A stretch of 64,000 nucleotides of DNA, taken from sequence record PP359696.1; one strand, written 5' to 3'. A program made the translations under genes and the position numbers. The DNA is from Escherichia phage Ge15. The notes beneath the pieces are model-generated. The model ran no database searches and had not been told where the DNA came from. It was given only the letters and a program-made list of their open reading frames with translations. Below, piece after piece: positions 1 through 64,000 of this stretch. The first letter of the stretch is position 1; every line of letters begins with the position of its first letter.

Positions 1-33
1 TCAAAGCCATCACTATACCTTCCAAGTGAACCT

Positions 34-390
34 GTGAAGTATGAACTAAAGCGTCAGCTAATTCCTACTGATGTATTAATAGGTCCTGTGACAGCTATAT
101 CATTTGTAATTCTATTGATTGTTGGAATGGTTATAGACTTTATGACTGATATTGAATCTGACGTAATATTTTTGTTAGTATTAATTCTTCCATTAGTAGT
201 TCCATTTTTATTGGTACCTGTAAATTGGGTAGGATATTGGTATCAAGGAAGGCATTATCGTAAACGTGTACGTGAATGGAAAGCTCAGTGTAAAAAGATT
301 AAAAAGGAACACCAGCTTAAACTAAATATGTATGAATTTAATGAAATTATGAAATTTGTTAAGGAATCACGATGCAAAAGCCAAAACTAA
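34..390 (+). CDS. Hypothetical small membrane protein (e.x cluster upstream of nudE)
   Basis: 118-aa ORF with long hydrophobic segments and basic C-terminus; position upstream of nudE/e as in T4 e.2-e.8 cluster. Confidence 0.45.
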   Translation: MKYELKRQLIPTDVLIGPVTAISFVILLIVGMVIDFMTDIESDVIFLLVLILPLVVPFLLVPVNWVGYWYQGRHYRKRVREWKAQCKKIKKEHQLKLNMYEFNEIMKFVKESRCKSQN

Positions 391-746
391 ATAAAGTCAA
401 ATATTCTTTTTCTGAGTCATTTTTAATTTTTGCTGTGGCGTTGGCTGCAGCTCTTGCTGGTAGTCTTATTGGATTAATGATTGACTGTATTATTTTAAAC
501 ATCCGCAGTAACGTCAGCGGTATAGTAGATATAATAGAAGTTTGGAGTGAACTTCATTATACTATAGCAATTTCATTATTTTCATTCTTTAGTATCATTT
601 TATATTTTCATTATGATAATTTTAAAATAAATTGGCAAAGAAAAAAGGATTACAAAATACAATTAAAAGAATATAATAACTACATGTCTTATATTGAAAA
701 TGAATCAATGAAAGAATTCGTGAATGATTGTAGGAAAATCAAATGA
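372..746 (+). CDS. Hypothetical membrane protein (e.x cluster)
   Basis: 124-aa ORF, hydrophobic N-terminal half; overlaps neighbours as in phage operons. Confidence 0.45.
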   Translation: MQKPKLNKVKYSFSESFLIFAVALAAALAGSLIGLMIDCIILNIRSNVSGIVDIIEVWSELHYTIAISLFSFFSIILYFHYDNFKINWQRKKDYKIQLKEYNNYMSYIENESMKEFVNDCRKIK

Positions 747-1231
747 TTTTAAAAACTCGCTGGTATGATTTAGATGATGGGGACGATGGCATTTCAGTCG
801 ATAGAGTTGACTGGAGCGGCTGTTCTGAAGATACAAAGAAACGATTAATTAGGGAGTTTAGAATGGGATATCAAGCAGTTAAGCCATCTACTGTAACAGA
901 TGATAAATTCGTGTGTATTCAAAATGGTCGTGCTAAGTTAACGAACGCTGATTGGTTCACAGATAAGAAGGTTATTCTGTGGTATATTATTAGTTTTCCT
1001 GTGACATCATTTGTATTTTGCTTCTTTGGAGAAAGTCCAGTAGGCAGAACGGAAGATTGGATTCTTTTAATTATACTTGTTAATATTTTTACAGCAGCAG
1101 TACTATCAGGAATATGGTGCGTGTTCATTGAAATGCCATGGCGGTTACGTAGGCAGCAAAAGATTTTTGATGAAAAGAAATATACTCAAAATTTAAATAA
1201 TTTTATCACTGAATGCAGGAAATTAAAATGA
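743..1231 (+). CDS. Hypothetical membrane protein (e.x cluster)
   Basis: 162-aa ORF, ATGA overlap with upstream ORF, hydrophobic central segments. Confidence 0.45.
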   Translation: MILKTRWYDLDDGDDGISVDRVDWSGCSEDTKKRLIREFRMGYQAVKPSTVTDDKFVCIQNGRAKLTNADWFTDKKVILWYIISFPVTSFVFCFFGESPVGRTEDWILLIILVNIFTAAVLSGIWCVFIEMPWRLRRQQKIFDEKKYTQNLNNFITECRKLK

Positions 1232-1668
1232 AAACATTATCAGCTGGTATTATCTTTATGACAGAAGATAAAGATTTATTTATGGGACGAGTTACTGGTT
1301 CTCGTAAGCCTGGAATGATGGCACATCGCTGGGATATTCCAAAGGGGCGTGTAGAAAATTCTGATTTAAGCGCATTAGATGCAGCACGAAGAGAATGCTC
1401 AGAAGAGACTGGTTTTAACAATTATAATCCAGACCTTCTAGAAGACCTAGGTGTATTTAAATATTCTAGTAATAAAGACTTACAGTTATTTTATTATACG
1501 ATTCCAGTAGAGCATGAGATGTTCAGAAATTGCCATTGCGAGTCTTATTTTGAAAATAAAGATGGTGTTATGATTCCAGAGATGGATGCTTTTGCCCTTA
1601 TTCCTCGTACTCAGTGGCAATATGTGATGGGTCCTTCACTTTACCGAATAATGAACAGCCTCTTTTAA
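1213..1668 (+). CDS. nudE: Nudix hydrolase
   Basis: Nudix box GRVENSDLSALDAARRECSEETG; sits immediately upstream of lysozyme gene e as T4 nudE (e.1); alternative start ATG at 1228 (ATGA overlap with upstream stop). Confidence 0.8.
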   Translation: MQEIKMKTLSAGIIFMTEDKDLFMGRVTGSRKPGMMAHRWDIPKGRVENSDLSALDAARRECSEETGFNNYNPDLLEDLGVFKYSSNKDLQLFYYTIPVEHEMFRNCHCESYFENKDGVMIPEMDAFALIPRTQWQYVMGPSLYRIMNSLF

Positions 1669-2199
<531 letters not shown>

Positions 2200-2240
2200 A
2201 GTTGTTTACTTTCTCCTAGAACTGTGATAGTATATTCACA
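2200..2240 (+). promoter_or_regulatory. T4-type early promoter upstream of denV
   Basis: GTTGTTTAC (-35 region) ... TGTGATAGTATATT (-10 region). Confidence 0.6.
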
Positions 2241-2258
2241 GTTACTTGGAGGGATAAA

Positions 2259-2675
2259 ATGACTCGTATTAATTTGACTTTAGTATCTGAACTTGCTGAT
2301 CAGCATTTAATCGCAGAATACCGTGAATTGCCACGTGTTTTTGGTATAGTTCGTAAACACGTGGCAAATGGTAAGCGGGTTAAAGATTTTAAAATATCTT
2401 CCGAGTTTATTTTAGGTTCTGGTCATGTTACGTTCTTTTACGATAAGTTAGAATTTTTGCGAAAGCGTCAATCAGACATTATAACGGAATGCTTAAAACG
2501 TGGGTTTAGTATAAAAGATACTGAAGTTCCTGACATCAGTGATATTCCAGCAGAATGGAAAAATGATTATAATCCATGCAAATCAGCTATTAAATTGAGT
2601 CAACAACGACTCGATGAAAAAATTTTAATGAAGCCACACTGGTACAAGTATTACGGCAAAAATATTTACATTTAA
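2259..2675 (+). CDS. denV: Endonuclease V, pyrimidine-dimer DNA glycosylase
   Basis: 138 aa, [17 protein letters not shown]...[11 protein letters not shown] matches T4 endo V N-terminus and length; early promoter upstream. Confidence 0.92.
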
Positions 2676-2684
2676 AGGAAACAT

Positions 2685-3002
2685 ATGAAAACGTATAAAG
2701 AATTTATTGCAGAATCTGCCGCAGGACAACGTGTAGAAGGCGGTTATATTTGGATTGAAGAAGTTGAGCCACCTAGTCGTACTTCTACTGGTAAATGGAA
2801 AATTACTGTCGATGGTCCTGGCGGAAAACGCAGAACTTTAAAAGAAATTAATGGATATTATAGTGAAGCTCTTTCAGACGCGGGCACTTATATGATGCAA
2901 ATTATGATTAAAAATCCAGAAAATCGTTTTGCAGCTAGAGTTTTCCGCCGCATTGGAAATAAACTTTACGATGCATATTCTAAAAATTTTCCTAAAGCAT
3001 AA
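2685..3002 (+). CDS. ipII: Internal protein II (capsid-targeted, injected protein)
   Basis: N-terminal capsid targeting sequence MKTYKEFIAE; order denV-ipII-ipIII as in T4. Confidence 0.7.
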   Translation: MKTYKEFIAESAAGQRVEGGYIWIEEVEPPSRTSTGKWKITVDGPGGKRRTLKEINGYYSEALSDAGTYMMQIMIKNPENRFAARVFRRIGNKLYDAYSKNFPKA

Positions 3003-3018
3003 AAATTAAAGGAAACAT

Positions 3019-3492
3019 ATGAAAACATATCAAGAATTTATTACTGAAGCAGCTATTAATTCTCAAATTATTGCTGAATCTTTTACTGATCTTTTGAAAT
3101 TTAAAAAAGGTCAAAAAATCACTGCTGTATTGGATGATGGTACAGAAGTTGAGATGGATGTACAGGGATATAATTATGCAGTAGATGGAAAACTGTATAA
3201 TAAATCTCATGCTAAATTTGATTCATTTGACGACTTTGTTAATACAGTTGAAGATGAAAAAACTCGTAGATCCATTGCAACTGGTGATGCTAAGGTTCTT
3301 ATGGCACACGGCCATGAACGCATTCGCGCTAAGCAGAATAAAATGGGCGAAGATAATTTCGCATTAGTTGGTTATCAATCTGGTAAACAAACTTATGGTT
3401 ATCAGCGTACTGCTACCATGTATAACAAAAATGGTAAAATCGCTTTCGTGAATAGTAAAGGTTCTGTTCAGTACGTTAAATCGTTCAAATAA
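3019..3492 (+). CDS. ipIII: Internal protein III (capsid-targeted, injected protein)
   Basis: N-terminal capsid targeting sequence MKTYQEFITE; basic protein; synteny. Confidence 0.7.
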   Translation: MKTYQEFITEAAINSQIIAESFTDLLKFKKGQKITAVLDDGTEVEMDVQGYNYAVDGKLYNKSHAKFDSFDDFVNTVEDEKTRRSIATGDAKVLMAHGHERIRAKQNKMGEDNFALVGYQSGKQTYGYQRTATMYNKNGKIAFVNSKGSVQYVKSFK

Positions 3493-3627
3493 TATGGGAA
3501 CAGCCTGGACCTCATTTGAGGTATTCCCGCCAACCTGTGATAAGGTCGAGCCAAAGCGCGGTAATGGGTAATGCAGGAATGGACAACTCATGTGCCATGG
3601 AATGGCCCAAAAATTAAGAGAGAAAAT

Positions 3628-4170
3628 ATGAAAACATTTTTAACTGGCCCGTATCTATCCCTGATGAATGCTTTTACACACCATTCTGATGCTAGAGTAG
3701 AAGAAATTTGTAAAAACGAATATATCCCGCCATTTGAAGAATTACTTAAACAGTACTGTACACTTCGTATAGATGGTGGACGTCAATCCGGTAAATCACT
3801 TGCTGTGACTAACTTTGCTGCTAATTGGCTGTATGATGGCGGAACAGTTATTGTTCTATCTAATACTTCAGCTTACGCTAAAATTTCTGCAAATAACATT
3901 AAAAAGGAATTTTCGCGTTATTCTAATGATGATATACGTTTTCGTTTATTTACTGATTCTGTGCGCAGTTTTATTGGTAATAGAGGTAGCAAGTTCAGAG
4001 GTTTATCGCTTTCACGAATTTTGTATATAATTGATGAGCCTGTTAAATCTCCTGATATGGATAAAATTTACGATATTCATATTGAAACTGTGCAACACTG
4101 TTGTCGAAGCTATAATGCTGAAACAGGTGAAACAGTTCGTCCTCAATTTTTTGTGATTGGAATGCAATGA
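3628..4170 (+). CDS. Hypothetical protein (vs-cluster position)
   Basis: ORF 3571..4170 in track; start placed at internal ATG 3628 because upstream part lies in GC-rich spacer without RBS. Confidence 0.45.
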   Translation: MKTFLTGPYLSLMNAFTHHSDARVEEICKNEYIPPFEELLKQYCTLRIDGGRQSGKSLAVTNFAANWLYDGGTVIVLSNTSAYAKISANNIKKEFSRYSNDDIRFRLFTDSVRSFIGNRGSKFRGLSLSRILYIIDEPVKSPDMDKIYDIHIETVQHCCRSYNAETGETVRPQFFVIGMQ

Positions 4171-4496
4171 TGACAGACACACAGCTTTTCGAATATCTTT
4201 ATTTTTCGCCAAAAACTATTAAAAATAAATTGGTGAATCATTTTGAAATTTTGGCAAATAACAACGTCTTGAGCGAATTTTATCCTAAGCAATACAAATT
4301 ACAAAAAGGCGTATTCAAAGGATGCAGAGTTTTGTGTACTGCTCCTAACGCGCAGTTAATGAATAAAATTCCATATTTTACCATGGAATTTATTGATGGA
4401 CCTTTTAAAGGACTAATCACCCAAAGTTTAATGGCATATGATTCTGAGCCATTTTTAATTAAAGAACAATCTTGGATAAATTTATTTTCTAATTGA
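4167..4496 (+). CDS. Hypothetical protein
   Basis: 109-aa ORF, ATGA overlap with upstream gene. Confidence 0.45.
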
Positions 4497-4503
4497 GGTT
4501 TAT

Positions 4504-4866
4504 ATGAAAGCATATCAAATTCTTGAAGGCACACATAAAGGTACTATTTATTTTGAAGATGGTATTCAAGCACGAATTATTGTCTCTAAAACCTTTAAAG
4601 AGGACTCTTTTGTAGACCCAGAAATTTTCTATGGTTTGCATGCCCGTGAAATTGAAATTGAGCAACAGCCTACAGTTAAAATTGAAGGTGGTCAACACCT
4701 GAACGTTAACGTTCTGCGTCGCGAAACTTTGGAAGATGCAGTTAAGCATCCGGAAAAATATCCGCAGCTGACCATCCGTGTATCCGGTTATGCAGTTCGC
4801 TTTAACTCTCTGACTCCGGAACAGCAGCGCGACGTTATTGCTCGTACCTTTACTGAGAGTTTGTAA
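4504..4866 (+). CDS. Autonomous glycyl-radical cofactor protein (GrcA/YfiD-like, PFL C-terminal domain homolog)
   Basis: C-terminal [25 protein letters not shown] glycyl-radical signature; GAGG RBS. Confidence 0.8.
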
Positions 4867-5087
4867 TGGCAAAGATAATTATTGAAGGTTCTAAAGATGT
4901 GCTAAATGCTTTCGCCGAGTGGTTTAGTAATTCAGGCGAACAGCAATTTAATGAAGCCTGGAATATGGGTGATATTGATGGAATTTATCCTACGACAGAA
5001 ATTTCTGTTCAAGGATATGGCATTCATGAACCTATTCGTTTAGTTGAATATGATTTATGTACTGGTGAGGAAGTCAAATATGATTGA
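4866..5087 (+). CDS. Hypothetical protein
   Basis: 73-aa acidic ORF, TAATG overlap. Confidence 0.45.
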   Translation: MAKIIIEGSKDVLNAFAEWFSNSGEQQFNEAWNMGDIDGIYPTTEISVQGYGIHEPIRLVEYDLCTGEEVKYD

Positions 5088-5346
5088 AGACATTAAAGGT
5101 TATAAGCCGCATACTGAAGAGAAAATCGGTAAAGTGAATGCTATTAAAGACGCTGAAGTTCGTTTAGGACTTATCTTTGACGCTTTATACGATGAATTCT
5201 GGGAAGCACTAGATAATTGTGAAGATGATGAACTCGCGAAGAATTATGCTGAAAGCCTCGATCAGTTAACTATTGCTAAAACGAAACTCAAAGAAGCCAG
5301 TATGTGGGCTTGTCGTGCAGTGTTCCAACCAGAGGAAAAATACTAA
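5080..5346 (+). CDS. Hypothetical protein
   Basis: Start at ATG 5080 (ATGATTGA overlap, GAGG upstream); ORF track frame 5044..5346. Confidence 0.45.
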
Positions 5347-5624
5347 TGGCTCAATTAAGTGCAGGGTTTGGTTATGAGTATTATACTGCACCTCGTCGTG
5401 TATCTGCCGCTCCTAAGAAAATTCAAAGTCTTGATGACTTCCAGGAAGTAGTCCGTAAAGCTTTTCAGGACTATGCACGTTATCTTAAAGAAGATTCACA
5501 GGACTGTCTCGAAGAAGATGAAATTGCTTACTATGAGCAGCGTCTTGAACAGCTTAAAAACTTACATGAGGTTCGTGCAGAAGTTTCAAAGTCTATGAAT
5601 AAATTGATTAGATTTAAAGAATAA
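5346..5624 (+). CDS. Hypothetical protein
   Basis: Start at TAATG overlap 5346; track ORF 5304..5624. Confidence 0.45.
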
Positions 5625-5660
5625 CTGTTTACTTTTCCTCTTGACTGTGGTATAATTTTT
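5625..5660 (+). promoter_or_regulatory. T4-type early promoter upstream of regB
   Basis: CTGTTTAC ... TGTGGTATAAT. Confidence 0.7.
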
Positions 5661-5683
5661 CTATCAGTTAAGAGGAGAATAAC

Positions 5684-6145
5684 ATGACTATCAACACAGA
5701 AGTTTTTATCCGTCGAAATAAGCTCCGTCGTCACTTTGAGTCGGAGTTTCGTCAAATTAACAATGAGATTCGTGAGGCATCAAAAGCAGCAGGGGTCTCA
5801 TCGTTTCATCTAAAATATTCTCAGCATCTTCTTGATCGTGCAATTCAACGGGAGATTGATGAGACATATGTTTTTGAATTATTCCATAAAATAAAAGATC
5901 ATGTTTTAGAAGTTAATGAATTCCTGAGTATGCCTCCGCGTCCTGACATTGACGAGGATTTTATTGATGGGGTTGAATATCGTCCTGGACGTTTAGAAAT
6001 CACAGATGGAAATCTTTGGCTTGGATTTACAGTTTGTAAGCCTAATGAGAAGTTCAAAAACCCGTCACTTCAATGCAGGATGGCAATTATCAACAGTCGT
6101 CGTTTACCAGGAAAGGCTTCTAAAGCAGTAATTAAAACTCAATGA
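5684..6145 (+). CDS. regB: RegB sequence-specific endoribonuclease
   Basis: 153 aa, MTINTEVFIRRNKLRRHFESEF... as recalled for T4 RegB; own early promoter and AGGAG RBS. Confidence 0.85.
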   Translation: MTINTEVFIRRNKLRRHFESEFRQINNEIREASKAAGVSSFHLKYSQHLLDRAIQREIDETYVFELFHKIKDHVLEVNEFLSMPPRPDIDEDFIDGVEYRPGRLEITDGNLWLGFTVCKPNEKFKNPSLQCRMAIINSRRLPGKASKAVIKTQ

Positions 6146-6152
6146 GGTAAAC

Positions 6153-6698
6153 ATGAGAAAAGCACTACTCGCTGGTCTATTGGCCATTTCAATGATGGCA
6201 CATAGCTCCGAGCATACTTTCAGTAATGTCCAACTCGATAACATGCGTTACGCGTATCAATTCGGGGAACAATTTTCTAAGGATGGAAAATATAAAACAC
6301 ACAAAAATATCCACAAGAGCGGATTAGGTCATATAATGGCTGCCATTTTATGGCAAGAAAGCTCTGGCGGAGTTAATTTAAAATCTAAACCAAAGCATCA
6401 CGCCTACGGAATGTTCCAAAATTATTTGCCTACTATGCGAGCAAGAGTTAAGGAACTTGGTTATAATATGACCGATGCTGAAATAAAAAGAATGTTGAAT
6501 AAACGGTCCAATTCAGCTTCCTGGGCGTACATTGAACTTTCTTATTGGTTAAATATACATAAGGGCGATATAAGAAAAGCAATATCCTCTTATAATTCGG
6601 GATGGAATGTTAAAGCAGGTTCTAAATATGCTTCTGAAGTCCTAGAAAAGGCTAATTACCTTAAAAATAATAAACTTTTGGAAATAGTAAATGACTAA
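6153..6698 (+). CDS. Secreted protein with lytic-transglycosylase-like (SLT) motif
   Basis: N-terminal signal peptide MRKALLAGLLAISMMAHS; ILWQESSG...AYGMFQ resembles SLT catalytic region. Confidence 0.5.
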   Translation: MRKALLAGLLAISMMAHSSEHTFSNVQLDNMRYAYQFGEQFSKDGKYKTHKNIHKSGLGHIMAAILWQESSGGVNLKSKPKHHAYGMFQNYLPTMRARVKELGYNMTDAEIKRMLNKRSNSASWAYIELSYWLNIHKGDIRKAISSYNSGWNVKAGSKYASEVLEKANYLKNNKLLEIVND

Positions 6699-7032
6699 AA
6701 TTTTGGTTTTATGTATAGGATTAATTTCATTTTCTGCGTTAGCAGATACATCATATACTGAAATTAGAGAGTATGTAAACCGTACTGCAGCGGATTATTG
6801 CGGGAAAAATAAAGCATGCCAAGCTGAATTTGCGCAGAAATTAATATATGCATATAAAGACGGAGAAAGAGATAAATCAAGCAGATACAAAAATGATACA
6901 TTGTTAAAACGATATGCTAAAAAGTGGAATACCTTAGAATGTTCAGTTGCGGAGGAGAAAGATAAAGCCGCTTGTCATTCAATGGTTGACCGTTTGGTAG
7001 ATTCTTATAATCGAGGATTGAGTACTAGATGA
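6691..7032 (+). CDS. Small secreted/periplasmic protein
   Basis: Signal peptide MTKILVLCIGLISFSALA; Cys-containing mature part. Confidence 0.45.
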   Translation: MTKILVLCIGLISFSALADTSYTEIREYVNRTAADYCGKNKACQAEFAQKLIYAYKDGERDKSSRYKNDTLLKRYAKKWNTLECSVAEEKDKAACHSMVDRLVDSYNRGLSTR

Positions 7033-7508
7033 TTGTAAAATATATCAAGGGCGATATTGTCGCCCTCTTTCTTGAAGGTAATATTATTGCGCACGGGTGC
7101 AATTGTTTTCATACAATGGGCAGTGGTGTAGCTGGTCAATTAGCAAGAGCCTATCCCAAAATTTTAGAAATAGATAAGACCACAACTGAATATGGTTCGC
7201 GTGAAAAACTCGGTGATATGTCTATTGTTTTTAAACATAAACCTAATGGTTTTGGCATATGTTATAACTTGTATACGCAATACGAACCAGGTCCTAATCT
7301 TGATTATGGTGCTTTAGTAAACTGCATGATAGAATTAAATCTACAGGCAGAAACCCTTTTGTTTAAACCGGTAATTTACATTCCACGCATAGGTTGTGGT
7401 ATTGCTGGCGGCGATTGGGATAAGGTTTCTAAATTAATCGACATGTTTACTCCTGATATTGATTTAATAGTGGTGGATTATGAAAGTGCATTACCCGCAT
7501 CCGTTTGA
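7029..7508 (+). CDS. Macro-domain-like protein (putative ADP-ribose binding/processing)
   Basis: GDIVALF..NIIAHGCNCFHTMGSGVAGQLARAYP and IPRIGCGIAGG resemble macro-domain signature blocks. Confidence 0.5.
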   Translation: MIVKYIKGDIVALFLEGNIIAHGCNCFHTMGSGVAGQLARAYPKILEIDKTTTEYGSREKLGDMSIVFKHKPNGFGICYNLYTQYEPGPNLDYGALVNCMIELNLQAETLLFKPVIYIPRIGCGIAGGDWDKVSKLIDMFTPDIDLIVVDYESALPASV

Positions 7509-7692
7509 TCCTAAAAACAAAGCAGTAATTATTCGTCAATGGGAACGCATTTGCCGTACTAAATGTCCAATTAATAGTCCACATGATGTAGATAAAGACT
7601 ACATTGGAACATTCGTTGAATATACCTTTATTGATAAGAAAGGTCGTAAACAACATGTAGAAGAATATTGCTTAAAGGTTACATGGTTATGA
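7480..7692 (+). CDS. Hypothetical protein
   Basis: 70-aa ORF overlapping upstream gene end. Confidence 0.4.
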   Translation: MKVHYPHPFDPKNKAVIIRQWERICRTKCPINSPHDVDKDYIGTFVEYTFIDKKGRKQHVEEYCLKVTWL

Positions 7693-7713
7693 GCCAAACT
7701 AGTATTCTTAAAA

Positions 7714-7896
7714 ATGCCCACTGTGAAAAGTGTAAGTGGCCGGTTGTTTTTTGCTTTATGCAACGATGAAATGGCTTGTGATTTCGATTATTGGTGCTAT
7801 TGTTCTAATAAAGGATGCATCAATCATAAAGGTGAAGGATTTTATTCAGGATTTTACCCTTATCCTGATTTCGTTAAAGAAGGTAAACCAAAATGA
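7714..7896 (+). CDS. Hypothetical Cys-rich small protein
   Basis: 60 aa with CxxxxxxC...CxC...C pattern. Confidence 0.4.
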   Translation: MPTVKSVSGRLFFALCNDEMACDFDYWCYCSNKGCINHKGEGFYSGFYPYPDFVKEGKPK

Positions 7897-8069
7897 ATGA
7901 TGATTTAAAATATCAATTATTACGTGAACTTGATGTTTTGATTGAACTTTCTGCACAAAAAGGATTTATAATTGGATCGGGTCAAAAAGACCCCAACGGT
8001 CATTCAATCGTAGCGGTTATGAATCAGAAACGAGTCATTTTAAAACTTTTGGGGATTGACATACTGTGA
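7893..8069 (+). CDS. Hypothetical small protein
   Basis: 58-aa ORF not in track (below 60 aa); ATGA overlap with upstream stop; fills the gap to next gene. Confidence 0.3.
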   Translation: MNDDLKYQLLRELDVLIELSAQKGFIIGSGQKDPNGHSIVAVMNQKRVILKLLGIDIL

Positions 8070-8251
8070 GCCTAAGCAAAGAACAAAAAGATAAATTGTT
8101 TGAGCTTATCCATGAACTTCTAGATGAGCATGCAGAAGCAAACACCTTTTATGATGAATACGGCCCGCTATCTCCCGAACAGCAGGAAGAATTTGCTGAT
8201 CGGTTTGATAAGAAAGAAAATGAATTAATAGCTTATGTGAATACGCTTTAA
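8066..8251 (+). CDS. Hypothetical acidic protein
   Basis: 61 aa, GTG start overlapping upstream stop. Confidence 0.4.
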   Translation: MSLSKEQKDKLFELIHELLDEHAEANTFYDEYGPLSPEQQEEFADRFDKKENELIAYVNTL

Positions 8252-8260
8252 GAAGGTGAT

Positions 8261-8842
8261 ATGGCGAGTTTAATTTTTACTTATGCAGCAATGAATGCTG
8301 GAAAATCTGCTTCTCTTTTGACTGCTGCACATAATTATAAAGAACGTGGAATGAGTGTATTAGTTCTTAAGCCTGCTATTGATACTCGCGATTCTGTCTG
8401 TGAAGTTGTTTCTCGCATTGGAATTAAACAGGAAGCGAATATTATTACAGATGATATGGATATTTTCGAGTTCTATAAATGGGCTGAAGCACAAAAAGAT
8501 ATTCATTGCGTATTTGTAGATGAAGCTCAGTTTTTAAAAACTGAACAGGTGCACCAATTAAGCCGAATTGTTGATACATATAATGTTCCTGTTATGGCTT
8601 ATGGATTAAGGACTGATTTCGCTGGAAAATTGTTTGAAGGTTCTAAAGAACTTTTAGCGATTGCAGATAAACTTATTGAACTAAAGGCAGTTTGTCATTG
8701 CGGCAAAAAAGCGATTATGACAGCTCGATTAATGGAAGATGGAACACCAGTTAAAGAAGGTAATCAAATCTGTATTGGTGATGAAATTTATGTTTCTTTG
8801 TGCAGAAAACATTGGAATGAATTAACTAAAAAGCTTGGTTAG
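8261..8842 (+). CDS. tk: Thymidine kinase
   Basis: 193 aa; P-loop AMNAGKS and overall similarity to type II TK (E. coli Tdk-like); AAGGTG RBS. Confidence 0.93.
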   Translation: MASLIFTYAAMNAGKSASLLTAAHNYKERGMSVLVLKPAIDTRDSVCEVVSRIGIKQEANIITDDMDIFEFYKWAEAQKDIHCVFVDEAQFLKTEQVHQLSRIVDTYNVPVMAYGLRTDFAGKLFEGSKELLAIADKLIELKAVCHCGKKAIMTARLMEDGTPVKEGNQICIGDEIYVSLCRKHWNELTKKLG

Positions 8843-8851
8843 TGCAAAAGT

Positions 8852-8859
8852 TATAAATA
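8852..8859 (+). promoter_or_regulatory. T4 late promoter upstream of rI region
   Basis: Exact TATAAATA. Confidence 0.6.
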
Positions 8860-8884
8860 GGTTTATCTAACTAAAGGGGTATAT

Positions 8885-9097
8885 ATGCTACAATTAACTG
8901 AAAAGCAACTTCGCAATCTTACTGTGCTTCAATTAGATGAAATTCGTAGGGAAGTTGGAAATATCATTTCAGCTTTGCGTCGAGAAGTATCACTCAACCA
9001 ATCTCCGGCAGACTATACTAGATTGCGAAATTTTGAAAAATACCTTGATAAAGTTAAGGCCGTGCATCGGCATAAAGTAAATACAGGACAAAAATGA
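8885..9097 (+). CDS. Hypothetical protein
   Basis: 70-aa ORF with late promoter TATAAATA and GGGG RBS upstream. Confidence 0.45.
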
Positions 9098-9109
9098 TAG
9101 GAGGCCTTT

Positions 9110-9403
9110 ATGGCCTTAAAAGCAACGGCACTATTTGCCATGCTAGGATTGTCATTTGTTTTATCTCCATCGATTGAAGCGAATGTCGATCCTCATTTTG
9201 ATAAATTTATGGAATCTGGTATTAGGCACGTTTATATGCTTTTTGAAAATAAAAGCGTAGAATCGTCTGAACAATTCTATAGTTTTATGAGAACGACCTA
9301 TAAAAATGACCCGTGCTCTTCTGATTTTGAATGTATAGAACGAGGCGCGGAGATGGCACAATCATACGCTAGAATTATGAACATTAAATTGGAGACTGAA
9401 TGA
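9110..9403 (+). CDS. rI: Lysis inhibition regulator RI (membrane-anchored periplasmic antiholin)
   Basis: 97 aa, N-terminal signal-anchor MALKATALFAMLGLSFVLSPSIEA as recalled for T4 RI; GGAGG RBS. Confidence 0.8.
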   Translation: MALKATALFAMLGLSFVLSPSIEANVDPHFDKFMESGIRHVYMLFENKSVESSEQFYSFMRTTYKNDPCSSDFECIERGAEMAQSYARIMNIKLETE

Positions 9404-9786
9404 AATTCAGCGACTTTTCACAAAGTGGAAAACCTTCAAAGGCAGATGAATACTTAGGTTTATTAATGGCTGCACAAGCTTATTTTCATTCTGCACATTT
9501 TGAAACTAAAAGTTATGCTAGACACAAAGCATACGATTTTATTTTCTCCGAGTTGCCAGATTTGATTGATAAATTTGGTGAGCAATATTTGGGGTATTCT
9601 GGTAGAAAATACACACCTTCAATTCCAGATGCCAGTAAACTTCCTACCGACACAATTAAAATGATTGATCACATACTAGACCAATCTAACAGCATTTATA
9701 AAGAAATGCCTCCAGCCATCCAAAGCACGATAGATGATATTACTGGAATGTTTTACCAGAGTAAGTATCTTCTTTCCCTCGAATAA
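9400..9786 (+). CDS. Hypothetical protein (rI.-1 position)
   Basis: 128-aa ORF, ATGA overlap with rI, followed by tetraloop terminator. Confidence 0.5.
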
Positions 9787-9790
9787 CATT

Positions 9791-9815
9791 AGTCTCCTTC
9801 GGGAGACTTTTTTCA
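9791..9815 (+). terminator. Intrinsic terminator (tetraloop hairpin + T-run)
   Basis: AGTCTCC-TTCG-GGAGACT followed by TTTTTT. Confidence 0.75.
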
Positions 9816-9821
9816 TTTTAC

Positions 9822-9858
9822 CGGTTTACTTTCCGTTTGAGCTGTGGTACTATACAAC
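9822..9858 (+). promoter_or_regulatory. T4-type early promoter
   Basis: GGTTTAC ... TGTGGTACTATACAACTATC. Confidence 0.7.
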
Positions 9859-9881
9859 TATCGGATAAAGAGGAGAACATC

Positions 9882-10070
9882 ATGAAAATTGAAGCACTCA
9901 ATCAAGAAGGAAATATCTACGTCATCATTAATGGTGATTTTTTCGTCGACATGGATGAAGTTACTAGTGAAGAACTTGTAGAATTTCTTAAGAAACGTTA
10001 TAATATGTGTGATGAAGTTGCAACTCACATGGCGTGTGCAATATTCTCTCTTTCATATGTGGTGGAATAA
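9882..10070 (+). CDS. Hypothetical small acidic protein
   Basis: Start moved to ATG 9882 after AGGAG RBS because track start 9837 lies inside the early promoter. Confidence 0.45.
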
Positions 10071-10273
10071 TGATTAGTATCGAACAAGCGGATAAAATTA
10101 AGGAATTGGTAGCTTTAATTCGTAAAGCAGATGAGGAACTTAGTGACTTTGCTTGGTTTTCGTCAGGCATTGCAAATAAAAGTATTGAAGAACTTGAAGC
10201 TAAAGTTGATAATGCTTTAGAAGCGTTAGATATGTTTCTTGATGAAATTATCGATCATAATACGAGAGTTTAA
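10070..10273 (+). CDS. Hypothetical small protein
   Basis: TAATG overlap start; 67 aa. Confidence 0.45.
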   Translation: MISIEQADKIKELVALIRKADEELSDFAWFSSGIANKSIEELEAKVDNALEALDMFLDEIIDHNTRV

Positions 10274-10275
10274 TT

Positions 10276-10470
10276 ATGCTAACACGTGAACAGTTTGAAA
10301 AAATCATTAAATTAGCACGTGATATTGAAATAGATTCATATCAATTAGCAGTTGAGCATTGTGAAGGATATTCATACGACGGTATAGAAGCAGCTAAAAG
10401 AGATTTGGATAAATCCAAAGCTAAGTTAGTTCAATATCTTGAAATGATTAGGTGGAATAATGAAAACTGA
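10276..10470 (+). CDS. Hypothetical small protein
   Basis: 64-aa ORF. Confidence 0.45.
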   Translation: MLTREQFEKIIKLARDIEIDSYQLAVEHCEGYSYDGIEAAKRDLDKSKAKLVQYLEMIRWNNEN

Positions 10471-10633
10471 AAAGCAGATGTTTTTAATGAAGCTAATTGA
10501 AGAATATGCTAATGCAGTTTCTGACTATGAGTATTCTGCTCGGGAAAGAGGTACAGCTTTCGCAAAAGAAGAAATGAAAATCATGGTTGATGCTCACACA
10601 AAGCTTCAGAATTTTATTGAAAACGTCATTTAA
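10460..10633 (+). CDS. Hypothetical small protein
   Basis: 57-aa ORF not in track; GGTGG RBS; overlaps upstream stop. Confidence 0.35.
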   Translation: MKTEKQMFLMKLIEEYANAVSDYEYSARERGTAFAKEEMKIMVDAHTKLQNFIENVI

Positions 10634-10670
10634 TGGTTTACAAGTTGGCAAGGTTATGGTATAGTAATCT
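10633..10670 (+). promoter_or_regulatory. T4-type early promoter
   Basis: GGTTTAC ... TATGGTATAGTAAT. Confidence 0.65.
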
Positions 10671-10797
10671 TGTCAACTGCCAAGGAGAAGAGAATGAAAG
10701 TTTTGTTTGTTGTGTATGTGGTGATTCAATATAATTACCCAATGTTTACTTATAATCTGGTGAACAACATTATTGATATGATTCAGAGGAGTATGTA

Positions 10798-11343
10798 ATG
10801 ACGGTAGCGGCGAAACGATTAGTATTAGAAGTTAGTTCACTTTTTGGTGAATTGGCTATAGAAAAAGTAAATAATATGTATCGTTTGACACAAGAAGACG
10901 ATATGCTGTATTTTACGCCTAGTGAAATCATTCATTTAACCAAAATTGAAAATCCTTATACTGATAAAATTGTAAGCATTAATGATGAGCATAAAATTCA
11001 TTTTTATTCTTCATGCCCAGGATTTAATATTGAAAGCGAGTCAATATGCTTATCAGTTATCCATTGGGATAGTTTTATAGATAAGATTAAATATTTTTAT
11101 TATTCTAATGAAAGAAAACATAGTTTAAAATGGTTTAAAAATTGCAATGCTATTATTACTAACGCTTGCAATCAGAATGATGAAACTGTTTTAAACGTAT
11201 CAAAATGTTATGAAGATGGAGATGTCTTAACTATTCGTCAAATTGATGATTTTCGAGCACATATTGTCACATTTACCAAAGACGAAGCTATTGCACTAAA
11301 GACTTATCTTGATTCTGTCATTCCAACTATGATTTCAAAGTGA
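10798..11343 (+). CDS. Hypothetical protein
   Basis: 181 aa, GGAG RBS, early promoter upstream. Confidence 0.5.
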   Translation: MTVAAKRLVLEVSSLFGELAIEKVNNMYRLTQEDDMLYFTPSEIIHLTKIENPYTDKIVSINDEHKIHFYSSCPGFNIESESICLSVIHWDSFIDKIKYFYYSNERKHSLKWFKNCNAIITNACNQNDETVLNVSKCYEDGDVLTIRQIDDFRAHIVTFTKDEAIALKTYLDSVIPTMISK

Positions 11344-11349
11344 GGAAAT

Positions 11350-11871
11350 ATGTTTATTTCAAGTGAAAGTGGTTTAATTCGTGTTGAATTTAAAAATGAC
11401 ATCTTTCTTATTCAAGGAGATGATATTATTAAAATGAGTTATGACGAAATCAAGAAAATTTGTCATGCTCTTGAAAGTCATGGAAAAGTGAACGCTGTTA
11501 TTGATATTGGCGATTTATGGGTGACACTTTATGAAGTATCCGAAGGATTTAACATTGAAGATGAAAATAACATTTTAGCTATTGATAAAAGAACTGATTT
11601 GCTTGATGTGTTAAAAGTTTATGAACAGTCAAACGGTGGAAGAAAAGCTGTATTGATTTATCAAAAACCGCATTCATGTGGAACTGCTTCAATCATTTCA
11701 AATATTGAAGGCGAAGTTGATACTTATATGTGTGTTTTAAAAGCTGGTGGTGACCGTCATCCGGATTTTATTTCTATTCGTCAAAACAATGGAGAAATTT
11801 CATTATCAAAATCAGAAGCTGAAGCTATGATTAAGTATTTAACAACCGTTACGCCTTCAATGAAAGGATAA
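11350..11871 (+). CDS. Hypothetical protein
   Basis: 173 aa, GAGG RBS. Confidence 0.5.
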   Translation: MFISSESGLIRVEFKNDIFLIQGDDIIKMSYDEIKKICHALESHGKVNAVIDIGDLWVTLYEVSEGFNIEDENNILAIDKRTDLLDVLKVYEQSNGGRKAVLIYQKPHSCGTASIISNIEGEVDTYMCVLKAGGDRHPDFISIRQNNGEISLSKSEAEAMIKYLTTVTPSMKG

Positions 11872-11873
11872 TT

Positions 11874-12335
11874 ATGATTATTAATGAAAACTCTTGGCAC
11901 TATAAATTATTCAAATTGTTTAACGATGAATGGCAACGACCTAAGACATTATGCGCATATTTTTGGTCTATTGCCATTCCTACATTTTTCGTTTCTATTT
12001 TTGGATGTGTTATACTCGTAGGGCTAACAATTATTTGTGCAGAAAGCCTACAACGTTGGCTTATTTTCGGTAGTTTATGGACTCTTCTTCCATCGGCATT
12101 TATACTTGCACTTTTGGTTGTTTTACTTATTATCGGTTCATTTGTTATTCCTGCACATTTGCGTGAAAAATATAAAGATTATAAATGGAAAAAGGATTAT
12201 GCTTTACACGTAGAAAATATTGATAGGGCGTATAAAGGTTTACCTCCTATTCAACCCAAGAAATCGGTTATCGTTGAATTTTTAAAAGCTCGTAAAGCTA
12301 AAGTATGTCCTGTTATTGAATATAAGGCTGAATGA
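11874..12335 (+). CDS. Hypothetical integral membrane protein
   Basis: 153 aa with 3 predicted TM segments. Confidence 0.5.
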   Translation: MIINENSWHYKLFKLFNDEWQRPKTLCAYFWSIAIPTFFVSIFGCVILVGLTIICAESLQRWLIFGSLWTLLPSAFILALLVVLLIIGSFVIPAHLREKYKDYKWKKDYALHVENIDRAYKGLPPIQPKKSVIVEFLKARKAKVCPVIEYKAE

Positions 12336-13345
12336 TGAAAACAGTAATGAAAAGCTATTTTGGTAGTCATCTTTATGGAACTTCTACCCCAGAATCTGAT
12401 GTAGATTTTAAAGAAATCTTTGTTCCTCCTGCTCGTGATATTCTTATCGGAAATGTTAAAGAGCATATGAGTAAAAATACCAACAACACATCATCTAAAA
12501 ACACTAAAGATGATATTGACCACGAATTGTATAGTCTTAAGTATTTCTTTAAATTAGCAGCAGATGGTGAAACTGTAGCATTAGATATGCTTCACACTCC
12601 ACCTGAACTAGTGGTTAAATCTGATTTGCCTGATGTGTGGAAGTTTATTCAAGACAACCGTTCTCGTTTTTATACGACTAACATGAAATCCTATTTAGGA
12701 TATGTCCGCAAGCAAGCTTCTAAATACGGTGTCAAGGGTTCTCGTTTGGCTGCATTACGCGATGTATTGAAAGTAGTTAATCAAATCCCTGAGCAATGGG
12801 TTGATTACCAAGAAGACGGTTCCATTAAGCAGCGTCGTACTAAAGTTGAAGATATTAAGCATCGTCTTCCAGAAAACGAATTCTGTGAATGGGTGTTCCA
12901 TAATCATGAGAAAACAGGTCCACAAACGTTCTATACAGTGCTGGGTCGTAAATATCAGACAACGCTTTCTCTTATTGAGCTTAAGCAGTCACTGAACAAA
13001 TTAGATGCTGAATATGGTGAACGTGCTCGTAAAGCCGAAGCTAATGAAGGTATTGATTGGAAAGCACTAAGTCATGCTTGTCGTGGTGGACTTCAACTAT
13101 TGGAAATTTACAAAACTGGCGACTTGATTTATCCACTCCAAGATGCTCCATTTATTCTCGACGTGAAGTTGGGTAAACATCCATTTAAAACAGTTCAAGA
13201 GTTTTTGGAAGATGTGGTCGATCAAGTAGAAGCAGCATCTACTGAAGCTTCTAAGAACGGTATGCAGCAAAAAGTAGACATGGGTTTCTGGGATGACTTC
13301 CTTGAGAAGGTCTATCTTGAAAACCACCGAAGTTATTATAAATGA
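12332..13345 (+). CDS. Nucleotidyltransferase-fold protein (Pol-beta superfamily-like)
   Basis: N-terminal GSHLYGTSTPESDVDF matches GS-x(9-13)-DhD nucleotidyltransferase signature; followed by terminator. Confidence 0.5.
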   Translation: MMKTVMKSYFGSHLYGTSTPESDVDFKEIFVPPARDILIGNVKEHMSKNTNNTSSKNTKDDIDHELYSLKYFFKLAADGETVALDMLHTPPELVVKSDLPDVWKFIQDNRSRFYTTNMKSYLGYVRKQASKYGVKGSRLAALRDVLKVVNQIPEQWVDYQEDGSIKQRRTKVEDIKHRLPENEFCEWVFHNHEKTGPQTFYTVLGRKYQTTLSLIELKQSLNKLDAEYGERARKAEANEGIDWKALSHACRGGLQLLEIYKTGDLIYPLQDAPFILDVKLGKHPFKTVQEFLEDVVDQVEAASTEASKNGMQQKVDMGFWDDFLEKVYLENHRSYYK

Positions 13346-13347
13346 TA

Positions 13348-13372
13348 GGGAGCCTTCGGGCTCCCTTTTTTA
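13348..13372 (+). terminator. Intrinsic terminator
   Basis: GGGAGCC-TTCG-GGCTCCC + TTTTTT. Confidence 0.8.
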
Positions 13373-13393
13373 TTTCAAAAATTTTTCACAAAG

Positions 13394-13432
13394 TTGTTTA
13401 CAAGCATAAAGCTTTATGGTACTATACAACTA
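13394..13432 (+). promoter_or_regulatory. T4-type early promoter
   Basis: GTTGTTTAC ... TATGGTACTATACAACTATC; palindrome ATAAAGCTTTAT in spacer. Confidence 0.7.
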
Positions 13433-13463
13433 TCAAAACAAATGAGTAAATTGGAGATACAAA

Positions 13464-13664
13464 ATGACTACTTTGAATAAACGTTTCGGTAAAGCTAAAT
13501 CTGGGTGTGCAGCTGAACGTCGTTATGTTTTCGCTCAGTTAGAAGATGTAGAGTATCAGATTAATCAAGTTCACATTACTGGTATCGAGCCTATGTGTGG
13601 CCTTGAAGCTCTTCGTGAAGTTCGTGACGGGTATCGTCGTGACATCGAAGAAATGTCAAAATAA
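13464..13664 (+). CDS. Hypothetical small protein
   Basis: 66 aa; early promoter and GGAG RBS upstream. Confidence 0.45.
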   Translation: MTTLNKRFGKAKSGCAAERRYVFAQLEDVEYQINQVHITGIEPMCGLEALREVRDGYRRDIEEMSK

Positions 13665-13721
13665 GTATACAAACTGATAGGACTATGTTATAGTAGTCCT
13701 ATCAAATCAAAGGAGAATAAA

Positions 13722-14690
13722 ATGAAAACTGTAACTATCAATAAGGGTATCTACTTTGGCAAAGAAATCTCTGGAACTTTTGAGCTCTTAGGCGAATGGT
13801 TCCCAGATAATGCTCCGGTAGATGCACAAGGAGATGGTAAAGTTTTTGTTGAAATTGACGGTAAACGTCGCGGTGTTTGGGTTTACAAATCAGATATTTC
13901 ATATGATGGTGTAAAAGTTGAAGAAGTTAAAGAATCGTATGAAGATATGAAAACCCGCATTAATAAAAGATTTAATGTTATGGGAATGATGACGAATGGT
14001 ATTATTAATGGAAATATTCGTTCATTAATTATCTCTGGCGCAGCAGGTATTGGTAAAACGTATTCTTTAGATAAAGCTTTAAATAAAGCAAATGATATTG
14101 GATACATTGAATATAAAAGCATTAATGGTAAAATCTCTGGTATCGGTCTTTATGAACAGCTTTGGAATAATCGTGAAGAGAATTCTGTCCTTTTGATTGA
14201 TGATGTGGATGTTTTCTCTGATATGGACATTCTTAATCTTCTGAAAGCTGCTCTGGACACCGGAGAGACCCGCAAAGTCTGCTGGAGCACTGCATCTTCT
14301 TACTTAGAAGAAAAAGGCATTGAGCGTGAGTTTGAATTTAAAGGAACGATTGTTTTTATCACAAACGTTGACATTGACCGCGAATTAGACCGTGGTACTA
14401 AACTTGCTCCACATTTACAAGCATTAGTTTCCCGCTCGGTTTATTTAGATTTGGGTGTTCACACTAATGAAGAAATTATGGTCAGGGTTGAAGATGTTAT
14501 TCTTTCAACTGACATGATGCAAAAACGCGGTCTTTCTGATGAAGAAACTTATAAAGCATTATCATGGATGAAAGTCAATGTTAATCGTTTACGCAATGTT
14601 TCACTGCGTACTGCACTTTATCTTGCTGACTTTATTATGACCGACAAAAACGGTTGGGAAGAAATCGCTGAGGTTACTCTTCTGAAATAA
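13722..14690 (+). CDS. AAA+/P-loop ATPase
   Basis: Walker A GAAGIGKTY and Walker B VLLIDDVD; AAGGAG RBS. Confidence 0.6.
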   Translation: MKTVTINKGIYFGKEISGTFELLGEWFPDNAPVDAQGDGKVFVEIDGKRRGVWVYKSDISYDGVKVEEVKESYEDMKTRINKRFNVMGMMTNGIINGNIRSLIISGAAGIGKTYSLDKALNKANDIGYIEYKSINGKISGIGLYEQLWNNREENSVLLIDDVDVFSDMDILNLLKAALDTGETRKVCWSTASSYLEEKGIEREFEFKGTIVFITNVDIDRELDRGTKLAPHLQALVSRSVYLDLGVHTNEEIMVRVEDVILSTDMMQKRGLSDEETYKALSWMKVNVNRLRNVSLRTALYLADFIMTDKNGWEEIAEVTLLK

Positions 14691-14779
14691 TTCATAAGAG
14701 GCCTTCTATGACAAAAAGGCAGTTCAGAAATAGATTATATGGACTGCCATCAAAAAGATGACTAGAATTAAACTAGTAA

Positions 14780-15094
14780 ATGGAGGTAATGATGTTATAC
14801 TCAAAGGCTCGTGAAATTTACGAAACTAAAATTAAAGAAGCAGTATTTCAGTTCGCAACAACGATGCGATGGACAAATGACTGGGAGTATTCAAAAAATC
14901 ATAAGAAGCCCTTGGTGACAAGAAAGGCTCATATGTTAGTGTTAATAGACCGTGAGCAGATTAAAGCCCGAGAAGCCCTCCAGAATCATAAAAAGGCTGC
15001 CTTTGAATGGTTTATGGATAATACTGCTCCTGAGACTAAGAAAGCGGTCAGCGCATGGTTCAGTGGAAAAAATTGTGAAAGAAGTTTCTTTTAG
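14780..15094 (+). CDS. Hypothetical protein
   Basis: 104-aa ORF; GGAGG RBS favours start at 14789/14792. Confidence 0.45.
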   Translation: MEVMMLYSKAREIYETKIKEAVFQFATTMRWTNDWEYSKNHKKPLVTRKAHMLVLIDREQIKAREALQNHKKAAFEWFMDNTAPETKKAVSAWFSGKNCERSFF

Positions 15095-15132
15095 TTGTTT
15101 ACAAGACCGTTCCTCTGTGGTACTATACAACT
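15095..15132 (+). promoter_or_regulatory. T4-type early promoter
   Basis: GTTGTTTAC ... TGTGGTACTATACAACTATC. Confidence 0.7.
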
Positions 15133-15154
15133 ATCAACTACGGAGGAACACAAA

Positions 15155-15682
15155 ATGAACGCTAAAGATATTTTCAACCTGGTAAATTACAACGATGGTA
15201 AATTTAAATCAGAAGCACAAAGCAAGTTCTTTAATGACATCTCAATCGGAGGTGAAATCACGGTTGATGGAGGACAAATTTACAAATCCCGTTGGAATTG
15301 GATCGTTATTATTGATGAGATTGGTATCGTAGAAATTTATAAAAATACGAATAAAAATCGTACATTACACTGGTCTCGTGATACTAACGAACAGTACAAA
15401 AAGGATAAAGCATCTAAATTATCTCGTGTAACTCAAGAAGATATTGAGTTCATCAAGAAAGATATTTTGATGTATGATAACTTAATTGCTGAAGAGCAAG
15501 CTGTTATTGATAAATTTGACGAGATTAAAGCTTCTCGTGAAATTCCTGATTTTATGAAAGAATCAGTAAATGAACGATACACTCTCATTTCAGAGCGTAT
15601 TGAAACTTACAAAAAGCAAAGAGCTGAACGCCAGAATACTCTTCGGAAGTTTGAAGAACGGTTAAAGACGGTACTCGCATAA
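15155..15682 (+). CDS. Hypothetical protein
   Basis: Start at ATG 15155 after GGAGG RBS, downstream of early promoter (track ORF 15095 begins inside promoter). Confidence 0.5.
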   Translation: MNAKDIFNLVNYNDGKFKSEAQSKFFNDISIGGEITVDGGQIYKSRWNWIVIIDEIGIVEIYKNTNKNRTLHWSRDTNEQYKKDKASKLSRVTQEDIEFIKKDILMYDNLIAEEQAVIDKFDEIKASREIPDFMKESVNERYTLISERIETYKKQRAERQNTLRKFEERLKTVLA

Positions 15683-15685
15683 CCG

Positions 15686-15715
15686 CTTTATACCAAGGAT
15701 GGTATAATGGTTCTA
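15686..15715 (+). promoter_or_regulatory. Possible MotA-dependent middle promoter
   Basis: CGCTTTA (Mot-box-like, one mismatch) + 12-nt spacer + TATAAT. Confidence 0.35.
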
Positions 15716-15737
15716 AGCCCTTTTAATTGAGATTATT

Positions 15738-16139
15738 ATGAAACAGTTGATAATTAAAAGATTGAATTTATTGATATGTTGTTTATGTATAGTAATTGCA
15801 TATGGTTATTACGTAATTAATGATTATATGCATTATAAAGATTATGATGTTACTGTAGTTAATACCATTACAGGAACACAAGGAAAAGGGTCTAGTTTAT
15901 CGTTTATTGCTGTATATGAACTCAAAGACGGTTATAGATTTAGTGAATATATTTCCCCAGAGATGTATTCTTCAATAGAAAAAGGTGATAATATTACTGT
16001 AAGTTTACGTCCTTTCGACGTAAAACAGACATGGTTTGATAATATTGTTTGGTTCTTTGGAATGGCATTAGTTCAGTCTATATGTGGTACTTATATAGTT
16101 TGTTCAATCTTATTCCGCGTAATTAATAAAATTGAGTGA
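15738..16139 (+). CDS. Hypothetical membrane protein
   Basis: 133 aa with N- and C-terminal TM segments. Confidence 0.5.
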   Translation: MKQLIIKRLNLLICCLCIVIAYGYYVINDYMHYKDYDVTVVNTITGTQGKGSSLSFIAVYELKDGYRFSEYISPEMYSSIEKGDNITVSLRPFDVKQTWFDNIVWFFGMALVQSICGTYIVCSILFRVINKIE

Positions 16140-16146
16140 GGAAAAT

Positions 16147-17034
16147 ATGTCAGTAGTAATTAATAATGTCAATGCAGTAATTAAATCTTTAGTTAATAAA
16201 AAATTGAATGAATGGACTGTACTTCGTCGTGGAGAGCCAGATAAATTTTTTCATAGATTTAACCCAACTTTGGATTTGAATGTTATTGACAGAGATGTTC
16301 ATGCTGAAATTTTAGATAAATTTAAAGTTGATATTGGGTTTGGATTAGATAAACATTTACAACGAACAAACGGGTCTGGAATGGGTTTATCTAATCGCAT
16401 TATGAAAGCCCTTAATAAAATTGGAGCATTGTCTCGTATTAACGCGAGTGAAATCCTTCGTAATTATAATAAAGGATATGACCTTTACGGTCGACTAATG
16501 CCGAAATTATCATTTGACCAAATGATCGCAGATTTGTGGGAAAATCAACGACGATTATTAGCATTAGGCGCTAGATTAGCTAAAGGTCTAGATAAACAAA
16601 TGATTTTTAAGACCAATAATACAGAAGACCTTAAATGCTTTAAATTTAGTATTCGCGGCGATGATTATTACGTCAGAGCTCGCTCTACAGATTATGTTAA
16701 TATGGGGCATCATCTCTGTTTAGCTTTTGAAGTTTTAAAAGAAGCCGGAACATTAGAATATGTGTCTGGTGCTAAATGCCCGATTGGTTCAAGTTGTATT
16801 TTAATTTATCGCCCGGATGAATCCAGTTTAACTAAATTGCCTACAAAACCTGTACCAGTTCGTAGTAATGAAAAATATTCCGAGCAAATTGATTATTTTA
16901 ATAAGCAAATTGAAGAGCTGAATATTTCTATTCAACAGTATGACGATGAAATTTTCAGACTATCTGGATTGAGTAGTAAAGCTAAATCTGAGCGTGAAAA
17001 ATTAATTAAAATTGTTGATTTACTTAAATCTTAA
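16147..17034 (+). CDS. Hypothetical protein, member of coiled-coil-tailed paralog array
   Basis: ATG 16147 after GAGG; C-terminal approx 45-aa heptad/coiled-coil tail. Confidence 0.5.
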   Translation: MSVVINNVNAVIKSLVNKKLNEWTVLRRGEPDKFFHRFNPTLDLNVIDRDVHAEILDKFKVDIGFGLDKHLQRTNGSGMGLSNRIMKALNKIGALSRINASEILRNYNKGYDLYGRLMPKLSFDQMIADLWENQRRLLALGARLAKGLDKQMIFKTNNTEDLKCFKFSIRGDDYYVRARSTDYVNMGHHLCLAFEVLKEAGTLEYVSGAKCPIGSSCILIYRPDESSLTKLPTKPVPVRSNEKYSEQIDYFNKQIEELNISIQQYDDEIFRLSGLSSKAKSEREKLIKIVDLLKS

Positions 17035-17042
17035 GGAACACT

Positions 17043-18068
17043 ATGAAAACTCGTTCTCAAATTGAAGATATGGTTCGTAATGCCAGCTATACCCGTAATG
17101 TTATGACATTTTTGTGCCAAAATAATTTAGACCCTGATAAAGTTAATCGTGATATTCACTTTAAGTATATGAATAGCAGTGAATGGTTACGTCATTTTAA
17201 TGAAGCAGGGTATATTACTCAAATGACTGCTCGTGAGCAGCTCACCGATTTCTGTAAAACTATTGATTATAAAAATCCTCTATTTGTTCAAGGCGTTGGT
17301 CAAAGTAAGGTCGATTTATCATCTGGATTTTTCAATCCGAATCATTATCGTATTGAATGGAGATTTATTGCTCTGTTCCGTAGACAATTAAAGCAAATTT
17401 TGTCTACTGCTAGTCGATTAAAAGGCTCTGATATTAACTTAAAGAACCTGAAATTTGATGGTTATACTCTTCAGATGGAAGTAAGACCATTAAAAGAAAA
17501 TAATAGAACTGCACGAATTAGCTTTAAACCTAATACAAAAAATTCTCTTTCAATTTGTGAATGCCTTAAATCACAGTTGACAGAAGCATTTAAGTATATG
17601 GATGTTGTTGCTGCTGTTCAATCTAAGATTTTACCTCGTTTTGAACGATTTAAGTTAGATACAACATCATATGAACTTGATATGATCGTTTCATTTAAAT
17701 ACGATTTTTTGAGAAAGGACGAAGTCCCGCAAGAGAAAAAGCAGGAAGTACAAGATAACTTAAATTTAAATTTATCCAATTACTTATCAAACGATCCTAA
17801 ATTTTGGATGTATAGTTCAGGTAATAAAGATGCATGGAAATTTAATAAAGTGAATTTTCTTCCTATTGAAAATCCGAGTCTTAAACCTGTTGAAAAATGG
17901 CATGCAGATGCAATTGAGAAGTCTATCAAGGCAGTAGATGATGAACTCGTTAAAGCAACTAATGAAGTGCTAGAAGCTGAAAAGATGTTGGAAAAAGCTC
18001 AAGAAAAAGTCAAAAATCTTACGAAGCAACGTTCTAAACTGAACAATGCACTAAATGCACTGAACTAG
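17043..18068 (+). CDS. Hypothetical protein, member of coiled-coil-tailed paralog array
   Basis: 341 aa, N-terminus MKTR..., C-terminal coiled-coil tail ending ALNALN. Confidence 0.5.
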   Translation: MKTRSQIEDMVRNASYTRNVMTFLCQNNLDPDKVNRDIHFKYMNSSEWLRHFNEAGYITQMTAREQLTDFCKTIDYKNPLFVQGVGQSKVDLSSGFFNPNHYRIEWRFIALFRRQLKQILSTASRLKGSDINLKNLKFDGYTLQMEVRPLKENNRTARISFKPNTKNSLSICECLKSQLTEAFKYMDVVAAVQSKILPRFERFKLDTTSYELDMIVSFKYDFLRKDEVPQEKKQEVQDNLNLNLSNYLSNDPKFWMYSSGNKDAWKFNKVNFLPIENPSLKPVEKWHADAIEKSIKAVDDELVKATNEVLEAEKMLEKAQEKVKNLTKQRSKLNNALNALN

Positions 18069-18100
18069 TTTACATTGCCACAAGGATGTGGTATAATGTT
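18064..18100 (+). promoter_or_regulatory. T4-type early promoter
   Basis: TAGTTTAC ... TGTGGTATAAT. Confidence 0.7.
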
Positions 18101-18125
18101 CTTACTTTCTACTGAGGAGATTATT

Positions 18126-19127
18126 ATGACTCGTAACGAATATATCAAATCATTCAATAGCGTTATTGATGATAAAGCTATACCGATGTTTGGTCAAAAT
18201 ATCATTCTTTCTATTATCAATCAATGGCTCAATAGTGTTGATGCAAGTATTGTTTCTTCTGCTAAATTTATTCATGAAATTCGTAAAATTTCTAGCCGTG
18301 TAGATAAAGATGTTATCAAGAAAACTTTTAAAGAGTCTCGTCTTCTTTCATATTTGGTTAATCGGGATATTCTTGGTAATTTTGGGAAAGAAATTAAACG
18401 AACCAAAGATGTAGTAGGATATAATTGGTTCGGTGATGTTAATTCTTATCATCTTAATAATAAAGAAGACCCTGAGAATATTTTTACTCGTCGTTGGATT
18501 AGTAATTTCAGACTTTTCAAAGGACAAATTCTAAAATCAGCTTCTAAATTATGTTATGGCGATTATCGTCAAATTCATCCTTTGGCTTCTGATATGATTA
18601 TCGTAAAAGAATATGAGCTTGATGAAAATAAAGTAGCTATTTTTGTGAATTATGGATTTTTTACACCAAACGCTAACCAAAAGAATATTAATAAATTTTT
18701 CTCAATTGCTAGCACTATAACTCGTCAGTTAGAGACTGCATTACTTTGTATGGAAACAGTAGAAAATATTCATACATATCCTTTTAAGAATATATGCGGA
18801 TGGGAAGGATATAAAATTATAATTAGCCTTCGTGAAGTGAAACGTACGTACTCACCGACTGATAAAGAAATTTACCAACAAAAATGTGATGAAATTGTGA
18901 ATACTCCTAAAGAAGAAACTACCCTTGAAGAACTAATGGAATGTCTTGACGATTCGCCTGAACCGATAGAAATTCGTCCAGAAGTTATTGCACTAGAAAA
19001 AGCTTATAAAGAAGTTCTAGAAATTTCTAATAAAGCGCAGAAAGAATATGAGAAGGCTAAAAGGATTTGGGAAGAATCTGTTAATCGCCTTGATCGTTTG
19101 GAACAAGCTTTACAGTTAATTAAGTAA
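18126..19127 (+). CDS. Hypothetical protein, member of coiled-coil-tailed paralog array
   Basis: Start ATG 18126 after GAGGAG RBS and early promoter; C-terminal coiled coil ending ALQLIK. Confidence 0.5.
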   Translation: MTRNEYIKSFNSVIDDKAIPMFGQNIILSIINQWLNSVDASIVSSAKFIHEIRKISSRVDKDVIKKTFKESRLLSYLVNRDILGNFGKEIKRTKDVVGYNWFGDVNSYHLNNKEDPENIFTRRWISNFRLFKGQILKSASKLCYGDYRQIHPLASDMIIVKEYELDENKVAIFVNYGFFTPNANQKNINKFFSIASTITRQLETALLCMETVENIHTYPFKNICGWEGYKIIISLREVKRTYSPTDKEIYQQKCDEIVNTPKEETTLEELMECLDDSPEPIEIRPEVIALEKAYKEVLEISNKAQKEYEKAKRIWEESVNRLDRLEQALQLIK

Positions 19128-19179
19128 TTTAAAGCCAAGGATGGCTCGGAGTATAAATCATTAACCAAGTGAGAAGAAC

Positions 19180-20109
19180 ATGAAAACTCGTAAACATTAT
19201 ATTGATTATTTTGACAGTCTTATTATTAAACACCGTAATTATCAGATCGGACACAGAGCAGTAATCAATAATATTCTTCGTGATTTCCTTCAATATGTTG
19301 GCCAGGAAAATCATATCTGTAAAGATACTCAAAACGCTTATTCTCATTCGTTGGGCAATTTGCTTCAATGGTTTAAACGTTCTCGTATGTTATCTTCTAC
19401 TGTAGCTCGCGATAACATTAAAAACTTTATGAAGCCGAGCTTTATTAAATCTGAGACATCTATAACTGATTTGGTTGAATTTACTATTGTTAACGATGTT
19501 AAAAAGACCCATTTGGCTGATTGGTTATCTACCATTCCTGAAACTAAATTTGCTGATAAATTTGCTTGTCAATTCAATGACCAAGTGAATATGCTTTTTA
19601 AGCATGCTCGCAAACTATTTACCGCGGGCGATGACCGTACAAATACAGTTCATGTTAAGGACTGGGTTATTGCTGATGAAGTAACACACAAGCCAGGTGG
19701 TTCATCAGTATTAATTAATATCCAGGTTCCTTATTATTACTCACGTAATCTCGGCACCATGAACTCTAGAGAAATTAATAAGCACAACAAAACTATTCGT
19801 TCGTTATCTTATAAACTCCGCATGATGTTAAAAATCATGGACGTAGTAGAAATGTATGACGAAACCGAAGATAATGGTTCAATGTTATACAGTTCACGCA
19901 TTTTAATTAAACTGAAGAACCCTAATACATATAAGACAGTTGTAAAAGAGCCTAAAGTAGAAAAGATTGATAACTTGAGCGAAGAACGTGAATACCTCAA
20001 ATCTCGACTAGTTGAAGTTGAAGCTCAGATTGCCGAACACACTAAATTGTTAAAAGCTCTTAATGCAAAAGCAAATGGTTTACGTAATGCTATTGAGGTA
20101 TTGAAATGA
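19180..20109 (+). CDS. Hypothetical protein, member of coiled-coil-tailed paralog array
   Basis: 309 aa, N-terminus MKTRKHYIDYF, C-terminal coiled coil ending AIEVLK. Confidence 0.5.
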   Translation: MKTRKHYIDYFDSLIIKHRNYQIGHRAVINNILRDFLQYVGQENHICKDTQNAYSHSLGNLLQWFKRSRMLSSTVARDNIKNFMKPSFIKSETSITDLVEFTIVNDVKKTHLADWLSTIPETKFADKFACQFNDQVNMLFKHARKLFTAGDDRTNTVHVKDWVIADEVTHKPGGSSVLINIQVPYYYSRNLGTMNSREINKHNKTIRSLSYKLRMMLKIMDVVEMYDETEDNGSMLYSSRILIKLKNPNTYKTVVKEPKVEKIDNLSEEREYLKSRLVEVEAQIAEHTKLLKALNAKANGLRNAIEVLK

Positions 20110-20495
20110 AAAAGCGTCTATTAGAAGATATTGCAGCTTCAAGTAATTCCAGTCTAATTAAAATTATTATGGCTGGTGAAGAAGACGATCTGGAAATGCG
20201 CGGAAAGATTCATGGTTGTGATGATTTAGATTTTAAACCTCCAGCCTGGGATGCTATTATGGTTATGGTTGAACGTCGCGAAAGGGCTTCTAAAAACGTT
20301 CCTAATTGTCCTGAATGCGGTACTGAACAAGTTCAATTGATTAACTGGCGTAAACCGGAACTTGAATATAAATGCCGTCATTGCAAACATAAATTTAGTA
20401 AGCATGCTCCGGAAATGGTTAAATTACCTGACTCTACTGAGTTCTTTAAAGAACTTGCGAGTGTTCAACCAATGCCTAATAATATTTTGGATTAA
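20106..20495 (+). CDS. Zinc-ribbon protein
   Basis: CPECG...(17 aa)...CRHCKHKF four-Cys ribbon; ATGA overlap. Confidence 0.5.
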
Positions 20496-20496
20496 A

Positions 20497-20739
20497 ATGA
20501 CAAAGCGTAAAGAATATATGGAGACTGCTGAAAAGGCAGTCCGTGAATTAGCAATAGCGTATTATAATGAACATGGTAAATTTCCTGATAGATATAGCGT
20601 GCTTAAATCTGCTTTAACTCGTTCATATAAAAATATGCTATCAGAAGTAAGTGATATTATATACAAACATAAAGAACAAACAGGTCAAAGTCTTGATTAC
20701 GACGAGACTTTTAAACAAGTACTAGGAATTAAGGAATAA
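20497..20739 (+). CDS. Hypothetical protein
   Basis: 80 aa from ATG 20497 (track ORF 20362 frame). Confidence 0.45.
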
Positions 20740-20740
20740 T

Positions 20741-21004
20741 ATGTTTAAAGTATATGGTTATGATAGCAACATCCATAAATGTGTGTATTGCGATAATGCA
20801 AAACGTCTCTTGACTGTGAAGAAACAGCCATTTGAATTTATCAACATTATGCCGGAAAAAGGTGTTTTTGATGATGAGAAAATCGCTGAGCTTCTGACGA
20901 AACTAGGTCGTGATACTCAAATTGGTTTGACAATGCCACAAGTATTTGCTCCTGATGGAAGTCATATTGGTGGATTTGACCAACTGCGAGAATATTTTAA
21001 ATGA
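20741..21004 (+). CDS. nrdC: Phage thioredoxin (glutaredoxin-like)
   Basis: 87 aa, MFKVYGYDSNIHKCVYCDNAKRLL with CVYC active site, as recalled for T4 NrdC. Confidence 0.93.
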   Translation: MFKVYGYDSNIHKCVYCDNAKRLLTVKKQPFEFINIMPEKGVFDDEKIAELLTKLGRDTQIGLTMPQVFAPDGSHIGGFDQLREYFK

Positions 21005-21216
21005 TGCTCGAAGGAAATGACTATATTCATGATTACCGCGGAAGCGCGGTATATGTAGGTGATGAAGTTGCAGTTTATTATGGGTATGGAACTTTGATGA
21101 CAGCAAAGGTTATTCAAATTAAAAATAATCGTGCTAAACTCGAAGTTTATTATTCTAATGGTGAAAAGTCTATTTCTAAGTGGAAATACGGCGATTGTAT
21201 GGTTAAATTGGGGTAA
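21001..21216 (+). CDS. Hypothetical protein
   Basis: 71-aa ORF overlapping nrdC stop. Confidence 0.45.
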   Translation: MMLEGNDYIHDYRGSAVYVGDEVAVYYGYGTLMTAKVIQIKNNRAKLEVYYSNGEKSISKWKYGDCMVKLG

Positions 21217-21218
21217 AT

Positions 21219-21389
21219 ATGATTTACGATATTAATGTATCACGAGCTCCGTCAATGGTTACTATTCCTGCTGAAGAACTAGATCGTCTTCATAAAATTG
21301 AAGAACTTCTTTGGGAAATTGAATGTGCCCTGCCATCAGGACTAGAATCCTGGATTGATGATGAAGAACTTAATAAATTGCGAAATTAA
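21219..21389 (+). CDS. Hypothetical small acidic protein
   Basis: 56-aa ORF not in track, fills gap. Confidence 0.3.
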   Translation: MIYDINVSRAPSMVTIPAEELDRLHKIEELLWEIECALPSGLESWIDDEELNKLRN

Positions 21390-21399
21390 TTGGTGAAAA

Positions 21400-21720
21400 A
21401 TGACTATTGAAAATAAATTAGATGTTGATGCAGTTCTGAGCGAAATCATTGAAGACCATGATGCATTTTCGGAAAACTATGATTTCGATTTTTCCGATTA
21501 TCTTAAACCTGTCGAAATAGAAGACTGGGTGCAAGATGGTAAATGTCAATATCGTCAGTGTGTTTACTTTAGTCCAAAACATAATGTACATGTGGCTGTA
21601 AATGAATCTCGCTCAGGTTCTTACCATTCTGACTGGTATTATGCAGTTCCGACTGTTGAACTAGTCGAGCCCCATGAACGTGTAGTAACTCAGACAGTAC
21701 GAGAATGGATTACGCTATAA
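21400..21720 (+). CDS. Hypothetical acidic protein
   Basis: 106-aa ORF. Confidence 0.45.
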   Translation: MTIENKLDVDAVLSEIIEDHDAFSENYDFDFSDYLKPVEIEDWVQDGKCQYRQCVYFSPKHNVHVAVNESRSGSYHSDWYYAVPTVELVEPHERVVTQTVREWITL

Positions 21721-21843
21721 AACCTTGGTGGGCGGCTAGATGGGAAACTGTAGAGCCAGAGCCGGAAGAACCGGTTTACACTGATGAAGAAACAATATAT
21801 AATGAACCAACGATAAATGACTTAATTGATATGGAGATGGGAC

Positions 21844-22329
21844 ATGATTACAGTAGATAAGTGGTTTAGAATTAATCGTGCTGATACAGGGCTGTGTAAT
21901 TACTGGCCGGAACTTAGTGCAGGTACTGTCTTTAAAGTTCGTGAACTTGCAAAAGAATGTGAAGATGATATAGAGCCTGATACTGGAATTATTGAAATTG
22001 AACTTTCTGATGGAAAGATTATTAACATCTACGATAAGCCAATTACGTATTGGTGCTTGTGGAATACTGAATCAGTAGAAAATGGCGAAATTGAAGAAGT
22101 TGTAGATAGAACTAATCAAGTTGTTCAGAAGCCTAAAGCTGATTTTCAAGGTGAACGTATTTCATATGCATTAGCTAAATTAGCTGCACAAGAAAATAAC
22201 GATGGCTATGAAGGAAATTTGATGCAAGCTGCGGCAGAATATATTGAATGGCTTGAAACCCAAATTTCTTTTTCTGACCAAAAGATTCGGCAATATAAGC
22301 GATTGAATCAAATGTTTTACAATACTTGA
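21844..22329 (+). CDS. Hypothetical protein, possibly Pin (Lon protease inhibitor)
   Basis: 161 aa from ATG 21844, directly upstream of gene 49 where T4 pin maps; identity not verifiable from motif. Confidence 0.4.
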   Translation: MITVDKWFRINRADTGLCNYWPELSAGTVFKVRELAKECEDDIEPDTGIIEIELSDGKIINIYDKPITYWCLWNTESVENGEIEEVVDRTNQVVQKPKADFQGERISYALAKLAAQENNDGYEGNLMQAAAEYIEWLETQISFSDQKIRQYKRLNQMFYNT

Positions 22330-22340
22330 AAATAATAAAT

Positions 22341-22370
22341 ACCCTTATCTATTTAAGGTAAGGGTTTATT
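22341..22370 (+). promoter_or_regulatory. RNA hairpin sequestering the gene 49 ribosome-binding site
   Basis: ACCCTTA-(11 nt loop)-TAAGGGT stem; the AAGGG Shine-Dalgarno 6 nt upstream of ATG 22371 lies in the 3' arm. Confidence 0.5.
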
Positions 22371-22844
22371 ATGTTATTGACTGGCAAATTATACAAAGAA
22401 GAAAAACAGAAATTTTATGATGCACAAAACGGTAAATGCTTAATTTGCCAACGAGAACTAAATCCTGATGTTCAAGCTAATCATCTTGATCATGACCATG
22501 AATTAAATGGACCAAAAGCAGGAAAGGTGCGTGGATTGCTTTGTAATCTCTGCAATGCCGCAGAAGGTCAAATGAAACATAAATTTAATCGTTCTGGCTT
22601 AAAGGGGCAAGGTGTTGATTATCTTGAATGGTTAGAAAATTTACTTACTTATTTAAAATCCGATTACACCCAAAATAATATTCATCCTAACTTTGTTGGA
22701 GATAAATCAAAGGAATTTTCTCGTTTAGGAAAAGAGGAAATGATGGCTGAGATGCTTCAAAGAGGATTTGAATATAATGAATCTGACACTAAAACACAAT
22801 TAATAGCTTCATTCAAGAAGCAGCTTAGAAAGAGTTTAAAATGA
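22371..22844 (+). CDS. 49: Endonuclease VII (Holliday junction resolvase)
   Basis: 157 aa; MLLTGKLYKEEKQKFYDAQNGKCLICQREL... with Zn-binding Cys cluster and HLDHDH motif as in T4 endo VII. Confidence 0.95.
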   Translation: MLLTGKLYKEEKQKFYDAQNGKCLICQRELNPDVQANHLDHDHELNGPKAGKVRGLLCNLCNAAEGQMKHKFNRSGLKGQGVDYLEWLENLLTYLKSDYTQNNIHPNFVGDKSKEFSRLGKEEMMAEMLQRGFEYNESDTKTQLIASFKKQLRKSLK

Positions 22845-24658
22845 CAATTGAAAAAGAAATTGAAGGATTGATTCATAAAACTAATAAAGACCTTTTAAAC
22901 GAGAATGCTAATAAAGATTCTCGTGTTTTTCCAACTCAACGGGACCTTATGGCTGGTATTGTGTCTAAACACATTGCCAAAAATATGGTCCCGTCTTTTA
23001 TTATGAAAGCGCATGAAAGCGGAATTATTCATTTCCATGATATTGATTATTCCCCTGCTCTTCCATTTACTAATTGCTGTTTAGTAGATTTAAAAGGAAT
23101 GCTTGAGAACGGATTTAAGCTTGGTAATGCACAGATTGAAACTCCTAAATCAATTGGCGTTGCTACTGCAATTATGGCACAAATTACTGCACAGGTTGCT
23201 TCCCATCAATACGGCGGAACGACTTTTGCTAATGTAGATAAAGTACTTTCTCCTTATGTTAAACGCACCTATGCAAAACATATTGAGGATGCAGAAAAAT
23301 GGCAAATCGCTGATGCGTTGAATTATGCTCAATCTAAAACAGAAAAAGATGTATACGATGCATTCCAAGCTTATGAATATGAAGTAAATACTCTCTTTAG
23401 TTCAAACGGACAAACACCTTTTGTAACAATTACATTTGGTACAGGAACTGACTGGACTGAACGAATGATTCAGAAAGCAATTCTGAAAAATCGTATTAAA
23501 GGTCTCGGTCGTGATGGGATAACTCCTATTTTCCCTAAGCTTGTTATGTTCGTTGAAGAAGGTGTTAATCTTTATAAAGACGATCCGAACTACGATATTA
23601 AGCAGCTTGCTCTAGAGTGCGCAAGCAAAAGAATGTATCCTGATATTATTTCAGCTAAGAACAATAAAGCTATCACCGGCTCATCTATTCCTGTTTCTCC
23701 AATGGGTTGCCGTAGTTTCTTGAGCGTATGGAAAGATTCGACTGGTAATGAAATTCTTGATGGACGTAATAATCTCGGTGTTGTAACACTGAATCTTCCT
23801 CGTATCGCATTAGATTCTTATATTGGAACACAGTTCAATGAACAGAAATTTATCGAATTATTTAATGAACGAATGGATTTATGTTTTGAAGCTTTGATGT
23901 GTAGAATTAGTTCCTTAAAAGGAGTTAAAGCTACTGTTGCTCCTATTCTTTACCAAGAAGGTGCATTCGGGGTTCGTCTTAAACCTGATGACGACATAAT
24001 TGAGTTATTTAAAAACGGTAGAAGTTCAGTGTCTTTAGGATACATTGGTATCCACGAATTGAATATTCTTGTCGGACGTGATATTGGACAAGAAATTTTA
24101 ACTAAAATGAATGCTCTTCTTAAACAATGGACTGAAAGAACTGGGTTTGCTTTTAGCTTGTATTCTACACCTGCTGAAAACTTGTGTTATCGCTTCTGTA
24201 AACTCGATACAGAAAAATATGGAAGTGTAAAAGATGTTACAGATAAAGGCTGGTACACTAATAGTTTCCATGTTTCAGTAGAAGAAAATATTACTCCGTT
24301 TGAAAAGATTTCTCGTGAAGCGCCATATCATTTCATTGCGACAGGTGGTCACATTTCTTATGTTGAACTTCCTGATATGAAAAATAACTTAAAGGGTCTT
24401 GAGGCCGTATGGGATTATGCTGCACAACATTTAGATTATTTTGGTGTTAATATGCCAGTAGATAAATGTTTTACATGTGGAAGTACTCATGAAATGACTC
24501 CTACTGAAAACGGATTTGTTTGTTCTATTTGTGGAGAAACTGATCCTAAAAAGATGAACACAATAAGAAGAACATGTGGTTATTTGGGAAATCCGAACGA
24601 ACGCGGATTTAATCTCGGTAAAAATAAAGAAATCATGCATAGGGTTAAACACCAATGA
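22841..24658 (+). CDS. nrdD: Anaerobic ribonucleoside-triphosphate reductase (class III RNR)
   Basis: 605 aa, C-terminal Zn/glycyl-radical region CFTCGSTHE...CSICGE...RRTCGYLGNP; continuous ORF (no intron). Confidence 0.95.
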   Translation: MTIEKEIEGLIHKTNKDLLNENANKDSRVFPTQRDLMAGIVSKHIAKNMVPSFIMKAHESGIIHFHDIDYSPALPFTNCCLVDLKGMLENGFKLGNAQIETPKSIGVATAIMAQITAQVASHQYGGTTFANVDKVLSPYVKRTYAKHIEDAEKWQIADALNYAQSKTEKDVYDAFQAYEYEVNTLFSSNGQTPFVTITFGTGTDWTERMIQKAILKNRIKGLGRDGITPIFPKLVMFVEEGVNLYKDDPNYDIKQLALECASKRMYPDIISAKNNKAITGSSIPVSPMGCRSFLSVWKDSTGNEILDGRNNLGVVTLNLPRIALDSYIGTQFNEQKFIELFNERMDLCFEALMCRISSLKGVKATVAPILYQEGAFGVRLKPDDDIIELFKNGRSSVSLGYIGIHELNILVGRDIGQEILTKMNALLKQWTERTGFAFSLYSTPAENLCYRFCKLDTEKYGSVKDVTDKGWYTNSFHVSVEENITPFEKISREAPYHFIATGGHISYVELPDMKNNLKGLEAVWDYAAQHLDYFGVNMPVDKCFTCGSTHEMTPTENGFVCSICGETDPKKMNTIRRTCGYLGNPNERGFNLGKNKEIMHRVKHQ

Positions 24659-25125
24659 ATTACGATAGATTTTATCCCTGTGATTTTGTGAATGGCCCTG
24701 GATGCAGGGTCGTTCTTTTCGTTACAGGTTGTTTGCATAAATGCGAAGGGTGTTATAATAAATCGACATGGAATGCTAGAAATGGTGTTCCATTCACTGG
24801 TGAAACACTAGAACAATTAATTGAATGTTTGAATAATGATTATATAGAAGGATTGACTATAACCGGAGGTGACCCTCTCTATCCTGATAACAGAGACGTG
24901 ATTCACTCTGTGGTTCAAACTATTAAAAATCTTTATCCCAATAAAAGCATTTGGTTGTGGACAGGATATAAGTTTGAAGATATTAAACAACTAGAAATGC
25001 TTAAATATGTTGATGTTATTATTGATGGGAAGTATGAGAAAAATCTTCCGACCAAAAAGCTGTGGCGAGGATCAGATAATCAGCGACTTTGGTCAAATAC
25101 CGATGGGGTGTGGACACATGATTAA
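24655..25125 (+). CDS. nrdG: Anaerobic RNR activating enzyme (radical SAM)
   Basis: 156 aa, CLHKCEGC radical-SAM CxxxCxxC motif, ATGA overlap with nrdD. Confidence 0.93.
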   Translation: MNYDRFYPCDFVNGPGCRVVLFVTGCLHKCEGCYNKSTWNARNGVPFTGETLEQLIECLNNDYIEGLTITGGDPLYPDNRDVIHSVVQTIKNLYPNKSIWLWTGYKFEDIKQLEMLKYVDVIIDGKYEKNLPTKKLWRGSDNQRLWSNTDGVWTHD

Positions 25126-25240
25126 ATTGAATTACATTATGGATACTATAAATGATATGATTTTTCATTTTGGTCCAGAATTTTATTCGCAATATAGTTT
25201 AGTGCTTATCAATGCTTGGTTAATCAATTAAGGGTAAAAT

Positions 25241-25456
25241 ATGTATAAATTTCGTAAAGGTTTAGCTGATTTTCTTACAACTGTAACGTTCTTTTTGTTT
25301 ATGGCAGTTGGTGCTATTTTTCTTATTCCTTTTATTGCTATATTTTTCGTGATTAGCTTAATTTCTCCAGAAAAAGGCTTATCTTCTAGCGAGTTCAATG
25401 AGCGTCTGGATAAAATTACTAACAAACTGAATGCTGTTCTTGATAAAAAGGCCTAA
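25241..25456 (+). CDS. Hypothetical small membrane protein
   Basis: 71 aa, one long hydrophobic helix. Confidence 0.45.
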   Translation: MYKFRKGLADFLTTVTFFLFMAVGAIFLIPFIAIFFVISLISPEKGLSSSEFNERLDKITNKLNAVLDKKA

Positions 25457-25458
25457 TT

Positions 25459-25770
25459 ATGATTAGTTTTGAGCGATATGTGGTAGAGAGTTGGAAGGGT
25501 TTTGATATGTTCGGTAATGACTATTATTTCTATGAATGTAGTCTAAATCCTAGTTTTTGGGCTGGACGAGAACGAGAACTTGAAGAAATTAATAACCGTG
25601 CTGAATTGTTAGGTGAATTACCTACGGTTTATTTTACCTTTGATGCATCTGGATTTGTTATCCAGGTTTATTTTCCTGAAGAAAATTCTGGCGATGATTC
25701 TGTTAACCCGCCATACTGGGCTTATCAAGGAATTATTTCTCGTGGAACAAAACTCGAACTTAAAGAATAA
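25459..25770 (+). CDS. Hypothetical protein
   Basis: 103-aa ORF, AAGG RBS. Confidence 0.45.
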   Translation: MISFERYVVESWKGFDMFGNDYYFYECSLNPSFWAGRERELEEINNRAELLGELPTVYFTFDASGFVIQVYFPEENSGDDSVNPPYWAYQGIISRGTKLELKE

Positions 25771-26065
25771 GATTGAAGTCTATGGAATTCCAGATGAAGT
25801 AGGTCGTTGTCCTGGATGTCAATCAGTTACAAAACTTCTAAAGGAGCTTAATGCTCCTTTTACTTTCTATAAAGTTCTTACAAATAATGGTAAGATTGAG
25901 TATGATCGTCCACTGATTGTATCTCTTGCTAAACGCGCTGGATTCACATCTCTTAACATTCGTTATCCAGTCATTTTCATCAATGATTCTAGACAAAAGA
26001 ACATTAAACACTTCAAAGAAACTCTCATTTCACTTGGATATGATAGAGATATCATAGAAGACTAA
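25694..26065 (+). CDS. Glutaredoxin-like protein (CPGC active site)
   Basis: Thioredoxin-fold sequence KIEVYGIPDEVGRCPGCQSV; start uncertain (ATG 25694 overlaps upstream ORF; GTG 25742 has AAGGA RBS). Confidence 0.55.
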   Translation: MILLTRHTGLIKELFLVEQNSNLKNKIEVYGIPDEVGRCPGCQSVTKLLKELNAPFTFYKVLTNNGKIEYDRPLIVSLAKRAGFTSLNIRYPVIFINDSRQKNIKHFKETLISLGYDRDIIED

Positions 26066-26090
26066 GGCGGGCCCTCTGGGCCTTTCTTTC
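26066..26090 (+). terminator. Putative intrinsic terminator
   Basis: GGCCC-TCT-GGGCC hairpin followed by TTTCTTTCTT. Confidence 0.5.
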
Positions 26091-26159
26091 TTACATTCTG
26101 TATATTACCATTCTAAGCTATCGTTCCTTTCTTATCATTCCCTAAAATATTTTTCACAA

Positions 26160-26197
26160 AGTTGTTTACAACAAGCTCAAACTGTGGTATTATTAAC
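26160..26197 (+). promoter_or_regulatory. T4-type early promoter
   Basis: GTTGTTTAC ... TGTGGTATTATTAAC. Confidence 0.65.
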
Positions 26198-26223
26198 ACA
26201 TGAATTGCCTTTGAGGAATTGAT

Positions 26224-26406
26224 ATGGTTGTGGTTGATAAAGAAATTAAAAAGGGGCAGTATTATCTCATTAATGGTAATGCTGTTCGTGTTACTCATGT
26301 AAATAGTTTTGAAGTTTGCTATATTATACTCAAGTTACATAAACGCATGATTTGCGATCGTGCTGCATTTAGTTCAGTTGCTAAGGAAATTAAACTCCAT
26401 GGGTAA
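26224..26406 (+). CDS. Hypothetical small protein
   Basis: 60 aa, GAGG RBS, early promoter upstream. Confidence 0.4.
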   Translation: MVVVDKEIKKGQYYLINGNAVRVTHVNSFEVCYIILKLHKRMICDRAAFSSVAKEIKLHG

Positions 26407-26692
26407 AACGTATCGTCGTAAAGATTTAAAAGTACGTGATTATGACTATTTCGGAAAGCGTAAAGCTCCTGATGGGGTAAGTCATAAAGATATGGTTGAA
26501 AACATTTTTCGCTCAGATAAATGGCGTAGAATGAAAGGTATTGATTCAGAAGTTAAAGATGAGCTAAATCGCCAATTACGTGGTGAAGTAAGAAAGTTGA
26601 AAAAATCAGTTTACATTGACGATGATTTTGATTATAATACTTCTCAACGAGTTGCTAAACGTAAATCAAACGAGTGTTATCGTTACAGCTGA
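26399..26692 (+). CDS. Hypothetical highly basic protein
   Basis: 97 aa from ATG 26399; Lys/Arg-rich. Confidence 0.45.
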   Translation: MGKTYRRKDLKVRDYDYFGKRKAPDGVSHKDMVENIFRSDKWRRMKGIDSEVKDELNRQLRGEVRKLKKSVYIDDDFDYNTSQRVAKRKSNECYRYS

Positions 26693-26699
26693 GGAAATT

Positions 26700-26831
26700 A
26701 TGAATATCAAACGAATGCTTTTTAAGCAGGGGTTATACACTTTAAATGTTACTCCAAAAGGTGATACAACTAAGTGGTCAGTAAATGACTGGATTAAATT
26801 TATTGATGAAAACGGTAACTGGAAAATTTAA
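26700..26831 (+). CDS. Hypothetical small protein
   Basis: 43 aa from ATG 26700 (track ORF 26616 frame), GAGG RBS. Confidence 0.3.
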   Translation: MNIKRMLFKQGLYTLNVTPKGDTTKWSVNDWIKFIDENGNWKI

Positions 26832-27032
26832 ATGAATCCTGAATCTAAATTATCACAACGAATTGCCGAATCTCGTCGTCAGTTCTTTGAAAATATGATA
26901 GCCCAAGGTATTGATGATGAAGTTTTTCTAAACTGGTTTTGGAATCACAAATATTCAAGTTGCTCAGGAGCAATATTAATATCAGCCGCAATGATGTATG
27001 AAGGCTGGAAGGGTGCCAAACAGTTTAGCTAA
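26832..27032 (+). CDS. Hypothetical protein
   Basis: 66 aa, followed by tetraloop terminator. Confidence 0.4.
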   Translation: MNPESKLSQRIAESRRQFFENMIAQGIDDEVFLNWFWNHKYSSCSGAILISAAMMYEGWKGAKQFS

Positions 27033-27050
27033 GGGCTTCGGCCCTTTTTG
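27033..27050 (+). terminator. Intrinsic terminator
   Basis: GGGC-TTCG-GCCC + TTTTT. Confidence 0.75.
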
Positions 27051-27084
27051 GATAATAAAATTTTAACGCAATTGAGGATAATGT

Positions 27085-27411
27085 ATGACTATTCAAATTA
27101 AAAACGCCATCAATTCTTATGCATATGATAAAGTAGTCTCTTTGCTAGAAAAAGGCAATATTGTAACTCCTCAAATTTTGGATAAATGGGAAAAAGAGCT
27201 TCATCAGACGATGAAACAGAATGATCAGAAAATTGGGCGCAATACTGTCCGTGAATTGTTGGTTCAATATATCTTGTCAGAATTTGATGTTAAAGCTTTT
27301 GGTGTAGAATCTAAAGCTTATCAAAAGCATGAAATTTCCGATAAAACTATTCGTCGTATGAAAAACCAACGCAAGAAAAAATTTGCTGACCTGAAAATTG
27401 CTAAGGTATGA
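27085..27411 (+). CDS. Hypothetical protein
   Basis: 108 aa, GAGG RBS. Confidence 0.45.
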   Translation: MTIQIKNAINSYAYDKVVSLLEKGNIVTPQILDKWEKELHQTMKQNDQKIGRNTVRELLVQYILSEFDVKAFGVESKAYQKHEISDKTIRRMKNQRKKKFADLKIAKV

Positions 27412-27629
27412 ATATGAACGAAGCTCTTATTAACGATTTACGTCTTGCCGGATATGAAGTAAATACAAATGGCATTGGTTTAACTCAAATTGAGGGAAAT
27501 GGATTCATCCTTGAGTATGAATTTAGCCAATGGTGGTTATATGCCAATTACGGCGAATTGATTGAATACGTTGACCAATTTGATTCACTAGATGCAGCTC
27601 TTGAAGCGGCTAAGTTGATGAATGTATGA
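27408..27629 (+). CDS. Hypothetical acidic protein
   Basis: 73 aa. Confidence 0.45.
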   Translation: MNMNEALINDLRLAGYEVNTNGIGLTQIEGNGFILEYEFSQWWLYANYGELIEYVDQFDSLDAALEAAKLMNV

Positions 27630-27895
27630 AATTTATTAATATTTCTATTACTATTGAAAATTATGGCATTTTCTATGTTGACCAATACATGAAAATTTCA
27701 TTTTTCCCAAATAAGACTGGTGTTGGATATTGGGAAAGCCATGTTTCTGAATTAAATGAAAGTGAATATGTTAGTACACATGAAAAGTTTTTAGACTTTT
27801 TATATCATGCTGATCTAACTAGTCATTATATAGATATTCATGAATTTAAAAAGATGATGGAGAAAGTGTTTCAAGCATACTGTTTACTTAGATAA
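27626..27895 (+). CDS. Hypothetical protein
   Basis: 89 aa. Confidence 0.45.
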   Translation: MKFINISITIENYGIFYVDQYMKISFFPNKTGVGYWESHVSELNESEYVSTHEKFLDFLYHADLTSHYIDIHEFKKMMEKVFQAYCLLR

Positions 27896-27973
27896 CTGAT
27901 ATCCTCTATGCTTTAAGATAGATCTTCAAATATTATGATATAATAGATCTATGAATTGAGCTAAGAGGTGAAA

Positions 27974-28531
27974 ATGTCAGAAACTAAGCCTAAATATAAT
28001 TACGTAAACAATAAAGAGCTTTTACAAGCTATTATTGATTGGAAAACAGAATTAGCAAATAATAAAGACCCAAATAAAGTAGTTCGTCAGAATGATACTA
28101 TCGGATTAGCCATTATGCTTATTGCAGAAGGCTTATCTAAACGTTTCAACTTTTCAGGATACACCCAGTCTTGGAAACAAGAAATGATTGCAGATGGTAT
28201 AGAAGCTTCTATTAAGGGGCTTCACAATTTTGATGAAACGAAATATAAAAACCCACATGCATATATAACTCAAGCTTGTTTTAATGCATTCGTCCAGCGT
28301 ATTAAAAAAGAACGTAAGGAAGTTGCAAAGAAATATAGTTACTTCGTTCACAATGTCTATGACAGCCGTGACGACGATATGGTTGCGTTAGTAGATGAAA
28401 CTTTTATTCAAGACATCTATGATAAAATGACGCATTACGAAGAATCAACCTATAGAACACCGGGGGCTGAAAAGAAAAGTGTTGTAGACGATTCTCCTAG
28501 TTTGGATTTTTTATATGAGGCTAACGATTAA
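27974..28531 (+). CDS. 55: Late-transcription sigma factor gp55
   Basis: 185 aa from ATG 27974 ([24 protein letters not shown]...) as recalled for T4 gp55; AAGAGG RBS. Confidence 0.93.
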
Positions 28532-28733
28532 CCTCTCCGGATTCTTGGAAGAAATACCTGAAGTTGAAGCTATTCCCTATTTACTTAAAATGTATCTCAG
28601 GGAAGTTTTAGCTCTTGACATTGATATTGATCCAGAAAATCCGTATGATACCGCTTTTAAATCTAATGGTGTAGAATTAAACTATCGGTATCATTTAACA
28701 GATGATGATTTTTATTTTATATTAGAGAAATAA
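28515..28733 (+). CDS. Hypothetical protein
   Basis: 72-aa ORF overlapping end of gene 55. Confidence 0.4.
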
Positions 28734-28734
28734 T

Positions 28735-29052
28735 ATGACTGATAAACCCGAAATTAATGATGAAGTGGAAAAGCTTATTTCTTCTATTGAAGAAAAGAAC
28801 CGTCTTGAAGCAGAAAGAAAAGCAAATAAGTTATTGTCTAAAAACAAACGCGAATTGAACCGTCTTTATAAGCACGCTCAGATTGCAGCTGAAAACAATA
28901 ATTTTGCTCAATACGAATATGCTATCAAGAAAAGTCGGGATATTCTAAAACAGCCATATAACGATGAACTCATTAGTATTCTTTGGAAGACTACTAGATC
29001 GCAGATTGAGGATATGATTGATGCTTACACACGTAAAATTCAAGCGTCTTAA
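28735..29052 (+). CDS. Hypothetical protein
   Basis: 105 aa, predicted helical. Confidence 0.45.
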   Translation: MTDKPEINDEVEKLISSIEEKNRLEAERKANKLLSKNKRELNRLYKHAQIAAENNNFAQYEYAIKKSRDILKQPYNDELISILWKTTRSQIEDMIDAYTRKIQAS

Positions 29053-29224
29053 AATTAATGCAGGATTTACTGAATCTTTGAATGGTCATCTTTGTGTGAA
29101 AATTTCTGAAAAAGAATACCATGATAGTTCAATTAAAGAAGTTAATCCTCCTATTGTAAGAGCAGACCCTAATATGAAAGTGTGGGTTGATTCTTATCAA
29201 GTTAAAAAATGGTGGCAACTGTGA
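29021..29224 (+). CDS. Hypothetical protein
   Basis: 67 aa, GAGG RBS 9 nt upstream of ATG 29021; overlaps upstream ORF. Confidence 0.35.
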   Translation: MLTHVKFKRLKINAGFTESLNGHLCVKISEKEYHDSSIKEVNPPIVRADPNMKVWVDSYQVKKWWQL

Positions 29225-29227
29225 AAG

Positions 29228-29401
29228 ATGAACATCCAGACTTCTGAAATAGATTATAATAAAATTCGTTCCTCTAAAGTAGAAATGATGAGACTCTTTA
29301 AAGAGTCTCATGATAAAGCTAAAGCAGAAGGAACTATAACATATAAGCGTATAAAATTTAGAAGCTCTAATGAGCCTCTGTATGGTGTATTATGCGGATA
29401 G
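29228..29401 (+). CDS. Hypothetical small protein
   Basis: 57-aa ORF not in track. Confidence 0.3.
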   Translation: MNIQTSEIDYNKIRSSKVEMMRLFKESHDKAKAEGTITYKRIKFRSSNEPLYGVLCG

Positions 29402-29415
29402 GAGCTTCGGCTCCT

Positions 29416-29445
29416 ATATTGCTTTATAAATTTTTGGTAAAATAA
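29416..29445 (+). promoter_or_regulatory. MotA-dependent middle promoter upstream of alpha-gt
   Basis: Mot box ATTGCTTTA, 11-nt spacer, -10 TAAAAT. Confidence 0.5.
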
Positions 29446-29467
29446 ACCAAAACAATGAGGATATTAA

Positions 29468-30670
29468 ATGAAAGTATGTATTTTTATGGCTCGAGGTCTT
29501 GAAGGTTGCGGCGTAACTAAATTTTCTCTCGAGCAGCGTGATTGGTTTATTAAAAATGGTCATGAAGTAACTTTGGTTTATGCTAAAGATAAATCATTTA
29601 CTCGTAATTGCGCGCATGATTATAAATCATTTTCAATTCCGGTTTTATTGGCAAAAGAATACGATAAAACACTTAAGCTGGTAAATGATTGTGATATTCT
29701 AATTATCAATTCAGTTCCTGCTACTTCAGTAGAAGAAGACACTATTAATAACTATAAAAAAATTATTGATAACATTAAACCTTCGGTTCGTGTTGTAGTT
29801 TATCAACATGACCATTCTTCTCTTTCTTTGCGCCGAAATTTGGGATTAGAAGAAACTGTTCGTCGAGCTGATGTTATTTTTAGTCATTCTGATAATGGCG
29901 ATTTTAATAAAGTTTTGATGAAAGAATGGTATCCAGAAACAGTTTCTCTGTTTGATGATATTGAAGAAGCACCGACTATATACAACTTTCAGCCTCCTAT
30001 GGATATTGCGAAGGTTCGATCAACATACTGGAAAGATGTTTCTGAAATTAATATGAATGTCAACCGTTGGATTGGTCGTACGACTACATGGAAAGGCTTT
30101 TATCAGATGTTTGATTTTCATGAAAAACATCTTAAACCTGCAGGACTAAGTACTATTATGGAAGGTCTGGAACGTTCTCCAGCGTTCATTCCTATTAAAG
30201 AAAAAGGAATTCCATACGAGTATTATCGTCTTCATCAAGTAGACCAAATTAAAATTGCTCCTAATTTACCAACGCAAATTCTCGATCGTTATGTAAATAG
30301 CGAAATGCTTGAACGTATGAGTAAATCCGGATTTGGTTATCAGTTGAGTAAGTTGGATAAAAAATATCTACAACGTTCTTTAGAATATACTCATCTCGAG
30401 CTTGGTGCATGTGGAACAATTCCGGTATTTTGGAAATCTACTGGCGAAAATTTAAAATTCCGTGTTGATAATACTCCTTTGACCTCGCATGATAGCGGTA
30501 TCATTTGGTTTGATGAAAATGATATGGAATCAACATTCGAGCGTATTAAAGAACTGTCATCTGACCGAGCTCTTTATGACCGTGAGCGAGAAAAAGCGTA
30601 TGAATTTTTGTATCAACATCAAGATTCAAGCTTCTGCTTTAAAGAACAGTTTGACATTATTACAAAATAA
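29468..30670 (+). CDS. agt: DNA alpha-glucosyltransferase (hmC alpha-glucosylation)
   Basis: 400 aa; length, position between 55 and 47 and N-terminus MKVCIFMARGLEGCGVTKF consistent with T4 alpha-gt as recalled; MotA-type middle promoter upstream. Confidence 0.88.
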   Translation: MKVCIFMARGLEGCGVTKFSLEQRDWFIKNGHEVTLVYAKDKSFTRNCAHDYKSFSIPVLLAKEYDKTLKLVNDCDILIINSVPATSVEEDTINNYKKIIDNIKPSVRVVVYQHDHSSLSLRRNLGLEETVRRADVIFSHSDNGDFNKVLMKEWYPETVSLFDDIEEAPTIYNFQPPMDIAKVRSTYWKDVSEINMNVNRWIGRTTTWKGFYQMFDFHEKHLKPAGLSTIMEGLERSPAFIPIKEKGIPYEYYRLHQVDQIKIAPNLPTQILDRYVNSEMLERMSKSGFGYQLSKLDKKYLQRSLEYTHLELGACGTIPVFWKSTGENLKFRVDNTPLTSHDSGIIWFDENDMESTFERIKELSSDRALYDREREKAYEFLYQHQDSSFCFKEQFDIITK

Positions 30671-30686
30671 AGGGCTTCGGCCCTTT
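30671..30686 (+). terminator. Intrinsic terminator after alpha-gt
   Basis: GGGC-TTCG-GCCC + TTT. Confidence 0.65.
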
Positions 30687-30712
30687 AGCTTTATATGGAG
30701 TTTGATATAATG
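30687..30712 (+). promoter_or_regulatory. Possible middle promoter upstream of gene 47
   Basis: AGCTTTA (Mot-box-like) + 12 nt + TATAAT. Confidence 0.4.
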
Positions 30713-30850
30713 ATATTTCTTGGATATGTGATACTTTTTCTTGCATTTTATCTATTCACTAGAGCGTGCTGGATTGGGTTCTTTAGCACACCAGATGGGT
30801 TTATTTCAATAATTTTATTTTGCATTTCAATGACGGTTCTTGATATATGA
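30710..30850 (+). CDS. Hypothetical small membrane protein
   Basis: 46-aa hydrophobic ORF not in track; overlaps the -10 of a putative middle promoter so uncertain. Confidence 0.3.
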   Translation: MIFLGYVILFLAFYLFTRACWIGFFSTPDGFISIILFCISMTVLDI

Positions 30851-31866
30851 AAATTTTAAATTTAGGTGATTGGCATTTAGGCGTTAAAGCCGATGATGAG
30901 TGGGTTCAATCCATTCAGTTGGATGGAATTAAACAAGCAATAGAATATTCTAAGAAAAATGGAATTACTACCTGGATTCAATACGGCGATATTTTTGATG
31001 TGCGAAAAGCAATCACACATAAAACTATGGAGTTTGCTCGTGAAATAGTTCAAATGCTTGATGATGCTGGTATTACCCTACATACTGTTGTAGGAAACCA
31101 TGATATGCACTTTAAAAATACTTTAACTCCAAATGCCTCTACTGAGCTTTTGGCTAAATATCCTAATGTTAAAGTATATGATAAGCCTACTACAGTCGAT
31201 TTTGACGGATGTTTAATTGATTTAATTCCTTGGATGTGCGAAGAAAATACTGGTGAAATTCTTGAGCACATCAAAACTTCATCTGCTTCTTTTTGTGTTG
31301 GTCACTGGGAACTGAATGGATTTTATTTTTATAAAGGAATGAAATCTCACGGTCTTGAACCTGATTTCCTTAAGACTTATAAAGAGGTGTGGTCTGGTCA
31401 CTTCCATACTATCTCTGAGGCTGCTAACGTCAGATATATTGGGACACCATGGACACTAACTGCAGGTGACGAGAATGACCCTCGTGGGTTCTGGATGTTT
31501 GATACAGAAACAGAACGAATGGAATTTATTCCAAACAATACTACCTGGCATCGTAGAATTCATTATCCATTTAAAGGAAAAATTGACTATAAAGATTTTA
31601 CAAATCTATCAGTACGTGTTATAGTAACTGAGGTAGACAAAAATCTGACGAAGTTCGAATCTGAACTAGAAAAAGTTGTGCATTCATTACGAGTTGTGTC
31701 AAAAATTGATAACTCTGTCGAGTCAGATGAAAGTGAAGAAGTTGAAGTTCAATCTCTTCAGACGTTGATGGAAGAATACATTAATGCAATTCCAGACATC
31801 ACTGATTCTGACCGTGAAGCACTTATTCAATATGCGAATCAGCTATATGTAGAGGCAACACAATGA
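30847..31866 (+). CDS. 47: Recombination endonuclease subunit gp47 (Mre11/SbcD-like)
   Basis: 339 aa, phosphoesterase motifs LGDWHLG, GNHD; ATGA coupling. Confidence 0.93.
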   Translation: MKILNLGDWHLGVKADDEWVQSIQLDGIKQAIEYSKKNGITTWIQYGDIFDVRKAITHKTMEFAREIVQMLDDAGITLHTVVGNHDMHFKNTLTPNASTELLAKYPNVKVYDKPTTVDFDGCLIDLIPWMCEENTGEILEHIKTSSASFCVGHWELNGFYFYKGMKSHGLEPDFLKTYKEVWSGHFHTISEAANVRYIGTPWTLTAGDENDPRGFWMFDTETERMEFIPNNTTWHRRIHYPFKGKIDYKDFTNLSVRVIVTEVDKNLTKFESELEKVVHSLRVVSKIDNSVESDESEEVEVQSLQTLMEEYINAIPDITDSDREALIQYANQLYVEATQ

Positions 31867-32126
31867 CTTTTGATGAATTTAAAAATGTTATGATGAGTCA
31901 GCATTTTGAATGCGAAGTAAAAGATGATATTGGGCATAAAGAAATTATTGAATATTGGTTTGAACCGCTAGAGGTTGAAGATAATTGTATTAAAAAGGTC
32001 ACGGTCTGCACTGACTGGGCTGTATCTTTTAACTTCAACATTTTAGATAATGACACACCTAAATCATTACAAGATATGGCTGTATCTTGTATTAAGGATG
32101 CATACTGTGAAGTTTTCGACATTTGA
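31863..32126 (+). CDS. Hypothetical protein
   Basis: 87 aa, ATGA overlap with gene 47. Confidence 0.45.
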   Translation: MTFDEFKNVMMSQHFECEVKDDIGHKEIIEYWFEPLEVEDNCIKKVTVCTDWAVSFNFNILDNDTPKSLQDMAVSCIKDAYCEVFDI

Positions 32127-32313
32127 CATTAACGATGAATTCATAGCAAATATTGATTACACCGAAGAAGATTCTAGATATGTTGGAATAATTTATATCA
32201 CATCAAAAGCAGCACAAGGTGTTGTTTGCATGGCTGAATTTGATGAATACTTTTTAGATTATGATGATATGATAGAATGGTCTAAAAGATACATTAAAAG
32301 GAATCTTTTGTGA
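32098..32313 (+). CDS. Hypothetical protein
   Basis: 71 aa from ATG 32098; start uncertain. Confidence 0.35.
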   Translation: MHTVKFSTFDINDEFIANIDYTEEDSRYVGIIYITSKAAQGVVCMAEFDEYFLDYDDMIEWSKRYIKRNLL

Positions 32314-33992
32314 AGAATTTTAAACTAAACCGAGTTAGGTATCAAAATATAATGTCAGTAGGTGGAAATCCTATTGACATTCAACTAGATAAGGTTCAAA
32401 AAACTCTTATTACTGGACGAAATGGCGGTGGTAAGTCTACTATGTTAGAAGCCATCACATTTGGGCTTTTTGGCAAGCCATTTCGTGATGTAAAGAAAGG
32501 TCAATTAATAAACAGCACAAATAAGAAAGAACTTTTAGTTGAACTGTGGATGGAATATGATGAGAAAAAGTACTATATCAAAAGAGGACAAAAACCAAAC
32601 GTTTTCGAAATCACCGTTAACGGTACACGTCTTAATGAATCTGCCAGCAGTAAAGATTTCCAAGCAGAATTTGAACAGCTTATCGGAATGTCATATGCCA
32701 GTTTCAAGCAGATTGTTGTCCTTGGTACAGCAGGGTATACCCCTTTCATGGGTTTGTCGACCCCTGCGCGAAGAAAGCTTGTGGAAGACCTGCTCGAGGT
32801 AGGAACATTAGCTGAAATGGATAAGCTTAATAAAGCACTAATACGTGAATTAAATTCACAAAACCAAGTGCTTGACGTTAAAAAAGATAGTATTATCCAA
32901 CAAATTAAAATATATAATGATAACGTTGAACGCCAGAAAAAATTAACCGGTGATAACCTTACTCGTCTGCAGAATATGTATGATGATTTGGCTAAAGAAG
33001 CACGTTCATTAAAGTCCGAAATAGAAGAAGCCAATGAAAGATTAGTTAATATTGTTTTGGATGAAGACCCGACTGATGCATTCAATAAAATAGGTCAAGA
33101 AGCATTTTTAATTAAATCAAAAATTGACTCATATAATAAAGTCATTAATATGTATCACGAAGGTGGATTATGTCCAACCTGTTTGTCACAATTAAGTTCC
33201 GGTGATAAAGTTGTTTCTAAAATTAAAGATAAAGTTTCTGAATGCACACATTCGTTTGAACAGCTTTCAGCACACCGTGATAATTTAAAAGTTCTTGTTG
33301 ATGAATATCGAGATAATATCAAGACTCAGCAGTCATTGGCAAATGATATTCGCAATAAAAAGCAAACTTTAATTACTACAGTCGATAAAGCTAAAAAAGT
33401 TAAAGCAGCTATAGAAAAAGCATCTTCTGAGTTTATTGACCATGCTGATGAAATAGCACTGCTTCAAGAAGAACTTGATAAAATTGTTAAGACAAAAACT
33501 AATTTAGTAATGGAAAAATACCACCGAGGAATTTTGACTGATATGCTCAAAGATTCTGGTATTAAAGGTGCTATTATTAAAAAGTACATTCCATTATTTA
33601 ATAAGCAGATTAACCATTATCTTAAAATAATGGAAGCGGATTATGTGTTTACATTAGATGAAGAATTTAATGAGACAATTAAATCCCGTGGTCGTGAAGA
33701 TTTTAGTTATGCTTCATTTAGTGAAGGTGAAAAGGCAAGAATTGATATTGCTCTTTTATTTACTTGGCGTGATATTGCTTCTATTGTATCTGGTGTTAGT
33801 ATTAGTACATTAATACTCGATGAAGTGTTTGATGGGTCATTTGACGCCGAAGGTATTAAAGGTGTAGCTAATATTATAAATTCAATGAAAAACACTAATG
33901 TTTTTATAATTTCGCATAAAGACCATGACCCGCAAGAATATGGTCAGCATCTTCAAATGAAGAAAGTTGGTCGATTTACTGTAATGGTTTAA
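32310..33992 (+). CDS. 46: Recombination endonuclease subunit gp46 (Rad50/SbcC-like ATPase)
   Basis: 560 aa, Walker A GRNGGGKST, central coiled coil with CPTC hook, C-terminal signature/Walker B LILDEVFDG. Confidence 0.93.
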   Translation: MKNFKLNRVRYQNIMSVGGNPIDIQLDKVQKTLITGRNGGGKSTMLEAITFGLFGKPFRDVKKGQLINSTNKKELLVELWMEYDEKKYYIKRGQKPNVFEITVNGTRLNESASSKDFQAEFEQLIGMSYASFKQIVVLGTAGYTPFMGLSTPARRKLVEDLLEVGTLAEMDKLNKALIRELNSQNQVLDVKKDSIIQQIKIYNDNVERQKKLTGDNLTRLQNMYDDLAKEARSLKSEIEEANERLVNIVLDEDPTDAFNKIGQEAFLIKSKIDSYNKVINMYHEGGLCPTCLSQLSSGDKVVSKIKDKVSECTHSFEQLSAHRDNLKVLVDEYRDNIKTQQSLANDIRNKKQTLITTVDKAKKVKAAIEKASSEFIDHADEIALLQEELDKIVKTKTNLVMEKYHRGILTDMLKDSGIKGAIIKKYIPLFNKQINHYLKIMEADYVFTLDEEFNETIKSRGREDFSYASFSEGEKARIDIALLFTWRDIASIVSGVSISTLILDEVFDGSFDAEGIKGVANIINSMKNTNVFIISHKDHDPQEYGQHLQMKKVGRFTVMV

Positions 33993-34004
33993 TTTATAAG
34001 AGAT

Positions 34005-34030
34005 TATGCTTTAATTTATTAGAGTATAAT
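34005..34030 (+). promoter_or_regulatory. MotA-dependent middle promoter
   Basis: TATGCTTTA Mot box, 11-nt spacer, TATAAT. Confidence 0.55.
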
Positions 34031-34047
34031 CTCTATGGAGGAAAAAC

Positions 34048-34236
34048 ATGGAATATTCAACTGGACAGCATTTATTAACTTTTCCTGAAATAAAACGATA
34101 TATTCTGAGAAATAATTTTTCTAATGAAGAGCATATAGTTACTGAATCTATGCTTAGGAATGCATTTAAAGCAGAATATACAAAAATAATGTCCAATAGA
34201 AATGAAGCTTGGACTGTTACTGATTATTATGACTAA
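34048..34236 (+). CDS. Hypothetical protein
   Basis: 62 aa, GGAGG RBS, middle promoter upstream. Confidence 0.45.
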   Translation: MEYSTGQHLLTFPEIKRYILRNNFSNEEHIVTESMLRNAFKAEYTKIMSNRNEAWTVTDYYD

Positions 34237-34245
34237 AGGTGTATT

Positions 34246-34635
34246 ATGACTAAAATTACTGTGAATTATACTGTTGATGTAAAAGATATTCAGCCAAAAC
34301 ACGTGCGTTCTGAATCAAATCCACAAAACCAAAATAAAATTCGTCGCGCATGGGTTTTGTCTCTTTCTGATAACGCAATGGAAGTTATTCAGAACAAAAT
34401 TAAATCTGCACCTGCTCGTCATGCGTATTATGAAGCTATCGATCGTGAAGTAAGTAATAAATGGATTGAACTAATGCGCAAACATACTGCAGAATCCCTA
34501 AACGCCGGTGCTAAATTTATTATGACTTCATGTGGTGAACGCCTTGAAGATGAATATTGCGGTAATGCAGATGAACGCCTAATTGTTGCTGCTCAAATTG
34601 TTGCTGAAACAATTGCGGCTGATTTTAATCGTTAA
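34246..34635 (+). CDS. rpbA: RNA polymerase-binding protein RpbA (putative)
   Basis: 129 aa ORF in the 46-45 interval, matching T4 rpbA size and position. Confidence 0.55.
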
Positions 34636-34660
34636 TTGCTTTATTAAATTAGTTATAAAA
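34634..34660 (+). promoter_or_regulatory. Middle promoter upstream of gene 45
   Basis: AATTGCTTTA Mot box, 10-nt spacer, TATAAA. Confidence 0.5.
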
Positions 34661-34690
34661 TTAAATCTCATTTGAATTGAAGGAAATTAC

Positions 34691-35377
34691 ATGAAACTGT
34701 CTAAAGATACTACTGCTTTGCTTAAAAATTTCGCTACTATTAACTCCGGTATTATGCTTAAATCTGGTCAATTTATTATGACTCGTGCAGTTAATGGTAC
34801 AACTTATGCGGAAGCAAATATTTCTGACGTTATTGATTTTGATGTAGCAATTTACGATTTGAACGGTTTTCTCGGTATTCTGTCGCTAGTTAATGATGAT
34901 GCAGAAATTTCCCAGTCAGAAGATGGAAATATTAAAATTGCTGATGCTCGTTCAACAATTTTTTGGCCAGCAGCCGATCCGAGTACAGTAGTTGCTCCTA
35001 ATAAACCAATTCCATTTCCGGTAGCATCTGTTGTTACTGAAATTAAAGCTGAAGACCTTCAACAACTGTTGCGTGTATCTCGTGGTCTGCAAATTGATAC
35101 AATTGCTATCACGGTAAAAGAAGGTAAAATCGTAATTAACGGTTTTAATAAAGTAGAAGATTCTGCTCTGACCCGTGTTAAATATTCTTTGACTCTTGGT
35201 GATTATGATGGTGAAAATACATTTAATTTCATTATCAATATGGCAAATATGAAAATGCAACCAGGAAATTATAAACTTCTGCTCTGGGCAAAAGGTAAAC
35301 AAGGTGCTGCTAAATTTGAAGGTGAACATGCGAATTATGTAGTAGCTCTTGAAGCTGATTCTACCCACGATTTTTAA
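34691..35377 (+). CDS. 45: Sliding clamp gp45
   Basis: 228 aa, MKLSKDTTALLKNFATINSGIMLKSG... as recalled for T4 gp45; middle promoter upstream, terminator downstream. Confidence 0.95.
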   Translation: MKLSKDTTALLKNFATINSGIMLKSGQFIMTRAVNGTTYAEANISDVIDFDVAIYDLNGFLGILSLVNDDAEISQSEDGNIKIADARSTIFWPAADPSTVVAPNKPIPFPVASVVTEIKAEDLQQLLRVSRGLQIDTIAITVKEGKIVINGFNKVEDSALTRVKYSLTLGDYDGENTFNFIINMANMKMQPGNYKLLLWAKGKQGAAKFEGEHANYVVALEADSTHDF

Positions 35378-35380
35378 TAG

Positions 35381-35397
35381 AGGGCTTCGGCCCTTTA
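35381..35397 (+). terminator. Intrinsic terminator after gene 45
   Basis: GGGC-TTCG-GCCC + TTT. Confidence 0.65.
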
Positions 35398-35428
35398 TAA
35401 TTTACACTAAAACTTGAATGAGGAAATT

Positions 35429-36388
35429 ATGATTACCGTAAATGAAAAAGAACACATTCTTGAACAGAAATATCGTCCATCTACTATCGATGAATGTATT
35501 CTTCCCGCCTTTGATAAAGAAACCTTTAAATCTATTACAAGTAAAGGTAAGATTCCACATATTATTCTTCATTCTCCTTCTCCAGGAACAGGTAAAACAA
35601 CTGTAGCAAAAGCATTGTGTCATGATGTAAATGCTGATATGATGTTTGTAAATGGATCAGACTGTAAAATTGATTTCGTTCGTGGTCCTTTAACTAATTT
35701 TGCGAGTGCAGCTTCATTTGATGGTCGTCAAAAAGTAATCGTTATTGATGAATTTGACCGCTCAGGTTTAGCAGAATCTCAGCGACATCTTCGTTCCTTT
35801 ATGGAAGCTTATAGTTCAAACTGTAGTATTATTATTACTGCTAACAATATTGATGGTATTATTAAACCACTTCAGTCACGCTGCCGAGTTATTACGTTCG
35901 GTCAACCGACCGATGAAGATAAAATTGAAATGATGAAGCAGATGATTCGTCGATTGACTGAAATCTGTAAACATGAAGGTATTGCTATAGCTGATATGAA
36001 AGTTGTAGCAGCTTTGGTTAAAAAGAATTTTCCTGATTTTCGTAAAACTATTGGCGAGCTCGATAGTTATTCATCTAAAGGTGTTTTGGATGCTGGTATT
36101 TTATCACTGGTTACTAACGATCGTGGTGCTATTGATGATGTTCTTGAGTCTCTCAAAAATAAAGATGTTAAACAACTCAGAGCTTTAGCACCAAAATATG
36201 CGGCTGATTATTCGTGGTTCGTTGGTAAACTTGCCGAAGAAATCTATACACGCGTAACTCCACAAAGTATTATTCGTATGTATGAAATTGTTGGTGAAAA
36301 TAACCAGTATCACGGAATTGCGGCTAATACGGAATTACATTTAGCATATCTTTTCATTCAATTGGCATGCGAAATGCAGTGGAAGTGA
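35429..36388 (+). CDS. 44: Clamp loader large subunit gp44 (AAA+)
   Basis: 319 aa from ATG 35429; Walker [11 protein letters not shown], Walker [12 protein letters not shown] motif. Confidence 0.95.
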
Positions 36389-36389
36389 T

Positions 36390-36953
36390 ATGAGCTTATT
36401 TGAAGATGATATTCAATTAAACGAGCATCAAGTTGCTTGGTATTCAAAAGATTGGACAGCTGTCCAATCTGCTGCTGATTCTTTTAAAGAAAAAGCTGAA
36501 AATGAGTTTTTTGAAATAATTGGAGCTATTAATAATAAAACTAAATGCTCTATTGCTCAAAAAGATTATTCAAAATACATGGTTGAGAATGCATTATCAC
36601 AATTTCCTGAATGCATGCCAGCTGTATATGCTATGAATTTAATTGGATCAGGTTTAAGCGATGAAGCCCATTTTAATTACCTGATGGCTGCTGTTCCTCG
36701 GGGTAAAAGATATGGTAAATGGGCAAAACTGGTCGAAGATTCTACTGAAGTATTGATTATTAAGTTACTTGCTAAGCGGTATCAAGTTAATACAAATGAT
36801 GCAATTAACTATAAATCAATTCTTACTAAAAATGGAAAACTTCCTTTAGTATTAAAAGAACTAAAAGGTTTAGTCACGGATGATTTTTTAAAAGAAGTGA
36901 CTAAGAATGTAAAAGAACAGAAACAACTCAAAAAACTAGCATTGGAATGGTAA
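36390..36953 (+). CDS. 62: Clamp loader small subunit gp62
   Basis: 187 aa directly after gene 44, as in T4 44-62-regA operon. Confidence 0.92.
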
Positions 36954-36954
36954 A

Positions 36955-37323
36955 ATGATTGAAATTACTCTTAAAAAACCTGAAGATTTTCTGAAAGTAA
37001 AAGAAACTTTGACTCGTATGGGAATTGCTAATAATAAAGATAAAGTTCTGTATCAGTCCTGCCACATTCTTCAGAAAAAAGGACTATACTATATCGTTCA
37101 TTTTAAAGAAATGCTTCGTATGGATGGCCGTCAGGTTGAAATGACAGAAGAAGATGAAGTTCGTCGTGATTCGATTGCGTGGCTGTTAGAAGATTGGGGA
37201 CTGATTGAAATCGTTCCTGGTCAAAGAACTTTTATGAAAGATTTAACCAATAACTTCCGAGTTATTTCTTTTAAACAAAAACATGAATGGAAACTCGTTC
37301 CTAAATATACGATTGGTAATTAA
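36955..37323 (+). CDS. regA: Translational repressor RegA
   Basis: 122 aa, MIEITLKKPEDFLKVKETLTRMGIANNKDKVLYQSCHILQKKG as recalled for T4 RegA. Confidence 0.93.
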   Translation: MIEITLKKPEDFLKVKETLTRMGIANNKDKVLYQSCHILQKKGLYYIVHFKEMLRMDGRQVEMTEEDEVRRDSIAWLLEDWGLIEIVPGQRTFMKDLTNNFRVISFKQKHEWKLVPKYTIGN

Positions 37324-37324
37324 T

Positions 37325-37546
37325 ATGACTGCTATAACTCCGCAAGAATACATGGCGTCTCTTAAAGAAAAATATAATCTTTCTGCAACAGAAACACTTT
37401 TTGATTTACCAGAAAACCTCCAACTAAAATTTCAGGTAGAATTTCAAAAATTAGTTCACCCAGAACAAAAACACTTTACCGCAGTGGTTAAGTCAATTAA
37501 TGCAGATGGATTAACAATTTTTCACCGACAACTGGTATTAATTTAA
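37325..37546 (+). CDS. Hypothetical protein
   Basis: 73 aa from ATG 37325; followed by tetraloop terminator. Confidence 0.45.
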   Translation: MTAITPQEYMASLKEKYNLSATETLFDLPENLQLKFQVEFQKLVHPEQKHFTAVVKSINADGLTIFHRQLVLI

Positions 37547-37549
37547 GCA

Positions 37550-37570
37550 AGGGGCTTCGGCCCCTTATTT
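37550..37570 (+). terminator. Intrinsic terminator upstream of gene 43
   Basis: GGGGC-TTCG-GCCCC + TTATTT. Confidence 0.65.
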
Positions 37571-37624
37571 GGAGTATAATATATCAAGAGCCTAATAACT
37601 CGGGCTATAAACTAAGGAATATCT

Positions 37625-40321
37625 ATGAAAGAATTTTATATCTCTATTGAAACAGTCGGAAATAACATTGTTGAACGTTATATTGATGAAAACGGAAAGG
37701 AACGTACCCGTGAAGTAGAATATCTTCCGACTATGTTTAGGCATTGTAAGGAAGAGTCAAAATACAAAGACATCTATGGTAAAAACTGCGCTCCTCAAAA
37801 ATTTCCATCAATGAAAGATGCTCGAGATTGGATGAAGCGAATGGAAGACATCGGTCTCGAAGCTCTCGGTATGAACGATTTTAAACTCGCTTATATCAGT
37901 GATACATACGGTTCAGAAATTGTTTATGACCGAAAATTTGTTCGTGTAGCTAACTGTGACATTGAGGTTACTGGCGATAAATTTCCTGACCCAATGAAAG
38001 CAGAATATGAAATTGATGCTATCACTCATTACGATTCAATTGATGATCGTTTTTATGTTTTCGACCTTTTGAATTCAATGTACGGTTCAGTATCAAAATG
38101 GGATGCAAAGTTAGCTGCTAAGCTTGACTGTGAAGGTGGTGATGAAGTTCCTCAAGAAATTCTTGACCGAGTAATTTATATGCCATTCGATAATGAGCGT
38201 GATATGCTCATGGAATATATCAATCTTTGGGAACAGAAACGACCTGCTATTTTTACCGGTTGGAATATTGAGGGATTTGACGTTCCGTATATCATGAATC
38301 GCGTTAAAATGGTTCTCGGTGAACGTAGTATGAAACGCTTCTCTCCAATCGGTCGAGTAAAATCTAAATTAATTCAAAATATGTACGGTAGCAAAGAAAT
38401 TTATTCTATTGATGGCGTATCTATTCTTGATTATTTAGATTTGTACAAGAAATTCGCTTTTACTAATTTGCCGTCATTCTCTTTGGAATCAGTTGCTCAA
38501 CATGAAACCAAAAAAGGTAAATTACCATACGACGGTCCTATTAATAAACTTCGTGAGACTAATCATCAACGATACATTAGTTATAACATCATTGACGTAG
38601 AATCAGTTCAAGCAATTGATAAAATTCGCGGGTTTATCGATCTAGTTTTAAGTATGTCTTATTACGCTAAAATGCCTTTTTCCGGTGTAATGAGTCCTAT
38701 TAAAACTTGGGATGCTATTATTTTTAACTCATTGAAAGGTGAACATAAGGTTATTCCTCAGCAAGGTTCGCATGTTAAACAGAGTTTTCCGGGTGCATTT
38801 GTGTTTGAACCTAAACCAATTGCTCGTCGATATATTATGAGTTTTGACTTGACGTCTCTGTATCCGAGCATTATTCGTCAGGTTAACATTAGTCCTGAGA
38901 CTATTCGTGGACAGTTTAAAGTTCATCCAATTCATGAATATATCGCAGGAACAGCTCCTAAACCGAGCGATGAATATTCTTGTTCTCCGAATGGATGGAT
39001 GTATGATAAGCATCAAGAAGGTATCATTCCAAAGGAAATCGCTAAAGTATTTTTCCAACGTAAAGATTGGAAAAAGAAAATGTTCGCTGAAGAAATGAAT
39101 GCCGAAGCTATTAAAAAGATTATTATGAAAGGCGCAGGGTCTTGTTCAACTAAACCAGAAGTTGAACGATATGTTAAGTTCAATGATGATTTCTTAAATG
39201 AATTATCGAATTACACTGAATCTGTTCTTAATAGTCTGATCGAAGAATGTGAAAAAGCAGCTACACTTGCTAACACAAATCAGCTAAACCGTAAAATTCT
39301 TATCAACAGTCTTTATGGTGCTCTTGGTAATATTCATTTCCGTTACTATGATTTGCGAAATGCTACTGCTATCACAATTTTCGGCCAAGTTGGTATTCAG
39401 TGGATTGCTCGTAAAATTAATGAATATCTGAATAAAGTATGCGGAACTAATGGCGAAGATTTCATTGCAGCAGGTGATACTGATTCGGTATATGTTTGTG
39501 TAGATAAAGTTATTGAAAAAGTTGGTCTTGACCGATTCAAAGAGCAGAACGATTTAGTTGAATTCATGAATCAATTCGGTAAGAAAAAGATGGAACCTAT
39601 GATTGATGTTGCATATCGTGAGTTATGTGATTATATGAATAACCGCGAGCATCTGATGCATATGGACCGTGAAGCTATTTCTTGCCCTCCACTTGGTTCA
39701 AAGGGCGTTGGCGGATTTTGGAAAGCGAAAAAGCGTTATGCTCTGAACGTATATGATATGGAAGATAAGCGATTTGCTGAACCGCATCTAAAAATCATGG
39801 GTATGGAAACTCAGCAGAGTTCAACGCCTAAAGCGGTCCAAGAAGCTCTCGAAGAAAGTATTCGTCGTATTCTTCAGGAAGGTGAAGAGTCTGTCCAAGA
39901 ATATTACAAGAACTTCGAGAAAGAATATCGTCAACTTGACTATAAAGTTATTGCTGAAGTAAAAACTGCGAACGATATAGCGAAATATGATGATAAAGGT
40001 TGGCCAGGATTTAAATGTCCGTTCCATATTCGTGGTGTGCTAACTTATCGTCGAGCTGTTAGCGGTTTAGGTGTAGCTCCAATTTTGGATGGAAATAAAG
40101 TAATGGTTCTTCCATTGCGTGAAGGAAATCCATTTGGTGACAAATGCATTGCTTGGCCGTCGGGTACAGAACTTCCAAAAGAAATTCGTTCTGACGTACT
40201 GTCTTGGATTGACTACTCAACTTTGTTCCAAAAATCGTTTGTTAAACCGCTTGCAGGCATGTGTGAATCGGCTGGTATGGACTATGAAGAAAAAGCTTCG
40301 TTAGACTTCCTGTTTGGCTGA
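37625..40321 (+). CDS. 43: DNA polymerase gp43 (family B, with 3'-5' exonuclease)
   Basis: 898 aa; exo motifs (DIE, YNIIDV) and pol motifs (DxxSLYPS, YGDTDS) as in T4 gp43. Confidence 0.97.
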   Translation: MKEFYISIETVGNNIVERYIDENGKERTREVEYLPTMFRHCKEESKYKDIYGKNCAPQKFPSMKDARDWMKRMEDIGLEALGMNDFKLAYISDTYGSEIVYDRKFVRVANCDIEVTGDKFPDPMKAEYEIDAITHYDSIDDRFYVFDLLNSMYGSVSKWDAKLAAKLDCEGGDEVPQEILDRVIYMPFDNERDMLMEYINLWEQKRPAIFTGWNIEGFDVPYIMNRVKMVLGERSMKRFSPIGRVKSKLIQNMYGSKEIYSIDGVSILDYLDLYKKFAFTNLPSFSLESVAQHETKKGKLPYDGPINKLRETNHQRYISYNIIDVESVQAIDKIRGFIDLVLSMSYYAKMPFSGVMSPIKTWDAIIFNSLKGEHKVIPQQGSHVKQSFPGAFVFEPKPIARRYIMSFDLTSLYPSIIRQVNISPETIRGQFKVHPIHEYIAGTAPKPSDEYSCSPNGWMYDKHQEGIIPKEIAKVFFQRKDWKKKMFAEEMNAEAIKKIIMKGAGSCSTKPEVERYVKFNDDFLNELSNYTESVLNSLIEECEKAATLANTNQLNRKILINSLYGALGNIHFRYYDLRNATAITIFGQVGIQWIARKINEYLNKVCGTNGEDFIAAGDTDSVYVCVDKVIEKVGLDRFKEQNDLVEFMNQFGKKKMEPMIDVAYRELCDYMNNREHLMHMDREAISCPPLGSKGVGGFWKAKKRYALNVYDMEDKRFAEPHLKIMGMETQQSSTPKAVQEALEESIRRILQEGEESVQEYYKNFEKEYRQLDYKVIAEVKTANDIAKYDDKGWPGFKCPFHIRGVLTYRRAVSGLGVAPILDGNKVMVLPLREGNPFGDKCIAWPSGTELPKEIRSDVLSWIDYSTLFQKSFVKPLAGMCESAGMDYEEKASLDFLFG

Positions 40322-40333
40322 TAGAATAAATCT

Positions 40334-40356
40334 AGGGACCTCCGGGTCCCTTTTTC
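40334..40356 (+). terminator. Intrinsic terminator after gene 43
   Basis: GGGACC-TCCG-GGTCCC + TTTTT. Confidence 0.8.
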
Positions 40357-40435
40357 ATACAAGTAATATAAATCTATACTTATGAAAAACAGATGATTCT
40401 GGACCTTTAGAATTCCCTAAAAAATTTTCACAAAA

Positions 40436-40475
40436 CTGTTTACAAGACTGTTCTTCCATGGTACTATACAACTAT
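40436..40475 (+). promoter_or_regulatory. T4-type early promoter
   Basis: CTGTTTAC ... CATGGTACTATACAACTATC. Confidence 0.7.
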
Positions 40476-40501
40476 CAACTAATACGGATTTGGAGAATAA
40501 A

Positions 40502-40738
40502 ATGAAAATTGTTATGGGATGCTTAGCAGTTTGTTTAGTTGCATTAGCAGCAGTTCCATTTGTTAGTGTTGAAAATGATACTCAACCTGTGATTGAATCT
40601 AGCACCGTTATTCACACTAATGGTAAAATATCAGTTAAAATTGATGATAATCTTCATGTGAATACAAATGGATCTTTAGGTGTGCAAATGGGTAATACCT
40701 GCATAAGCACTACTGGAGTAATTACTACTTGCATTTGA
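40502..40738 (+). CDS. Hypothetical secreted/membrane-anchored small protein
   Basis: 78 aa from ATG 40502; N-terminal hydrophobic signal MKIVMGCLAVCLVALAAVPF; Thr/Gly-rich. Confidence 0.45.
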   Translation: MKIVMGCLAVCLVALAAVPFVSVENDTQPVIESSTVIHTNGKISVKIDDNLHVNTNGSLGVQMGNTCISTTGVITTCI

Positions 40739-40748
40739 GGAAATTATT

Positions 40749-41129
40749 ATGAAAATCGCTATTTTGGTTATTGCATTAGGTCTTACTGGTTGTGTAGCTC
40801 AAGGACCGGTAGTAAATCAGTCTGATGTAGGAAAAATTGTAAACTGTTCAAGCAAATTTTATAATCCTAATGTCAAGTGTTATAAAGAAGCTCCAAAACA
40901 GACAGTAGAACAGATGCAGGCGAATTTTGACGAAGCTATTCGCCCAGATGAATCTGCTCAAGCATATCGTAATTCAGATGTAATTACACGCGAAGAAAAA
41001 ATTGAAAACTACTGCGCTGAGCTTTGGGCCAATTGGGCTAATAATTACCAATGGCGTACAGGTAAAAATGCTCCGATGGAGTATGTAGTGAATTCTTATA
41101 ATTCATGTGTAAAAAATTTGACTAAGTGA
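40749..41129 (+). CDS. Putative lipoprotein
   Basis: Signal peptide with lipobox LTGC (MKIAILVIALGLTGC); 126 aa. Confidence 0.5.
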   Translation: MKIAILVIALGLTGCVAQGPVVNQSDVGKIVNCSSKFYNPNVKCYKEAPKQTVEQMQANFDEAIRPDESAQAYRNSDVITREEKIENYCAELWANWANNYQWRTGKNAPMEYVVNSYNSCVKNLTK

Positions 41130-41136
41130 GGAAAAC

Positions 41137-41388
41137 ATGGAAACTTTAGTAGCAGGTTCAATTTTTATGGTTTTAGTTTCAGGCGTGTTGGCTATTATTA
41201 TATACATGCTTCCGTGGTTCATCGCCTTGATGCGTGGGTCAAAATCGACAGTAGGAATCTTTTTCACATCTTTACTGTTTAACTGGTCAATCATTGGTTG
41301 GTTTATTACTTTTATTTGGTCAATTGCGGGTGAAACTAAAAAATCTGTACAGCAAAATCAAGTAATTATCATCAGAGAGAAGGAATGA
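41137..41388 (+). CDS. imm: Membrane protein, probable Imm (immunity to superinfection)
   Basis: 83 aa, two TM helices, located between 43 and 42 as T4 imm; size matches. Confidence 0.55.
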   Translation: METLVAGSIFMVLVSGVLAIIIYMLPWFIALMRGSKSTVGIFFTSLLFNWSIIGWFITFIWSIAGETKKSVQQNQVIIIREKE

Positions 41389-41534
41389 AAAGCAAAATTT
41401 TAGCAGTATTGCTTTTAATCTTGATGATTATAATAAGTATATACTATAGCGTAACAGTTCCTCTTATGATTCCGCCACTTATTATAGGTTGGAGTTTATT
41501 ACTGTTACAAATTAAATATGAATGCATCAATTGA
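41385..41534 (+). CDS. Hypothetical small hydrophobic protein
   Basis: 49-aa ORF not in track, ATGA overlap with upstream stop, two hydrophobic stretches. Confidence 0.3.
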   Translation: MKSKILAVLLLILMIIISIYYSVTVPLMIPPLIIGWSLLLLQIKYECIN

Positions 41535-41541
41535 GGTTTAA

Positions 41542-42282
41542 ATGATTAACGATTATATGACAGTTGAAGAAATCCGTCTTCATTTGGGGCTTGCATTAAA
41601 GGAAAAAGATTTCGTAGTTGATAAAACTGGCGTTAAAACTATTGAAATTATTGGCGCATCATTTGTAGCAGATGAACCATTTATTTTTGGCGCTCTTAAT
41701 GATGAATACATTCAGCGTGAACTTGAATGGTATAAATCTAAAAGTTTGTTTGTTAAAGATATTCCAGGTGAAACACCGAAGATTTGGCAACAGGTAGCAT
41801 CTTCTAAAGGCGAAATTAACTCGAATTATGGTTGGGCCATCTGGTCAGAAGATAACTATGCCCAGTATGATATGTGTTTAGCTGAACTTGGTCAAAATCC
41901 TGATTCTCGACGCGGTATCATGATTTATACTCGTCCATCCATGCAGTTTGACTACAATAAAGATGGTATGTCAGATTTCATGTGTACGAATACAGTACAG
42001 TACCTGATTCGTGATAAGAAAGTCAATGCAGTAGTGAGCATGCGTTCAAATGACGTTGTCTTCGGATTCCGTAATGATTATGCATGGCAAAAATACGTAC
42101 TAGATAAATTAGTATCTGATTTGAATGCAGGTGATTCAACTCGTCAGTATAAAGCAGGTTCTATTATATGGAATGTTGGAAGTCTTCATGTATATTCTCG
42201 TCATTTTTACTTGGTTGATCATTGGTGGAATACTGGCGAAACTCATATTGTGAAAAAAGATTATAATGGTGAGTGGAAATGA
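41542..42282 (+). CDS. 42: dCMP hydroxymethylase gp42
   Basis: 246 aa; thymidylate-synthase-like fold; near-identical to T4 gp42 as recalled (TVEEIRLHLGLALKEKDFVVDKTGVKTIEIIGASF...). Confidence 0.95.
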   Translation: MINDYMTVEEIRLHLGLALKEKDFVVDKTGVKTIEIIGASFVADEPFIFGALNDEYIQRELEWYKSKSLFVKDIPGETPKIWQQVASSKGEINSNYGWAIWSEDNYAQYDMCLAELGQNPDSRRGIMIYTRPSMQFDYNKDGMSDFMCTNTVQYLIRDKKVNAVVSMRSNDVVFGFRNDYAWQKYVLDKLVSDLNAGDSTRQYKAGSIIWNVGSLHVYSRHFYLVDHWWNTGETHIVKKDYNGEWK

Positions 42283-43121
42283 TTCAATTCGTAATTCCAA
42301 GCTATCAACGCGTAGGGGCAGTTTCTGCCCTTGATATGTTTCCGACTGATTATGAACCTCATATTGTAGTACGTGAACACGAAGAAAAAGCTTATTATGA
42401 CGCTTACGGGTCTAAAGCCAAAATTATAACTATTCCTGATGATGTTAATGGAATTGCTGGTACTCGTAAAGCAATTACTGATATGTATGCAGGTCAACGA
42501 ATCTGGATGATTGATGATGATACTACTATTCGTATGAGTTCAATGCGAAAGAAAGATGATCGTCGCTGTGTAGATAAAATTAATCAATTAACTCGTGAAC
42601 AGTTCTATGAATTGATTCAATACGTTGAAGATGCCATGGATTGTGGGTATTATCATGGTCATGCTCGTTTACCAATTTTTAAAATTACTTCATCTTGGGG
42701 TAATTATCGTGAAAATTCATATGGATTCACGAATACTTGGTATGACCTTGGAAAACTTACGACAGAACAAATTGGGTATGGAAAAATTGATTTATGCGAA
42801 GATATGTATGCATTTCTCAATTTAATTAATCAAGGTTATCCGCATTTGGCCTTGTTCAAATATCTAGTTGTATCTGGAAAAGCACAAGCTCCTGGCGGGT
42901 GTAGTTCAATTCGTAGTAATTCTAAACATAATAGAGCGCTTGAGCAAATCAATAGAGAGTTTCCAGAGCAAGCTCGTTGGAAAACATCGAATATTGAAAA
43001 ACGAAAATCGTTGGGTGAAGAAGATGAACCACTAAAGGTTCTTCGCATGTGTGTTTCGCGTAAAGAAAAATCAGAAGCATTTCATAAGTTTAATGCTATT
43101 CATCCAATAGCAGTTGATTAA
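42273..43121 (+). CDS. Putative glycosyltransferase occupying the beta-gt locus (not T4 beta-gt)
   Basis: 282 aa between 42 and uvsX; contains acidic WMIDDDTTIR (DxD-like) motif; does not resemble T4 beta-gt sequence as recalled. Confidence 0.4.
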   Translation: MEMIQFVIPSYQRVGAVSALDMFPTDYEPHIVVREHEEKAYYDAYGSKAKIITIPDDVNGIAGTRKAITDMYAGQRIWMIDDDTTIRMSSMRKKDDRRCVDKINQLTREQFYELIQYVEDAMDCGYYHGHARLPIFKITSSWGNYRENSYGFTNTWYDLGKLTTEQIGYGKIDLCEDMYAFLNLINQGYPHLALFKYLVVSGKAQAPGGCSSIRSNSKHNRALEQINREFPEQARWKTSNIEKRKSLGEEDEPLKVLRMCVSRKEKSEAFHKFNAIHPIAVD

Positions 43122-43198
43122 TGCCTAAATTTATTGTGTTATAATTACTCTATCTTTAACCAGTGAGGAAAATATAATGATGCCTATGGAAAAAATGA

Positions 43199-44380
43199 AT
43201 GTCTATTGCAGATTTAAAATCCCGTTTGATTAAAGCTTCCACTTCTAAAATGACTGCTGAACTGACTACATCTAAATTCTTTAATGAAAAGGATGTAATC
43301 CGTACAAAAATCCCAATGCTTAATATCGCTATTTCTGGTGCGATTGATGGTGGTATGCAGTCTGGTTTAACCATTTTTGCAGGTCCTTCTAAACACTTTA
43401 AATCAAATATGTCTTTGACTATGGTTGCGGCGTATTTGAACAAATATCCTGACGCGGTTTGTCTATTCTATGATAGCGAATTTGGTATTACTCCAGCTTA
43501 TTTGCGATCCATGGGAGTTGACCCGGAACGAGTAATTCATACACCAATCCAGTCAGTTGAACAACTGAAAATTGATATGGTGAATCAGCTTGAAGCTATT
43601 GAGCGCGGTGAAAAAGTTATTGTATTCATCGACTCAATTGGTAATATGGCTTCTAAGAAAGAAACGGAAGATGCCTTGAATGAAAAATCTGTGGCAGATA
43701 TGACTCGTGCTAAATCACTGAAGTCATTATTCCGTATTGTTACTCCTTATTTTAGCATTAAAAATATTCCATGCGTTGCGGTTAACCATACAATTGAAAC
43801 AATTGAAATGTTTAGTAAAACCGTGATGACAGGTGGTACAGGCGTAATGTATTCGGCTGATACTGTATTCATTATCGGTAAACGCCAGATTAAAGATGGT
43901 TCTGATCTTCAGGGGTATCAATTTGTTCTAAATGTAGAAAAATCTCGTACCGTTAAAGAAAAAAGTAAATTCTTTATTGATGTTAAATTTGACGGCGGTA
44001 TCGATCCTTATTCTGGATTGTTAGATATGGCTCTTGAATTAGGATTTGTAGTAAAACCTAAAAATGGCTGGTATGCTCGTGAATTTCTTGATGAAGAAAC
44101 CGGCGAGATGATTCGCGAAGAAAAATCTTGGCGTGCAAAAGATACCAACTGTACTACATTCTGGGGTCCTTTATTTAAGCATCAACCATTCCGAGATGCT
44201 ATTAAACGTGCTTATCAGTTAGGTGCTATTGATAGTAATGAAATTGTTGAAGCTGAAGTTGATGAATTGATTAACTCAAAGGTTGAAAAATTTAAATATC
44301 CAGAAAGTAAAAGTAAATCAGCAGCTGATTTAGAAACTGACCTAGATCAGTTAAGTGATATGGAAGAATTTAATGAATAA
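43199..44380 (+). CDS. uvsX: UvsX recombinase (RecA/Rad51 family)
   Basis: 393 aa; Walker A GPSKHFKS; highly similar to T4 UvsX as recalled. Confidence 0.95.
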   Translation: MSIADLKSRLIKASTSKMTAELTTSKFFNEKDVIRTKIPMLNIAISGAIDGGMQSGLTIFAGPSKHFKSNMSLTMVAAYLNKYPDAVCLFYDSEFGITPAYLRSMGVDPERVIHTPIQSVEQLKIDMVNQLEAIERGEKVIVFIDSIGNMASKKETEDALNEKSVADMTRAKSLKSLFRIVTPYFSIKNIPCVAVNHTIETIEMFSKTVMTGGTGVMYSADTVFIIGKRQIKDGSDLQGYQFVLNVEKSRTVKEKSKFFIDVKFDGGIDPYSGLLDMALELGFVVKPKNGWYAREFLDEETGEMIREEKSWRAKDTNCTTFWGPLFKHQPFRDAIKRAYQLGAIDSNEIVEAEVDELINSKVEKFKYPESKSKSAADLETDLDQLSDMEEFNE

Positions 44381-44717
44381 AGATGATTTGGATTTAGATC
44401 TAGAAATTATCGACGAATCCCCCTCTTCGGAGGGGGAAGAAGAAAGAAAAGAACGTCTTTTTAATGAATCTCTTAAGATAATTAAATCTGCCATGGAAAA
44501 TGTTATCCAGGAGATTGTCATTAAACTAGAAGACGGTTCTACACACATTGTGTATGTGACAAAATTAGATTGGGTTGATGGAAAAGTCGTAATGGACTTT
44601 GCTGTTCTTGACCAAGAAAGAAAAGCTGAGTTAGCTCCTCATGTAGAAAAATGTATTACAATGCAACTACAAGATGCATTTAATAAAAGGTCAAAGAAAA
44701 AATTTAAATTCTTTTAA
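44373..44717 (+). CDS. 40: gp40 head vertex assembly chaperone (putative)
   Basis: 114 aa from ATG 44373 overlapping uvsX stop; position uvsX-40-41 as in T4. Confidence 0.6.
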   Translation: MNKDDLDLDLEIIDESPSSEGEEERKERLFNESLKIIKSAMENVIQEIVIKLEDGSTHIVYVTKLDWVDGKVVMDFAVLDQERKAELAPHVEKCITMQLQDAFNKRSKKKFKFF

Positions 44718-44726
44718 GGAGTAAGT

Positions 44727-46154
44727 GTGGTAGAAATTATTCTTTCTCATCTCATATTTGATCAAGCTTATTTTTCAAAAGTTTGGCCATATATGGATTC
44801 AGAATATTTTGAAAGTGGTCCAGCTAAAAATACATTCAAATTAATTAAATCTCATGTTAATGAGTACCATAGCGTTCCATCTATTAATGCGTTAAATGTT
44901 GCATTAGAAAATAGTTCATTTACTGAAACAGAATATTCTGGTGTAAAAACACTTATTTCAAAACTAGCCGATTCTCCGGAAGACCATAGTTGGTTAATAA
45001 AAGAAACAGAAAAATATGTTCAGCAAAGGGCGATGTTTAACGCCACATCTAAAATAATTGAAATTCAAACTAATGCTGAGCTTCCTCCGGAAAAACGAAA
45101 TAAGAAAATGCCGGATGTTGGTGCTATTCCTGACATCATGCGCCAAGCATTATCAATTTCATTTGATAGTTACGTTGGTCATGATTGGATGGATGACTAC
45201 GAAGCACGTTGGCTATCTTATATGAATAAAGCTCGTAAGGTTCCATTTAGACTCAAAATTCTAAATAAAATTACTAAAGGCGGAGCTGAAACTGGAACAC
45301 TGAACGTTTTAATGGCTGGTGTTAACGTTGGTAAGTCATTAGGATTGTGTTCATTGGCAGCAGATTATTTGCAGCTTGGTCATAACGTTCTTTATATCTC
45401 CATGGAAATGGCAGAAGAAGTCTGCGCTAAACGTATTGATGCTAATATGCTCGATGTTTCTCTTGACGATATTGATGATGGACATATTTCTTACGCCGAG
45501 TATAAAGGAAAAATGGAAAAATGGCGTGAGAAATCTACTCTCGGTCGTTTAATCGTTAAACAGTATCCTACTAGTGGAGCAGACGCTAATACATTCAGGT
45601 CTCTCTTGAATGAATTGAAGCTCAAAAAGAATTTTGTTCCAACAATCATTATTGTTGACTATCTAGGTATTTGTAAATCTTGCCGCATCAGAGTTTATTC
45701 AGAAAATAGTTACACAACTGTTAAAGCTATTGCAGAGGAATTGCGTGCTCTGGCTGTTGAAACCGAAACCGTTCTTTGGACTGCAGCACAGGTTGGTAAG
45801 CAAGCTTGGGACTCTTCTGATGTTAACATGAGCGATATTGCAGAATCTGCCGGGCTTCCAGCAACAGCCGATTTTATGCTTGCGGTCATTGAAACCGAGG
45901 AGCTAGCAGCTGCTGAACAACAACTAATTAAGCAAATCAAATCACGATATGGTGATAAGAATAAATGGAATAAGTTTTTGATGGGTGTTCAAAAAGGAAA
46001 TCAGAAATGGGTAGAAATTGAACAAGATTCTACTCCAACTGAAGTGAGTGAAGTAGCAGGTTCACAGCAGATTCAGGCTGAACAGAATCGCTATCAAAGA
46101 AACGAATCTGCTCGAGCCCAGTTAGATGCTTTGGCAAATGAATTAAAATTTTAG
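44727..46154 (+). CDS. 41: Replicative DNA helicase gp41 (DnaB family)
   Basis: 475 aa, GTG start after AAGGAG, Walker A GVNVGKS, DnaB-like motifs. Confidence 0.95.
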   Translation: MVEIILSHLIFDQAYFSKVWPYMDSEYFESGPAKNTFKLIKSHVNEYHSVPSINALNVALENSSFTETEYSGVKTLISKLADSPEDHSWLIKETEKYVQQRAMFNATSKIIEIQTNAELPPEKRNKKMPDVGAIPDIMRQALSISFDSYVGHDWMDDYEARWLSYMNKARKVPFRLKILNKITKGGAETGTLNVLMAGVNVGKSLGLCSLAADYLQLGHNVLYISMEMAEEVCAKRIDANMLDVSLDDIDDGHISYAEYKGKMEKWREKSTLGRLIVKQYPTSGADANTFRSLLNELKLKKNFVPTIIIVDYLGICKSCRIRVYSENSYTTVKAIAEELRALAVETETVLWTAAQVGKQAWDSSDVNMSDIAESAGLPATADFMLAVIETEELAAAEQQLIKQIKSRYGDKNKWNKFLMGVQKGNQKWVEIEQDSTPTEVSEVAGSQQIQAEQNRYQRNESARAQLDALANELKF

Positions 46155-46188
46155 TTTACAAGCCGACAAGACTATGGTATAGTAGTCT
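46152..46188 (+). promoter_or_regulatory. T4-type early promoter upstream of dmd-like ORF
   Basis: TAGTTTAC ... TATGGTATAGTAG; inverted repeat ACAAGACT/AGTCTTGT flanks the -10. Confidence 0.65.
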
Positions 46189-46212
46189 TGTTGGTTAAAT
46201 GAGGAGATTGTT

Positions 46213-46395
46213 ATGGAATTGGTAAAGGTAGTTTTTATGGGGTGGTTTAAGAATGAAAGCATGTTTACTAAAGAAATCACAATGATGAAAGATGACGTTC
46301 AATGGGCTACTACTCAATATGCTGAAGTTAATAAAGCATTAGTTAAAGCTTTCATTGATGACAAGAAAGTGTGCGAAGTGGATTGCCGAGGATAA
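46213..46395 (+). CDS. dmd: Dmd-like antitoxin (discriminator of mRNA degradation), putative
   Basis: 60-aa ORF immediately downstream of gene 41 behind an early promoter, matching T4 dmd (61.5) size and position. Confidence 0.55.
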   Translation: MELVKVVFMGWFKNESMFTKEITMMKDDVQWATTQYAEVNKALVKAFIDDKKVCEVDCRG

Positions 46396-46396
46396 T

Positions 46397-46654
46397 ATGC
46401 ATATTGTTTTATTTAAACCTACTCCGTATAACGTCAGGAAAAATACTCAATTCAAAGCACTTATTGCAGATACGTGGGAATTGGTGTTAGATATTCCAGC
46501 AGAAGAAAGTCCTCCATTTGGTCGAGTGGAATTTATTAAGTTTGCTGTACGTCCTACGAAGAGGCAGATTCGTCAGTATAAAAGGTATTTTCGTAAAATC
46601 GTTAAGCTAGAGAAACATTTTGTAACATGTGATTACGCAGAAGTTTTAAAATAA
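46397..46654 (+). CDS. Hypothetical protein (61.4 position)
   Basis: 85 aa from ATG 46397 after GAGGA RBS. Confidence 0.45.
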   Translation: MHIVLFKPTPYNVRKNTQFKALIADTWELVLDIPAEESPPFGRVEFIKFAVRPTKRQIRQYKRYFRKIVKLEKHFVTCDYAEVLK

Positions 46655-46692
46655 CTGTTTACTTTTGTTGGAAATTGAGATACTATATAAAC
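46655..46692 (+). promoter_or_regulatory. T4-type early promoter upstream of sp-like ORF
   Basis: CTGTTTAC ... GATACTATATAA. Confidence 0.6.
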
Positions 46693-46714
46693 ATAAACTA
46701 CTGAGGAGATTATC

Positions 46715-47008
46715 ATGAAAAAATTTATCTTTGCTACAATTTTTGCTTTAGCTTCTTGTGCTGCTCAGCCTGCTATGGCAGGTTATGATAAAGATTTGTG
46801 CGAATGGTCTATGACTGCTGATCAGACTGAGGTTGAAACTCAAATTGAAGCGGATATTATGAATATTGTTGAGCGCGATCGTCCTGAAATGAAAGCTGAA
46901 GTGCAAAAACAGCTTAAGTCTGGTGGTGTAATGCAGTATAATTATGTTCTGTATTGCGATAAAAACTTTAATAACAAAAATATCATCGCTGAAGTGGTAG
47001 GTGAATAA
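46715..47008 (+). CDS. sp: Spackle-like periplasmic protein (putative)
   Basis: 97 aa with cleavable signal peptide MKKFIFATIFALASCAAQPAMA; size/position match T4 sp (61.3); own early promoter. Confidence 0.55.
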   Translation: MKKFIFATIFALASCAAQPAMAGYDKDLCEWSMTADQTEVETQIEADIMNIVERDRPEMKAEVQKQLKSGGVMQYNYVLYCDKNFNNKNIIAEVVGE

Positions 47009-47634
47009 TGCTTTATCAAATGCACAAGTGCAAAGATACATACAAATATAAAGGTGCCCAGTGTTATATCATTAATCGTGAAAACGCGGGTCCAGGTCAT
47101 TCGCATCAATCACGGTTTGTATTCGTTAAAAACAATGAAATTATAGCAGTTGCTAATTACATGCTTGTGACTAATGATGTTAATCCGGTGCCTTTTACAT
47201 ATTATAATCTAATGGATTTGGCGTACGATTATAATTGGTTTAATCATGACACTTTGGCTCATATCGAAGGCGTAGGATTTGACATCTCTTATTCTAGTTA
47301 CTCGTTGTGTCCTATGAGCCGAGCTCATAAAGAGCCTGAATATTTTTCATTTCGTCGGCGTGTAGACTTTAAACGCAGTACAGAGTATGTCGGTGGAATA
47401 TTTGTTAAAGATAATCGAATTACTCGCATTATTTATCCTTTGGGCTGTGGTCAAAAAGATATTGATGTTGATTTAGACTTTACTGAAAACATCATTAATC
47501 ATATTGCTTCTGTGTATTTTGATATTGATCACAAAATTGTGATATGTGGATATGAATTACCATCAGAAAAACAGTCTAAAGTAAATGTTTCTATTGATGA
47601 CCAAATTTTTAATGCTTTTATGAATAAAGGTTAA
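47008..47634 (+). CDS. Hypothetical protein (61.2 position)
   Basis: 208 aa; C-terminal tail SIDDQIFNAFMNKG shared with next ORF. Confidence 0.5.
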   Translation: MLYQMHKCKDTYKYKGAQCYIINRENAGPGHSHQSRFVFVKNNEIIAVANYMLVTNDVNPVPFTYYNLMDLAYDYNWFNHDTLAHIEGVGFDISYSSYSLCPMSRAHKEPEYFSFRRRVDFKRSTEYVGGIFVKDNRITRIIYPLGCGQKDIDVDLDFTENIINHIASVYFDIDHKIVICGYELPSEKQSKVNVSIDDQIFNAFMNKG

Positions 47635-47635
47635 T

Positions 47636-47992
47636 ATGTATAGTTCTGAATTTTCATATTTAAAAATGGAAAAAATTTCATACGATTTTATAGATGAAAA
47701 GGTTTATTACAGTTTCCATGAACCACGTTTTAATAGTGAGGTTGGGTTTATTGTAGTAAAAGACAATTTCATTTTAAAGATATATTCAGCATTAAAGGAT
47801 TTTCACTACGAAAATATTAACCTAAAATTTGATAAAGAAAACGTTCGTAATTGTGCAGTAACAATTACAGGAAATAAAGGCACATGTGTTATGCTATCTG
47901 ATGAAATTAATGATTTGCTAAATGATGCCGAAAAGGTTGCTATTCCATCTATTGATGACCAAATTTTTAATGCTTTTATGAATAGAGGTTAA
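47636..47992 (+). CDS. Hypothetical protein (61.1 position)
   Basis: 118 aa; C-terminal tail SIDDQIFNAFMNRG duplicated from upstream ORF. Confidence 0.5.
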   Translation: MYSSEFSYLKMEKISYDFIDEKVYYSFHEPRFNSEVGFIVVKDNFILKIYSALKDFHYENINLKFDKENVRNCAVTITGNKGTCVMLSDEINDLLNDAEKVAIPSIDDQIFNAFMNRG

Positions 47993-47993
47993 T

Positions 47994-48158
47994 ATGAAAA
48001 CATATAAAGAATTTATTAAAGAAGATATGGTAGCTGGAGATTCAGGTGGTAATCCTGAAAATATCTCTACTGGAACAACGTCAGGTGCTGTAGTAAATAA
48101 AGGTCCTGAACAGATTCCTAAAAAGAAAAAAGAGGAATCTAAAGAAAAAGAAGAGTAA
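47994..48158 (+). CDS. Small capsid-targeting-sequence (CTS) protein, candidate internal protein
   Basis: 54-aa ORF not in track; N-terminus MKTYKEFIKE matches ipII/ipIII CTS; Lys/Glu-rich C-terminus. Confidence 0.4.
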   Translation: MKTYKEFIKEDMVAGDSGGNPENISTGTTSGAVVNKGPEQIPKKKKEESKEKEE

Positions 48159-48160
48159 AA

Positions 48161-49189
48161 ATGTCATCAATACCTTGGATTGATAATGAGTTTGCATACC
48201 GTGCATTGGCTCATTTACCTAAATTCGCACAAGTAAATAATAGTTCAACTTTTAAATTACGGTTTAGATGCCCTGTTTGTGGAGATTCAAAAACCGACCA
48301 AAATAAAGCCCGTGGATGGTATTATGGTGATAATAATGAAGGAAATATTCATTGTTATAACTGTAACTATCATGCACCAATCGGAATATATTTAAAGGAG
48401 TTTGAACCTGATTTATATCGTGAGTATATCTTTGAAATAAGAAAAGAAAAAGGTAAAAGTCGTCCAGTAGAAAAACCTAAAGAACTTCCTAAACAACCCG
48501 AGAAGAAAATAATTAAATCTCTTCCGTCATGTGTTAGATTAGATAAACTGACGGAAGACCATCCAATTATAAAATACATAAAAGCTCGCTGTATTCCAAA
48601 GGATAAATGGAAATATCTTTGGTTTACAACTGAATGGCCTAAATTAGTTAATAGCATAGCGCCGGGAACATATAAAAAGGAAATACCTGAGCCTCGTCTT
48701 GTTATTCCAATTTATAATGCTAATGGAAAAGCTGAGTCGTTTCAAGGACGTGCATTAAAGAAAGATGCTCCTCAAAAATATATCACCATCAAAGCTTATC
48801 CTGAAGCAACAAAAATCTATGGAGTCGAACGGGTTAAAGATGGTGATGTATATGTTCTAGAAGGACCTATAGATTCACTTTTTATTGAAAATGGTATAGC
48901 TATTACGGGTGGTCAATTAGACCTAGAAGTTGTTCCATTTAAAGATAGACGCGTGTGGGTTTTAGATAATGAACCTCGTCACCCTGACACTATTAAGCGA
49001 ATGACTAAATTAGTTGATGCAGGAGAAAGGGTTATGTTTTGGGACAAATCTCCCTGGAAATCAAAAGATGTTAATGATATGATTAGAAAGGAAGGTGCAA
49101 CCCCTGAACAAATTATGGAATATATGAAAAATAATATTGCGCAGGGGTTGATGGCTAAAATGCGGCTATCTAAATATGCTAAGATTTAA
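48161..49189 (+). CDS. 61: DNA primase gp61
   Basis: 342 aa; N-terminal zinc ribbon CPVCGDS...CYNCNYH, Toprim-like C-terminal region. Confidence 0.93.
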   Translation: MSSIPWIDNEFAYRALAHLPKFAQVNNSSTFKLRFRCPVCGDSKTDQNKARGWYYGDNNEGNIHCYNCNYHAPIGIYLKEFEPDLYREYIFEIRKEKGKSRPVEKPKELPKQPEKKIIKSLPSCVRLDKLTEDHPIIKYIKARCIPKDKWKYLWFTTEWPKLVNSIAPGTYKKEIPEPRLVIPIYNANGKAESFQGRALKKDAPQKYITIKAYPEATKIYGVERVKDGDVYVLEGPIDSLFIENGIAITGGQLDLEVVPFKDRRVWVLDNEPRHPDTIKRMTKLVDAGERVMFWDKSPWKSKDVNDMIRKEGATPEQIMEYMKNNIAQGLMAKMRLSKYAKI

Positions 49190-49386
49190 ATTAACCCAAC
49201 TAAAGCAAATGCTAAATCTACGAATGTATCAAGAGTAATTACTGGAATATTAACACCATGAGCAATAGCAATTGGTGATAAAACAAAATTCCAGAGTAAA
49301 ATTCCTACCATAGCAGAAATAGTAAAAGCTATACGTTTTTTATTACCTTTTATGGCATTAACAAGTGCCATTAATTTTTGTACCAT
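49186..49386 (-). CDS. Hypothetical small membrane protein (reverse strand)
   Basis: 66 aa, two hydrophobic helices; GGAGGA RBS 4 nt upstream of ATG on minus strand; lies in the 61-56 intergenic space rather than inside a + strand gene. Confidence 0.4.
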   Translation of the reverse strand: MVQKLMALVNAIKGNKKRIAFTISAMVGILLWNFVLSPIAIAHGVNIPVITLDTFVDLAFALVGLI

Positions 49387-49399
49387 ATGTCCTCCTTAT

Positions 49400-49423
49400 T
49401 GCTTTATATATTTATTGTATAAT
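49400..49423 (+). promoter_or_regulatory. MotA-dependent middle promoter upstream of gene 56
   Basis: Mot box TATTGCTTTA, 11-nt spacer, TATAAT. Confidence 0.55.
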
Positions 49424-49457
49424 TAATCTACTAACCCATGAATTGAAAGGAAAAATA

Positions 49458-49976
49458 ATGGCATACTTTAATGAATGTTCACAACTGATCGAAGGCGCTG
49501 ATAAAGCTCAAAATGAATACTGGGATATTCTCGGTGATGAAAAAGACCCACTACAGGTTATGCTTGATATGCAGAAATCTTTGCAGGTTCGTTTAGCTAA
49601 AGATAAACCTGAATATAACCGTCATCCTGATGATTTGGCTACTGCAGGCGAAGTTGTTGATTGGCTGCGTAATCAAAAAGATTATATTGACGATGAATTC
49701 CGTGAACTTCTGACTTCTCTTGGCGGCATGAGCAATGGTGAAAAAGATGCATCTGCTGTATGGAAGCCTTGGAAAGCTCAACATGGTGAACGCCGTGAAA
49801 CTCTAATTACTGATTTGTCTCCGCAAGATCAGTTGGAAATTAAATTCGAAATGATTGATATTCTTCATTTCGTTCTGAACATGTTCCAAGGTCTTGGTCT
49901 TACGGCTGAAGAAATCTTTAAACTTTATTATCTGAAAAATGCTGAAAACTTCGCTCGTCAAGACCGAGGTTATTGA
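49458..49976 (+). CDS. 56: dCTPase/dUTPase gp56 (dCTP pyrophosphatase)
   Basis: 172 aa from ATG 49458; MotA-box middle promoter upstream; MazG-like all-alpha NTP pyrophosphatase features; position after 61. Confidence 0.85.
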   Translation: MAYFNECSQLIEGADKAQNEYWDILGDEKDPLQVMLDMQKSLQVRLAKDKPEYNRHPDDLATAGEVVDWLRNQKDYIDDEFRELLTSLGGMSNGEKDASAVWKPWKAQHGERRETLITDLSPQDQLEIKFEMIDILHFVLNMFQGLGLTAEEIFKLYYLKNAENFARQDRGY

Positions 49977-50176
49977 TGGCTCGTTTAAATAAACGCCAGC
50001 TTAAGAAAGCCCGCAAGAAACGTATTGACCAGCTATTTAAAAATTATGATAAGGAGCTCGTATGTGAGCTCTTATCTAATCAGCTTCGTGTGGTTGATTG
50101 GGTTGTAGAAGAAGGTCCTGATGAAATTTTTGTCAGCGAAGAAGCCTTAAAATTAATTATAGAACATTCAAAATGA
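49973..50176 (+). CDS. Hypothetical basic protein
   Basis: 67 aa, N-terminal KRQLKKARKKR. Confidence 0.4.
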   Translation: MMARLNKRQLKKARKKRIDQLFKNYDKELVCELLSNQLRVVDWVVEEGPDEIFVSEEALKLIIEHSK

Positions 50177-50346
50177 AAATATCCAAAGAAGAATTTATTA
50201 GACGTCAAAAAGCTTTAATTAATTTATACGAGTGGTATGCTTATCAGCTTAAAGTAGATAGCTCTAATATAAATGCTGTAATGGCTTTATATAAACAAAT
50301 TCAAGATGAACACGAATTCCTGGCACAAGTTTTCATTGAAGACTGA
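50173..50346 (+). CDS. Hypothetical small protein
   Basis: 57-aa ORF not in track; ends immediately before soc late promoter. Confidence 0.3.
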   Translation: MKISKEEFIRRQKALINLYEWYAYQLKVDSSNINAVMALYKQIQDEHEFLAQVFIED

Positions 50347-50354
50347 TATAAATA
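50347..50354 (+). promoter_or_regulatory. T4 late promoter of soc
   Basis: Exact TATAAATA about 30 nt upstream of soc ATG. Confidence 0.8.
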
Positions 50355-50385
50355 CACCTGTAATTAAACAATAAAGGAGTTTATT

Positions 50386-50622
50386 ATGGGTGGTTTCGTT
50401 AACATCAAGACCTTTACTCATCCAGCAGGTGAAGGCAAAGAAGTTAAAGGTATGGAAGTTTCTGTAGCATTTGATGTATATTCAAATGAACACCGTATTG
50501 CAGATTCTCATTATCAAATCTTTCCGTCAGAAAAAGCAGCTTATTCTGATGTAGTTTCCGATGCAGCAACTTGGAAAACTAAGAATGCTGCAATGTTTAC
50601 ACCTACAGAAATAGGTGGTTAA
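50386..50622 (+). CDS. soc: Small outer capsid protein Soc
   Basis: 78 aa; VNIKTF...SVAF...FPSEKAAYS matches T4 Soc as recalled; TATAAATA late promoter and AAAGGAG RBS; terminator downstream. Confidence 0.85.
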   Translation: MGGFVNIKTFTHPAGEGKEVKGMEVSVAFDVYSNEHRIADSHYQIFPSEKAAYSDVVSDAATWKTKNAAMFTPTEIGG

Positions 50623-50628
50623 TAATTC

Positions 50629-50656
50629 AAGGACTCCCTAGGGAGTCCTTTTTTCA
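50629..50656 (+). terminator. Intrinsic terminator after soc
   Basis: GGACTCCC-TA-GGGAGTCC + TTTTTT. Confidence 0.8.
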
Positions 50657-50662
50657 TTTTAC

Positions 50663-50697
50663 CGGTTTACTTTCCAAAATGAGTATGGTATAATAGA
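50663..50697 (+). promoter_or_regulatory. T4-type early promoter
   Basis: CGGTTTAC ... TATGGTATAAT. Confidence 0.7.
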
Positions 50698-50720
50698 ATT
50701 ATCTTATAGAGGAGAGCACT

Positions 50721-50927
50721 ATGTTAAATCGTTGGATTAAACCAAATGAAGATTTAGATATTATCATTTCACGGCATGTAATGAAGAAATATGAACTACA
50801 GCCATGGTCTACAGAAGTTGTTGTGCATTCATTTATGATGTACGCAGATGGTTCTGTCGAATTTAATGCAGAGATTCGGTATGATTATGGTGAGAAGCAA
50901 GTCGAATTCAAAAGAGGCTTTTTGTAA
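50721..50927 (+). CDS. Hypothetical protein
   Basis: 68 aa after early promoter, GAGGAG RBS. Confidence 0.4.
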   Translation: MLNRWIKPNEDLDIIISRHVMKKYELQPWSTEVVVHSFMMYADGSVEFNAEIRYDYGEKQVEFKRGFL

Positions 50928-51268
50928 TGTTTATCTTTAATTGGTTTAAAAGTTTCTTTACGGATTTTTTCTCTACGACTCCTGGGGAAGGTGTAGTTCC
51001 TATTTCAAATGACTACCTTCCTTTAACTGTAGTTGAATATGTTTATATGGGAGATGGAACAGTAGAAGCAGTTACTATGACTTATGAAGAAGCCCAAGAA
51101 TATTATAAAAATCCTTGGCGCTGGTCAACACCTACTACATCATCTAACACACAGAATACACAGTCTAGTTCTGATTCATATGATACAAATGTTCCTGTTC
51201 ACGTATGGGCAGGTGATTCATGTGGAAGTTCTTGTGATTCTAGTTGTTCATCTACATCTTGTGATTGA
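50927..51268 (+). CDS. Hypothetical protein with Ser/Cys-rich C-terminal tail
   Basis: 113 aa; C-terminus [18 protein letters not shown]. Confidence 0.45.
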
Positions 51269-51762
51269 GGAAAATTATGGAAGCAATTTTGTTTGAAATG
51301 TCTATCAATAGTATTAGTATGGCGTTTGTCAAGGATGTTCCAATTACCGTAGCAGTAATGATTGATAAAAGATATGACAATAACATGTATCTAGTAGAAG
51401 ATTTTATTTCAATGCCAGTTCCAGAAGATGTTGAAATAAAACTTAAAAAGATCGGAATTATTGAAACTGTACAAAATTCTCCATTTATGGCAATTCAAGC
51501 ATTTACTAAATCTAACTATATTGATGTTGCTGAAGCATATTATAATAATAAACCATTATCCTTCTATTCATATGATTCAATACATGATTGGAAAATAGAT
51601 AAAGGAAATAAATTTATAATTACAGACGAAAGTGCGCTATCATATTTTATTACCTCTTTATGGAATAATTTAAATCCAAATTTGCTAAAAATTCATAAAT
51701 TTGACGATGCTCCTACTGTCGTTTTAGGTAAAACAAATGAAAGTTCTGAAGAAAATACTTGA
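51265..51762 (+). CDS. Hypothetical protein
   Basis: 165 aa. Confidence 0.45.
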
Positions 51763-51940
51763 ATGGTTTAGTAGACCAAACTCAATGTACATTGATGATG
51801 GTTGGGTTGAACAAGCAAATAAAGAAATGCAGAACGAATCGGAAGAATGGATGAAATCAATGATTAGTGCTGAGAAAGAAAAGAAATTAGAACGCTCAGC
51901 GCTTAAATTGATGAGAGACATCTATGGTGATAAATCATGA
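51737..51940 (+). CDS. Hypothetical protein
   Basis: 67 aa, overlaps upstream ORF by 26 nt. Confidence 0.4.
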
Positions 51941-52101
51941 ACAAAGATATGACGCTGGAAGAGGCTAAAGCAAAAGCAAATGAAGCCTTAGATTTGCTTC
52001 TTAAAATTGGCAGTAAAATGATGGAAGAAAATGAGAAATATATCCAGGAAAACAAAATTCCTGACGGCCCATTAGTAGGCAAGAGGAAATCACATGATTG
52101 A
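51937..52101 (+). CDS. Hypothetical small protein
   Basis: 54-aa ORF not in track; ATGA overlaps at both ends. Confidence 0.3.
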
Positions 52102-52564
52102 AGTAGCAAAACATTATTCAATAGAATTTATGTCCAAAGAAGGTAAATCAGTAAATACACTTGATAAAAAATGCTCGTTAATTATTCCTTTAGCAGAAAA
52201 TCCGGATATTTTAATTAAAGATATAAAAGAAAGAAAATATCCAGAAAATGTTATTCTAATTATAAAGCATACTGAAGATATTTTGCAGAATACTGATTCA
52301 CCATTTTCTTCTTCTGAAGCTTTAACTATTAAAGGCTATAAAAGAGCTCATGAATATGGTCTTTTTGACCTGTTTGAAGACGATAAAGTTAAATTAGTTA
52401 GTCAACCTTCTAAAAGTAAAACATTCATTATTGAAGATATTAAAGATATAAATGCATTTGTTAAGATGGTCTGGGCTCATTTTGATGTTGGACTACGCTG
52501 GAGAATGTCCGAAGAAGAAAGAAAGATTATTGAAGCTAATCGTCAATTTGGTTTTTATCGCTAG
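52094..52564 (+). CDS. Hypothetical protein
   Basis: 156 aa. Confidence 0.45.
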
Positions 52565-52572
52565 GAATTAAT

Positions 52573-52755
52573 ATGGATTTATTTGAGATGTTAGAAGATA
52601 ATCATTCTACGAATATCCAGAATGATTCTAGTGATTATAAGAAAGAGTACCGTATAGTATTACAGAATTATGGAATTGAAGCCCCAGATGCTCTTCTAGA
52701 AGAACTAGCTTCATACCATCTTGACCCTCCGCCTTGGGCTCCCTGGGCAAAATAA
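52573..52755 (+). CDS. Hypothetical acidic protein
   Basis: 60 aa. Confidence 0.4.
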   Translation: MDLFEMLEDNHSTNIQNDSSDYKKEYRIVLQNYGIEAPDALLEELASYHLDPPPWAPWAK

Positions 52756-52763
52756 TTCAAAAA

Positions 52764-52798
52764 GTTGTTTACTTTCCTTCCTAACAATGATATGATAG
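52764..52798 (+). promoter_or_regulatory. T4-type early promoter upstream of modB
   Basis: GTTGTTTAC ... TGATATGATAG. Confidence 0.6.
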
Positions 52799-52822
52799 CT
52801 TCTGAAGTATATGGAGGCTATC

Positions 52823-53446
52823 ATGATTATTAATCTTGCAGATGTTGAACAGTTATCTATAAAAGCTGAAAGCGTCGATTTTCAATATGATATGTATAAA
52901 AAGGTCTGTGAAAAATTTACGGACTTTGAACAGTCAGTTCTTTGGCAATGTATGGAAGCCAAAAAGAATGAAGCTCTTCATCGGCAGTTGAATAAAATCG
53001 TTAAAAATCATTTAACTAAATCACCTTATCAGCTATATCGTGGTATATCAAAATCGACAAAAGAACTTATTAAAGATTTACAAGTTGGAGAAGTGTTTTC
53101 AACGAACAGGGTAGATTCATTTACTACTAGTTTGCATACAGCATGCGGTTTTTCTTATGTTGAATATTCCACTGAAATAATATTTCGCTTAAAAACTGAT
53201 AAAGCTTTTAATTATTCTGACCATATCAGCGATATTATACTTTCTTCTCCTAATACTGAGTTTAAGTATACATATGAAGATACTGATGGATTAGATTCAG
53301 AACGTACTGATAACTTAATGATGATTGTACGTGAACAAGAATGGATGATTCCAATTGGAAAGTATAAAATAACTTCTATTTCAAAAGAAAAATTACACGA
53401 TTCGTTTGGAACATTTAAAGTGTATGATATTGAGGTAGTTGAATGA
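52823..53446 (+). CDS. modB: ADP-ribosyltransferase ModB (putative)
   Basis: 207 aa from ATG 52823; R-S-ExE type ART motifs (YRGIS, FTTS, EQEWMIP); adjacent paralog; position before srd/dda. Confidence 0.6.
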   Translation: MIINLADVEQLSIKAESVDFQYDMYKKVCEKFTDFEQSVLWQCMEAKKNEALHRQLNKIVKNHLTKSPYQLYRGISKSTKELIKDLQVGEVFSTNRVDSFTTSLHTACGFSYVEYSTEIIFRLKTDKAFNYSDHISDIILSSPNTEFKYTYEDTDGLDSERTDNLMMIVREQEWMIPIGKYKITSISKEKLHDSFGTFKVYDIEVVE

Positions 53447-54045
53447 AATATTCAGCAATGCAATTAAAAGATTTTAAAATCAAATCAATGGATGCATCGG
53501 TGCGTGCTTCTATTCGTGAAGAATTACTTTCTGAAGGATTTAATTTATCCGAAATTGAACTTTTAATTCATTGTATTACTAATAAACCAGACGATCATTC
53601 TTGGTTAAATGAAATAATCAAATCTCGTTTGGTTCCAAACGATAAACCTCTTTGGAGAGGTGTTCCAGTTGAGACTAAGCAGGTGTTAAATCAAGGAATT
53701 GATATTATTACATTTGATAAAGTAGTATCAGCTTCATATGATAAAAATATAGCTCTACATTTTGCTTCTGGATTAGAATACAACACACAAGTTATTTTTG
53801 AATTCAAAGCTCCTATGGTGTTTAATTTCCAGGAGTATGCTATAAAAGCTCTACGCTGTAAAGAATATAGTCCAAGTTTTAAGTTTCCAGATAGCCATCG
53901 TTATCGCAATATGGAATTAGTTTCAGATGAACAAGAAGTAATGATACCAGCTGGAAGTGTATTTAAAATTGCAGATAGATATGAGTACAAAAAGTATTCA
54001 ACATACACTATCTATACTCTTGATTTTGAAGGATTTAATCTATAA
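53443..54045 (+). CDS. modA: ADP-ribosyltransferase ModA (putative)
   Basis: 200 aa; ART motifs (LWRGV, SASY, EQEVMIP). Confidence 0.6.
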   Translation: MKYSAMQLKDFKIKSMDASVRASIREELLSEGFNLSEIELLIHCITNKPDDHSWLNEIIKSRLVPNDKPLWRGVPVETKQVLNQGIDIITFDKVVSASYDKNIALHFASGLEYNTQVIFEFKAPMVFNFQEYAIKALRCKEYSPSFKFPDSHRYRNMELVSDEQEVMIPAGSVFKIADRYEYKKYSTYTIYTLDFEGFNL

Positions 54046-54099
54046 TGGAAGGACTTAGATTCATTATACCATGAAATTTTTAAAGCATTTTTACATAAA

Positions 54100-54138
54100 G
54101 TTGTTTACAAGTTAAAGTAAAAATGTTATAGTATAGTA
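54100..54138 (+). promoter_or_regulatory. T4-type early promoter upstream of srd-like ORF
   Basis: GTTGTTTAC ... TGTTATAGTATAG. Confidence 0.65.
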
Positions 54139-54167
54139 GTCAATCGTCCGTAAGATGTGAGAAAAAT

Positions 54168-54914
54168 ATGAAACTGTCTAATAATCAAATTCGTAAAATT
54201 AAACGTCGTTTAGAGCATACTCAGGCATCTGCAAAAAGACGTTCTAAAGATTTTAACTTAGACTTCAATTACATTAAGAACATTTTAGATCAGAAAGTTT
54301 GCGCTTACTCGGGAGAACCTTTTGATAATCGTATTGAAGGAGAGAAATTATCATTAGAACGTTTTGATAATAACATTGGATACATTAAAGGGAATGTTAT
54401 TGCAGTAAAGAAAAAGTATAATACATTTCGTTCTGATTATACTTTAGAAGAGTTGATTGAAAAACGGGATTTATTTGCTTTGCGAATTGGTCGTTCATCT
54501 GCGAAAAAAGTTCATAAACTAAATTTAGATGAAAAGAAATGGGCTAAAATCAAAAAGACTTATAATCAAATTAAAGCTATACAGAAAAAACGTGAAAACC
54601 GAATTGAGCACATTTCTCAGCTTTCTAAATCAAAACAGACCTCTGACATTAAGCTAAGGATTATAGCACTTAAAGCTCGTATTGATGGTTCTCGCATAGC
54701 AGAAGGCGCTGAAGTTGTTAAACTGAACGTTCTTCTTAAAGGCTCGGATTGGAAAACTGTGAAAAAGTTGTCAGAAGCAGAAATGCAATATGATATGTGT
54801 GATAAAATTATTCAAGGTGTAGAGCGGTATCAAAACTTGTCTTTTATTGATAAACTTAAACTGAAAAGAGGATATCCGCTGAATTGTTCAATTTTTAAAC
54901 TTATCCGAGGATAA
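54168..54914 (+). CDS. srd: Srd-like protein (putative sigma-factor-related early protein)
   Basis: 248-aa basic protein between modA and dda, own early promoter; assignment by size/position only. Confidence 0.45.
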   Translation: MKLSNNQIRKIKRRLEHTQASAKRRSKDFNLDFNYIKNILDQKVCAYSGEPFDNRIEGEKLSLERFDNNIGYIKGNVIAVKKKYNTFRSDYTLEELIEKRDLFALRIGRSSAKKVHKLNLDEKKWAKIKKTYNQIKAIQKKRENRIEHISQLSKSKQTSDIKLRIIALKARIDGSRIAEGAEVVKLNVLLKGSDWKTVKKLSEAEMQYDMCDKIIQGVERYQNLSFIDKLKLKRGYPLNCSIFKLIRG

Positions 54915-54915
54915 T

Positions 54916-55227
54916 ATGGTTTATGTATATGCGATAGTTTACCGAGACAAAGACGGATTTACGGCGCCAGTTCCGCTTGATGAACATCGTCCTGCTGTAT
55001 TTTTTGAATGGAATATTGCTGATAAAGTATTTACTACTCTTAAAGAGCAGTATCGATTAGCTTTAGGTAAAGGAATTCCAAGATTAGTTGAGACTCCACG
55101 CAAGTTTTGGTTTAATAAAATAGAAGTTAAACATGTTAAGCCTGATGTAGACACACAAAGATTATATCGGCGAATTTTAGATACTGGGCGTATTGTTAGT
55201 ATACCAATTGCAGGGAATTTACGATGA
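54916..55227 (+). CDS. Hypothetical protein (dda.1 position)
   Basis: 103 aa. Confidence 0.45.
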   Translation: MVYVYAIVYRDKDGFTAPVPLDEHRPAVFFEWNIADKVFTTLKEQYRLALGKGIPRLVETPRKFWFNKIEVKHVKPDVDTQRLYRRILDTGRIVSIPIAGNLR

Positions 55228-56543
55228 CATTTGATGATTTGACTGAAGGCCAGAAAAATGCCTTTAACATTGTTATGAGGGCTATTAAAGAAAAGAAACA
55301 TCATGTAACTATTAATGGACCTGCTGGTACTGGTAAGACTACTCTTACTAAGTTCATCATTGAAGCCTTAATATCTACGGGCGAAACTGGCATTATTTTA
55401 GCAGCTCCTACTCATGCAGCTAAAAAGATTCTTTCAAAACTATCAGGGAAAGAAGCGAGTACTATTCACAGTATTCTCAAAATTAACCCGGTAACATATG
55501 AAGAAAATGTCCTCTTTGAGCAGAAGGAAGTACCAGATTTAGCTAAATGCAGAGTATTAATCTGCGATGAAGTGTCAATGTATGATAGAAAGCTATTTAA
55601 AATTCTGCTTTCAACTATCCCGCCGTGGTGTACTATAATTGGAATAGGTGATAATAAGCAAATTAGACCTGTTGACCCAGGAGAAAACACTGCTTATATC
55701 AGTCCATTCTTTACACATAAAGATTTTTATCAGTGTGAACTCACTGAAGTTAAACGCAGTAATGCTCCTATTATTGATGTAGCTACTGATGTTCGTAACG
55801 GTAAGTGGATTTATGATAAAGTTGTTGACGGGCATGGAGTACGTGGATTTACTGGTGATACCGCTTTACGCGATTTTATGGTAAATTATTTTTCAATCGT
55901 CAAATCTTTAGATGATTTGTTTGAAAATCGCGTAATGGCATTTACGAATAAATCTGTTGACAAGTTAAATAGCATTATTCGTAAAAAGATTTTTGAAACT
56001 GATAAAGATTTTATTGTCGGTGAAATTATTGTAATGCAGGAACCATTAATTAAAACATATAAAATTGATGGAAAGCCTGTGTCAGAAATTATTTTTAATA
56101 ATGGACAATTAGTTCGTATTATAGAAGCAGAGTATACATCAACGTTTGTTAAAGCTCGTGGTGTTCCTGGAGAATACTTAATTCGTCATTGGGATTTAAC
56201 AGTAGAAACTTACGGCGATGATGAATATTATCGTGAAAAGATTAAAATAATTTCATCTGATGAAGAATTGTATAAGTTTAACCTATTTTTAGGTAAAACA
56301 GCAGAAACTTATAAAAATTGGAATAAAGGCGGAAAGGCTCCGTGGAGTGATTTTTGGGATGCTAAATCACAGTTTAGTAAAGTGAAAGCACTTCCTGCAT
56401 CAACATTCCATAAAGCACAGGGTATGTCTGTAGACCGTGCTTTCATCTATACGCCTTGTATTCATTATGCAGATGCTGAATTAGCTCAGCAACTTCTTTA
56501 TGTAGGTGTCACTCGTGGTCGTTATGATGTGTTTTATGTGTGA
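55224..56543 (+). CDS. dda: Dda DNA helicase (SF1B)
   Basis: 439 aa; Walker A GPAGTGKTT, Walker B ICDEVSM. Confidence 0.93.
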   Translation: MTFDDLTEGQKNAFNIVMRAIKEKKHHVTINGPAGTGKTTLTKFIIEALISTGETGIILAAPTHAAKKILSKLSGKEASTIHSILKINPVTYEENVLFEQKEVPDLAKCRVLICDEVSMYDRKLFKILLSTIPPWCTIIGIGDNKQIRPVDPGENTAYISPFFTHKDFYQCELTEVKRSNAPIIDVATDVRNGKWIYDKVVDGHGVRGFTGDTALRDFMVNYFSIVKSLDDLFENRVMAFTNKSVDKLNSIIRKKIFETDKDFIVGEIIVMQEPLIKTYKIDGKPVSEIIFNNGQLVRIIEAEYTSTFVKARGVPGEYLIRHWDLTVETYGDDEYYREKIKIISSDEELYKFNLFLGKTAETYKNWNKGGKAPWSDFWDAKSQFSKVKALPASTFHKAQGMSVDRAFIYTPCIHYADAELAQQLLYVGVTRGRYDVFYV

Positions 56544-56549
56544 GGATAT

Positions 56550-56810
56550 ATGATTAACATCAATTCAAAATATTTAAATCGTCTAATAGATGGTATAAGG
56601 AAGCATACTAATAAGCAAGATAATCTTAATGTTATGGTAACAGGAGCTGAGCTCCTTCATAAGCTTTATCTTATAAGTGATACTATATTAGCAATTAAAC
56701 GAATTGAAAAACAATCATATCACAGTAATACAGATACGGTAATTACACTAGATGAAAGTGTCTGTAAATTACTAATTAAATTTGAGGAAGCTATTCGTGG
56801 AAATAACTAA
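56550..56810 (+). CDS. Hypothetical protein (dexA.x paralog family)
   Basis: 86 aa. Confidence 0.45.
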   Translation: MININSKYLNRLIDGIRKHTNKQDNLNVMVTGAELLHKLYLISDTILAIKRIEKQSYHSNTDTVITLDESVCKLLIKFEEAIRGNN

Positions 56811-57042
56811 AGATCAGTTTTATCTTCTTCAGGATAAAGTTAGCGAAATTTATGAAATTGCTCATGGTAAAAATCGTGAAACTGTAAAAATTGAATCTAG
56901 TAAGTTGATGCTTCAATTAGAAGAAATTGAACGAGATTTAATTGCGTTAGAATTCTTTTGTGGTGAAGTGAAAACTGTTACAATTAATGATTATGTTTTA
57001 GGCGAAATTAGCTATCTTTATGAGGCGATTATTAATGATTGA
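56797..57042 (+). CDS. Hypothetical protein (dexA.x paralog family)
   Basis: GTG 56797 after GAGGAAG; similar to next ORF (LEEIERDL/LEEIQKDI, INDYVLGEI/IQDYTVGQI). Confidence 0.4.
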   Translation: MEITKDQFYLLQDKVSEIYEIAHGKNRETVKIESSKLMLQLEEIERDLIALEFFCGEVKTVTINDYVLGEISYLYEAIIND

Positions 57043-57277
57043 ATTAAGTTGGTACCAATTTAAATCTCTTATGACAAATGTTAAAGCTGTCATTGAAGAA
57101 AATCAGGGTCCTGAAAATATTACTACTCGCGAAAAAGCTTTAAAGATAGTATACAGTCTTGAAGAAATACAAAAAGACATTGAATCTATGGCAAAATTTA
57201 TTGATGAGCCTATCAATAAAGTTTATATTCAAGACTATACTGTAGGTCAAATTCGTGATTTAGCGAGGAAAATTTAA
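57035..57277 (+). CDS. Hypothetical protein (dexA.x paralog family)
   Basis: ATG 57035 (ATGATTGA overlap). Confidence 0.4.
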   Translation: MIELSWYQFKSLMTNVKAVIEENQGPENITTREKALKIVYSLEEIQKDIESMAKFIDEPINKVYIQDYTVGQIRDLARKI

Positions 57278-57960
57278 TGTTTGATTTTATTATAGATTTT
57301 GAAACAATGGGAAGCGGTGAAAAAGCAGCTGTTATTGATTTGGCTGTAATTGCTTTTGACCCTAACCCAGAAGTAGTTGAAACGTTTGATGAATTAGTTT
57401 CACGTGGCATTAAAATCAAATTTGATTTAAAAAGCCAAAAAGGACATCGTCTTTTTACTAAAAGCACTATCGAATGGTGGAAAAATCAATCTCCTGAAGC
57501 TCGAAAAAATATTGCACCATCCGATGAAGATGTAAGCACTATCGACGGTATTGCAAAATTTAATGATTACATCAATGCACATAATATCGATCCTTGGAAA
57601 TCTCAAGGCTGGTGCCGTGGAATGTCGTTTGATTTTCCAATTTTAGTCGATCTCATTCGTGATATTCAACGTCTTAATGGTGTTTCTGAGAATGAGCTTG
57701 ACACATTTAAGTTAGAACCATGTAAATTCTGGAATCAGCGTGATATTCGTACCAGAATTGAAGCACTTCTGCTTGTTCGTGATATGACAACATGTCCTCT
57801 TCCAAAGGGAACCTTAGATGGATTCGTTGCGCATGATTCTATTCATGACTGTGCGAAAGACATCCTGATGATGAAGTATGCTTTGCGATACGCTATGGGT
57901 CTTGAAGATGCTCCGTCAGAGGAAGAGTGCGATCCTCTGTCTCTTCCAACAAAACGATAA
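57277..57960 (+). CDS. dexA: Exonuclease A (3'-5' DEDDh-type)
   Basis: 227 aa; MFDFIIDFETMGSGEKAAVIDLAVIAFD exo I motif; size and position as T4 DexA. Confidence 0.88.
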   Translation: MFDFIIDFETMGSGEKAAVIDLAVIAFDPNPEVVETFDELVSRGIKIKFDLKSQKGHRLFTKSTIEWWKNQSPEARKNIAPSDEDVSTIDGIAKFNDYINAHNIDPWKSQGWCRGMSFDFPILVDLIRDIQRLNGVSENELDTFKLEPCKFWNQRDIRTRIEALLLVRDMTTCPLPKGTLDGFVAHDSIHDCAKDILMMKYALRYAMGLEDAPSEEECDPLSLPTKR

Positions 57961-57962
57961 AA

Positions 57963-58000
57963 AGTTGTTTACTTCCTCGGTTAGTTGTGGTATTATAACA
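57963..58000 (+). promoter_or_regulatory. T4-type early promoter
   Basis: GTTGTTTAC ... TGTGGTATTATAAC. Confidence 0.65.
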
Positions 58001-58023
58001 CCATAGCTACTGAGGATAATAAA

Positions 58024-58527
58024 ATGAAAATTTATCGTGTTGAATCATCATTTAGTATTCTTAATTATGAAGATGCTATAACAATACGTCGAGATCTTTG
58101 TGTTCAAATAACTCCGTACAGGAGTATAATAGATTCATGGAGTGAAGAGTGGTTATTACACGTAGGTTATGACAGACCTAATTTTATGCATCATAGTAAT
58201 GATAATAAAAGAATTCCTGTGCCGCATGAAGACAAATTATTAGTTAAAAATGCTAATATAGCAATTAATACTAATTTTGAGAAAGAAGAATATGTAGGCG
58301 TAGATCACTATATTCCAGGATGGTTTATAGCTCTTTATCATTTTGCTTTCGCTAGCGAATATGATATGATGAGATGGTTCACACGAGAAGAGCGTGAAGA
58401 ATTAGCTTCTAAAGGATTTTATCTCGCTGTATACGAAGTACCTGATGACCAAGTTATCATTGGCGGTCATCAAGTAATGTTCCGCAAGTCACATGCCGAA
58501 TTAAAAGGCTTTATTACCTTAGATTAA
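58024..58527 (+). CDS. Hypothetical protein
   Basis: 167 aa from ATG 58024 downstream of early promoter. Confidence 0.45.
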   Translation: MKIYRVESSFSILNYEDAITIRRDLCVQITPYRSIIDSWSEEWLLHVGYDRPNFMHHSNDNKRIPVPHEDKLLVKNANIAINTNFEKEEYVGVDHYIPGWFIALYHFAFASEYDMMRWFTREEREELASKGFYLAVYEVPDDQVIIGGHQVMFRKSHAELKGFITLD

Positions 58528-58539
58528 GGGGAAAACATC

Positions 58540-59034
58540 ATGAATATCAGTACTACAGCTACTTACATCCTGAAAGACGAAAAGCAAATCAACTGGTATG
58601 GTGCTTCAGTGCGAGCTTATGAAAAGTTTTGTGAAATTTTAGGCGCCACTCAAGGTAATAGTTTCACTATTGTTAACTTCATCAAACAAGCTGAAGGCCC
58701 TTGGTTATTCTTAGAAATTAAAAATTCATACGGTACAATTTCTACTACCGCCCTTCCAAGCACCGACTTTGAACTGTTGATTGAAGAAGTAGAACCCGTT
58801 AAAGACATCTGTATTGATATGGATATCGCTTGTATGTACGGTACTCTGGTTAAGCCTATTGCGCCTACTGATTTGTTGTGTAAAGCTGTTTCAATTCGAC
58901 GTCCGTTCGCAGGTCCAGTGAGTGGATGGGTAACTGATCAGTGGATTGAAGACGGTGTTGAACTTCTGAACGTTGTTCATGCAGGTGATTTTAGTGTAGT
59001 TCCACGTAGTGCAGTAATTAATATCCTTAATTAA
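58540..59034 (+). CDS. MotB-family-like protein (paralog 1)
   Basis: 164 aa; C-terminal block GWVTDQWIEDGVELLNVVHAGDFSVV shared with next two ORFs. Confidence 0.45.
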   Translation: MNISTTATYILKDEKQINWYGASVRAYEKFCEILGATQGNSFTIVNFIKQAEGPWLFLEIKNSYGTISTTALPSTDFELLIEEVEPVKDICIDMDIACMYGTLVKPIAPTDLLCKAVSIRRPFAGPVSGWVTDQWIEDGVELLNVVHAGDFSVVPRSAVINILN

Positions 59035-59106
59035 GTTTACTTTATAGAGAGCCTGTTATAATGGCTCTCATGGAGAATAAATCTTAACAACAAAGAGAGA
59101 AAAATT

Positions 59107-59580
59107 ATGATTACTATCGGTGAAATTAAGCGTGTATCGTCTGCATCTCGTTCTAAAGCTGCAGGTCGTCTAGTTGAAGTGGTAGGACTTCGTACTAATG
59201 GTACTGGTCGTGTTATAGAAGTTAAAGTTCGAATCATTCCTAGTTCTGGAAAAACTGAAACTCAGTACGCTTACGTAAGTCCTAAATTTCTGGAAACTCG
59301 TGTTAGCTCTCATTTTGCTTCTGTTGAAGAAGTTGAATCCACTGAGTCTAATGCACAATTTAAATGGGCGTTGTGTAAAGGCGTTGAATTTGTAACTGAT
59401 GAAGAATTCGATTATATTGATGATTTCGCTGGTCCAAGTAAAACTGATAGGATGTGTGGCTTCATCACAGACCAATGGGTTGAAGATGGTGAAAAGCTCT
59501 ACAATATCGTATTCTTAGGTGACTTCCGGGTTGTTGAAGAATCTGAAATCACTCGTTATGCTTCTCCTCGTAAAGCTTAA
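59107..59580 (+). CDS. MotB-family-like protein (paralog 2)
   Basis: 157 aa; N-terminal VSSASRSKAAGRLVEVVG and C-terminal GFITDQWVEDGEKLYNIVFLGDFRVV. Confidence 0.45.
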   Translation: MITIGEIKRVSSASRSKAAGRLVEVVGLRTNGTGRVIEVKVRIIPSSGKTETQYAYVSPKFLETRVSSHFASVEEVESTESNAQFKWALCKGVEFVTDEEFDYIDDFAGPSKTDRMCGFITDQWVEDGEKLYNIVFLGDFRVVEESEITRYASPRKA

Positions 59581-59589
59581 GGAATTATT

Positions 59590-60009
59590 ATGAATATTGT
59601 AAATCTCTCTACTGGTGATTACGTATATGTATCCGTTGCTTCTCGTTCTAAAGTTGCAGGAAAGCTGGTTGAAGTTCTTTCTGTAAGTGATCCAGTTTTT
59701 GGTCGTAACGAGGTTAAAGTTCGTGACGCTGATGGTAACATTGGTTATGTCTCAAGTCAGTTCATTGAGCCAGAAGAAAGCGCATTTAAATGGAAACTTT
59801 GTTCTTCAGTTTTAGTTGTAAAAGACCATAAATTCACAATTGCGGCGGCAACAGATGGAACTCCATGGACAACGAATCAAGTCGCTGGTTTTATTTCGGA
59901 CCGTTGGGTAGAAGATGGTGTCAAGCTCTACAATATTGTTTTTGCAGGCCAGTTCATGGTAGTTCCTGAATTCCAAATTAAAAAATGGTGCGAAGCAGCT
60001 TTAGCATAA
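59590..60009 (+). CDS. MotB-family-like protein (paralog 3)
   Basis: 139 aa; VSVASRSKVAGKLVEVL and GFISDRWVEDGVKLYNIVFAGQFMVV. Confidence 0.45.
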   Translation: MNIVNLSTGDYVYVSVASRSKVAGKLVEVLSVSDPVFGRNEVKVRDADGNIGYVSSQFIEPEESAFKWKLCSSVLVVKDHKFTIAAATDGTPWTTNQVAGFISDRWVEDGVKLYNIVFAGQFMVVPEFQIKKWCEAALA

Positions 60010-60039
60010 ATTTGCATAAAGTTTAAAATTTTTTCATAA

Positions 60040-60090
60040 AACTATATACATCAGTAGTTGATTATGGTACTATATCAATATCAACTACTG
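60040..60090 (+). promoter_or_regulatory. Promoter-like element embedded in an 11-bp-arm palindrome
   Basis: CAGTAGTTGAT-TATGGTACTATATCAAT-ATCAACTACTG; -10 like other early promoters but weak -35. Confidence 0.4.
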
Positions 60091-60116
60091 ATACAGAAAA
60101 CAACTTGGAGAATAAA

Positions 60117-60386
60117 ATGGAAAATTTAATTATCATCGAGCAATCTTTCAATGATTATGGTATGGCTTACGGTTATCGTGCGATAATGGAAGATTCTCGT
60201 GGATGTGTTATCGATATTGCTGAATGTAAAGATTTACTGCAGCTTTTGAAGATTGTTCGCAAAAATTGGGATTGTGAAAACATTAAAGCTCGTGTTGTAA
60301 CGGAAGAAGAAACTGTTTTTCATGATGTAAAATTTGCCAAAGGTGCTGCTACTCTTCTGAAACGCATCGCTCCACTGTTCAATTAA
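60117..60386 (+). CDS. Hypothetical protein
   Basis: 89 aa from ATG 60117 after GGAG; promoter with palindrome upstream. Confidence 0.4.
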   Translation: MENLIIIEQSFNDYGMAYGYRAIMEDSRGCVIDIAECKDLLQLLKIVRKNWDCENIKARVVTEEETVFHDVKFAKGAATLLKRIAPLFN

Positions 60387-60399
60387 TGAGGAAATTGTA

Positions 60400-60615
60400 A
60401 TGAAACGTAAAATTGTTCAGAACTGCACTAATGACGAATTTGAAGATGTATTATTCGATCCAGATTTGGTAGTAGTTCAAAAGGAACATACCGTTAAGTT
60501 TACTCACTTGACTTCGGTTTATGTGTATGAAAAGGTTGGTGATAAACAACCAATTTACGGTGTATTTCGTGAAATTACTGAAGATGGCACAACTTACTGG
60601 AAGGAAATTTATTAA
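60400..60615 (+). CDS. Hypothetical protein
   Basis: 71 aa. Confidence 0.4.
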
Positions 60616-61034
60616 TGGCTATTAAATTTGAAGTTAATAAATGGTATCAATTTAAAAATAAACAAGCTCAAGAAGCTTTTATTAAAGACCATACTGATAA
60701 CGGAATTTATGCACGACGTTTAGGTATGCATCCTTTTAAAATTTTAGATGTTGACCATCTTGGTCGTCCTACTAAAATTATGTCATTTACTGGCACAATT
60801 GGATATGCAACACATGGTGATATCCTTGACGAAAACTTTATCTGGCTCTCTACTAACGAAGCTGAGTTCTTTGATGAAGTGGAAAATCCATATCAGGCAG
60901 CTGAAGAGCAAGAGCAGGAAGAGCAAGAACAAATAGAAGATTTCACAGAATTTCCTGTCATGAAAGTTACTATTGAAAATAATGAACAGGCATGGTCCTT
61001 GTATCAAATGCTGAAAGCACACTTTAAGGAATAA
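60615..61034 (+). CDS. Hypothetical protein with acidic EQEQEEQEQ repeat
   Basis: 139 aa. Confidence 0.45.
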
Positions 61035-61036
61035 TT

Positions 61037-61213
61037 ATGCCAATGTATGATTATAAATGCCAATCCGAAGATTGCGGGCATGAATATGAAAAAATTAAAA
61101 AGATTTCTGAACGAGAAAATGATGTTTGCCCTAAATGTCATCGTTTGTCTACTCGTCGGCCTTCTGCTCCTAAGCATGTGAATGGCGGATTTTACGACTT
61201 ACTTAAAGGATAA
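61037..61213 (+). CDS. Small zinc-ribbon protein (FmdB-like)
   Basis: 58-aa ORF not in track; MPMYDYKCQSEDCGHEYE...CPKC pattern typical of FmdB-family Zn ribbons. Confidence 0.35.
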   Translation: MPMYDYKCQSEDCGHEYEKIKKISERENDVCPKCHRLSTRRPSAPKHVNGGFYDLLKG

Positions 61214-61215
61214 TT

Positions 61216-61587
61216 ATGTTTAAAATCGGTAAGAAGTATCGTATTCGCAAAGGCGAAGAAAAGAAATATCTAATGTCTGCTATTTATAGGAATGGTTCTA
61301 TTAATGCTGTAATATCTACAAGCGAATTTATCGTTGAAGATATGAAAGGTCATAATGTTACAATGATTAGTACAGCATCCGGAAATGATGGAAAAATTCT
61401 TCACAGTTTTCAGAGTAATGTTCTAATTTATGATGAAGAATTTGACTTCTTTGAAGAAGTCACAGAAGATTTTGATTTTGAATGCACTATTACCATGAAA
61501 TCTGGCGACCCTCTTTCTTTTACAGTTAAAGATGAAAGAAGCCGTTTAAGAATTATTAGTCTCCTTCAAGCCATTAAATTTAAGTGA
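61216..61587 (+). CDS. Hypothetical protein
   Basis: 123 aa. Confidence 0.45.
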   Translation: MFKIGKKYRIRKGEEKKYLMSAIYRNGSINAVISTSEFIVEDMKGHNVTMISTASGNDGKILHSFQSNVLIYDEEFDFFEEVTEDFDFECTITMKSGDPLSFTVKDERSRLRIISLLQAIKFK

Positions 61588-61799
61588 AAATTATGAAATA
61601 TGTTAATCGTTCTATCGCAGCATTAGTATTAGCAGTATCTTTAGTAGGATGTACTGATGCTGATAATGCAACTAAAATTTTATCATCAAGTGGTTTTTTA
61701 CTAATATTGAAATCACTGGATATAACTGGTTCGGTTGCTCTGAAAATGATTTCCAACATACTGGATTTCGTGCTATTGGACCTACCGGGCAGAAAGTAG
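61584..61799 (+). CDS. Putative small lipoprotein
   Basis: 71 aa; signal peptide with lipobox-like LVGC. Confidence 0.4.
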   Translation: MKIMKYVNRSIAALVLAVSLVGCTDADNATKILSSSGFLLILKSLDITGSVALKMISNILDFVLLDLPGRK

Positions 61800-61855
61800 A
61801 AGGAACAGTATGTTCTGGGTTGTTCTTTAAGGATTCAACTATTCGTTTTAAATAA

Positions 61856-61873
61856 AAGGCCTTCGGGCCTTTA
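61856..61873 (+). terminator. Intrinsic terminator upstream of gene 39
   Basis: AGGCC-TTCG-GGCCT + TT. Confidence 0.6.
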
Positions 61874-61897
61874 GCTTTATGATTACTGGAGTATAAT
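61873..61897 (+). promoter_or_regulatory. Possible middle promoter of gene 39
   Basis: AGCTTTA (Mot-box-like) + 12 nt + TATAAT. Confidence 0.4.
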
Positions 61898-61924
61898 ATT
61901 CCCGAAACCAAACGAGGATAAGTG

Positions 61925-63742
61925 ATGATTAAGAATGAAATTAAAATTCTGAGCGATATTGAACATATCAAAAAGCGTAGCGGCATGTACATTGGCTCTT
62001 CAGCTAATGAAATGCATGAGCGCTTTCTGTTTGGTAAATGGGAAAGTGTTCAGTATGTACCTGGTCTTGTTAAGCTTATTGATGAAATTATCGATAACTC
62101 AGTAGATGAAGGTATTCGTACTAAGTTTAAATTCGCAAATAAAATTAATGTTACTATTAAAAATAATCAAGTAACAGTTGAAGATAACGGTCGTGGTATT
62201 CCACAGGCGATGGTTAAAACACCTACCGGTGAAGAAATTCCTGGTCCTGTTGCTGCGTGGACTATTCCAAAAGCAGGTGGTAACTTCGGTGATGATAAAG
62301 AACGCGTCACCGGTGGTATGAATGGTGTTGGTTCTAGTTTGACAAACATTTTTTCTGTGATGTTTGTCGGTGAAACTGGTGATGGTCAAAATAATATTGT
62401 AGTTCGTTGTTCAAACGGCATGGAAAATAAATCATGGGAAGATATTCCTGGAAAATGGAAAGGAACCCGTGTTACTTTCATTCCTGATTTTATGTCATTT
62501 GAAACTAATGAGCTGTCCCAAGTTTATCTTGACATTACACTAGATCGTCTCCAAACACTTGCTGTTGTTTATCCTGATATTCAATTTACCTTTAATGGTA
62601 AAAAGGTTCAGGGTAATTTTAAGAAATACGCACGCCAATATGATGAACATGCTATCGTTCAAGAACAAGAAAATTGTTCTATTGCGGTTGGTCGTTCACC
62701 GGATGGTTTTCGTCAATTAACATACGTCAATAACATTCATACTAAGAATGGTGGCCATCACATTGACTGTGTTATGGATGATATTTGTGAAGACCTTATT
62801 CCACAAATCAAACGTAAGTTCAAAATTGATGTAACTAAAGCACGCGTTAAAGAATGTTTGACTATCGTTATGTTTGTTCGTGATATGAAAAACATGCGAT
62901 TTGATTCTCAAACTAAAGAGCGTTTGACTTCTCCATTTGGCGAAATTCGTAGTCATATTCAACTTGACGCTAAAAAGATTTCACGCGCTATTCTAAATAA
63001 TGAAGCAATTCTGATGCCGATTATTGAAGCTGCTTTGGCTCGTAAATTGGCGGCAGAAAAAGCAGCAGAAACTAAAGCAGCTAAAAAGGCCTCTAAAGCT
63101 AAGGTTCATAAACATATTAAAGCGAATCTTTGCGGTAAAGACGCTGACACTACTCTTTTCTTGACTGAGGGTGATTCTGCTATCGGATATCTTATTGATG
63201 TTCGTGATAAAGAACTTCATGGCGGTTATCCATTACGTGGTAAAGTTCTTAATAGCTGGGGTATGTCATATGCCGATATGCTTAAAAACAAAGAACTGTT
63301 TGACATTTGCGCAATCACTGGATTAGTTCTTGGTGAAAAGGCTGAAAACTTGAATTATCATAATATTGCTATTATGACCGATGCTGACCACGATGGTCTA
63401 GGAAGCATTTATCCTTCTCTGCTCGGATTTTTTAGTAATTGGCCAGAACTGTTTGAACAAGGAAGAATTCGCTTCGTCAAAACTCCTGTAATCATCGCTC
63501 AGGTCGGTAAAAAACAAGAATGGTTTTATACAGTCGCTGAATATGAGAGTGCCAAAGATGCTCTACCTAAACATAGCATCCGTTATATTAAAGGACTTGG
63601 CTCTTTGGAAAAATCTGAATATCGTGAGATGATTCAAAATCCAGTATATGATGTTGTTAAACTTCCTGAGAACTGGAAAGAGCTTTTTGAAATGCTCATG
63701 GGAGATAATGCTGACCTTCGCAAAGAATGGATGAGCCAGTAG
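61925..63742 (+). CDS. 39: DNA topoisomerase II large subunit gp39, full-length (39+60 fused form)
   Basis: 605 aa from ATG 61925; GHKL ATPase motifs (EIIDNSVDE, GRGIP, GGNFGDD) plus Toprim-like C-terminal part (EGDSA, DHDG) in one ORF. Confidence 0.93.
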   Translation: MIKNEIKILSDIEHIKKRSGMYIGSSANEMHERFLFGKWESVQYVPGLVKLIDEIIDNSVDEGIRTKFKFANKINVTIKNNQVTVEDNGRGIPQAMVKTPTGEEIPGPVAAWTIPKAGGNFGDDKERVTGGMNGVGSSLTNIFSVMFVGETGDGQNNIVVRCSNGMENKSWEDIPGKWKGTRVTFIPDFMSFETNELSQVYLDITLDRLQTLAVVYPDIQFTFNGKKVQGNFKKYARQYDEHAIVQEQENCSIAVGRSPDGFRQLTYVNNIHTKNGGHHIDCVMDDICEDLIPQIKRKFKIDVTKARVKECLTIVMFVRDMKNMRFDSQTKERLTSPFGEIRSHIQLDAKKISRAILNNEAILMPIIEAALARKLAAEKAAETKAAKKASKAKVHKHIKANLCGKDADTTLFLTEGDSAIGYLIDVRDKELHGGYPLRGKVLNSWGMSYADMLKNKELFDICAITGLVLGEKAENLNYHNIAIMTDADHDGLGSIYPSLLGFFSNWPELFEQGRIRFVKTPVIIAQVGKKQEWFYTVAEYESAKDALPKHSIRYIKGLGSLEKSEYREMIQNPVYDVVKLPENWKELFEMLMGDNADLRKEWMSQ

Positions 63743-63773
63743 TTTACTTTACCACAAGGATGTGGTATAATTA
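63741..63773 (+). promoter_or_regulatory. T4-type early promoter
   Basis: TAGTTTAC ... TGTGGTATAAT. Confidence 0.7.
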
Positions 63774-63796
63774 ATTGGGCAAATGAGGATATTGAA

Positions 63797-64000
63797 ATGA
63801 AATCATATAAAGTAAATTTAGAACTTTTTGATAAAGCAGTTCATCGAGAATATAGAATCATTCAACGCTTTTTCGATATGGGAGAAGCCGAAGAGTTTAA
63901 AAACCGCTTTAAGGATATTAGAGATAAAATTCAATCAGACACCGCAACTAAAGATGAACTACTAGAAGTTGCTGAAGTTATTAAACGCAATATGAATTAA
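63797..64000 (+). CDS. Hypothetical protein (rIIA.1 position)
   Basis: 67 aa, early promoter upstream; ends at window edge with stop codon. Confidence 0.45.
   Translation: MKSYKVNLELFDKAVHREYRIIQRFFDMGEAEEFKNRFKDIRDKIQSDTATKDELLEVAEVIKRNMN

Follow-up and report, generated by a model that had tools for sequence, protein, structure and literature searches.

An ortholog of the T4 anti-DarT factor Tk.4/AdfM in Escherichia phage Ge15: a macro domain with a putative glutamine-type active site, encoded by a divergent allele

DNA ADP-ribosylation by DarT is a widespread bacterial defence against phages. Phage T4 remains resistant to the DarTG2 system even without adfA (61.2) and adfN (30.3, a NADAR enzyme), and a further anti-DarTG2 factor had therefore been predicted. 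A T4 transposon library on DarTG2-expressing E. coli then returned tk.4 as the single significant gene required, and a clean tk.4 knock-out made T4 sensitive to DarTG2 (bioRxiv 10.1101/2025.11.20.689424, November 2025). The authors of this preprint renamed the gene adfM and proposed, by inference, that its product removes ADP-ribose from DNA; the evidence is genetic and concerns the T4 allele only. The same name, AdfM, was given independently to gp104 of phage PhiKZ, which strips DarT2 marks from DNA in vitro (Cell Reports 2026, PMC13309987).

[quoted passage not shown] In this enzyme a glutamine replaces the lysine of DarG and TARG1, and the Q85A substitution abolishes activity. Asn27, His24 and Gly128 also matter, with activity lost on mutation of Gln85, Asn27 or Gly128 (PMC9411070). 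The same study links an extended mobile loop to high activity on DNA and to DNA clamping.

The DNA analysed here, referred to as the window, is a stretch of 64,000 nucleotides from Escherichia phage Ge15 (PP359696.1). It comes from a Tequatrovirus: over positions 6000..9000 it shares 99.8% identity with Escherichia phage AdolfPortmann (Bas44), a member of that genus, and the gene order regB, vs.1, vs, tk.4, tk.3 ... tk, rI.1, rI agrees with the T4 map. An earlier note, made from the sequence alone, had described a 159-aa macro-domain-like ORF at 7029-7508. These coordinates are exact, running from an ATG start to a TGA stop on the plus strand, and both sequence blocks that the note quoted were found: GDIVALF...NIIAHGCNCFHTMGSGVAGQLARAYP spans residues 8-43 of the protein and IPRIGCGIAGG residues 118-128. 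The gene and its immediate surroundings comprise the following features:

7029..7508, plus strand: tk.4/adfM ortholog, 159 aa, with a single macro domain; the end includes the TGA stop
7029..7032, plus strand: ATGA overlap of the vs stop and the tk.4 start (vs ORF 6691..7032, tk.4 ORF from 7029)
7048..7066, plus strand: G+C-rich hairpin with the core GGGCGA-TATTG-TCGCCC, at codons 7-13 of tk.4 and followed by a T-rich run; a terminator-like match
7480..7692, plus strand: downstream gene tk.3 (DUF7202), matching Pfam DUF7202 at 8e-39 and 95.7% identical to T4 tk.3

The 4-nt overlap between vs and tk.4 occurs likewise in T4, and it suggests that the two genes may be translationally coupled. The hairpin core at 7048..7066 is also identical in T4, and phage DalCa carries a rho-independent terminator annotation at the equivalent site. 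In the window the hairpin is present in the minimum-free-energy fold of the surrounding 76-nt stretch (total -18 kcal/mol, z -1.95). The protein in the tk.4 slot is 100% identical to QXV75503 of Bas44, which is annotated as a "hypothetical protein".

The ORF product is a genuine macro domain. It matches Pfam Macro (PF01661) at 34.4 bits (E 2.4e-8), against a gathering score of 22 and over profile positions 2-117 of 118, and it matches PHROG 335 ("phosphatase") at 2.5e-71. By itself, the sequence also matches the solved macro domains of BT1257, yeast Poa1p, SCO6735, DarG and TARG1. A profile of the family, from an alignment of 55 homologs taken from a search of 5.8 billion proteins, matches solved macro domains with E values of 5e-21 to 1e-10. 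The AlphaFold2 model made with this alignment has a mean pLDDT of 94.8 and a pTM of 0.89, and its strands and helices alternate as in the macro fold. Foldseek against the PDB returned TARG1, BT1257, Poa1p and the macro domains of M. tuberculosis and T. aquaticus DarG at probability 1.00 and TM 0.7-0.84, with coronavirus and alphavirus macro domains lower in the list. The ADP-ribose-binding elements (N25, G31/G33, G122/G124/G127/G128) show conservation of 90% or more, up to invariance, and align with those of the solved enzymes. The earlier note had proposed the Pfam search and the structure prediction itself, and had named a missing profile match together with an unrelated fold as the contrary outcome. 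Its macro-domain claim therefore stands, since the profile is covered almost completely and Pfam, AlphaFold2 and Foldseek all agree. A search with the family profile found no second macro domain in the 64-kb window.

Compared with T4 Tk.4 (NP_049723), the window protein shows 58% identity, with 155 of 155 residues aligned and no gaps (E 5e-70). Both genes occupy the slot between vs and tk.3, fall in the same length class and encode a lone macro domain. The first 48 residues of the two proteins are nearly identical, and both carry glutamine at the position of the catalytic lysine. Yet 42% of the residues differ, although the flanking genes are 96-100% identical. In the second loop the window allele has the family consensus IGCGIAGGDW, whereas T4 Tk.4 has the atypical IGAGIGKGNW. 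The window allele also ends with four extra C-terminal residues, and the start of tk.3 overlaps its last 29 nt. Judged by sequence and gene position, the window gene is the ortholog of T4 tk.4/adfM (anti-DarT factor macrodomain), and the protein can be called a hydrolase of the Tk.4 macro family with very high confidence. The suggestion in the earlier note that such a protein could reverse host ADP-ribosylating toxins, for which it had named a DarT test, matches the knock-out of the T4 ortholog (bioRxiv 10.1101/2025.11.20.689424). The literature on T4 thus already contains the DarT idea, as well as the gene with its class of fold and its probable role. What is added here, namely the glutamine-type site, the non-DarG ancestry and the cassette-like divergence, amounts to modest refinements of annotation.

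The putative active site is spread over three segments:

7092..7127, plus strand: first ADP-ribose-binding block, H22-G-C-N25-C-F-H-T-M-G31-S-G33, including the first glycine-rich loop
7266..7280, plus strand: N80-L-Y-T-Q84, with Gln84 at the catalytic-lysine position
7383..7418, plus strand: loop P119-R-I-G-C-G-I-A-G-G-D-W130, named the PB-loop in the SCO6735 paper

Alignments with SCO6735, BT1257 and TARG1 place H22 at SCO6735 His24, and N25 at SCO6735 Asn27 and PhiKZ AdfM N23; mutagenesis data are available for these first-block equivalents (PMC9411070, PMC13309987). In the profile and MAFFT alignments, Gln84 shares a column with the catalytic Lys84 of TARG1, K80 of DarG, the essential Gln85 of SCO6735 and the Gln of "IGQ" in BT1257. 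An hhalign comparison with PhiKZ AdfM sets Gln84 opposite the Lys of "FPTK", the DarG K80 motif. G124 corresponds to SCO6735 Gly128, and A126 lies at the site of the catalytic Asp125 of TARG1; the SCO6735 numbering takes into account that the 5E3B chain is offset by a 20-residue tag. Conservation follows all three segments. In the 55-sequence family alignment, H22, G23, N25, C26 and G33 of the first block, N80, Y82 and Q84 of the second, and P119, G122, G124 and W130 of the third are invariant, while A126, G127 and G128 each reach 90% conservation or more. Of 80 bacterial relatives, 77 retain the Y-[TS]-Q motif. The active site is thus of the SCO6735/BT1257 type, with Gln84 for the catalytic lysine and Ala126 for the TARG1 aspartate. 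The loop that follows the glutamine is shorter in the Tk.4 family than in these enzymes, by 6 residues relative to BT1257 and by 5 relative to SCO6735 (MAFFT).

SCO6735 (PDB 5E3B) and BT1257 from Bacteroides (2FG1/2AFC) resemble the window protein in standing alone and in having glutamine for the catalytic lysine. All three proteins have the His/Asn block and a loop of the form PRIGCG-x-AGG-x-W, and SCO6735 and BT1257 are the best matches of the family profile and the sister group of the Tk.4 family in the tree. BT1257 is about 27% identical to the window protein. Both are cellular proteins, whereas the window protein belongs to a phage and lacks their mobile loop. Human TARG1/OARD1 (PDB 4J5R/4J5S) is the best Foldseek match (E 3e-10, TM 0.75/0.84). 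It shares the AH-C and PRIGCG motifs at about 20% identity, but it works with a Lys84/Asp125 dyad where the window protein has Gln84 and Ala126. Poa1p, the yeast ADP-ribose-1''-phosphate phosphatase (PDB 6LFQ-6LFU), has the same fold and an N-terminal similarity of the form H-x-C-N-C ... G-G-G-I-A-x-Q-L-A, and is the origin of the "phosphatase" annotation. Pairwise alignment sets H22 against H23 and T29 against S30, the catalytic residues of Poa1p, and leaves the central region, including Gln84, unaligned. The Tk.4 family profile scores BT1257 at 78 bits, TARG1 and SCO6735 at 65, Poa1p at 60, and two DarG proteins at 48 and 44.

DarG (PDB 5M3I, 5M31) and PhiKZ gp104 have the fold and class of the window protein in common, and their likely substrate (ADP-ribosyl-thymidine in single-stranded DNA) and counter-DarT2 role would be alike. 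The differences are nevertheless consistent. DarG and PhiKZ AdfM carry the FPTK lysine and a PPLG-x-GNGGL loop, where the window protein has YTQ and PRIGCGIAGG. DarG has a C-terminal DarT-binding domain and an adjacent darT gene, and the window protein has neither: no DarT2-like ORF was found in the window, and the neighbours of tk.4 are vs and tk.3. With the NCBIfam DarG equivalog (NF048014), whose cut-off is 250 bits, the window protein reaches 28 bits and aligns only to positions 2-138 of 338. The PADLOC DarG model gives 27.9 bits for the window protein and 36 bits for T4 Tk.4, compared with 132.9 bits for PhiKZ AdfM, which in the PDB matches DarG structures only. A rough neighbour-joining tree of 14 sequences with 500 bootstraps was built from BLOSUM score distances, because the sequences are saturated and Kimura distances are invalid. 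It recovers DarG with PhiKZ AdfM, the Tk.4 family, and BT1257 with SCO6735 in 500 of 500 bootstraps each, and the split that unites the Tk.4 family with BT1257/SCO6735 in 416 of 500. Origin as a captured DarG was rejected, since the NCBIfam and PADLOC scores, the alignment of catalytic residues and the tree all put the protein outside the DarG clade. Together with the missing DarT linkage, these results thus point to a stand-alone, glutamine-type family and not to a recently captured DarG.

Divergence from T4 is concentrated in the gene itself and is sharply bounded:

7088..7494, plus strand: divergent allele cassette, 42-77% nucleotide identity to T4 per 60-nt block (MAFFT pairwise, sliding)
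up to 7027: about 100% identity to T4
7028-7087: 90% identity to T4
7088-7147: 77% identity to T4
7148-7494: 42-70% identity to T4
7495-7554: 85% identity to T4
from about 7555: above 95% identity to T4

At the protein level, identity to T4 is 100% for vs.1, 97% for vs, 58% for tk.4, 96% for tk.3 and 99.5% for tk. The value for tk.4 is the third lowest among the 96 window ORFs with a T4 counterpart (median 98%), in a comparison over the T4 9-64 kb interval in which a paralogous match accounts for one of the two values below it. Such a pattern is compatible with allele exchange, which may have taken place at a counter-defence locus.

The macro family is common well beyond the T4-like phages of enterobacteria. 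A tblastn search found it in 2,768 phage records, including Pseudomonas (184), Vibrio (139), Acinetobacter (93) and Aeromonas (86). About 320 phage records hold an allele of the window type (at least 90% identity), among them JS98, where the copy is annotated as tk.4. A scan of 185,579 bacterial genomes confirmed, among the candidates examined, at least 504 chromosomal relatives with 34-43% identity, and 80 of these loci were fetched. The 141 genes that immediately flank the 80 relatives contain 144 Pfam families, each found at most 7 times. DarT was not among the 25 most frequent Pfam families beside them, and Pfam and PADLOC showed no recurrent partner gene. A phmmer search with P. aeruginosa DarT2, a single query of limited reach, gave no match within 3 kb of the 80 relatives. 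These 80 relatives show no link to DarT, so the ancestral substrate of the family may be something else. Phage T5 serves as the DarTG2-sensitive control in the preprint (bioRxiv 10.1101/2025.11.20.689424), and no member of the Tk.4 macro family was found in its 1-112 kb; what remains of the genome duplicates the left terminal repeat. This is a weak consistency check because it concerns one phage only. T5.105, whose annotation as Sir2-like is mistaken, is a HAD domain and no macro domain.

These comparisons suggest that the tk.4 product is most likely an ADP-ribosyl glycohydrolase of the ALC1-like (TARG1/DarG/SCO6735) class. In the proposed mechanism, host DarT2 puts ADP-ribose on thymidines of single-stranded phage DNA and so stalls replication. 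The phage macro protein would then bind the ADP-ribose in a pocket made by H22, N25 and the two glycine-rich loops and cut the thymine-ribose bond, leaving DNA that can be replicated again. By removing ADP-ribose from phage DNA, Tk.4 would act as an orphan antitoxin, with no toxin to pair with. Given Gln84 and Ala126, lysine-based catalysis is improbable, and the chemistry would probably follow the proposal for SCO6735, in which the substrate is positioned and a water is activated.

The feasibility of a glutamine-type enzyme is favoured by the activity of SCO6735 on the DarT product and by the invariance of H22, N25, Q84 and G124 in the Tk.4 family. The in vitro activity of PhiKZ gp104, a phage macrodomain of the DarG type, also speaks for a DarT2 role. 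Counted against such a role are the 42% of residues at which the window allele departs from T4 Tk.4, the DarG scores far below the cut-offs, the lack of a catalytic lysine, a DarT-binding domain and the mobile loop, and the bacterial relatives with no link to DarT. [quoted passage not shown] Its protection against DarTG2 by this route is rated as probable, a step short of firm, because the case rests on orthology and on the genetics of the preprint.

The earlier note had also reported ModA/ModB-like genes at 52823..54045, and both are present:

52823..53446: ModB, 95% identical to T4 ModB; PHROG 832
53443..54045: ModA, 97% identical to T4 ModA; PHROG 832

Both are identified by PHROG 832 and by their identity to T4, a Pfam search of the two having given no match. 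They lie about 45 kb from tk.4. ModA/ModB-like genes occur in 937 phage records, all of them enterobacterial T4-like (tblastn), against the 2,768 of the macro family, which rules out an obligatory coupling of the two. Their presence together in the window says little, because the macro family is far more widely spread.

Several other roles have to be weighed against DNA repair of DarT2 damage. As a metabolic clean-up enzyme, the protein would be an ADP-ribose-1''-phosphate phosphatase or an O-acetyl-ADP-ribose deacetylase, with DarT2 protection incidental, or absent in the window allele. The label phosphatase is indeed borne by PHROG 335, and the T4 Tk.4 annotation reads "phosphatase; contains A1pp phosphatase motif". 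In sequence and fold, Poa1p belongs to the closest matches (6lfu, E 2e-9), with an H-S-C-N-C that resembles H-G-C-N-C, and NAPRTase, an NAD-salvage gene, lies near 4 of the 80 bacterial relatives. However, no evidence ties the phage protein to a phosphatase reaction, the family profile ranks BT1257 (78 bits) and SCO6735 (65) above Poa1p (60), and the phenotype of the T4 tk.4 knock-out is DarTG2-specific. ADP-ribose-1''-phosphate itself arises from Tpt1-type tRNA splicing, which to our knowledge has no role in T4 infection. A purely metabolic function is accordingly considered unlikely. The protein could also erase or tune the ADP-ribosylation of proteins by the phage's own Alt, ModA and ModB, as the earlier note had suggested. 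The presence of ModB and ModA in the same window speaks for this, but the chemistry does not fit well. ARH/DraG-type hydrolases are the enzymes that undo ADP-ribose linked to arginine, whereas the TARG1/DarG/SCO6735 macro class acts on Glu/Asp esters and on thymidine; we know of no report of arginine-linked ADP-ribose as a substrate of this class. Arginine is the target of Alt and ModA, both R-S-E transferases, as at R265 of RNA polymerase alpha (PMC8120803). SCO6735 and TARG1 do hydrolyse protein-linked ADP-ribose as well (PMC9411070). On plain E. coli K-12, adfN/adfM-type anti-defence genes are classed as non-essential, outright for adfN and implicitly for tk.4 (bioRxiv 10.1101/2025.11.20.689424). 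With the arginine linkage, the unlike phage distributions and the distance between the genes, the data lend no support to tuning of the phage's own modifications, which we regard as highly improbable.

Protection might instead be non-catalytic. The protein could attach to DarT2, or to a different ADP-ribosyltransferase toxin, and block it, or it could sequester a signal derived from ADP-ribose; in that case the allele cassette would mirror the fit to different toxin variants. In vitro, SCO6735, DarG and TARG1 still inhibit DarT through interaction when catalytically dead, SCO6735 the most strongly (PMC9411070), and the phage factors AdfA and AdfB work by DarT binding. The exceptional divergence of tk.4 between near-identical phages is also what an arms-race surface would show. 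Yet neither phage nor bacterial members vary at the positions that SCO6735 needs for catalysis, a sign that enzyme activity is under selection. The two modes of action, binding and catalysis, do not exclude each other. Non-catalytic action as the whole explanation is improbable, and enzymatic DNA de-ADP-ribosylation remains the preferred reading.

A broader reading that joins these observations is put forward only tentatively. T4-type AdfM may represent a large, stand-alone, glutamine-type macro family of bacteria and phages, not a captured DarG, that acquired its anti-DarT2 duty independently of PhiKZ AdfM. The sharply bounded, divergent tk.4 alleles of near-identical T-even phages could then be specificity variants, each suited to its own ADP-ribosylating toxin or substrate (DNA, RNA or protein), and their products may couple hydrolysis to direct inhibition of the toxin. 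The name AdfM now covers two unrelated macro sub-types, a Lys-type that is DarG-like and a Gln-type that is SCO6735-like, and this distinction matters for both annotation and mechanism. Knowing which phages carry working erasers helps to predict host range, for instance when T-even phages are chosen for therapy, and the anti-DarTG2 factor of T4 emerges as conserved yet highly variable among Tequatroviruses.

The tk.4 cassette, formed by the macro domain gene, is adjoined by a second variable patch at 7693..8260. This gap between tk.3 and tk corresponds to the tk.2/tk.1 interval and, like tk.4, is replaced relative to T4. The tk.2 genes of the window and T4 are 52% identical, and no match to T4 tk.1 is detectable. 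The features discussed here are as follows:

7048..7066, strong G+C-rich hairpin within the tk.4 coding sequence, GGGCGATATTGTCGCCC
7714..7896, small ORF in the tk.2/tk.1 interval, differing from T4 content
7893..8069, small ORF in the same interval, also differing from T4 content
11350..12335, two ORFs of 173 and 153 aa
42279..43121, ORF of 280 aa, just 5' of uvsX
47008..47634, homolog of the anti-DarT1 factor AdfA (gp61.2), 96.6% identical to T4
47636..47992, extra 118-aa ORF between 61.2 and 61.1, directly 3' of 61.2
52811..54045, ADP-ribosyltransferase ORFs, ModB then ModA in window orientation

Two other genes diverge unusually strongly from T4, against a background that is otherwise 98% identical: soc (50386..50622) at 46% identity and nrdC.3 (19180..20109) at 60%. 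For dUTPase/gp56 (49458..49976) the identity is 74%. For the ORFs of 280, 173 and 153 aa, comparison with the 9-64 kb interval of T4 shows no counterpart; near uvsX, segA and beta-gt occupy the place of the 280-aa ORF in T4.

The AdfA homolog has a local sequence, TENIINHIASVY, that is identical in T4. The adjacent 118-aa ORF is a partial paralog of gp61.2 (35% identity), and T4 lacks a counterpart at this position. The longest ModB ORF begins at 52811, while the start equivalent to that of T4 lies at 52823, in agreement with the start given in the earlier note.

Bacterial Tk.4-like macro genes, surveyed at 80 loci, have mixed neighbours, but a few families repeat. A class I aminoacyl-tRNA synthetase adjoins the macro gene in seven loci, while NAPRTase/NAMPT NAD-salvage genes, RNA polymerase beta' and AbiLi/AAA_21-type ATPases each lie nearby in four. 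In T4-type phages, vs, encoding a valyl-tRNA synthetase modifier, lies 5' of tk.4. This parallel between phage and bacterial macro genes is probably coincidental. In the phage T5 stretch, RefSeq names the product of T5.105 (L006 7588..8094) "Sir2 (NAD-dependent deacetylase)", but Pfam finds a HAD_SAK_2 domain in it (E 4e-20). The name looks wrong; the true Sir2 of T5 is T5.102, close to T5.105.

The hairpin lies 20 nt into the tk.4 reading frame, and a T-rich run comes after it. Its core is the same in T4, with no differences, and the equivalent site in phage DalCa is annotated as a rho-independent terminator. This hairpin could attenuate transcription or translation into tk.4.

Follow-up and report, generated by a model that had tools for sequence, protein, structure and literature searches.

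The closest characterised relative of the genes described here is nrdC.5 of phage T4. Srikant, Guegler and Laub (2022) established it as a counter-defence gene: Dsr1 is a SIR2-type NADase defence, and nrdC.5 carried on a plasmid enabled a T4 deletion mutant to plate again on Dsr1 cells (PMC9391042). Their paper gives neither the paralogy nor the mechanism of NrdC.5. The trigger of Dsr1 is a phage major capsid protein (PMC13581612). DSAD1 of phage SPbeta, which inhibits the SIR2 defence DSR2, does the same kind of job. In both cases a phage protein neutralises a NADase with a SIR2 domain, the sensor of which detects a late structural protein, and published structures have DSAD1 acting through direct binding. 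No mechanism for NrdC.5 was found in the literature searched, and direct binding is assumed here by analogy. The T4 internal proteins IPI, IPII and IPIII, together with other hypervariable accessory loci of T-even phages, offer another comparison. They too are non-essential and highly polymorphic and occur, cassette-like, in plastic regions of T-even genomes; some members counter host defences.

We analysed a 64-kb stretch of DNA from Escherichia phage Ge15 (64,000 nucleotides, PP359696.1; hereafter the window), which carries four such genes in a row, designated ORFs A to D. ORF B is the orthologue of T4 NrdC.5: it occupies the corresponding place in the array and matches Pfam family PF23882 over its full length. 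The other three ORFs are distantly paralogous to it and of the same architecture, yet they lie outside PF23882. The genes are known and the grouping is new: nrdC.3 to nrdC.6 constitute one superfamily. We put it at somewhat better than even that the four genes, as T4 nrdC.6/.5/.4/.3 orthologues and ancient tandem duplicates, act as coiled-coil, non-enzymatic binders of defence proteins.

Gene order, expression signals and T4 counterparts

The four consecutive plus-strand ORFs reported in an earlier note on this DNA were confirmed at 16147-20109, each with a ribosome-binding site. The array lies, as that note placed it, between rI (9110-9403) and nrdC (20741-21004). The window is Tequatrovirus DNA. 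Identity to known Tequatroviruses across the region is 97.6%, and the order of genes agrees with the T4 map.

16147..17034, plus strand: ORF A, 295 aa, T4 nrdC.6 orthologue; phrog_2257; Pfam PF26899 (precomputed)
17043..18068, plus strand: ORF B, 341 aa, T4 nrdC.5 orthologue; Pfam DUF7235, PF23882
18069..18097, plus strand: early-type sigma-70 promoter match before ORF C, gTTTACA-17-TATAAT with an upstream TG
18126..19127, plus strand: ORF C, 333 aa, T4 nrdC.4 orthologue; phrog_1435; Pfam PF26897 (precomputed)
19180..20109, plus strand: ORF D, 309 aa, T4 nrdC.3 orthologue of an allele class unlike that of T4; phrog_1435

ORF A is 95.8% identical to T4 NrdC.6 and matches phrog_2257 (E 7.5e-152). 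ORF B, which has the nrdC.6 orthologue on one side and that of nrdC.4 on the other, shares 93.9% identity with T4 NrdC.5. Its match to PF23882 scores 405 bits (cut-off 30) and spans residues 1-341. No such match was obtained for A, C or D, and B alone belongs to that family. ORF C is 95.2% identical to T4 NrdC.4. ORF D shares just 59.7% identity with T4 NrdC.3, yet 94-97% with other Tequatroviruses. Both C (E 1.4e-166) and D (E 2.6e-115) fall into phrog_1435. In precomputed annotation, PF26897 is assigned to ORF C homologues and PF26899 to ORF A homologues. These two Pfam families and phrog_1435 are T4-like phage families labelled "unknown function", and the databases hold A, B and C/D apart. 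The link joining the three comes from the present analysis.

In many deposited genomes all these ORFs are labelled "thioredoxin", and nrdC, nrdD and nrdG are nearby, which would suit proteins of nucleotide or redox metabolism. We give this reading practically no chance. A thioredoxin or glutaredoxin identity is refuted at the sequence level, there being no such Pfam match for the four ORFs and no CxxC motif in any of the four proteins. In addition, the predicted architecture (helical, with two beta-hairpins and a coiled coil) shows no thioredoxin fold in the models of A and B. The T4 reference calls these products hypothetical proteins, so the label was apparently carried over from the name of the gene.

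All four ATG codons are preceded at 6-8 nt by a Shine-Dalgarno-like sequence: GAGGAAAAT-ATG for ORF A, AAGGAACACT-ATG for ORF B, GAGGAGATTATT-ATG for ORF C (GAGGAG, 7 nt upstream) and GAGAAGAAC-ATG, a weaker match, for ORF D. A 19-nt stretch over the ribosome-binding site and start codon is common to ORFs B and D. A scan of 13000-21200 returned the predicted promoter 5' of ORF C as its top sigma-70 match (11/12), in agreement with the early promoter that had been proposed within the array. With transcription starting near 18104, an in-frame ATG at 18096 would be left out of the transcript. The array has the early-transcribed orientation of the region, and its internal promoter match, a strong one, precedes nrdC.4.

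Three ORFs start with M(K)TR, as the earlier note had it: B and D with MKTR and C with MTR, followed by Y-I in C and D. These N-termini recall MKTYQEFI(A/T)E, the targeting sequence of the two internal-protein genes in the same window (2685-3002 and 3019-3492). M(K)TR..Y-I might thus be a variant capsid-targeting sequence, and the proteins might be packaged and injected with the DNA, as IPI and IPIII are, so as to counter host defences immediately. A TATAAATC motif 20 nt upstream of the start of D (7/8 to the T4 late promoter consensus) points the same way, and internal proteins are known anti-defence factors, as is IPIII (PMC9391042). However, the resemblance to the T4 internal proteins (MKT...) is weak. 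Those proteins are small, unrelated in sequence and packaged by a cleavable targeting sequence, whereas NrdC.3-6 have 295-341 aa. Moreover, the (L/I)-x-E prohead protease cleavage site is absent after the putative signal in B, C and D, and ORF A has neither the N-terminal motif nor a cleavage site. The genes also belong to an early transcription unit, and the promoter match there is of early type. The well-studied inventory of T4 head proteins is not known to include NrdC proteins of 35-40 kDa. Finally, nrdC.5 expressed from a plasmid within the cell is active. Packaging is very improbable on this evidence.

Relationship among the four proteins

Pairwise alignment, proposed earlier as a check, bore out the relationship for one pair: BLASTP linked C and D (E 4e-8) but gave E > 0.3 for the other five of the six pairs. 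A first comparison of family profiles yielded only E 0.007-0.09 for A-B, A-C, A-D and B-D. Given these values, and the separate Pfam and PHROGs families of A, B and C/D, it could be argued that C and D are the only true paralogues and that A and B are alike merely in length and helical low-complexity composition.

We compared enriched clade profiles from which the tails had been removed (hhalign). The body profiles matched for C-D (E 4e-14, probability 98%), A-C (E 2.6e-7, 93%), A-B (E 1.9e-6, 90%) and B-C (E 5.4e-5, 67%). The direct A-D and B-D links were weak (E 0.002-0.01), and D is joined through C. The tail-free profiles link all four families. The body alignments were collinear, the residue mappings were mutually consistent between pairs, and two motifs were common to the bodies.

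16399..16476, plus strand: motif 1 in ORF A, residues 85-110, IMKALNKIGALSRINASEILRNYNKG
17184-17258 (B), 18315-18389 (C) and 19360-19434 (D), plus strand: motif 1 equivalents
16543..16617, plus strand: motif 2 in ORF A, residues 133-157, NQRRLLALGARLAKGLDKQMIFKTN; helix ending A-x-R/K-L-x-x-G-D
17379-17447 (B), 18510-18572 (C) and 19576-19641 (D), plus strand: motif 2 equivalents

Motif 1 falls into common columns in multi-family alignments and lies within the hhalign A-B and A-C matches. Motif 2 is the best-conserved block inside the A and B families and aligns across families; it is here, too, that gp94 of Yersinia phage fHe-Yen9-01 matches the profiles of A, C and D.

Several bridging proteins match more than one family in the body. 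P0226 matched the profiles of A (3e-11), B (4e-7) and C (6e-6). P0233 matched B (7e-13) and, more weakly, A and C (4e-6) and D (1e-5), and P0228 matched the ORF C body profile (7e-10). In the control, 700 shuffles per profile gave lowest values of 5e-6 to 2e-4; the HMMER E values used thus run somewhat optimistic, a point in favour of restricting paralogy to C and D.

Structure prediction gave evidence of uneven quality. The AlphaFold2 model of ORF A had a pLDDT of 79 and that of ORF B was poor (pLDDT 57), but the two agreed in having their secondary-structure elements in the same order. Four BFVD entries were common to the matches of both models at E <= 1e-3, and these were the top four matches of the B model. 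They come from Enterobacter phage IME523, Pectobacterium phage PM2, Klebsiella phage Mineola and Erwinia phage Cronus. The IME523 protein is tied by sequence to P0228 (E 2e-9). No solved structure resembling the proteins was found, in keeping with the earlier statement that no known fold could be assigned.

A superfamily profile gave 30 matches among 1.84 billion representative proteins, indicating that it does not draw generic helical proteins. In the 64-kb window and six related loci it found these proteins only, and every named member of the superfamily is a T4-like phage protein. Taken together, the body-only profiles, the bridging proteins and the structural neighbours common to the models of A and B support the paralogy of all four ORFs, and we regard a C-D relationship with A and B unrelated as decidedly unlikely.

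The four proteins share a predicted build. A helical N-terminal part bearing motif 1 is followed by a long helix ending A-x-R/K-L-x-x-G-D, then by a small beta-hairpin / helix / beta-hairpin unit and a disordered linker. A heptad helix of 43-59 residues, ending L-x-x-A/I-L/I/V-x-x-L-K/N, forms the C-terminus.

The C-terminal helices

A heptad helix of 43-59 residues closes each of the four ORFs, as had been noticed earlier.

16870..17028, plus strand: heptad tail of A, residues 242-294; AlphaFold2 helices 242-271 and 277-294
17886..18062, plus strand: heptad tail of B, residues 282-340; AlphaFold2 single 59-residue helix, pLDDT up to 91
18996..19124, plus strand: heptad tail of C, residues 291-333; read by eye
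19966..20106, plus strand: heptad tail of D, residues 263-309; best heptad window from residue 279

The heptads were assessed with a crude scan of a/d-hydrophobic windows against 200 shuffles. The best window was the tail in A (p = 0.000), B (p = 0.005; windows 285-314) and D (p = 0.045). In ORF C the top window lay in the body (residue 185), not in the tail, whose a/d positions read by eye are V, L, Y, V, S, A, Y, A, W, S, L, L, L and I, several of them polar. PDB profile matches to GCN4 coiled-coil adaptors map to the tail part of the ORF C profile. An a/d periodicity of at least four heptads was thus found in all four tails, with C judged by eye, and the models of A and B have long helices there. 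In ORF B the d positions are alanine-rich, and this helix could pack against a partner instead of oligomerising.

The earlier note had described a conserved tail fused to divergent bodies. This holds within orthologue families, where identity among divergent members is 56-74% in the tails and 37-60% in the bodies; between ORF D allele classes the values are 74% and 60%. It does not hold between the paralogues, where homology is detectable in the body and tail-only profiles of the four families show no significant likeness (E 0.004-0.1). The C-terminal tail is not a homologous module shared among the four.

The tails also raise the question of whether the four proteins assemble into one hetero-oligomer, joined through their tails and serving a single early host-takeover task. 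All four carry the heptad helix and the terminal L-x-x-A/I-L/I/V-x-x-L-K/N motif, divergent orthologues in each family agree best in the tail, and the genes adjoin on one strand. The lack of significant likeness between the tail profiles of different families argues against such an assembly, as do the observations on copy number and alleles described below.

Copy number, alleles and a possible role in counter-defence

Presence and absence across T4-like genomes, which had been suggested as a check, revealed 1 to 4 copies at the locus; the numbers found in different genera were 1, 3 and 4. Enterobacter phage IME523 and Klebsiella phage F48 have one copy each, and JS10 and one Tequatrovirus type have three. 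Natural chimeras, duplications and pseudogenes are present among the array genes. The alleles of ORF D fall into three discrete classes, with at least 90%, 74-80% and about 60% identity. Between T4 and this phage, A, B and C are near-identical and D is 60% identical, and the alleles swap independently. Both the varying copy number and the independent exchange of alleles speak against a single complex. Furthermore, nrdC.5 alone, on a plasmid, rescued growth on Dsr1 cells, in a mutant that may have retained other paralogues. We consider the hetero-oligomer fairly unlikely.

We return to the reading of the four proteins as separate binders. The superfamily alignment has few near-invariant residues (only L83, A205, L332 and K333) and no conserved catalytic residues. 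No enzyme match was found for the four ORFs in Pfam, NCBIfam or PADLOC, and the sole match to PADLOC defence-system models was a 12-bit coiled-coil match of the ORF C tail to BrxC. The scarcity of near-invariant residues and the lack of enzyme matches in these databases suggest non-enzymatic binders. The four genes are old, strongly diverged tandem copies of a single gene, which was found in T4-like phages only. All four may be stoichiometric, non-enzymatic binders, oligomerised by the coiled-coil tail; we infer both the direct binding and the tail-driven oligomerisation. Early synthesis would allow them to block host immune proteins before late phage proteins trigger sensors such as Dsr1, and each paralogue and allele class may be tuned to its own defence protein or variant.

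The earlier note had likened the array to diversifying families of the anti-defence or exclusion type. For NrdC.5 this agrees with the published activity against Dsr1 (PMC9391042), and for A, C and D the role is extrapolated. The note had counted homology to a characterised T4 family against its reading. ORF B alone has such a homologue, and the activity of that homologue speaks for the functional guess, not against it. Since nrdC.5 is known to switch off Dsr1, its three paralogues gain the status of candidates: by analogy with NrdC.5 alone, nrdC.6, nrdC.4 and nrdC.3 may be anti-defence genes. Overall, the earlier reading of the array is supported.

The dN/dS values were 0.14-0.30 for B and C, 0.10-0.31 for D and 0.06-0.14 for A. 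Those of the neighbours nrdC.10, nrdC.8, nrdC, gene 49 and nrdD were 0-0.13, and A was barely higher. Gene-wide dN/dS is raised but well below 1, and this falls short of indicating positive selection. Together with the allele classes, the copy number and the chimeras, duplications and pseudogenes, the values point to accessory genes of an arms-race character. Among Tequatrovirus members, conservation of the protein cores reaches 95-100%, and the variation is found in the linker and the first 50 residues, a pattern that fits a conserved core activity as well as it does target diversification.

Array locus and neighbouring genes

The four consecutive array ORFs, here A, B, C and D, are encoded on the + strand, the direction of early transcription in the window. 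The phage belongs to the Tequatrovirus group and is a close relative of T4. We assigned A to D as the orthologues of T4 nrdC.6, nrdC.5, nrdC.4 and nrdC.3 by comparison with the T4 reference map and by per-gene identities. Around the array, vB_Eco_Geo, slur03 and other phages showed 97.6% identity over 4.9 kb, and 657 phage records matched this 4.9-kb region. The features are as follows.

9110-9403: rI
15738-16139: nrdC.7, membrane protein, adjoining the array upstream
16147-17034, + strand: ORF A, 295 aa, T4 nrdC.6, 95.8% identity to T4
17043-18068, + strand: ORF B, 341 aa, T4 nrdC.5, 93.9% identity to T4
18126-19127, + strand: ORF C, 333 aa, T4 nrdC.4, 95.2% identity to T4
19180-20109, + strand: ORF D, 309 aa, T4 nrdC.3, 59.7% identity to T4
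20741-21004: nrdC

A ribosome-binding site precedes each of the four start codons. The array lies between rI and nrdC, where the earlier note had placed it; the possibility that nrdC.7 had been mistaken for rI was ruled out by the position of rI itself. The same note had proposed an early promoter inside the array. The sequence at 18069-18097 comprises gTTTACA, 17 nt and TATAAT, with TG upstream, and was the top sigma-70 match within 8 kb. A transcription start near 18104 would favour a C protein of 333 aa over the 343-aa form starting at 18096.

Other features of the locus were also recorded. The late-promoter-like TATAAATC at 19153-19160, a 7/8 match to the T4 late promoter consensus TATAAATA, stands 20 nt upstream of the nrdC.3 start and immediately follows a small GC hairpin (19135-19149). 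The ORF at the nrdC.2 position (20106-20495, 129 aa) overlaps the stop codon of D, carries a zinc-ribbon CxxC...CxxC and is mosaic like D, with 52-97% identity among related phages. Upstream of the array lie nrdC.11 (12332-13345), which carries a nucleotidyltransferase annotation in T4, and nrdC.10 (13722-14690), which matched AAA and STAND-NTPase models below threshold. The two genes show strong conservation (dN/dS 0-0.12), and their synteny with the array holds in distant genera. In the window, nrdD is a single unbroken 605-aa ORF (22841-24658); in T4 it consists of two pieces joined around the I-TevII intron, with mobC also nearby.

Paralogy of the array proteins

By BLASTP, only one of the six pairs was significant (C-D, E 4e-8; every other pair E > 0.3), and pairwise BLASTP thus lacks the power to decide on paralogy. 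In PHROGs, C and D fall together in phrog_1435 and A and B each form a family of their own; Pfam holds DUF7235 for B. We compared profiles of families built from collected homologues with the C-terminal heptad tails removed. The first round of these body-only profiles gave 4e-14 for C-D, 6.7e-5 for B-C, 4.9e-4 for A-B and 5e-3 for A-C, and the matched residue ranges agreed with one another.

A profile of the superfamily alignment (A3) retrieved just 30 of 1.84 billion representative proteins at E <= 1e-3. Among these were 14 new divergent proteins of ~280-365 aa, most of them aligned over the majority of their length, and several matched the body-only profiles of more than one family. P0226 matched A (3e-11), B (4e-7) and C (6e-6); P0233 matched B (7e-13) and, more weakly, A and C (4e-6) and D (1e-5); P0239 matched B (2e-6) and C (4e-7); the best values in shuffled controls (700 trials per profile) were 5e-6 to 2e-4. 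When the newly found proteins were added to the first-round families, body-only hhalign comparisons of the enriched clade profiles gave 1.9e-6 for A-B (probability 90%), 2.6e-7 for A-C (93%), 5.4e-5 for B-C (67%) and 4e-14 for C-D (98%). Two body motifs are shared: a helix pair, F/L-K-x-x-x-h-L-S-x-x-x-A-x-x-x-L-x-N-F/Y-G, and a long helix ending in A-x-R/K-L-x-x-G-D. Together with the terminal coiled coil, they now define a family signature.

The structural evidence, taken from predicted models, agrees with the profile-based paralogy. In the A model (pLDDT 79) and the weaker B model (pLDDT 57), the elements are arranged alike along the chain: N-terminal helices, long helix, beta-hairpin, helix, beta-hairpin, disordered linker and terminal helix. 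In a Foldseek search of viral predicted structures, four entries were common to both models at E <= 1e-3, and these were the best four of B. They are 300-375 aa long and come from T4-like phages of Enterobacter, Pectobacterium, Klebsiella and Erwinia. Among them, the Enterobacter phage IME523 entry has a sequence link (E 2e-9) to P0228, and P0228 in turn hits the C body profile at 7e-10.

We conclude that A, B, C and D are ancient tandem paralogues. That the four-way paralogy is not real is very unlikely: BLASTP on its own gives C-D only, but body-only profiles and bridging proteins link all four, as the earlier note had claimed, and the models link A and B. A DNA repeat search of the array turned up one repeat alone, 19 nt shared by the B and D start regions, and gave nothing to indicate recent duplication or gene conversion; the duplications are therefore old.

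Tails, copy number and allele classes

The earlier note had also described a conserved tail behind a divergent body. This holds within each orthologue family, in which the tail is the best-conserved part (56-74% identity between divergent orthologues vs 37-60% for the bodies). It does not hold between paralogues; tail-only profile comparisons were all non-significant (E 0.004-0.1), and we therefore rejected the tail as a homologous module common to them. All four proteins do end in L-x-x-A/I-L/I/V-x-x-L-K/N. In a simple heptad scan, the top a/d-hydrophobic windows of A, B and D fell within the C-terminal 45-60 residues (p = 0.000, 0.005 and 0.045, respectively, against shuffled sequences). The heptad of C is seen by eye only, and several of its core positions are polar. 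AlphaFold2 predicted a continuous 59-residue helix for the B tail (282-340, pLDDT up to 91) and helices 242-271 and 277-294 for A. In some phages, the 3' tail-coding end alone survives for one paralogue at 94-98% identity (NC_019399, ACG-C40; PP987310, Manna; PP925831, Pinarejo). These remnants correspond to D residues 238-309, C residues 251-333 and A residues 249-295, and are always tails.

All named superfamily members come from T4-like phages. The few homologues with bacterial source labels share 85-94% identity with the phage genes, and for most of them the contig measures ~165-170 kb. Of 50,697 phage records, 741 contain A-like genes, and the counts for B, C and D are 581, 553 and 653, respectively; within the 64-kb window, the superfamily profile matched nothing beyond the array members. 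The locus is syntenic across genera, with nrdC.11 and nrdC.10 on one side and nrdC, pin and gene 49 on the other. It holds one member in Kanagawavirus IME523 and Marfavirus F48, and three in Dhakavirus JS10 (A-like, B-like, C-like). A second Tequatrovirus type also has three (A' 33% identical to A, B' ~24% to B, D 79%) and lacks C; the window phage and T4 have four. The family grew from one to four copies inside T4-like phages. Beside this variation in copy number, we considered it rather unlikely that A to D act as a single hetero-oligomeric complex.

Yersinia phage fHe-Yen9-01 (Tegunavirus; locus L010) carries two very divergent, non-tandem members ~6 kb apart, gp94 (292 aa, L010 7459-8337) and gp111 (313 aa, 14382-15323). 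Rearranged copies were observed as well. P0161, from a 167-kb contig, is a natural in-frame chimera of the NrdC.5 middle and the NrdC.3 C-terminal 170 residues (junction ...WKFNKVN|MLFKHARKL...); relative to window 17043-20109, it loses the nrdC.5 3' end, the whole of nrdC.4 and the nrdC.3 5' end. P0001 (Shigella phage Sf25 gp220), a NrdC.6 homologue of 378 aa, contains an internal tandem duplication of ~83 residues spanning the beta region, linker and tail start. The nrdC.4 gene is in two ORFs (193 and 158 aa) in viral contig L003 (8916-9948) and matches as two pieces in T2 (AP018813 46269-47226), which suggests that these copies may be pseudogenes.

By identity, the D homologues separate into three discrete classes, at >=90% (357 records), 74-80% (~190) and ~60% (100); the ~60% class includes T4 and T2. 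In T4-type phages, A, B and C are near-identical and D has a dS of ~1.2, a pattern that indicates allele replacement through recombination. In close comparisons, dN/dS was 0.14-0.25 for B, 0.20-0.30 for C, 0.10-0.31 for D and 0.06-0.14 for A. These values are elevated relative to the neighbours nrdC.10, nrdC.8, nrdC, gene 49 and nrdD (0-0.13), yet never exceed 1. Inside Tequatrovirus, the cores are 95-100% conserved, and most of the variation falls in residues 1-50 and the linker.

Candidate functions of the array

A full-text literature search on nrdC.3 to nrdC.11, DUF7235 and Dsr1 found a published function for nrdC.5 only, and the literature searched held no mention of a relationship among nrdC.3 to nrdC.6. 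A T4 deletion mutant did not grow on ECOR17 or on MG1655 with dsr1, a SIR2-domain defence gene, and nrdC.5 on a plasmid restored its growth; no mechanism of nrdC.5 action is given (Srikant, Guegler and Laub, eLife 2022, PMC9391042). The Dsr1 sensor, common to Avs7, is triggered by a phage major capsid protein (2026 Nature, PMC13581612). Already known, then, are the genes as T4 ORFs and the function of one. The new finding is that A to D make up a single superfamily, confined to T4-like phages and marked by a defined signature, a varying number of copies and discrete allele classes. Given that nrdC.5 is proven to counter Dsr1 and shares its ancestry with three divergent genes beside it, nrdC.6, nrdC.4 and nrdC.3 change from anonymous ORFs to specific, testable candidates. 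The observation in the earlier note is confirmed, and its interpretation, a diversifying family such as anti-defence proteins, is largely supported.

Scans of A to D with Pfam, NCBIfam and PADLOC returned only DUF7235 (B) and sub-threshold coiled-coil noise, with no enzyme signature. Across the superfamily, just L83, A205, L332 and K333 are nearly invariant. Given these four positions and the lack of an enzyme signature, we read the NrdC.3-6 proteins as probable binders rather than enzymes. PDB sequence searches with the A and B families found no real match. Positions 6-80 of the A3 profile (the NrdC.4 family N-terminus) matched designed proteins at E 2e-12, and its tail region matched GCN4 coiled-coil adaptors; the former match is presumably compositional, and the latter was judged so. 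The designed proteins, 8cwy, 8cws and 5cwb, are de novo helical-repeat proteins, and the match is unusually strong.

The array is in the early-transcribed orientation of its region, with a strong early-type promoter match inside. Expressed early, such proteins would already be in place by the time late structural proteins (the capsid protein, for example) can set off Dsr1-like sensors. The conserved heptad tail is most simply read as a putative oligomerisation element conferring multivalency. From the paralogy, accessory-gene behaviour and allele diversity, we slightly favour a direct-binding mode of action for NrdC.5, with A, C and D acting against other defences or variants. More tentatively, the superfamily might be a family devoted to blocking immune sensors in T4-like phages, each paralogue and allele class directed at a different one of the many host defence proteins with Dsr1/Avs7-type sensor domains or other NADase effectors, and the tail providing multivalency. 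If so, T4 would hold three more anti-defence genes, and targets could be sought by matching discrete allele classes (three for nrdC.3) to the defence repertoire of the hosts. T4 is the best-studied lytic phage, and to our knowledge most of its accessory early genes are without known function. We regard the finding as of moderate interest, with directly doable experiments following from it.

Two other roles were weighed. The starts of B (MKTR), C (MTR) and D (MKTR) weakly resemble capsid-targeting N-termini but have no cleavage motif, and it is highly improbable that A to D are packaged internal proteins. Internal-protein genes do occur in the window at 2685-3002 and 3019-3492, with the capsid-targeting N-termini MKTYKEFIAE and MKTYQEFITE. 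A role in nucleotide or redox metabolism has next to no probability. Many T4-like GenBank genomes call all ORFs at the nrdC.2 to nrdC.7 positions 'thioredoxin', a label that appears to have been propagated from gene names. A thioredoxin identity of A to D was ruled out because they have no thioredoxin match and no CxxC, and we flag this widespread annotation of the array genes as wrong.

Follow-up and report, generated by a model that had tools for sequence, protein, structure and literature searches.

The window analyzed here is a 64,000-nucleotide stretch of the genome of Escherichia phage Ge15 (PP359696.1). Between gene 42, encoding dCMP hydroxymethylase, and the recombinase gene uvsX, it contains an unbroken open reading frame at positions 42273..43121 of the plus strand. 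Counted from its first codon, GTG, this frame encodes 282 amino acids. The ATG that forms its third codon gives a protein of 280 amino acids and is likely the true start of the gene, which we call ba-gt (Table 1). The equivalent ATG is the annotated start in all homologs examined (T2, KIT03, the RefSeq record of T6, and EH2), and the annotated T2, KIT03 and EH2 genes have the same length as that of the window, while the RefSeq T6 gene is one codon shorter. The upstream GTG and GAA codons are probably outside the translated protein, since all annotated homologs begin at the ATG and the Shine-Dalgarno-like sequence would overlap the GTG.

An earlier note on this DNA, made from the sequence alone, had claimed that the start of the reading frame overlaps the end of gene 42. 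The two genes do overlap, as the ATG (42279-42281) shares bases with the TGA stop codon of gene 42 (42280-42282), and the same 4-base ATGA overlap is annotated in T2, KIT03, T6 (RefSeq), and EH2. This arrangement suggests that translation of ba-gt may be coupled to that of gene 42. A scan of positions 41300-43400 for promoters and terminators gave counts not above those in shuffled sequence.

Table 1. Coordinates of ba-gt, its sequence features, and associated genes in the window
Feature	Position	Strand	Basis and remarks
ba-gt (g-gt, ggt, TAGT) CDS, beta-glucosyl-HMC-alpha-glucosyltransferase	42279..43121	+	280 aa plus stop; ORF, PHROG 842, PF20691, identity to KIT03/T2
GTG GAA, two in-frame codons 5' of the ATG	42273..42278	+	taken in by the mechanical ORF caller
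Shine-Dalgarno-like GGTGAG	42268..42273	+	putative, role suggested by sequence; within the 3'-terminal part of gene 42; 5-nt spacer to the ATG at 42279
ATGA, ba-gt start and gene 42 stop	42279..42282	+	read from the sequence
Arg11 codon CGC, N-terminal IPSYQR motif	42309..42311	+	R11 invariant in the family alignment; only T2 has His
D79-D80-D81 codons, candidate DxD metal/UDP-sugar-binding motif	42513..42521	+	invariant in the family alignment; placed at a strand end in the AlphaFold2 model
Pro251 codon CCA	43029..43031	+	P251 shared by at least 90% of the aligned family members, adjoining invariant E250; Ser in T2
Gene 42, dCMP hydroxymethylase, source of the hmdCMP from which hmC DNA is made	41542..42282	+	96.3% aa identity to T4 gp42; PHROG 160 (thymidylate-synthase family); annotated as gene 42 in syntenic records
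uvsX recombinase, downstream flank of the slot	43199..44380	+	90.0% aa identity to T4 UvsX; PHROG 97
a-gt, alpha-glucosyltransferase, makes the alpha-glucosyl-hmC acceptor for ba-gt	29468..30670	+	PHROG 2888, E=3.3e-222, full length; collinear with KIT03 a-gt
Gene 56, dCTPase/dUTPase, keeps unmodified C out of phage DNA	49458..49976	+	collinear alignment with KIT03 gene 56 (annotated 27180-27698); assigned by collinearity

The gene order 43, imm.1, imm, 42, ba-gt, uvsX, 40, 41 is common to T2, KIT03, and both T6 records, and the slot between gene 42 and uvsX has the same content in the window as in every context examined (T2, KIT03, T6, and EH2). The flanking genes had been described in the earlier note as near-identical to those of T4, which is a fair statement for gene 42 but overstated for uvsX, given their respective amino acid identities. 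The genes for the expected partners of ba-gt, namely a-gt, gene 42, and gene 56, all lie within the window, with gene 56 placed by its collinearity with KIT03. The PHROG match confirmed the alpha-glucosyltransferase gene at the location proposed before.

Compared over 24 kb, many Tequatrovirus genomes have 96-97% identity to the window, and none of them is identical to it. Judged by this sequence comparison, the window belongs to an ordinary member of the genus. Relative to KIT03, it has extra small open reading frames at positions 25459-25770 and 37325-37546, and the mobD gene of KIT03 is missing from it.

Family assignment and distribution

Two families, and only these, were matched by the ba-gt protein. 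The match to PHROG 842, described as 'beta-glucosyl-HMC-alpha-glucosyltransferase', has an E-value of 4.9e-89 and covers residues 1-275. The match to Pfam PF20691 (TAGT, TET-associated glycosyltransferase) scores 38.8 bits, above the gathering cutoff of 27.5 bits, and aligns residues 3-207 of the protein with positions 2-205 of the 205-position profile. No NCBIfam model matches either ba-gt or a-gt. Arabinosyltransferases of the RB69/Mosigvirus type go with a 5-hydroxycytosine pathway; the window has gene 42, of the hmC pathway, together with a-gt, and is 96-97% identical to Tequatrovirus records.

The gene is widely distributed. A megablast search yielded about 479 phage records at 90% nucleotide identity or more, including 445 at 95-99%. 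Most of these records name a beta-glucosyl-HMC-alpha-glucosyltransferase or a glucosyltransferase adjoining dCMP hydroxymethylase, and some a hypothetical protein. At the protein level (tblastn), identity is 100% to KIT03, 98.2% to T2, and 98% to both T6 records. The comparison with the T2 and T6 enzymes that the earlier note had proposed thus gives a clear match. Homologs with about 64-66% identity occur in T4-like phages of Klebsiella, Enterobacter, Salmonella, and Citrobacter, and more remote ones in Serratia phage Muldoon (47%) and phage PhiJL001 (24%).

Codon comparison revealed 21 synonymous and no non-synonymous differences from the KIT03 gene, and 29 synonymous and five non-synonymous differences from that of T2. 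This synonymous excess shows that the reading frame is a real gene under purifying selection and not an artifact. We also considered whether the window had been recoded, as its protein is 100% identical to that of KIT03, yet the gene has at most 97.7% nucleotide identity to any record. This explanation was rejected because the 24-kb surroundings also differ from their best matches, at 96-97% identity, and because the changes affect third codon positions, which is what purifying selection would leave.

Comparison with T4 beta-glucosyltransferase

In T4, beta-gt, a member of Pfam PF09198, follows gene 42 at the syntenic position. The earlier account of this T4 slot was correct in naming beta-gt but incomplete, as the slot contains two genes, beta-gt and the homing endonuclease gene segA; the latter is likewise absent from the slot of Ge15. 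The ba-gt protein had been described as irreconcilable with T4 beta-gt, and our searches agree. A homologous relationship was rejected, with the best BLASTP match between the two at E=3.3 and no match of ba-gt to PF09198 at E<=1, and a tblastn search of T4 beta-gt against the whole 64-kb window returned nothing at E<=10.

The two enzymes also differ in fold and acceptor. The fold of T4 beta-gt is GT-B (PDB 1JG7, as cited in PMC13216743), whereas that of ba-gt is modeled as GT-A, and the two-Rossmann-domain architecture of GT-B enzymes was looked for in ba-gt and not found. T4 beta-gt glucosylates free hmC, whereas the acceptor of ba-gt is the glucose of alpha-glucosyl-hmC. Both take glucose from UDP-glucose and join it to modified phage DNA through a beta-glycosidic bond (PMC6024577; PMC13216743). 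The resemblance in action between the two enzymes is a loose one that goes no further than this.

Predicted fold and acidic motif

We built an AlphaFold2 model of the ba-gt protein from a 10-sequence family alignment. The model has a mean pLDDT of 71.6 and a pTM of 0.76. Residues 1-80, the N-terminal nucleotide-binding half, have pLDDT values of 78-93, while the acceptor-binding half is poorly defined, with pLDDT below 50 at residues 87-100, 130-149, and 200-210. The modeled fold matches GT-A enzymes of the GT2 family at 7-14% sequence identity, including AvpGT (9jma), GlfT2 (4fix), TarP (6h1j), TarS (5tze), and cellulose synthase (4p00). The cellular GT2 enzymes act on lipid, polysaccharide or teichoic acid acceptors, in contrast to ba-gt, whose acceptor is a sugar on DNA. 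At the sequence level, the protein had no match to a Pfam GT2 family at E<=1, and a phmmer search of the PDB found no solved relative, its best matches (E=0.75 or worse) being spurious ones of the His-tag type. A published study that identifies the enzyme with PF20691 likewise found a GT-A fold in an AlphaFold3 model of the T6 protein; there TAGT groups as the sister of GT2, in contrast to alpha-GT and beta-GT with their GT-B folds (PMC13216743).

The acidic segment WMIDDDTTIR, which had been likened to the DxD motif of GT-A glycosyltransferases, corresponds to residues 76-85 of the 280-residue protein. Its three aspartates, D79, D80, and D81, are invariant in the family alignment, which includes sequences as low as 32% in identity. 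In the model they lie at the end of the strand formed by residues 74-79 and ahead of the strand formed by residues 82-85, and such a strand end is the canonical site of the DxD motif in GT-A enzymes. The proposed likeness is supported by the modeled fold and by conservation. From the fold class, D79-D81 would be the motif that binds the metal and UDP-glucose, and the mechanism would be an inverting one.

Every hallmark of the T2/T6 family that we looked for is present in the window: the protein is homologous over its full length, scores above the PF20691 threshold, and combines a GT-A fold with the acidic motif, and the gene is syntenic and accompanied by its partners. The T2 and T6 genes occupy the same slot between gene 42 and uvsX, have the same ATGA overlap with gene 42, and are accompanied by the same partners, a-gt, 42, and 56. 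We conclude with high confidence that the gene encodes a beta-glucosyl-HMC-alpha-glucosyltransferase of the T2/T6 type, that is, a UDP-glucose-dependent and presumably inverting GT2-like enzyme with the GT-A fold. The original cloning of the T2 and T6 genes was reportedly described by Winkler and Rueger (Nucleic Acids Res 1993).

Allelic variation

The protein of the window is identical to that of KIT03. The EH2 enzyme differs from it by three conservative substitutions only (K46R, K92R, and I101V). The T2 enzyme differs by R11H, K46R, K92R, I101V, and P251S, and the T6 enzyme by Y40N, K46R, D55G, K92R, I101V, and R106H. The RefSeq T6 gene is full length and has two Asp codons in the aspartate run instead of three. 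In the other T6 record, MH550421, codon 10 of the gene is changed from CAG to the amber codon TAG, and the annotated protein starts at Met20.

The T2 enzyme is set apart from that of EH2 by two substitutions alone, R11H and P251S, and at both sites the window has the state of EH2 and T6 (R11 and P251). Among the approximately 479 records with the gene, a 30-mer containing the His11 codon was found only in seven T2 records and in SV76, a minimum count, since a record must also match the bases around the codon to contain the 30-mer. The five close loci in IMG/VR, too few for a frequency estimate, all have R11.

T2 has about 5% of its hmC in the gentiobiosyl form, against about 72% in T6, and about 25% is bare (bioRxiv 10.64898/2026.02.25.707755; PMC6024577). 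This difference between T2 and T6-like phages has been known for decades. The glucose content of T2 and T6 is heritable and recombines in crosses (Jesaitis 1961; PMC2195108). Because R11H and P251S are the sole differences between the T2 and EH2 enzymes, lie at conserved positions, and the trait is heritable, they are candidates for the cause of low gentiobiosylation in T2. We tentatively suggest, as a possibility that is itself rather doubtful, that one or both of them are hypomorphic changes behind the contrast between about 5% gentiobiosyl-hmC in T2 and about 70% in T6-like phages. Expression or other loci could just as well account for the difference. If the two substitutions are indeed responsible, the window would come from a high-gentiobiosyl phage.

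Discussion

The earlier note had proposed that the reading frame encodes an alternative hmC-DNA sugar transferase, giving one that adds a second sugar (gentiobiosyl type) as an example. This proposal agrees with our homology-based assignment to the known T2/T6 enzyme, whose reaction was established in published T6 knock-outs. In place of beta-gt, which they lack, T2 and T6 encode another transferase, which converts alpha-glucosyl-5hmC into gentiobiosyl-5hmC by attaching a second glucose in beta linkage (bioRxiv 10.64898/2026.02.25.707755; PMC6024577). The product has been known since the early 1960s (Kuno and Lehman 1962, cited by PMC13216743). In the T6 knock-out studies, the enzyme was found to place a beta-1,6 glucose on alpha-glucosyl-hmC (PMC11078745; bioRxiv 10.64898/2026.02.25.707755). 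According to the authors, the DNA of T6 delta-ba-gt carries alpha-glucosyl-hmC only, presumably at about 75% of cytosines (PMC11078745). The Brig1 glycosylase degrades this DNA in vitro and does not degrade wild-type T6 DNA, and loss of the gene raises the sensitivity of the phage to this enzyme (PMC11078745). Similarly, BapA frees glucose from the DNA of the deletion mutant and not from that of wild-type T6 (bioRxiv 10.64898/2026.02.25.707755).

The novelty implied for this locus does not hold. Many GenBank and RefSeq entries already name the enzyme, and the synteny of TAGT with T4 beta-GT has been published (PMC13390438), as have the reaction and the fold class. The gene is an ordinary T4-like phage gene, and nothing about it is new.

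The extent of modification varies among Tequatroviruses that have the gene, so that the gene alone does not fix it (PMC13390438). In seven of ten Tequatroviruses from Durham, including EH2, LC-MS detected about one third hmdC, about two thirds alpha-gentiobiosyl-hmdC, and background alpha-glucosyl-hmdC, while in the other three the ratio of hmC, glucosyl-hmC, and gentiobiosyl-hmC was 1:2:2 (PMC13390438). Ge15 might accordingly be expected to resemble T2, with mostly alpha-monoglucosyl-hmC and a few percent of gentiobiosyl-hmC, as the T2 gene encodes a 98.2% identical enzyme in a phage with only about 5% of the doubly glucosylated base (bioRxiv 10.64898/2026.02.25.707755; PMC6024577; PMC11078745). 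We regard such a low level as unlikely. The protein of the window lacks both T2-specific changes, and the sequence context of His11 is limited to the T2 and SV76 records. Moreover, only three conservative differences separate the window from the EH2 enzyme, which belongs to a phage with about two thirds gentiobiosyl-hmC, and this high level was the pattern of the Durham majority (PMC13390438).

Two further readings concern the enzyme itself. Homologs of TAGT occur together with alpha-GT, with beta-GT, or alone (PMC13216743), from which specificity probably varies across the family, and our sequence search found no solved structure for any of its members. An enzyme of this family with a different donor sugar or linkage, or one that glycosylates free hmC, is nevertheless very improbable in Ge15, where the protein is 98% identical to the T2/T6 enzymes and 100% identical to that of KIT03. 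The published variation concerns distant homologs, and the presence of the partner a-gt also argues against altered specificity. That the gene is a decaying or non-functional remnant has a precedent in the disrupted copy of T6 record MH550421, but it is hardly credible for an intact, full-length reading frame that retains all family-invariant residues and has accumulated only synonymous differences from KIT03 (21 against none).

With ba-gt as a T2/T6-type transferase, the following pathway is proposed for Ge15. The products of genes 42 and 56 would ensure that the phage DNA carries 5-hydroxymethylcytosine, and alpha-gt would add an alpha-linked glucose to roughly three quarters of the hmC. The ba-gt enzyme would then extend this first glucose with another one, linked beta-1,6, to form gentiobiosyl-hmC, and the second sugar would shield the DNA from defenses that recognize alpha-glucosyl-hmC, such as the Brig1 glycosylase. 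Such a pathway would give DNA of the T6 type, with hmC, alpha-glucosyl-hmC, and gentiobiosyl-hmC, and not of the T4 type, with alpha- and beta-monoglucosyl-hmC. Since only K46R, K92R, and I101V separate the window from the EH2 enzyme, and a-gt, 42, and 56 are all present, we predict a high, T6/EH2-like fraction, with most glucosylated hmC carrying gentiobiose. The reaction, knock-out phenotype, and nucleoside composition are known from the literature on T6 and the near-identical EH2, and would extend to Ge15 by analogy.

On this reading, Ge15 should be annotated as a phage with T6-type rather than T4-type DNA. This DNA type would predict the sensitivity of the phage to modification-dependent defenses, including Brig1, enzymes of the GmrSD/BrxU type, and Brig3/BapA, and also the behavior of its DNA with restriction enzymes and in sequencing.

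Sequence variation of ba-gt in T6 and T2

The beta-glucosyl-HMC-alpha-glucosyltransferase gene ba-gt differs in sequence between the two T6 records compared, MH550421 (locus L004) and RefSeq NC_054907 (locus L005, 4135-4974). In MH550421, codon 10 is an amber TAG (approximately 4951-4953 of L004, minus strand), and the annotated CDS begins at Met20, yielding a protein of 261 aa. The RefSeq T6 gene has CAG at codon 10 and is full length (279 aa), with one codon deleted within the invariant D79-D80-D81 run, the candidate DxD motif. Both changes are odd given the 72% gentiobiosylation of T6 (the second glucose being the one added by the ba-gt product), and may reflect either mutations particular to individual stocks or errors in the sequencing.

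The T2 protein (L001, 3001-3843) differs from that of phage EH2 (L011, 1201-2043) in only two residues, R11H and P251S. In the family alignment, residue 11 is invariant and residue 251 is at least 90% conserved; the window encodes R11 (codon 42309-42311) and P251 (codon 43029-43031). The sequence context of the His11 codon occurs only in the T2 and SV76 records. According to published LC-MS, about two thirds of the hmC in EH2 DNA is gentiobiosyl-hmC (PMC13390438). Judged from sequence, R11H and P251S are candidate causes of the low gentiobiosylation of T2 (~5%).

Gene content differences among the T-even phages

In T4, the GIY-YIG homing endonuclease gene segA lies between b-gt, the beta-glucosyltransferase gene, and uvsX. 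In contrast, segA is absent from T2, T6, KIT03 and the window, where only a 77-nt intergenic spacer (43122-43198 in the window) is present. The window also lacks the homing endonuclease gene mobD annotated in KIT03 (L003, 9383-10237), and approximately 860 bp of KIT03 are skipped in the blastn alignment at window position ~32320, the junction of 46.1 and gene 46.

Additional small ORFs were located in the window (see table). The 49-aa ORF corresponds to '42.1' in KIT03 and is also annotated in EH2, whereas the records of T4, T2 and T6 that were examined carry no annotation for it. The regA-gene 43 intergenic region that holds the 73-aa ORF is just 78 nt long in T4 and KIT03, with no ORF, and the 103-aa ORF is an insertion relative to KIT03, which has ~24 nt at the matching site.

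Small ORFs and a hairpin in the window
Feature	Coordinates	Strand	PHROG	Location
103-aa ORF	25459-25770	+	2749, unknown function (E=1e-48)	between 55.8 and nrdH
73-aa ORF	37325-37546	+	3826, unknown function (E=2.4e-37)	regA-gene 43 intergenic region
GC-rich hairpin GGGGCTTCGGCCCC	~37551-37564			after the 73-aa ORF
49-aa hydrophobic ORF	41385-41534	+	3610	between imm and gene 42; overlaps imm stop

Two blocks of the window, 50085-50611 and 58055-60013, are either unaligned with KIT03 or only ~77% identical to it, whereas their flanks are 95-97% identical. These blocks, the soc.1/soc and motB.1/motB.2 regions, look like the usual mosaic replacement of accessory genes in T-even phages.

Follow-up and report, generated by a model that had tools for sequence, protein, structure and literature searches.

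Near-identical tails of two AdfA-family genes bracket a variable 118-aa gene and carry the middle promoter P61 in a T4-like phage

Two near-identical 49-nt direct repeats bracket a 118-aa gene (ORF118) in the genome of Escherichia phage Ge15 (PP359696.1; the window referred to below is the whole 64,000-nt stretch analysed). These repeats are the tails of two anciently diverged AdfA-family genes, probably kept alike by exchange, and recombination between the tails probably drives the loss and gain of the 118-aa gene. The anatomy of the locus, the homology of the two genes, a polymorphism bounded exactly by the repeats, the identity of P61 by position and the sharing of variants from copy to copy were observed directly. 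The presence of P61 in the repeat and the assignment of both genes to the AdfA anti-DarT family go beyond the earlier sequence-only reading of this DNA.

The window belongs to Tequatrovirus (T4-like), with phage PinkRuby as the top match in this region (99.2%). The locus lies on the plus strand and follows the T4 gene order (41, dmd, 61.4, sp, 61.2, the extra 118-aa ORF, 61.1 and 61), with the following genes:

44727-46154, plus strand: gene 41, from comparison with T4.
46715-47008, plus strand: sp (spackle), the left border of the variable slot.
47008-47634, plus strand: adfA (T4 gene 61.2), 208 aa, anti-DarT factor A, from Pfam PF23813 (E 1.7e-136), an AF2 model and published work (PMC11257639).
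47636-47992, plus strand: 118-aa single-domain AdfA-family paralogue (RB32ORF033c type), the variable cassette, from Pfam, BLASTP and dN/dS.
47994-48158, plus strand: gene 61.1, 54 aa, from comparison with T4.
48161-49189, plus strand: gene 61 (DNA primase), whose middle promoter is P61, from comparison with T4.

The 118-aa ORF is an additional gene between 61.2 and 61.1 that T4 does not have, and its annotation in RB32 and RB14 is RB32ORF033c, 'similar to gp61.2'. The sequence-only reading had labelled this bracketed ORF (47636-47992) as the gene in the 61.1 position, which was wrong, as 61.1 is the next gene. Mobility by a homing endonuclease or a transposon was considered and rejected, no such gene being present within or adjoining the cassette.

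A repeat search gave two direct copies of 49 nt (47590-47638 and 47948-47996) that were identical at 48 of 49 positions, with a start-to-start spacing of 358 and a single A/G mismatch at repeat position 38. The near-identical direct repeats, differing at one base, that had been noticed from the sequence alone were therefore real, and the coordinates given for the pair stood except for the length (48 instead of 49 nt) and the start of copy 2 (47949 instead of 47948). This pair was the sole repeat of at least 30 nt with more than 95% identity in the window, the next best being a 32-nt early-promoter family (94%), and a degenerate back-translation of DDQIFNAFM found two sites in the 64-kb window, which were the two repeat copies, and none in 100 shuffles. 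The features of the repeat are:

47590-47638, plus strand: repeat copy 1, the last 14 codons of adfA (61.2) with a K-type tail, and the TAA-T-ATG of the 118-aa gene.
47948-47996, plus strand: repeat copy 2, the last 14 codons of the 118-aa gene with an R-type tail, and the TAA-T-ATG of 61.1; orthologue of the T4 P61 region.
47924-47947, plus strand: hypervariable patch directly upstream of copy 2, at the linker preceding the tail helix, from the alignment of relatives.

Both copies code for SIDDQIFNAFMN(K/R)G and then read TAA-T-ATG, the ATG being the start of the gene downstream, and the earlier description of each copy as a C-terminal tail ending in (K/R)G plus a stop/start junction was borne out by the sequence and its ORFs. 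Three parts overlap in each copy, namely the family C-terminal peptide (S-I-DDQIFNAFMN-K/R-G), the TAATATG stop/start junction and a MotA-type middle promoter. Within each copy, GAGGTTAATATG forms the stop/Shine-Dalgarno/start junction serving the next gene.

The promoter was read against the middle promoter consensus, in which a MotA box (wwwTGCTTtA) centred at -30 is followed by a -10 element 12 ± 1 bp downstream (PMC2988021), and against the P61 start site of T4, given as 19122 (PMC2988021 Table 1); the listing in Hinton 2010 (PMC2988021) attributes P61 to Marshall, Sharma and Hinton 1999. Gene 61.1 spans 18966-19130 in the T4 record, where base 19122, on the transcribed strand, is the final A of ATGAAAACA. 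This start lies exactly 7 nt past TAATAT; TGCTT occupies -31 to -27, the spacer is 12 bp, and the promoter elements are inside the repeat. The corresponding elements in the window are:

47610-47619, plus strand: MotA-box-like 10-mer TAATGCTTTT of copy 1, from sequence reading against the consensus (PMC2988021).
47632-47637, plus strand: -10 element TAATAT of copy 1, 12 nt past the MotA box, overlapping the adfA stop and the ATG of the 118-aa gene.
47968-47977, plus strand: MotA box of the P61 orthologue in copy 2, matching T4 P61 (PMC2988021).
47990-47995, plus strand: -10 element TAATAT of the P61 orthologue in copy 2, the hexamer being identical in T4.

Copy 2 matches T4 around 19122 without a difference (MotA box TAATGCTTTT, 12-bp spacer and -10 TAATAT), and is by position the orthologue of the mapped, MotA-dependent P61 of T4, which serves primase gene 61. 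In both copies the MotA box scores 9/10 to the consensus and TAATAT follows 12 bp after it, fitting the sigma-70 -10 rule TAnnnT, and the difference between the two promoter sequences is confined to the spacer. The published start site confirms the MotA promoter reading for T4-type sequences, despite changes to the MotA-box core in other genera (GCC in VR25, GCA in RB69-like phages). Transcription from copy 2 is predicted to start at 48002, the ninth base of 61.1, and copy 1, if active, is predicted by analogy with T4 P61 to start near 47642-47644, just within the 118-aa gene. A sigma-70 promoter scan returned no promoter-like match in either repeat copy, and the number of terminator-like sites in 46600-48400 was zero.

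AdfA is gp61.2 of T4, and RB69 AdfA R164H binds DarT1 and neutralises DarTG1 defence (PMC11257639). The 61.2 product of the window matched the AdfA profile PF23813 over its full length (452.8 bits), whereas the 118-aa ORF matched profile positions 113-211 only (34.1 bits, cut-off 27) and aligned by BLASTP with AdfA residues 109-208, the C-terminal half, at 34% identity (E 4e-8). The two proteins belong to separate PHROGs (3781 and 4122) with cross-hits. The AdfA family is tiny, with 10 clusters recovered when 1.84 billion representative proteins were searched by profile, three of which contained further single-domain proteins (119-125 aa) with bodies less than 50% identical and tails reading DDQIFNAFM(N/K)RG. 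The C-terminal motif DDQIFNAFM(N/K)(K/R)(G/D) was invariant in all aligned members as well as in the distant single-domain proteins P0024, P0026 and P0029, and in an hhalign comparison the 145-aa protein of VR25 (Gaprivervirus) matched the AdfA alignment over the 16-residue tail only. AlphaFold models of moderate confidence (pLDDT 78 and 74) gave two beta-sheet/helix domains for AdfA and one for the 118-aa protein, the shared tail being modelled in both as a short C-terminal helix at low confidence. A PDB sequence search with both proteins gave nothing useful, and none of the solved structures or fold matches was informative for either.

The 118-aa gene is under purifying selection (dN/dS 0.21-0.33, compared to 0.05-0.08 for the primase), and the dS between ORF118 alleles reached 0.5. 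ORF118 orthologues with 45-47% identity were found in Gaprivervirus and relatives, which makes the paralogues older than the genus split. The sequence-only reading had offered a recent tandem duplication of a gene 3' end as an alternative, here the 3' part of 61.2, which would fit the alignment of the 118-aa protein to the C-terminal half of AdfA and the tail common to both. It is highly improbable and is refuted by the divergent gene bodies, which are 34% identical in protein with no DNA similarity detectable beyond the 49-mer, and by the orthologues in another genus and the dS within ORF118. The 118-aa gene is instead an old paralogue, with a single domain that corresponds to AdfA's C-terminal half, and only its tail stayed near-identical.

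At specificity site 164 the AdfA of the window has His (NIINHIAS), as does the neutralising AdfA, and the 118-aa protein has Cys (NVRNCAVT). The bracketed protein also differs from AdfA in having one domain instead of two. When RB69 x T2 crosses were selected for DarTG1 resistance, gene 30.3 was recovered and not the 118-aa gene of T2 (PMC11257639), which argues against an anti-DarT1 role of the 118-aa protein. It may have an anti-defence function, and a role against another DarT or another toxin would be a reasonable guess; this AdfA paralogue of about 300 sequenced phages is a candidate inhibitor of another toxin.

The distribution of the two genes was surveyed in GenBank phage records, on which the analysis relied because IMG/VR gave only 7 related loci. 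The adfA-ORF118 junction, used as a query, had matches in 481 phage records, and 157 of them covered both junction sides (adfA and ORF118 in tandem). An evenly spaced sample of 60 rows contained 20 with both genes, 22 with adfA only, 17 with ORF118 only and 1 from another genus, giving estimated shares among the approximately 480 relatives of roughly a third, ~37% and ~28% for the first three classes, respectively. The adfA-only rows, for example T4 and T6, matched only up to the repeat end, and the ORF118-only rows, for example T2, RB14 and PP01, matched only from the repeat onward; the ORF118 body was present in 298 records. Alignment of T4 with the window, T2 and Sf21 showed an exact repeat-to-repeat absence, with one 49-mer left and 61.2 joined directly to 61.1. 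The comparison of relatives that had been proposed as a check thus found the bracketed gene to vary, and the suggestion that it is a gain/loss cassette was supported, the boundaries of its absence falling exactly at the repeats in T4, T6 and ~37% of relatives.

A second, independent tail-to-tail indel was found in other genera. VR25 carries sp, a 145-aa gene, a 119-aa orthologue and a 61.4-like gene, both of the middle genes ending in the tail, and its counterpart in Dhakavirus IME341 consists of sp, a 146-aa gene and the 61.4-like gene, with the tail joined to the next gene.

In T2-type genomes without adfA, the sp stop is followed by T and TAGAGGTTA(A/G)TATG and then by ORF118, TAGAGGTTA(A/G)TATG being a 14-nt remnant of an R-type copy. 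The loss of adfA in these genomes looks like a separate microhomology deletion. T2 has been described as lacking adfA (PMC11257639), and a deletion of adfA with ORF118 kept reconciles this description with the possession of a paralogue by T2.

The remnant is located at 1880-2040 of the T2 locus (L002) and also occurs in L021, L022, L023, L011 and L012. In T2 itself, an additional A close to the end of sp shortens the annotated sp to 92 aa. T4_ev151 was considered as an evolved T4 and rejected, as it is simply an ORF118-only phage. Among adfA-only phages, G28 (L019, ~2858) has an extra C in GACCCAAATT that shifts the frame, and HMD-9 (L017, ~2842) has lost 15 nt in frame between TCTA repeats immediately ahead of the tail; adfA is damaged beside the tail in both.

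By flank haplotype, the adfA-only genomes formed two or more groups, and each group was closer to some tandem genomes than to the other adfA-only genomes. The flanks of IMG5, IMG6 and HMD-9 were closer to those of three tandem genomes (the window, APTC-EC-2A and CP) than to those of T4, T6 and IMG7, which were themselves closest to the tandem ESh36. As the adfA-only genomes are not one clade, the indel arose more than once or moved between backgrounds. No near-identical genome pair differing by the indel alone was present among 26 loci, and a recent event was not caught, the closest pairs being 2-3% apart in their flanks.

The usual tails have K in copy 1 and R in copy 2, and the exact K-type 29-mer occurred in 110 records, compared to 456 for the R-type. 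K/K copies were present in PinkRuby and vB_Eco_CP, R/R copies in APTC-EC-2A and ESh36, and a K tail on the ORF118 of Manna, an ORF118-only phage, and a synonymous GAC-GAT variant was found in copy 1 in teqhal, Jbel and AR1 and in copy 2 in Sf21. A 59-nt tandem duplication in vB_Eco_CP (L027, 1421-1540), which could be an assembly error, gave a third tail/promoter copy. In Yersinia phage phiD1 (L031, 1900-2860) the tail occurs four times and ORF118 twice, the two ORF118 genes being separated by an incomplete ORF118 and many Ns. One hybrid ORF118-tail-ORF118 junction in phiD1 would be the reciprocal product expected from unequal exchange, to be treated with caution because this stretch contains Ns. 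In the adfA-only genomes, no K tail was found next to 61.1, and all seven examined carried the copy-2 type, which a crossover within the 37 nt left of the SNP would yield. The K/R flips among copies could be recurrent transitions at one site. Taken together, the K/K and R/R genomes, the shared polymorphisms, the three-copy genome and the second tail-to-tail indel point to recombination between copies.

The degree of codon agreement between the two tails was compared with that expected from independent evolution. Given the codon usage of the window, two independent draws would agree at all 12 degenerate codons of the shared peptide with a probability of 4e-4, or ~3e-3 without the four MotA-box codons (hand calculation), and between genera the conserved residues of sp, 61.1 and 61 kept the same codon in only 38-52% of cases. 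Tails in other genera differed from the window tail at 3-7 of 49 positions, while the paralogous tails within Tequatrovirus genomes showed only 0-3 differences. In VR25, both tails share the genus-specific GAC, GCC, CGA and Lys, which are absent from both Tequatrovirus tails. Tails alike within a genus and different between genera fit the pattern of concerted evolution. Tail codons were the same across genera in 10/13 and 6/10 cases (hand count), not clearly above the background of 0.38-0.52, and no claim of nucleotide-level selection across genera is therefore made.

Constraint could in principle keep the tails alike without any exchange, the peptide, the MotA promoter and the coupled stop/start each being maintained while old alleles spread by flank recombination and the repeats never acted as a crossover substrate. 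Consistent with this, the tail peptide is invariant across the whole AdfA family, P61 lies within the repeat, no recent deletion pair was seen among the 26 loci, and tail variation among relatives is confined to positions outside the MotA box and the -10 element; the peptide and promoter constraints explain part of the nucleotide identity. However, the codon agreement is too good for constraint alone, even when the MotA-box codons are removed, and other genera encode the same peptide with their 3-7 differences, GCC and GCA in the MotA box included. In two separate genus pairs, moreover, the boundary of the indel coincides exactly with the repeat, and K/K, R/R, three-copy and hybrid-junction variants exist. 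Constraint as the sole cause is accordingly quite unlikely, and recombination between the copies, rather than selection alone, is the likely cause.

The direction of the change is a separate matter. In Sf21, a divergent segment comprising sp, adfA and ORF118 (84-88% identical to the window) ended at copy 2, and 61.1 and 61 were back to 98%, making the tail a mosaic boundary as well. This boundary and the lack of a K tail in any adfA-only genome also agree with a gain, in which the T4-type arrangement is ancestral and the 118-aa gene entered from another phage by unequal recombination with the tail as the sole homology, its own tail being overwritten at that time. Such a history, which has the same mechanism as the best explanation and differs from it only in direction, is rather unlikely, since a two-gene tandem that includes an ORF118 orthologue is already present in Gaprivervirus VR25 and T2-type genomes keep the 14-nt remnant of a copy upstream of ORF118. 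Because both the outgroup tandem and this remnant suggest an old tandem, an old tandem with later losses is tentatively favoured.

Recombination between the tails, the preferred mechanism, would proceed as follows. Because the tails are near-identical in DNA, direct and 358 nt apart, homologous recombination between them would remove a 358-nt unit with the 118-aa gene seamlessly. As in T4, the deletion product would have a single P61 and an undisturbed start of 61.1, and its adfA would be intact with a chimeric end. The 118-aa gene could return by unequal (reverse) exchange or, in mixed infections, by ordinary recombination in the flanks, and gene conversion between copies would homogenise the tails, so that the locus would be a small array of anti-defence-family genes able to expand and contract. 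Singer and colleagues (Cell 1982) reportedly found T4 recombination to be efficient from about 50 bp of homology; if so, the 49-bp repeat is close to the threshold. The mechanism is ordinary, namely non-allelic recombination between paralogue tails, and the instance is new and tied to an anti-defence family. It would account for the differences between T4, T2 and RB32-type phages at the locus, for the seamless deletions found there, and for T2 seeming to be without adfA yet keeping a paralogue.

The nearest described system is that of the PeSLs (PMC2839356; Comeau et al. 2014, PMC4122927), which are involved in modular shuffling in T4-type phages. In both cases a short promoter-bearing repeat lies on either side of a non-essential ORF, in a part of the T4-like genome that varies, and recombination of nearby copies, which would be the case here, deletes or swaps the ORF and accounts for differences between close relatives. 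As with PeSLs, repeat copies flank the variable ORF and the indels of close relatives end in the repeats. The PeSL consists of a strong sigma-70-like early promoter and a stem-loop terminator, whereas the present repeat has a MotA-dependent middle promoter and no terminator-like site. Unlike the PeSL, it lies in coding sequence and encodes a conserved C-terminal peptide, and exchange would be in frame and give a chimeric gene end. Mini-circles are a feature of the PeSL system. The P61 promoter sequence occurs once in T4 and twice in the present phage, the upstream copy being predicted to start inside the 118-aa gene. With respect to the published AdfA (PMC11257639), the left gene is AdfA itself, and the bracketed gene matches the C-terminal domain that holds residue 164, with the tail in common.

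The locus also resembles viral 'gene accordions', such as the amplification of T4 tifA (PMC9391042). As outlined for tifA and for non-allelic recombination in tandem families, the copy number of a counter-defence gene changes through short direct repeats and the repeated part is homogenised. In the present locus, only the 49-nt tail is homogenised and the gene bodies are very divergent, and the pattern was seen in sequence rather than in an experimental selection as for tifA.

The locus illustrates, in a form open to testing, how T-even phages come to differ in their counter-defence genes, AdfA-family members sharing one slot whose joining DNA codes simultaneously for an invariant peptide and the primase middle promoter. 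More tentatively, it is possible that the 49-mer is a dedicated, dual-coded exchange joint for in-frame swaps of AdfA-family genes that leave primase expression undisturbed, and that the 118-aa protein has a new anti-toxin specificity. If so, T-even phages would swap, stack or drop AdfA-family cassettes through a coding-sequence, middle-promoter counterpart of the PeSLs, and the specificity of the 118-aa protein would be toward another DarT variant or another defence.

Several further features were recorded at and around the locus. The peptide of the 24-nt patch at 47924-47947 reads AEKVAIP, AENITAP or MEDITVP among relatives, and the patch has at least three very different alleles, present in tandem as well as ORF118-only genomes, although ORF118 genes are otherwise 97-99% identical. 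In vB_Eco_CP, the triplication includes a tiny ORF (MCCTFY) between ORF118 and 61.1. The 54-aa gp61.1 (window 47994-48155) matches the C-terminal 46 residues of the 156-aa PHROG family phrog_2086, and Mosigvirus SQ17 (L018, 3124-3591) has a 155-aa gene at the 61.1 position.

Elsewhere in the window, a shared gene 5' end, ATGAAAAC(A/G)TAT(A/C)AAGAATTTAT, encoding the peptide MKTY(K/Q)EFI, occurs at 2672-2719, 3006-3053 and 47981-48028, the third being that of 61.1; the first two are 334 nt apart and may belong to another small tandem paralogue pair. A 93-nt direct repeat (59457-59549 and 59886-59978; 71% identity, 429 nt apart) probably marks another tandem paralogous gene pair. Motifs of the form GTTTAC...TGGTA(C/T)TATA, present at 46152-46183 and in the repeat families D1, D2 and D5, resemble T4 early promoters, and the one just after gene 41 would drive early transcription from dmd through gene 61.
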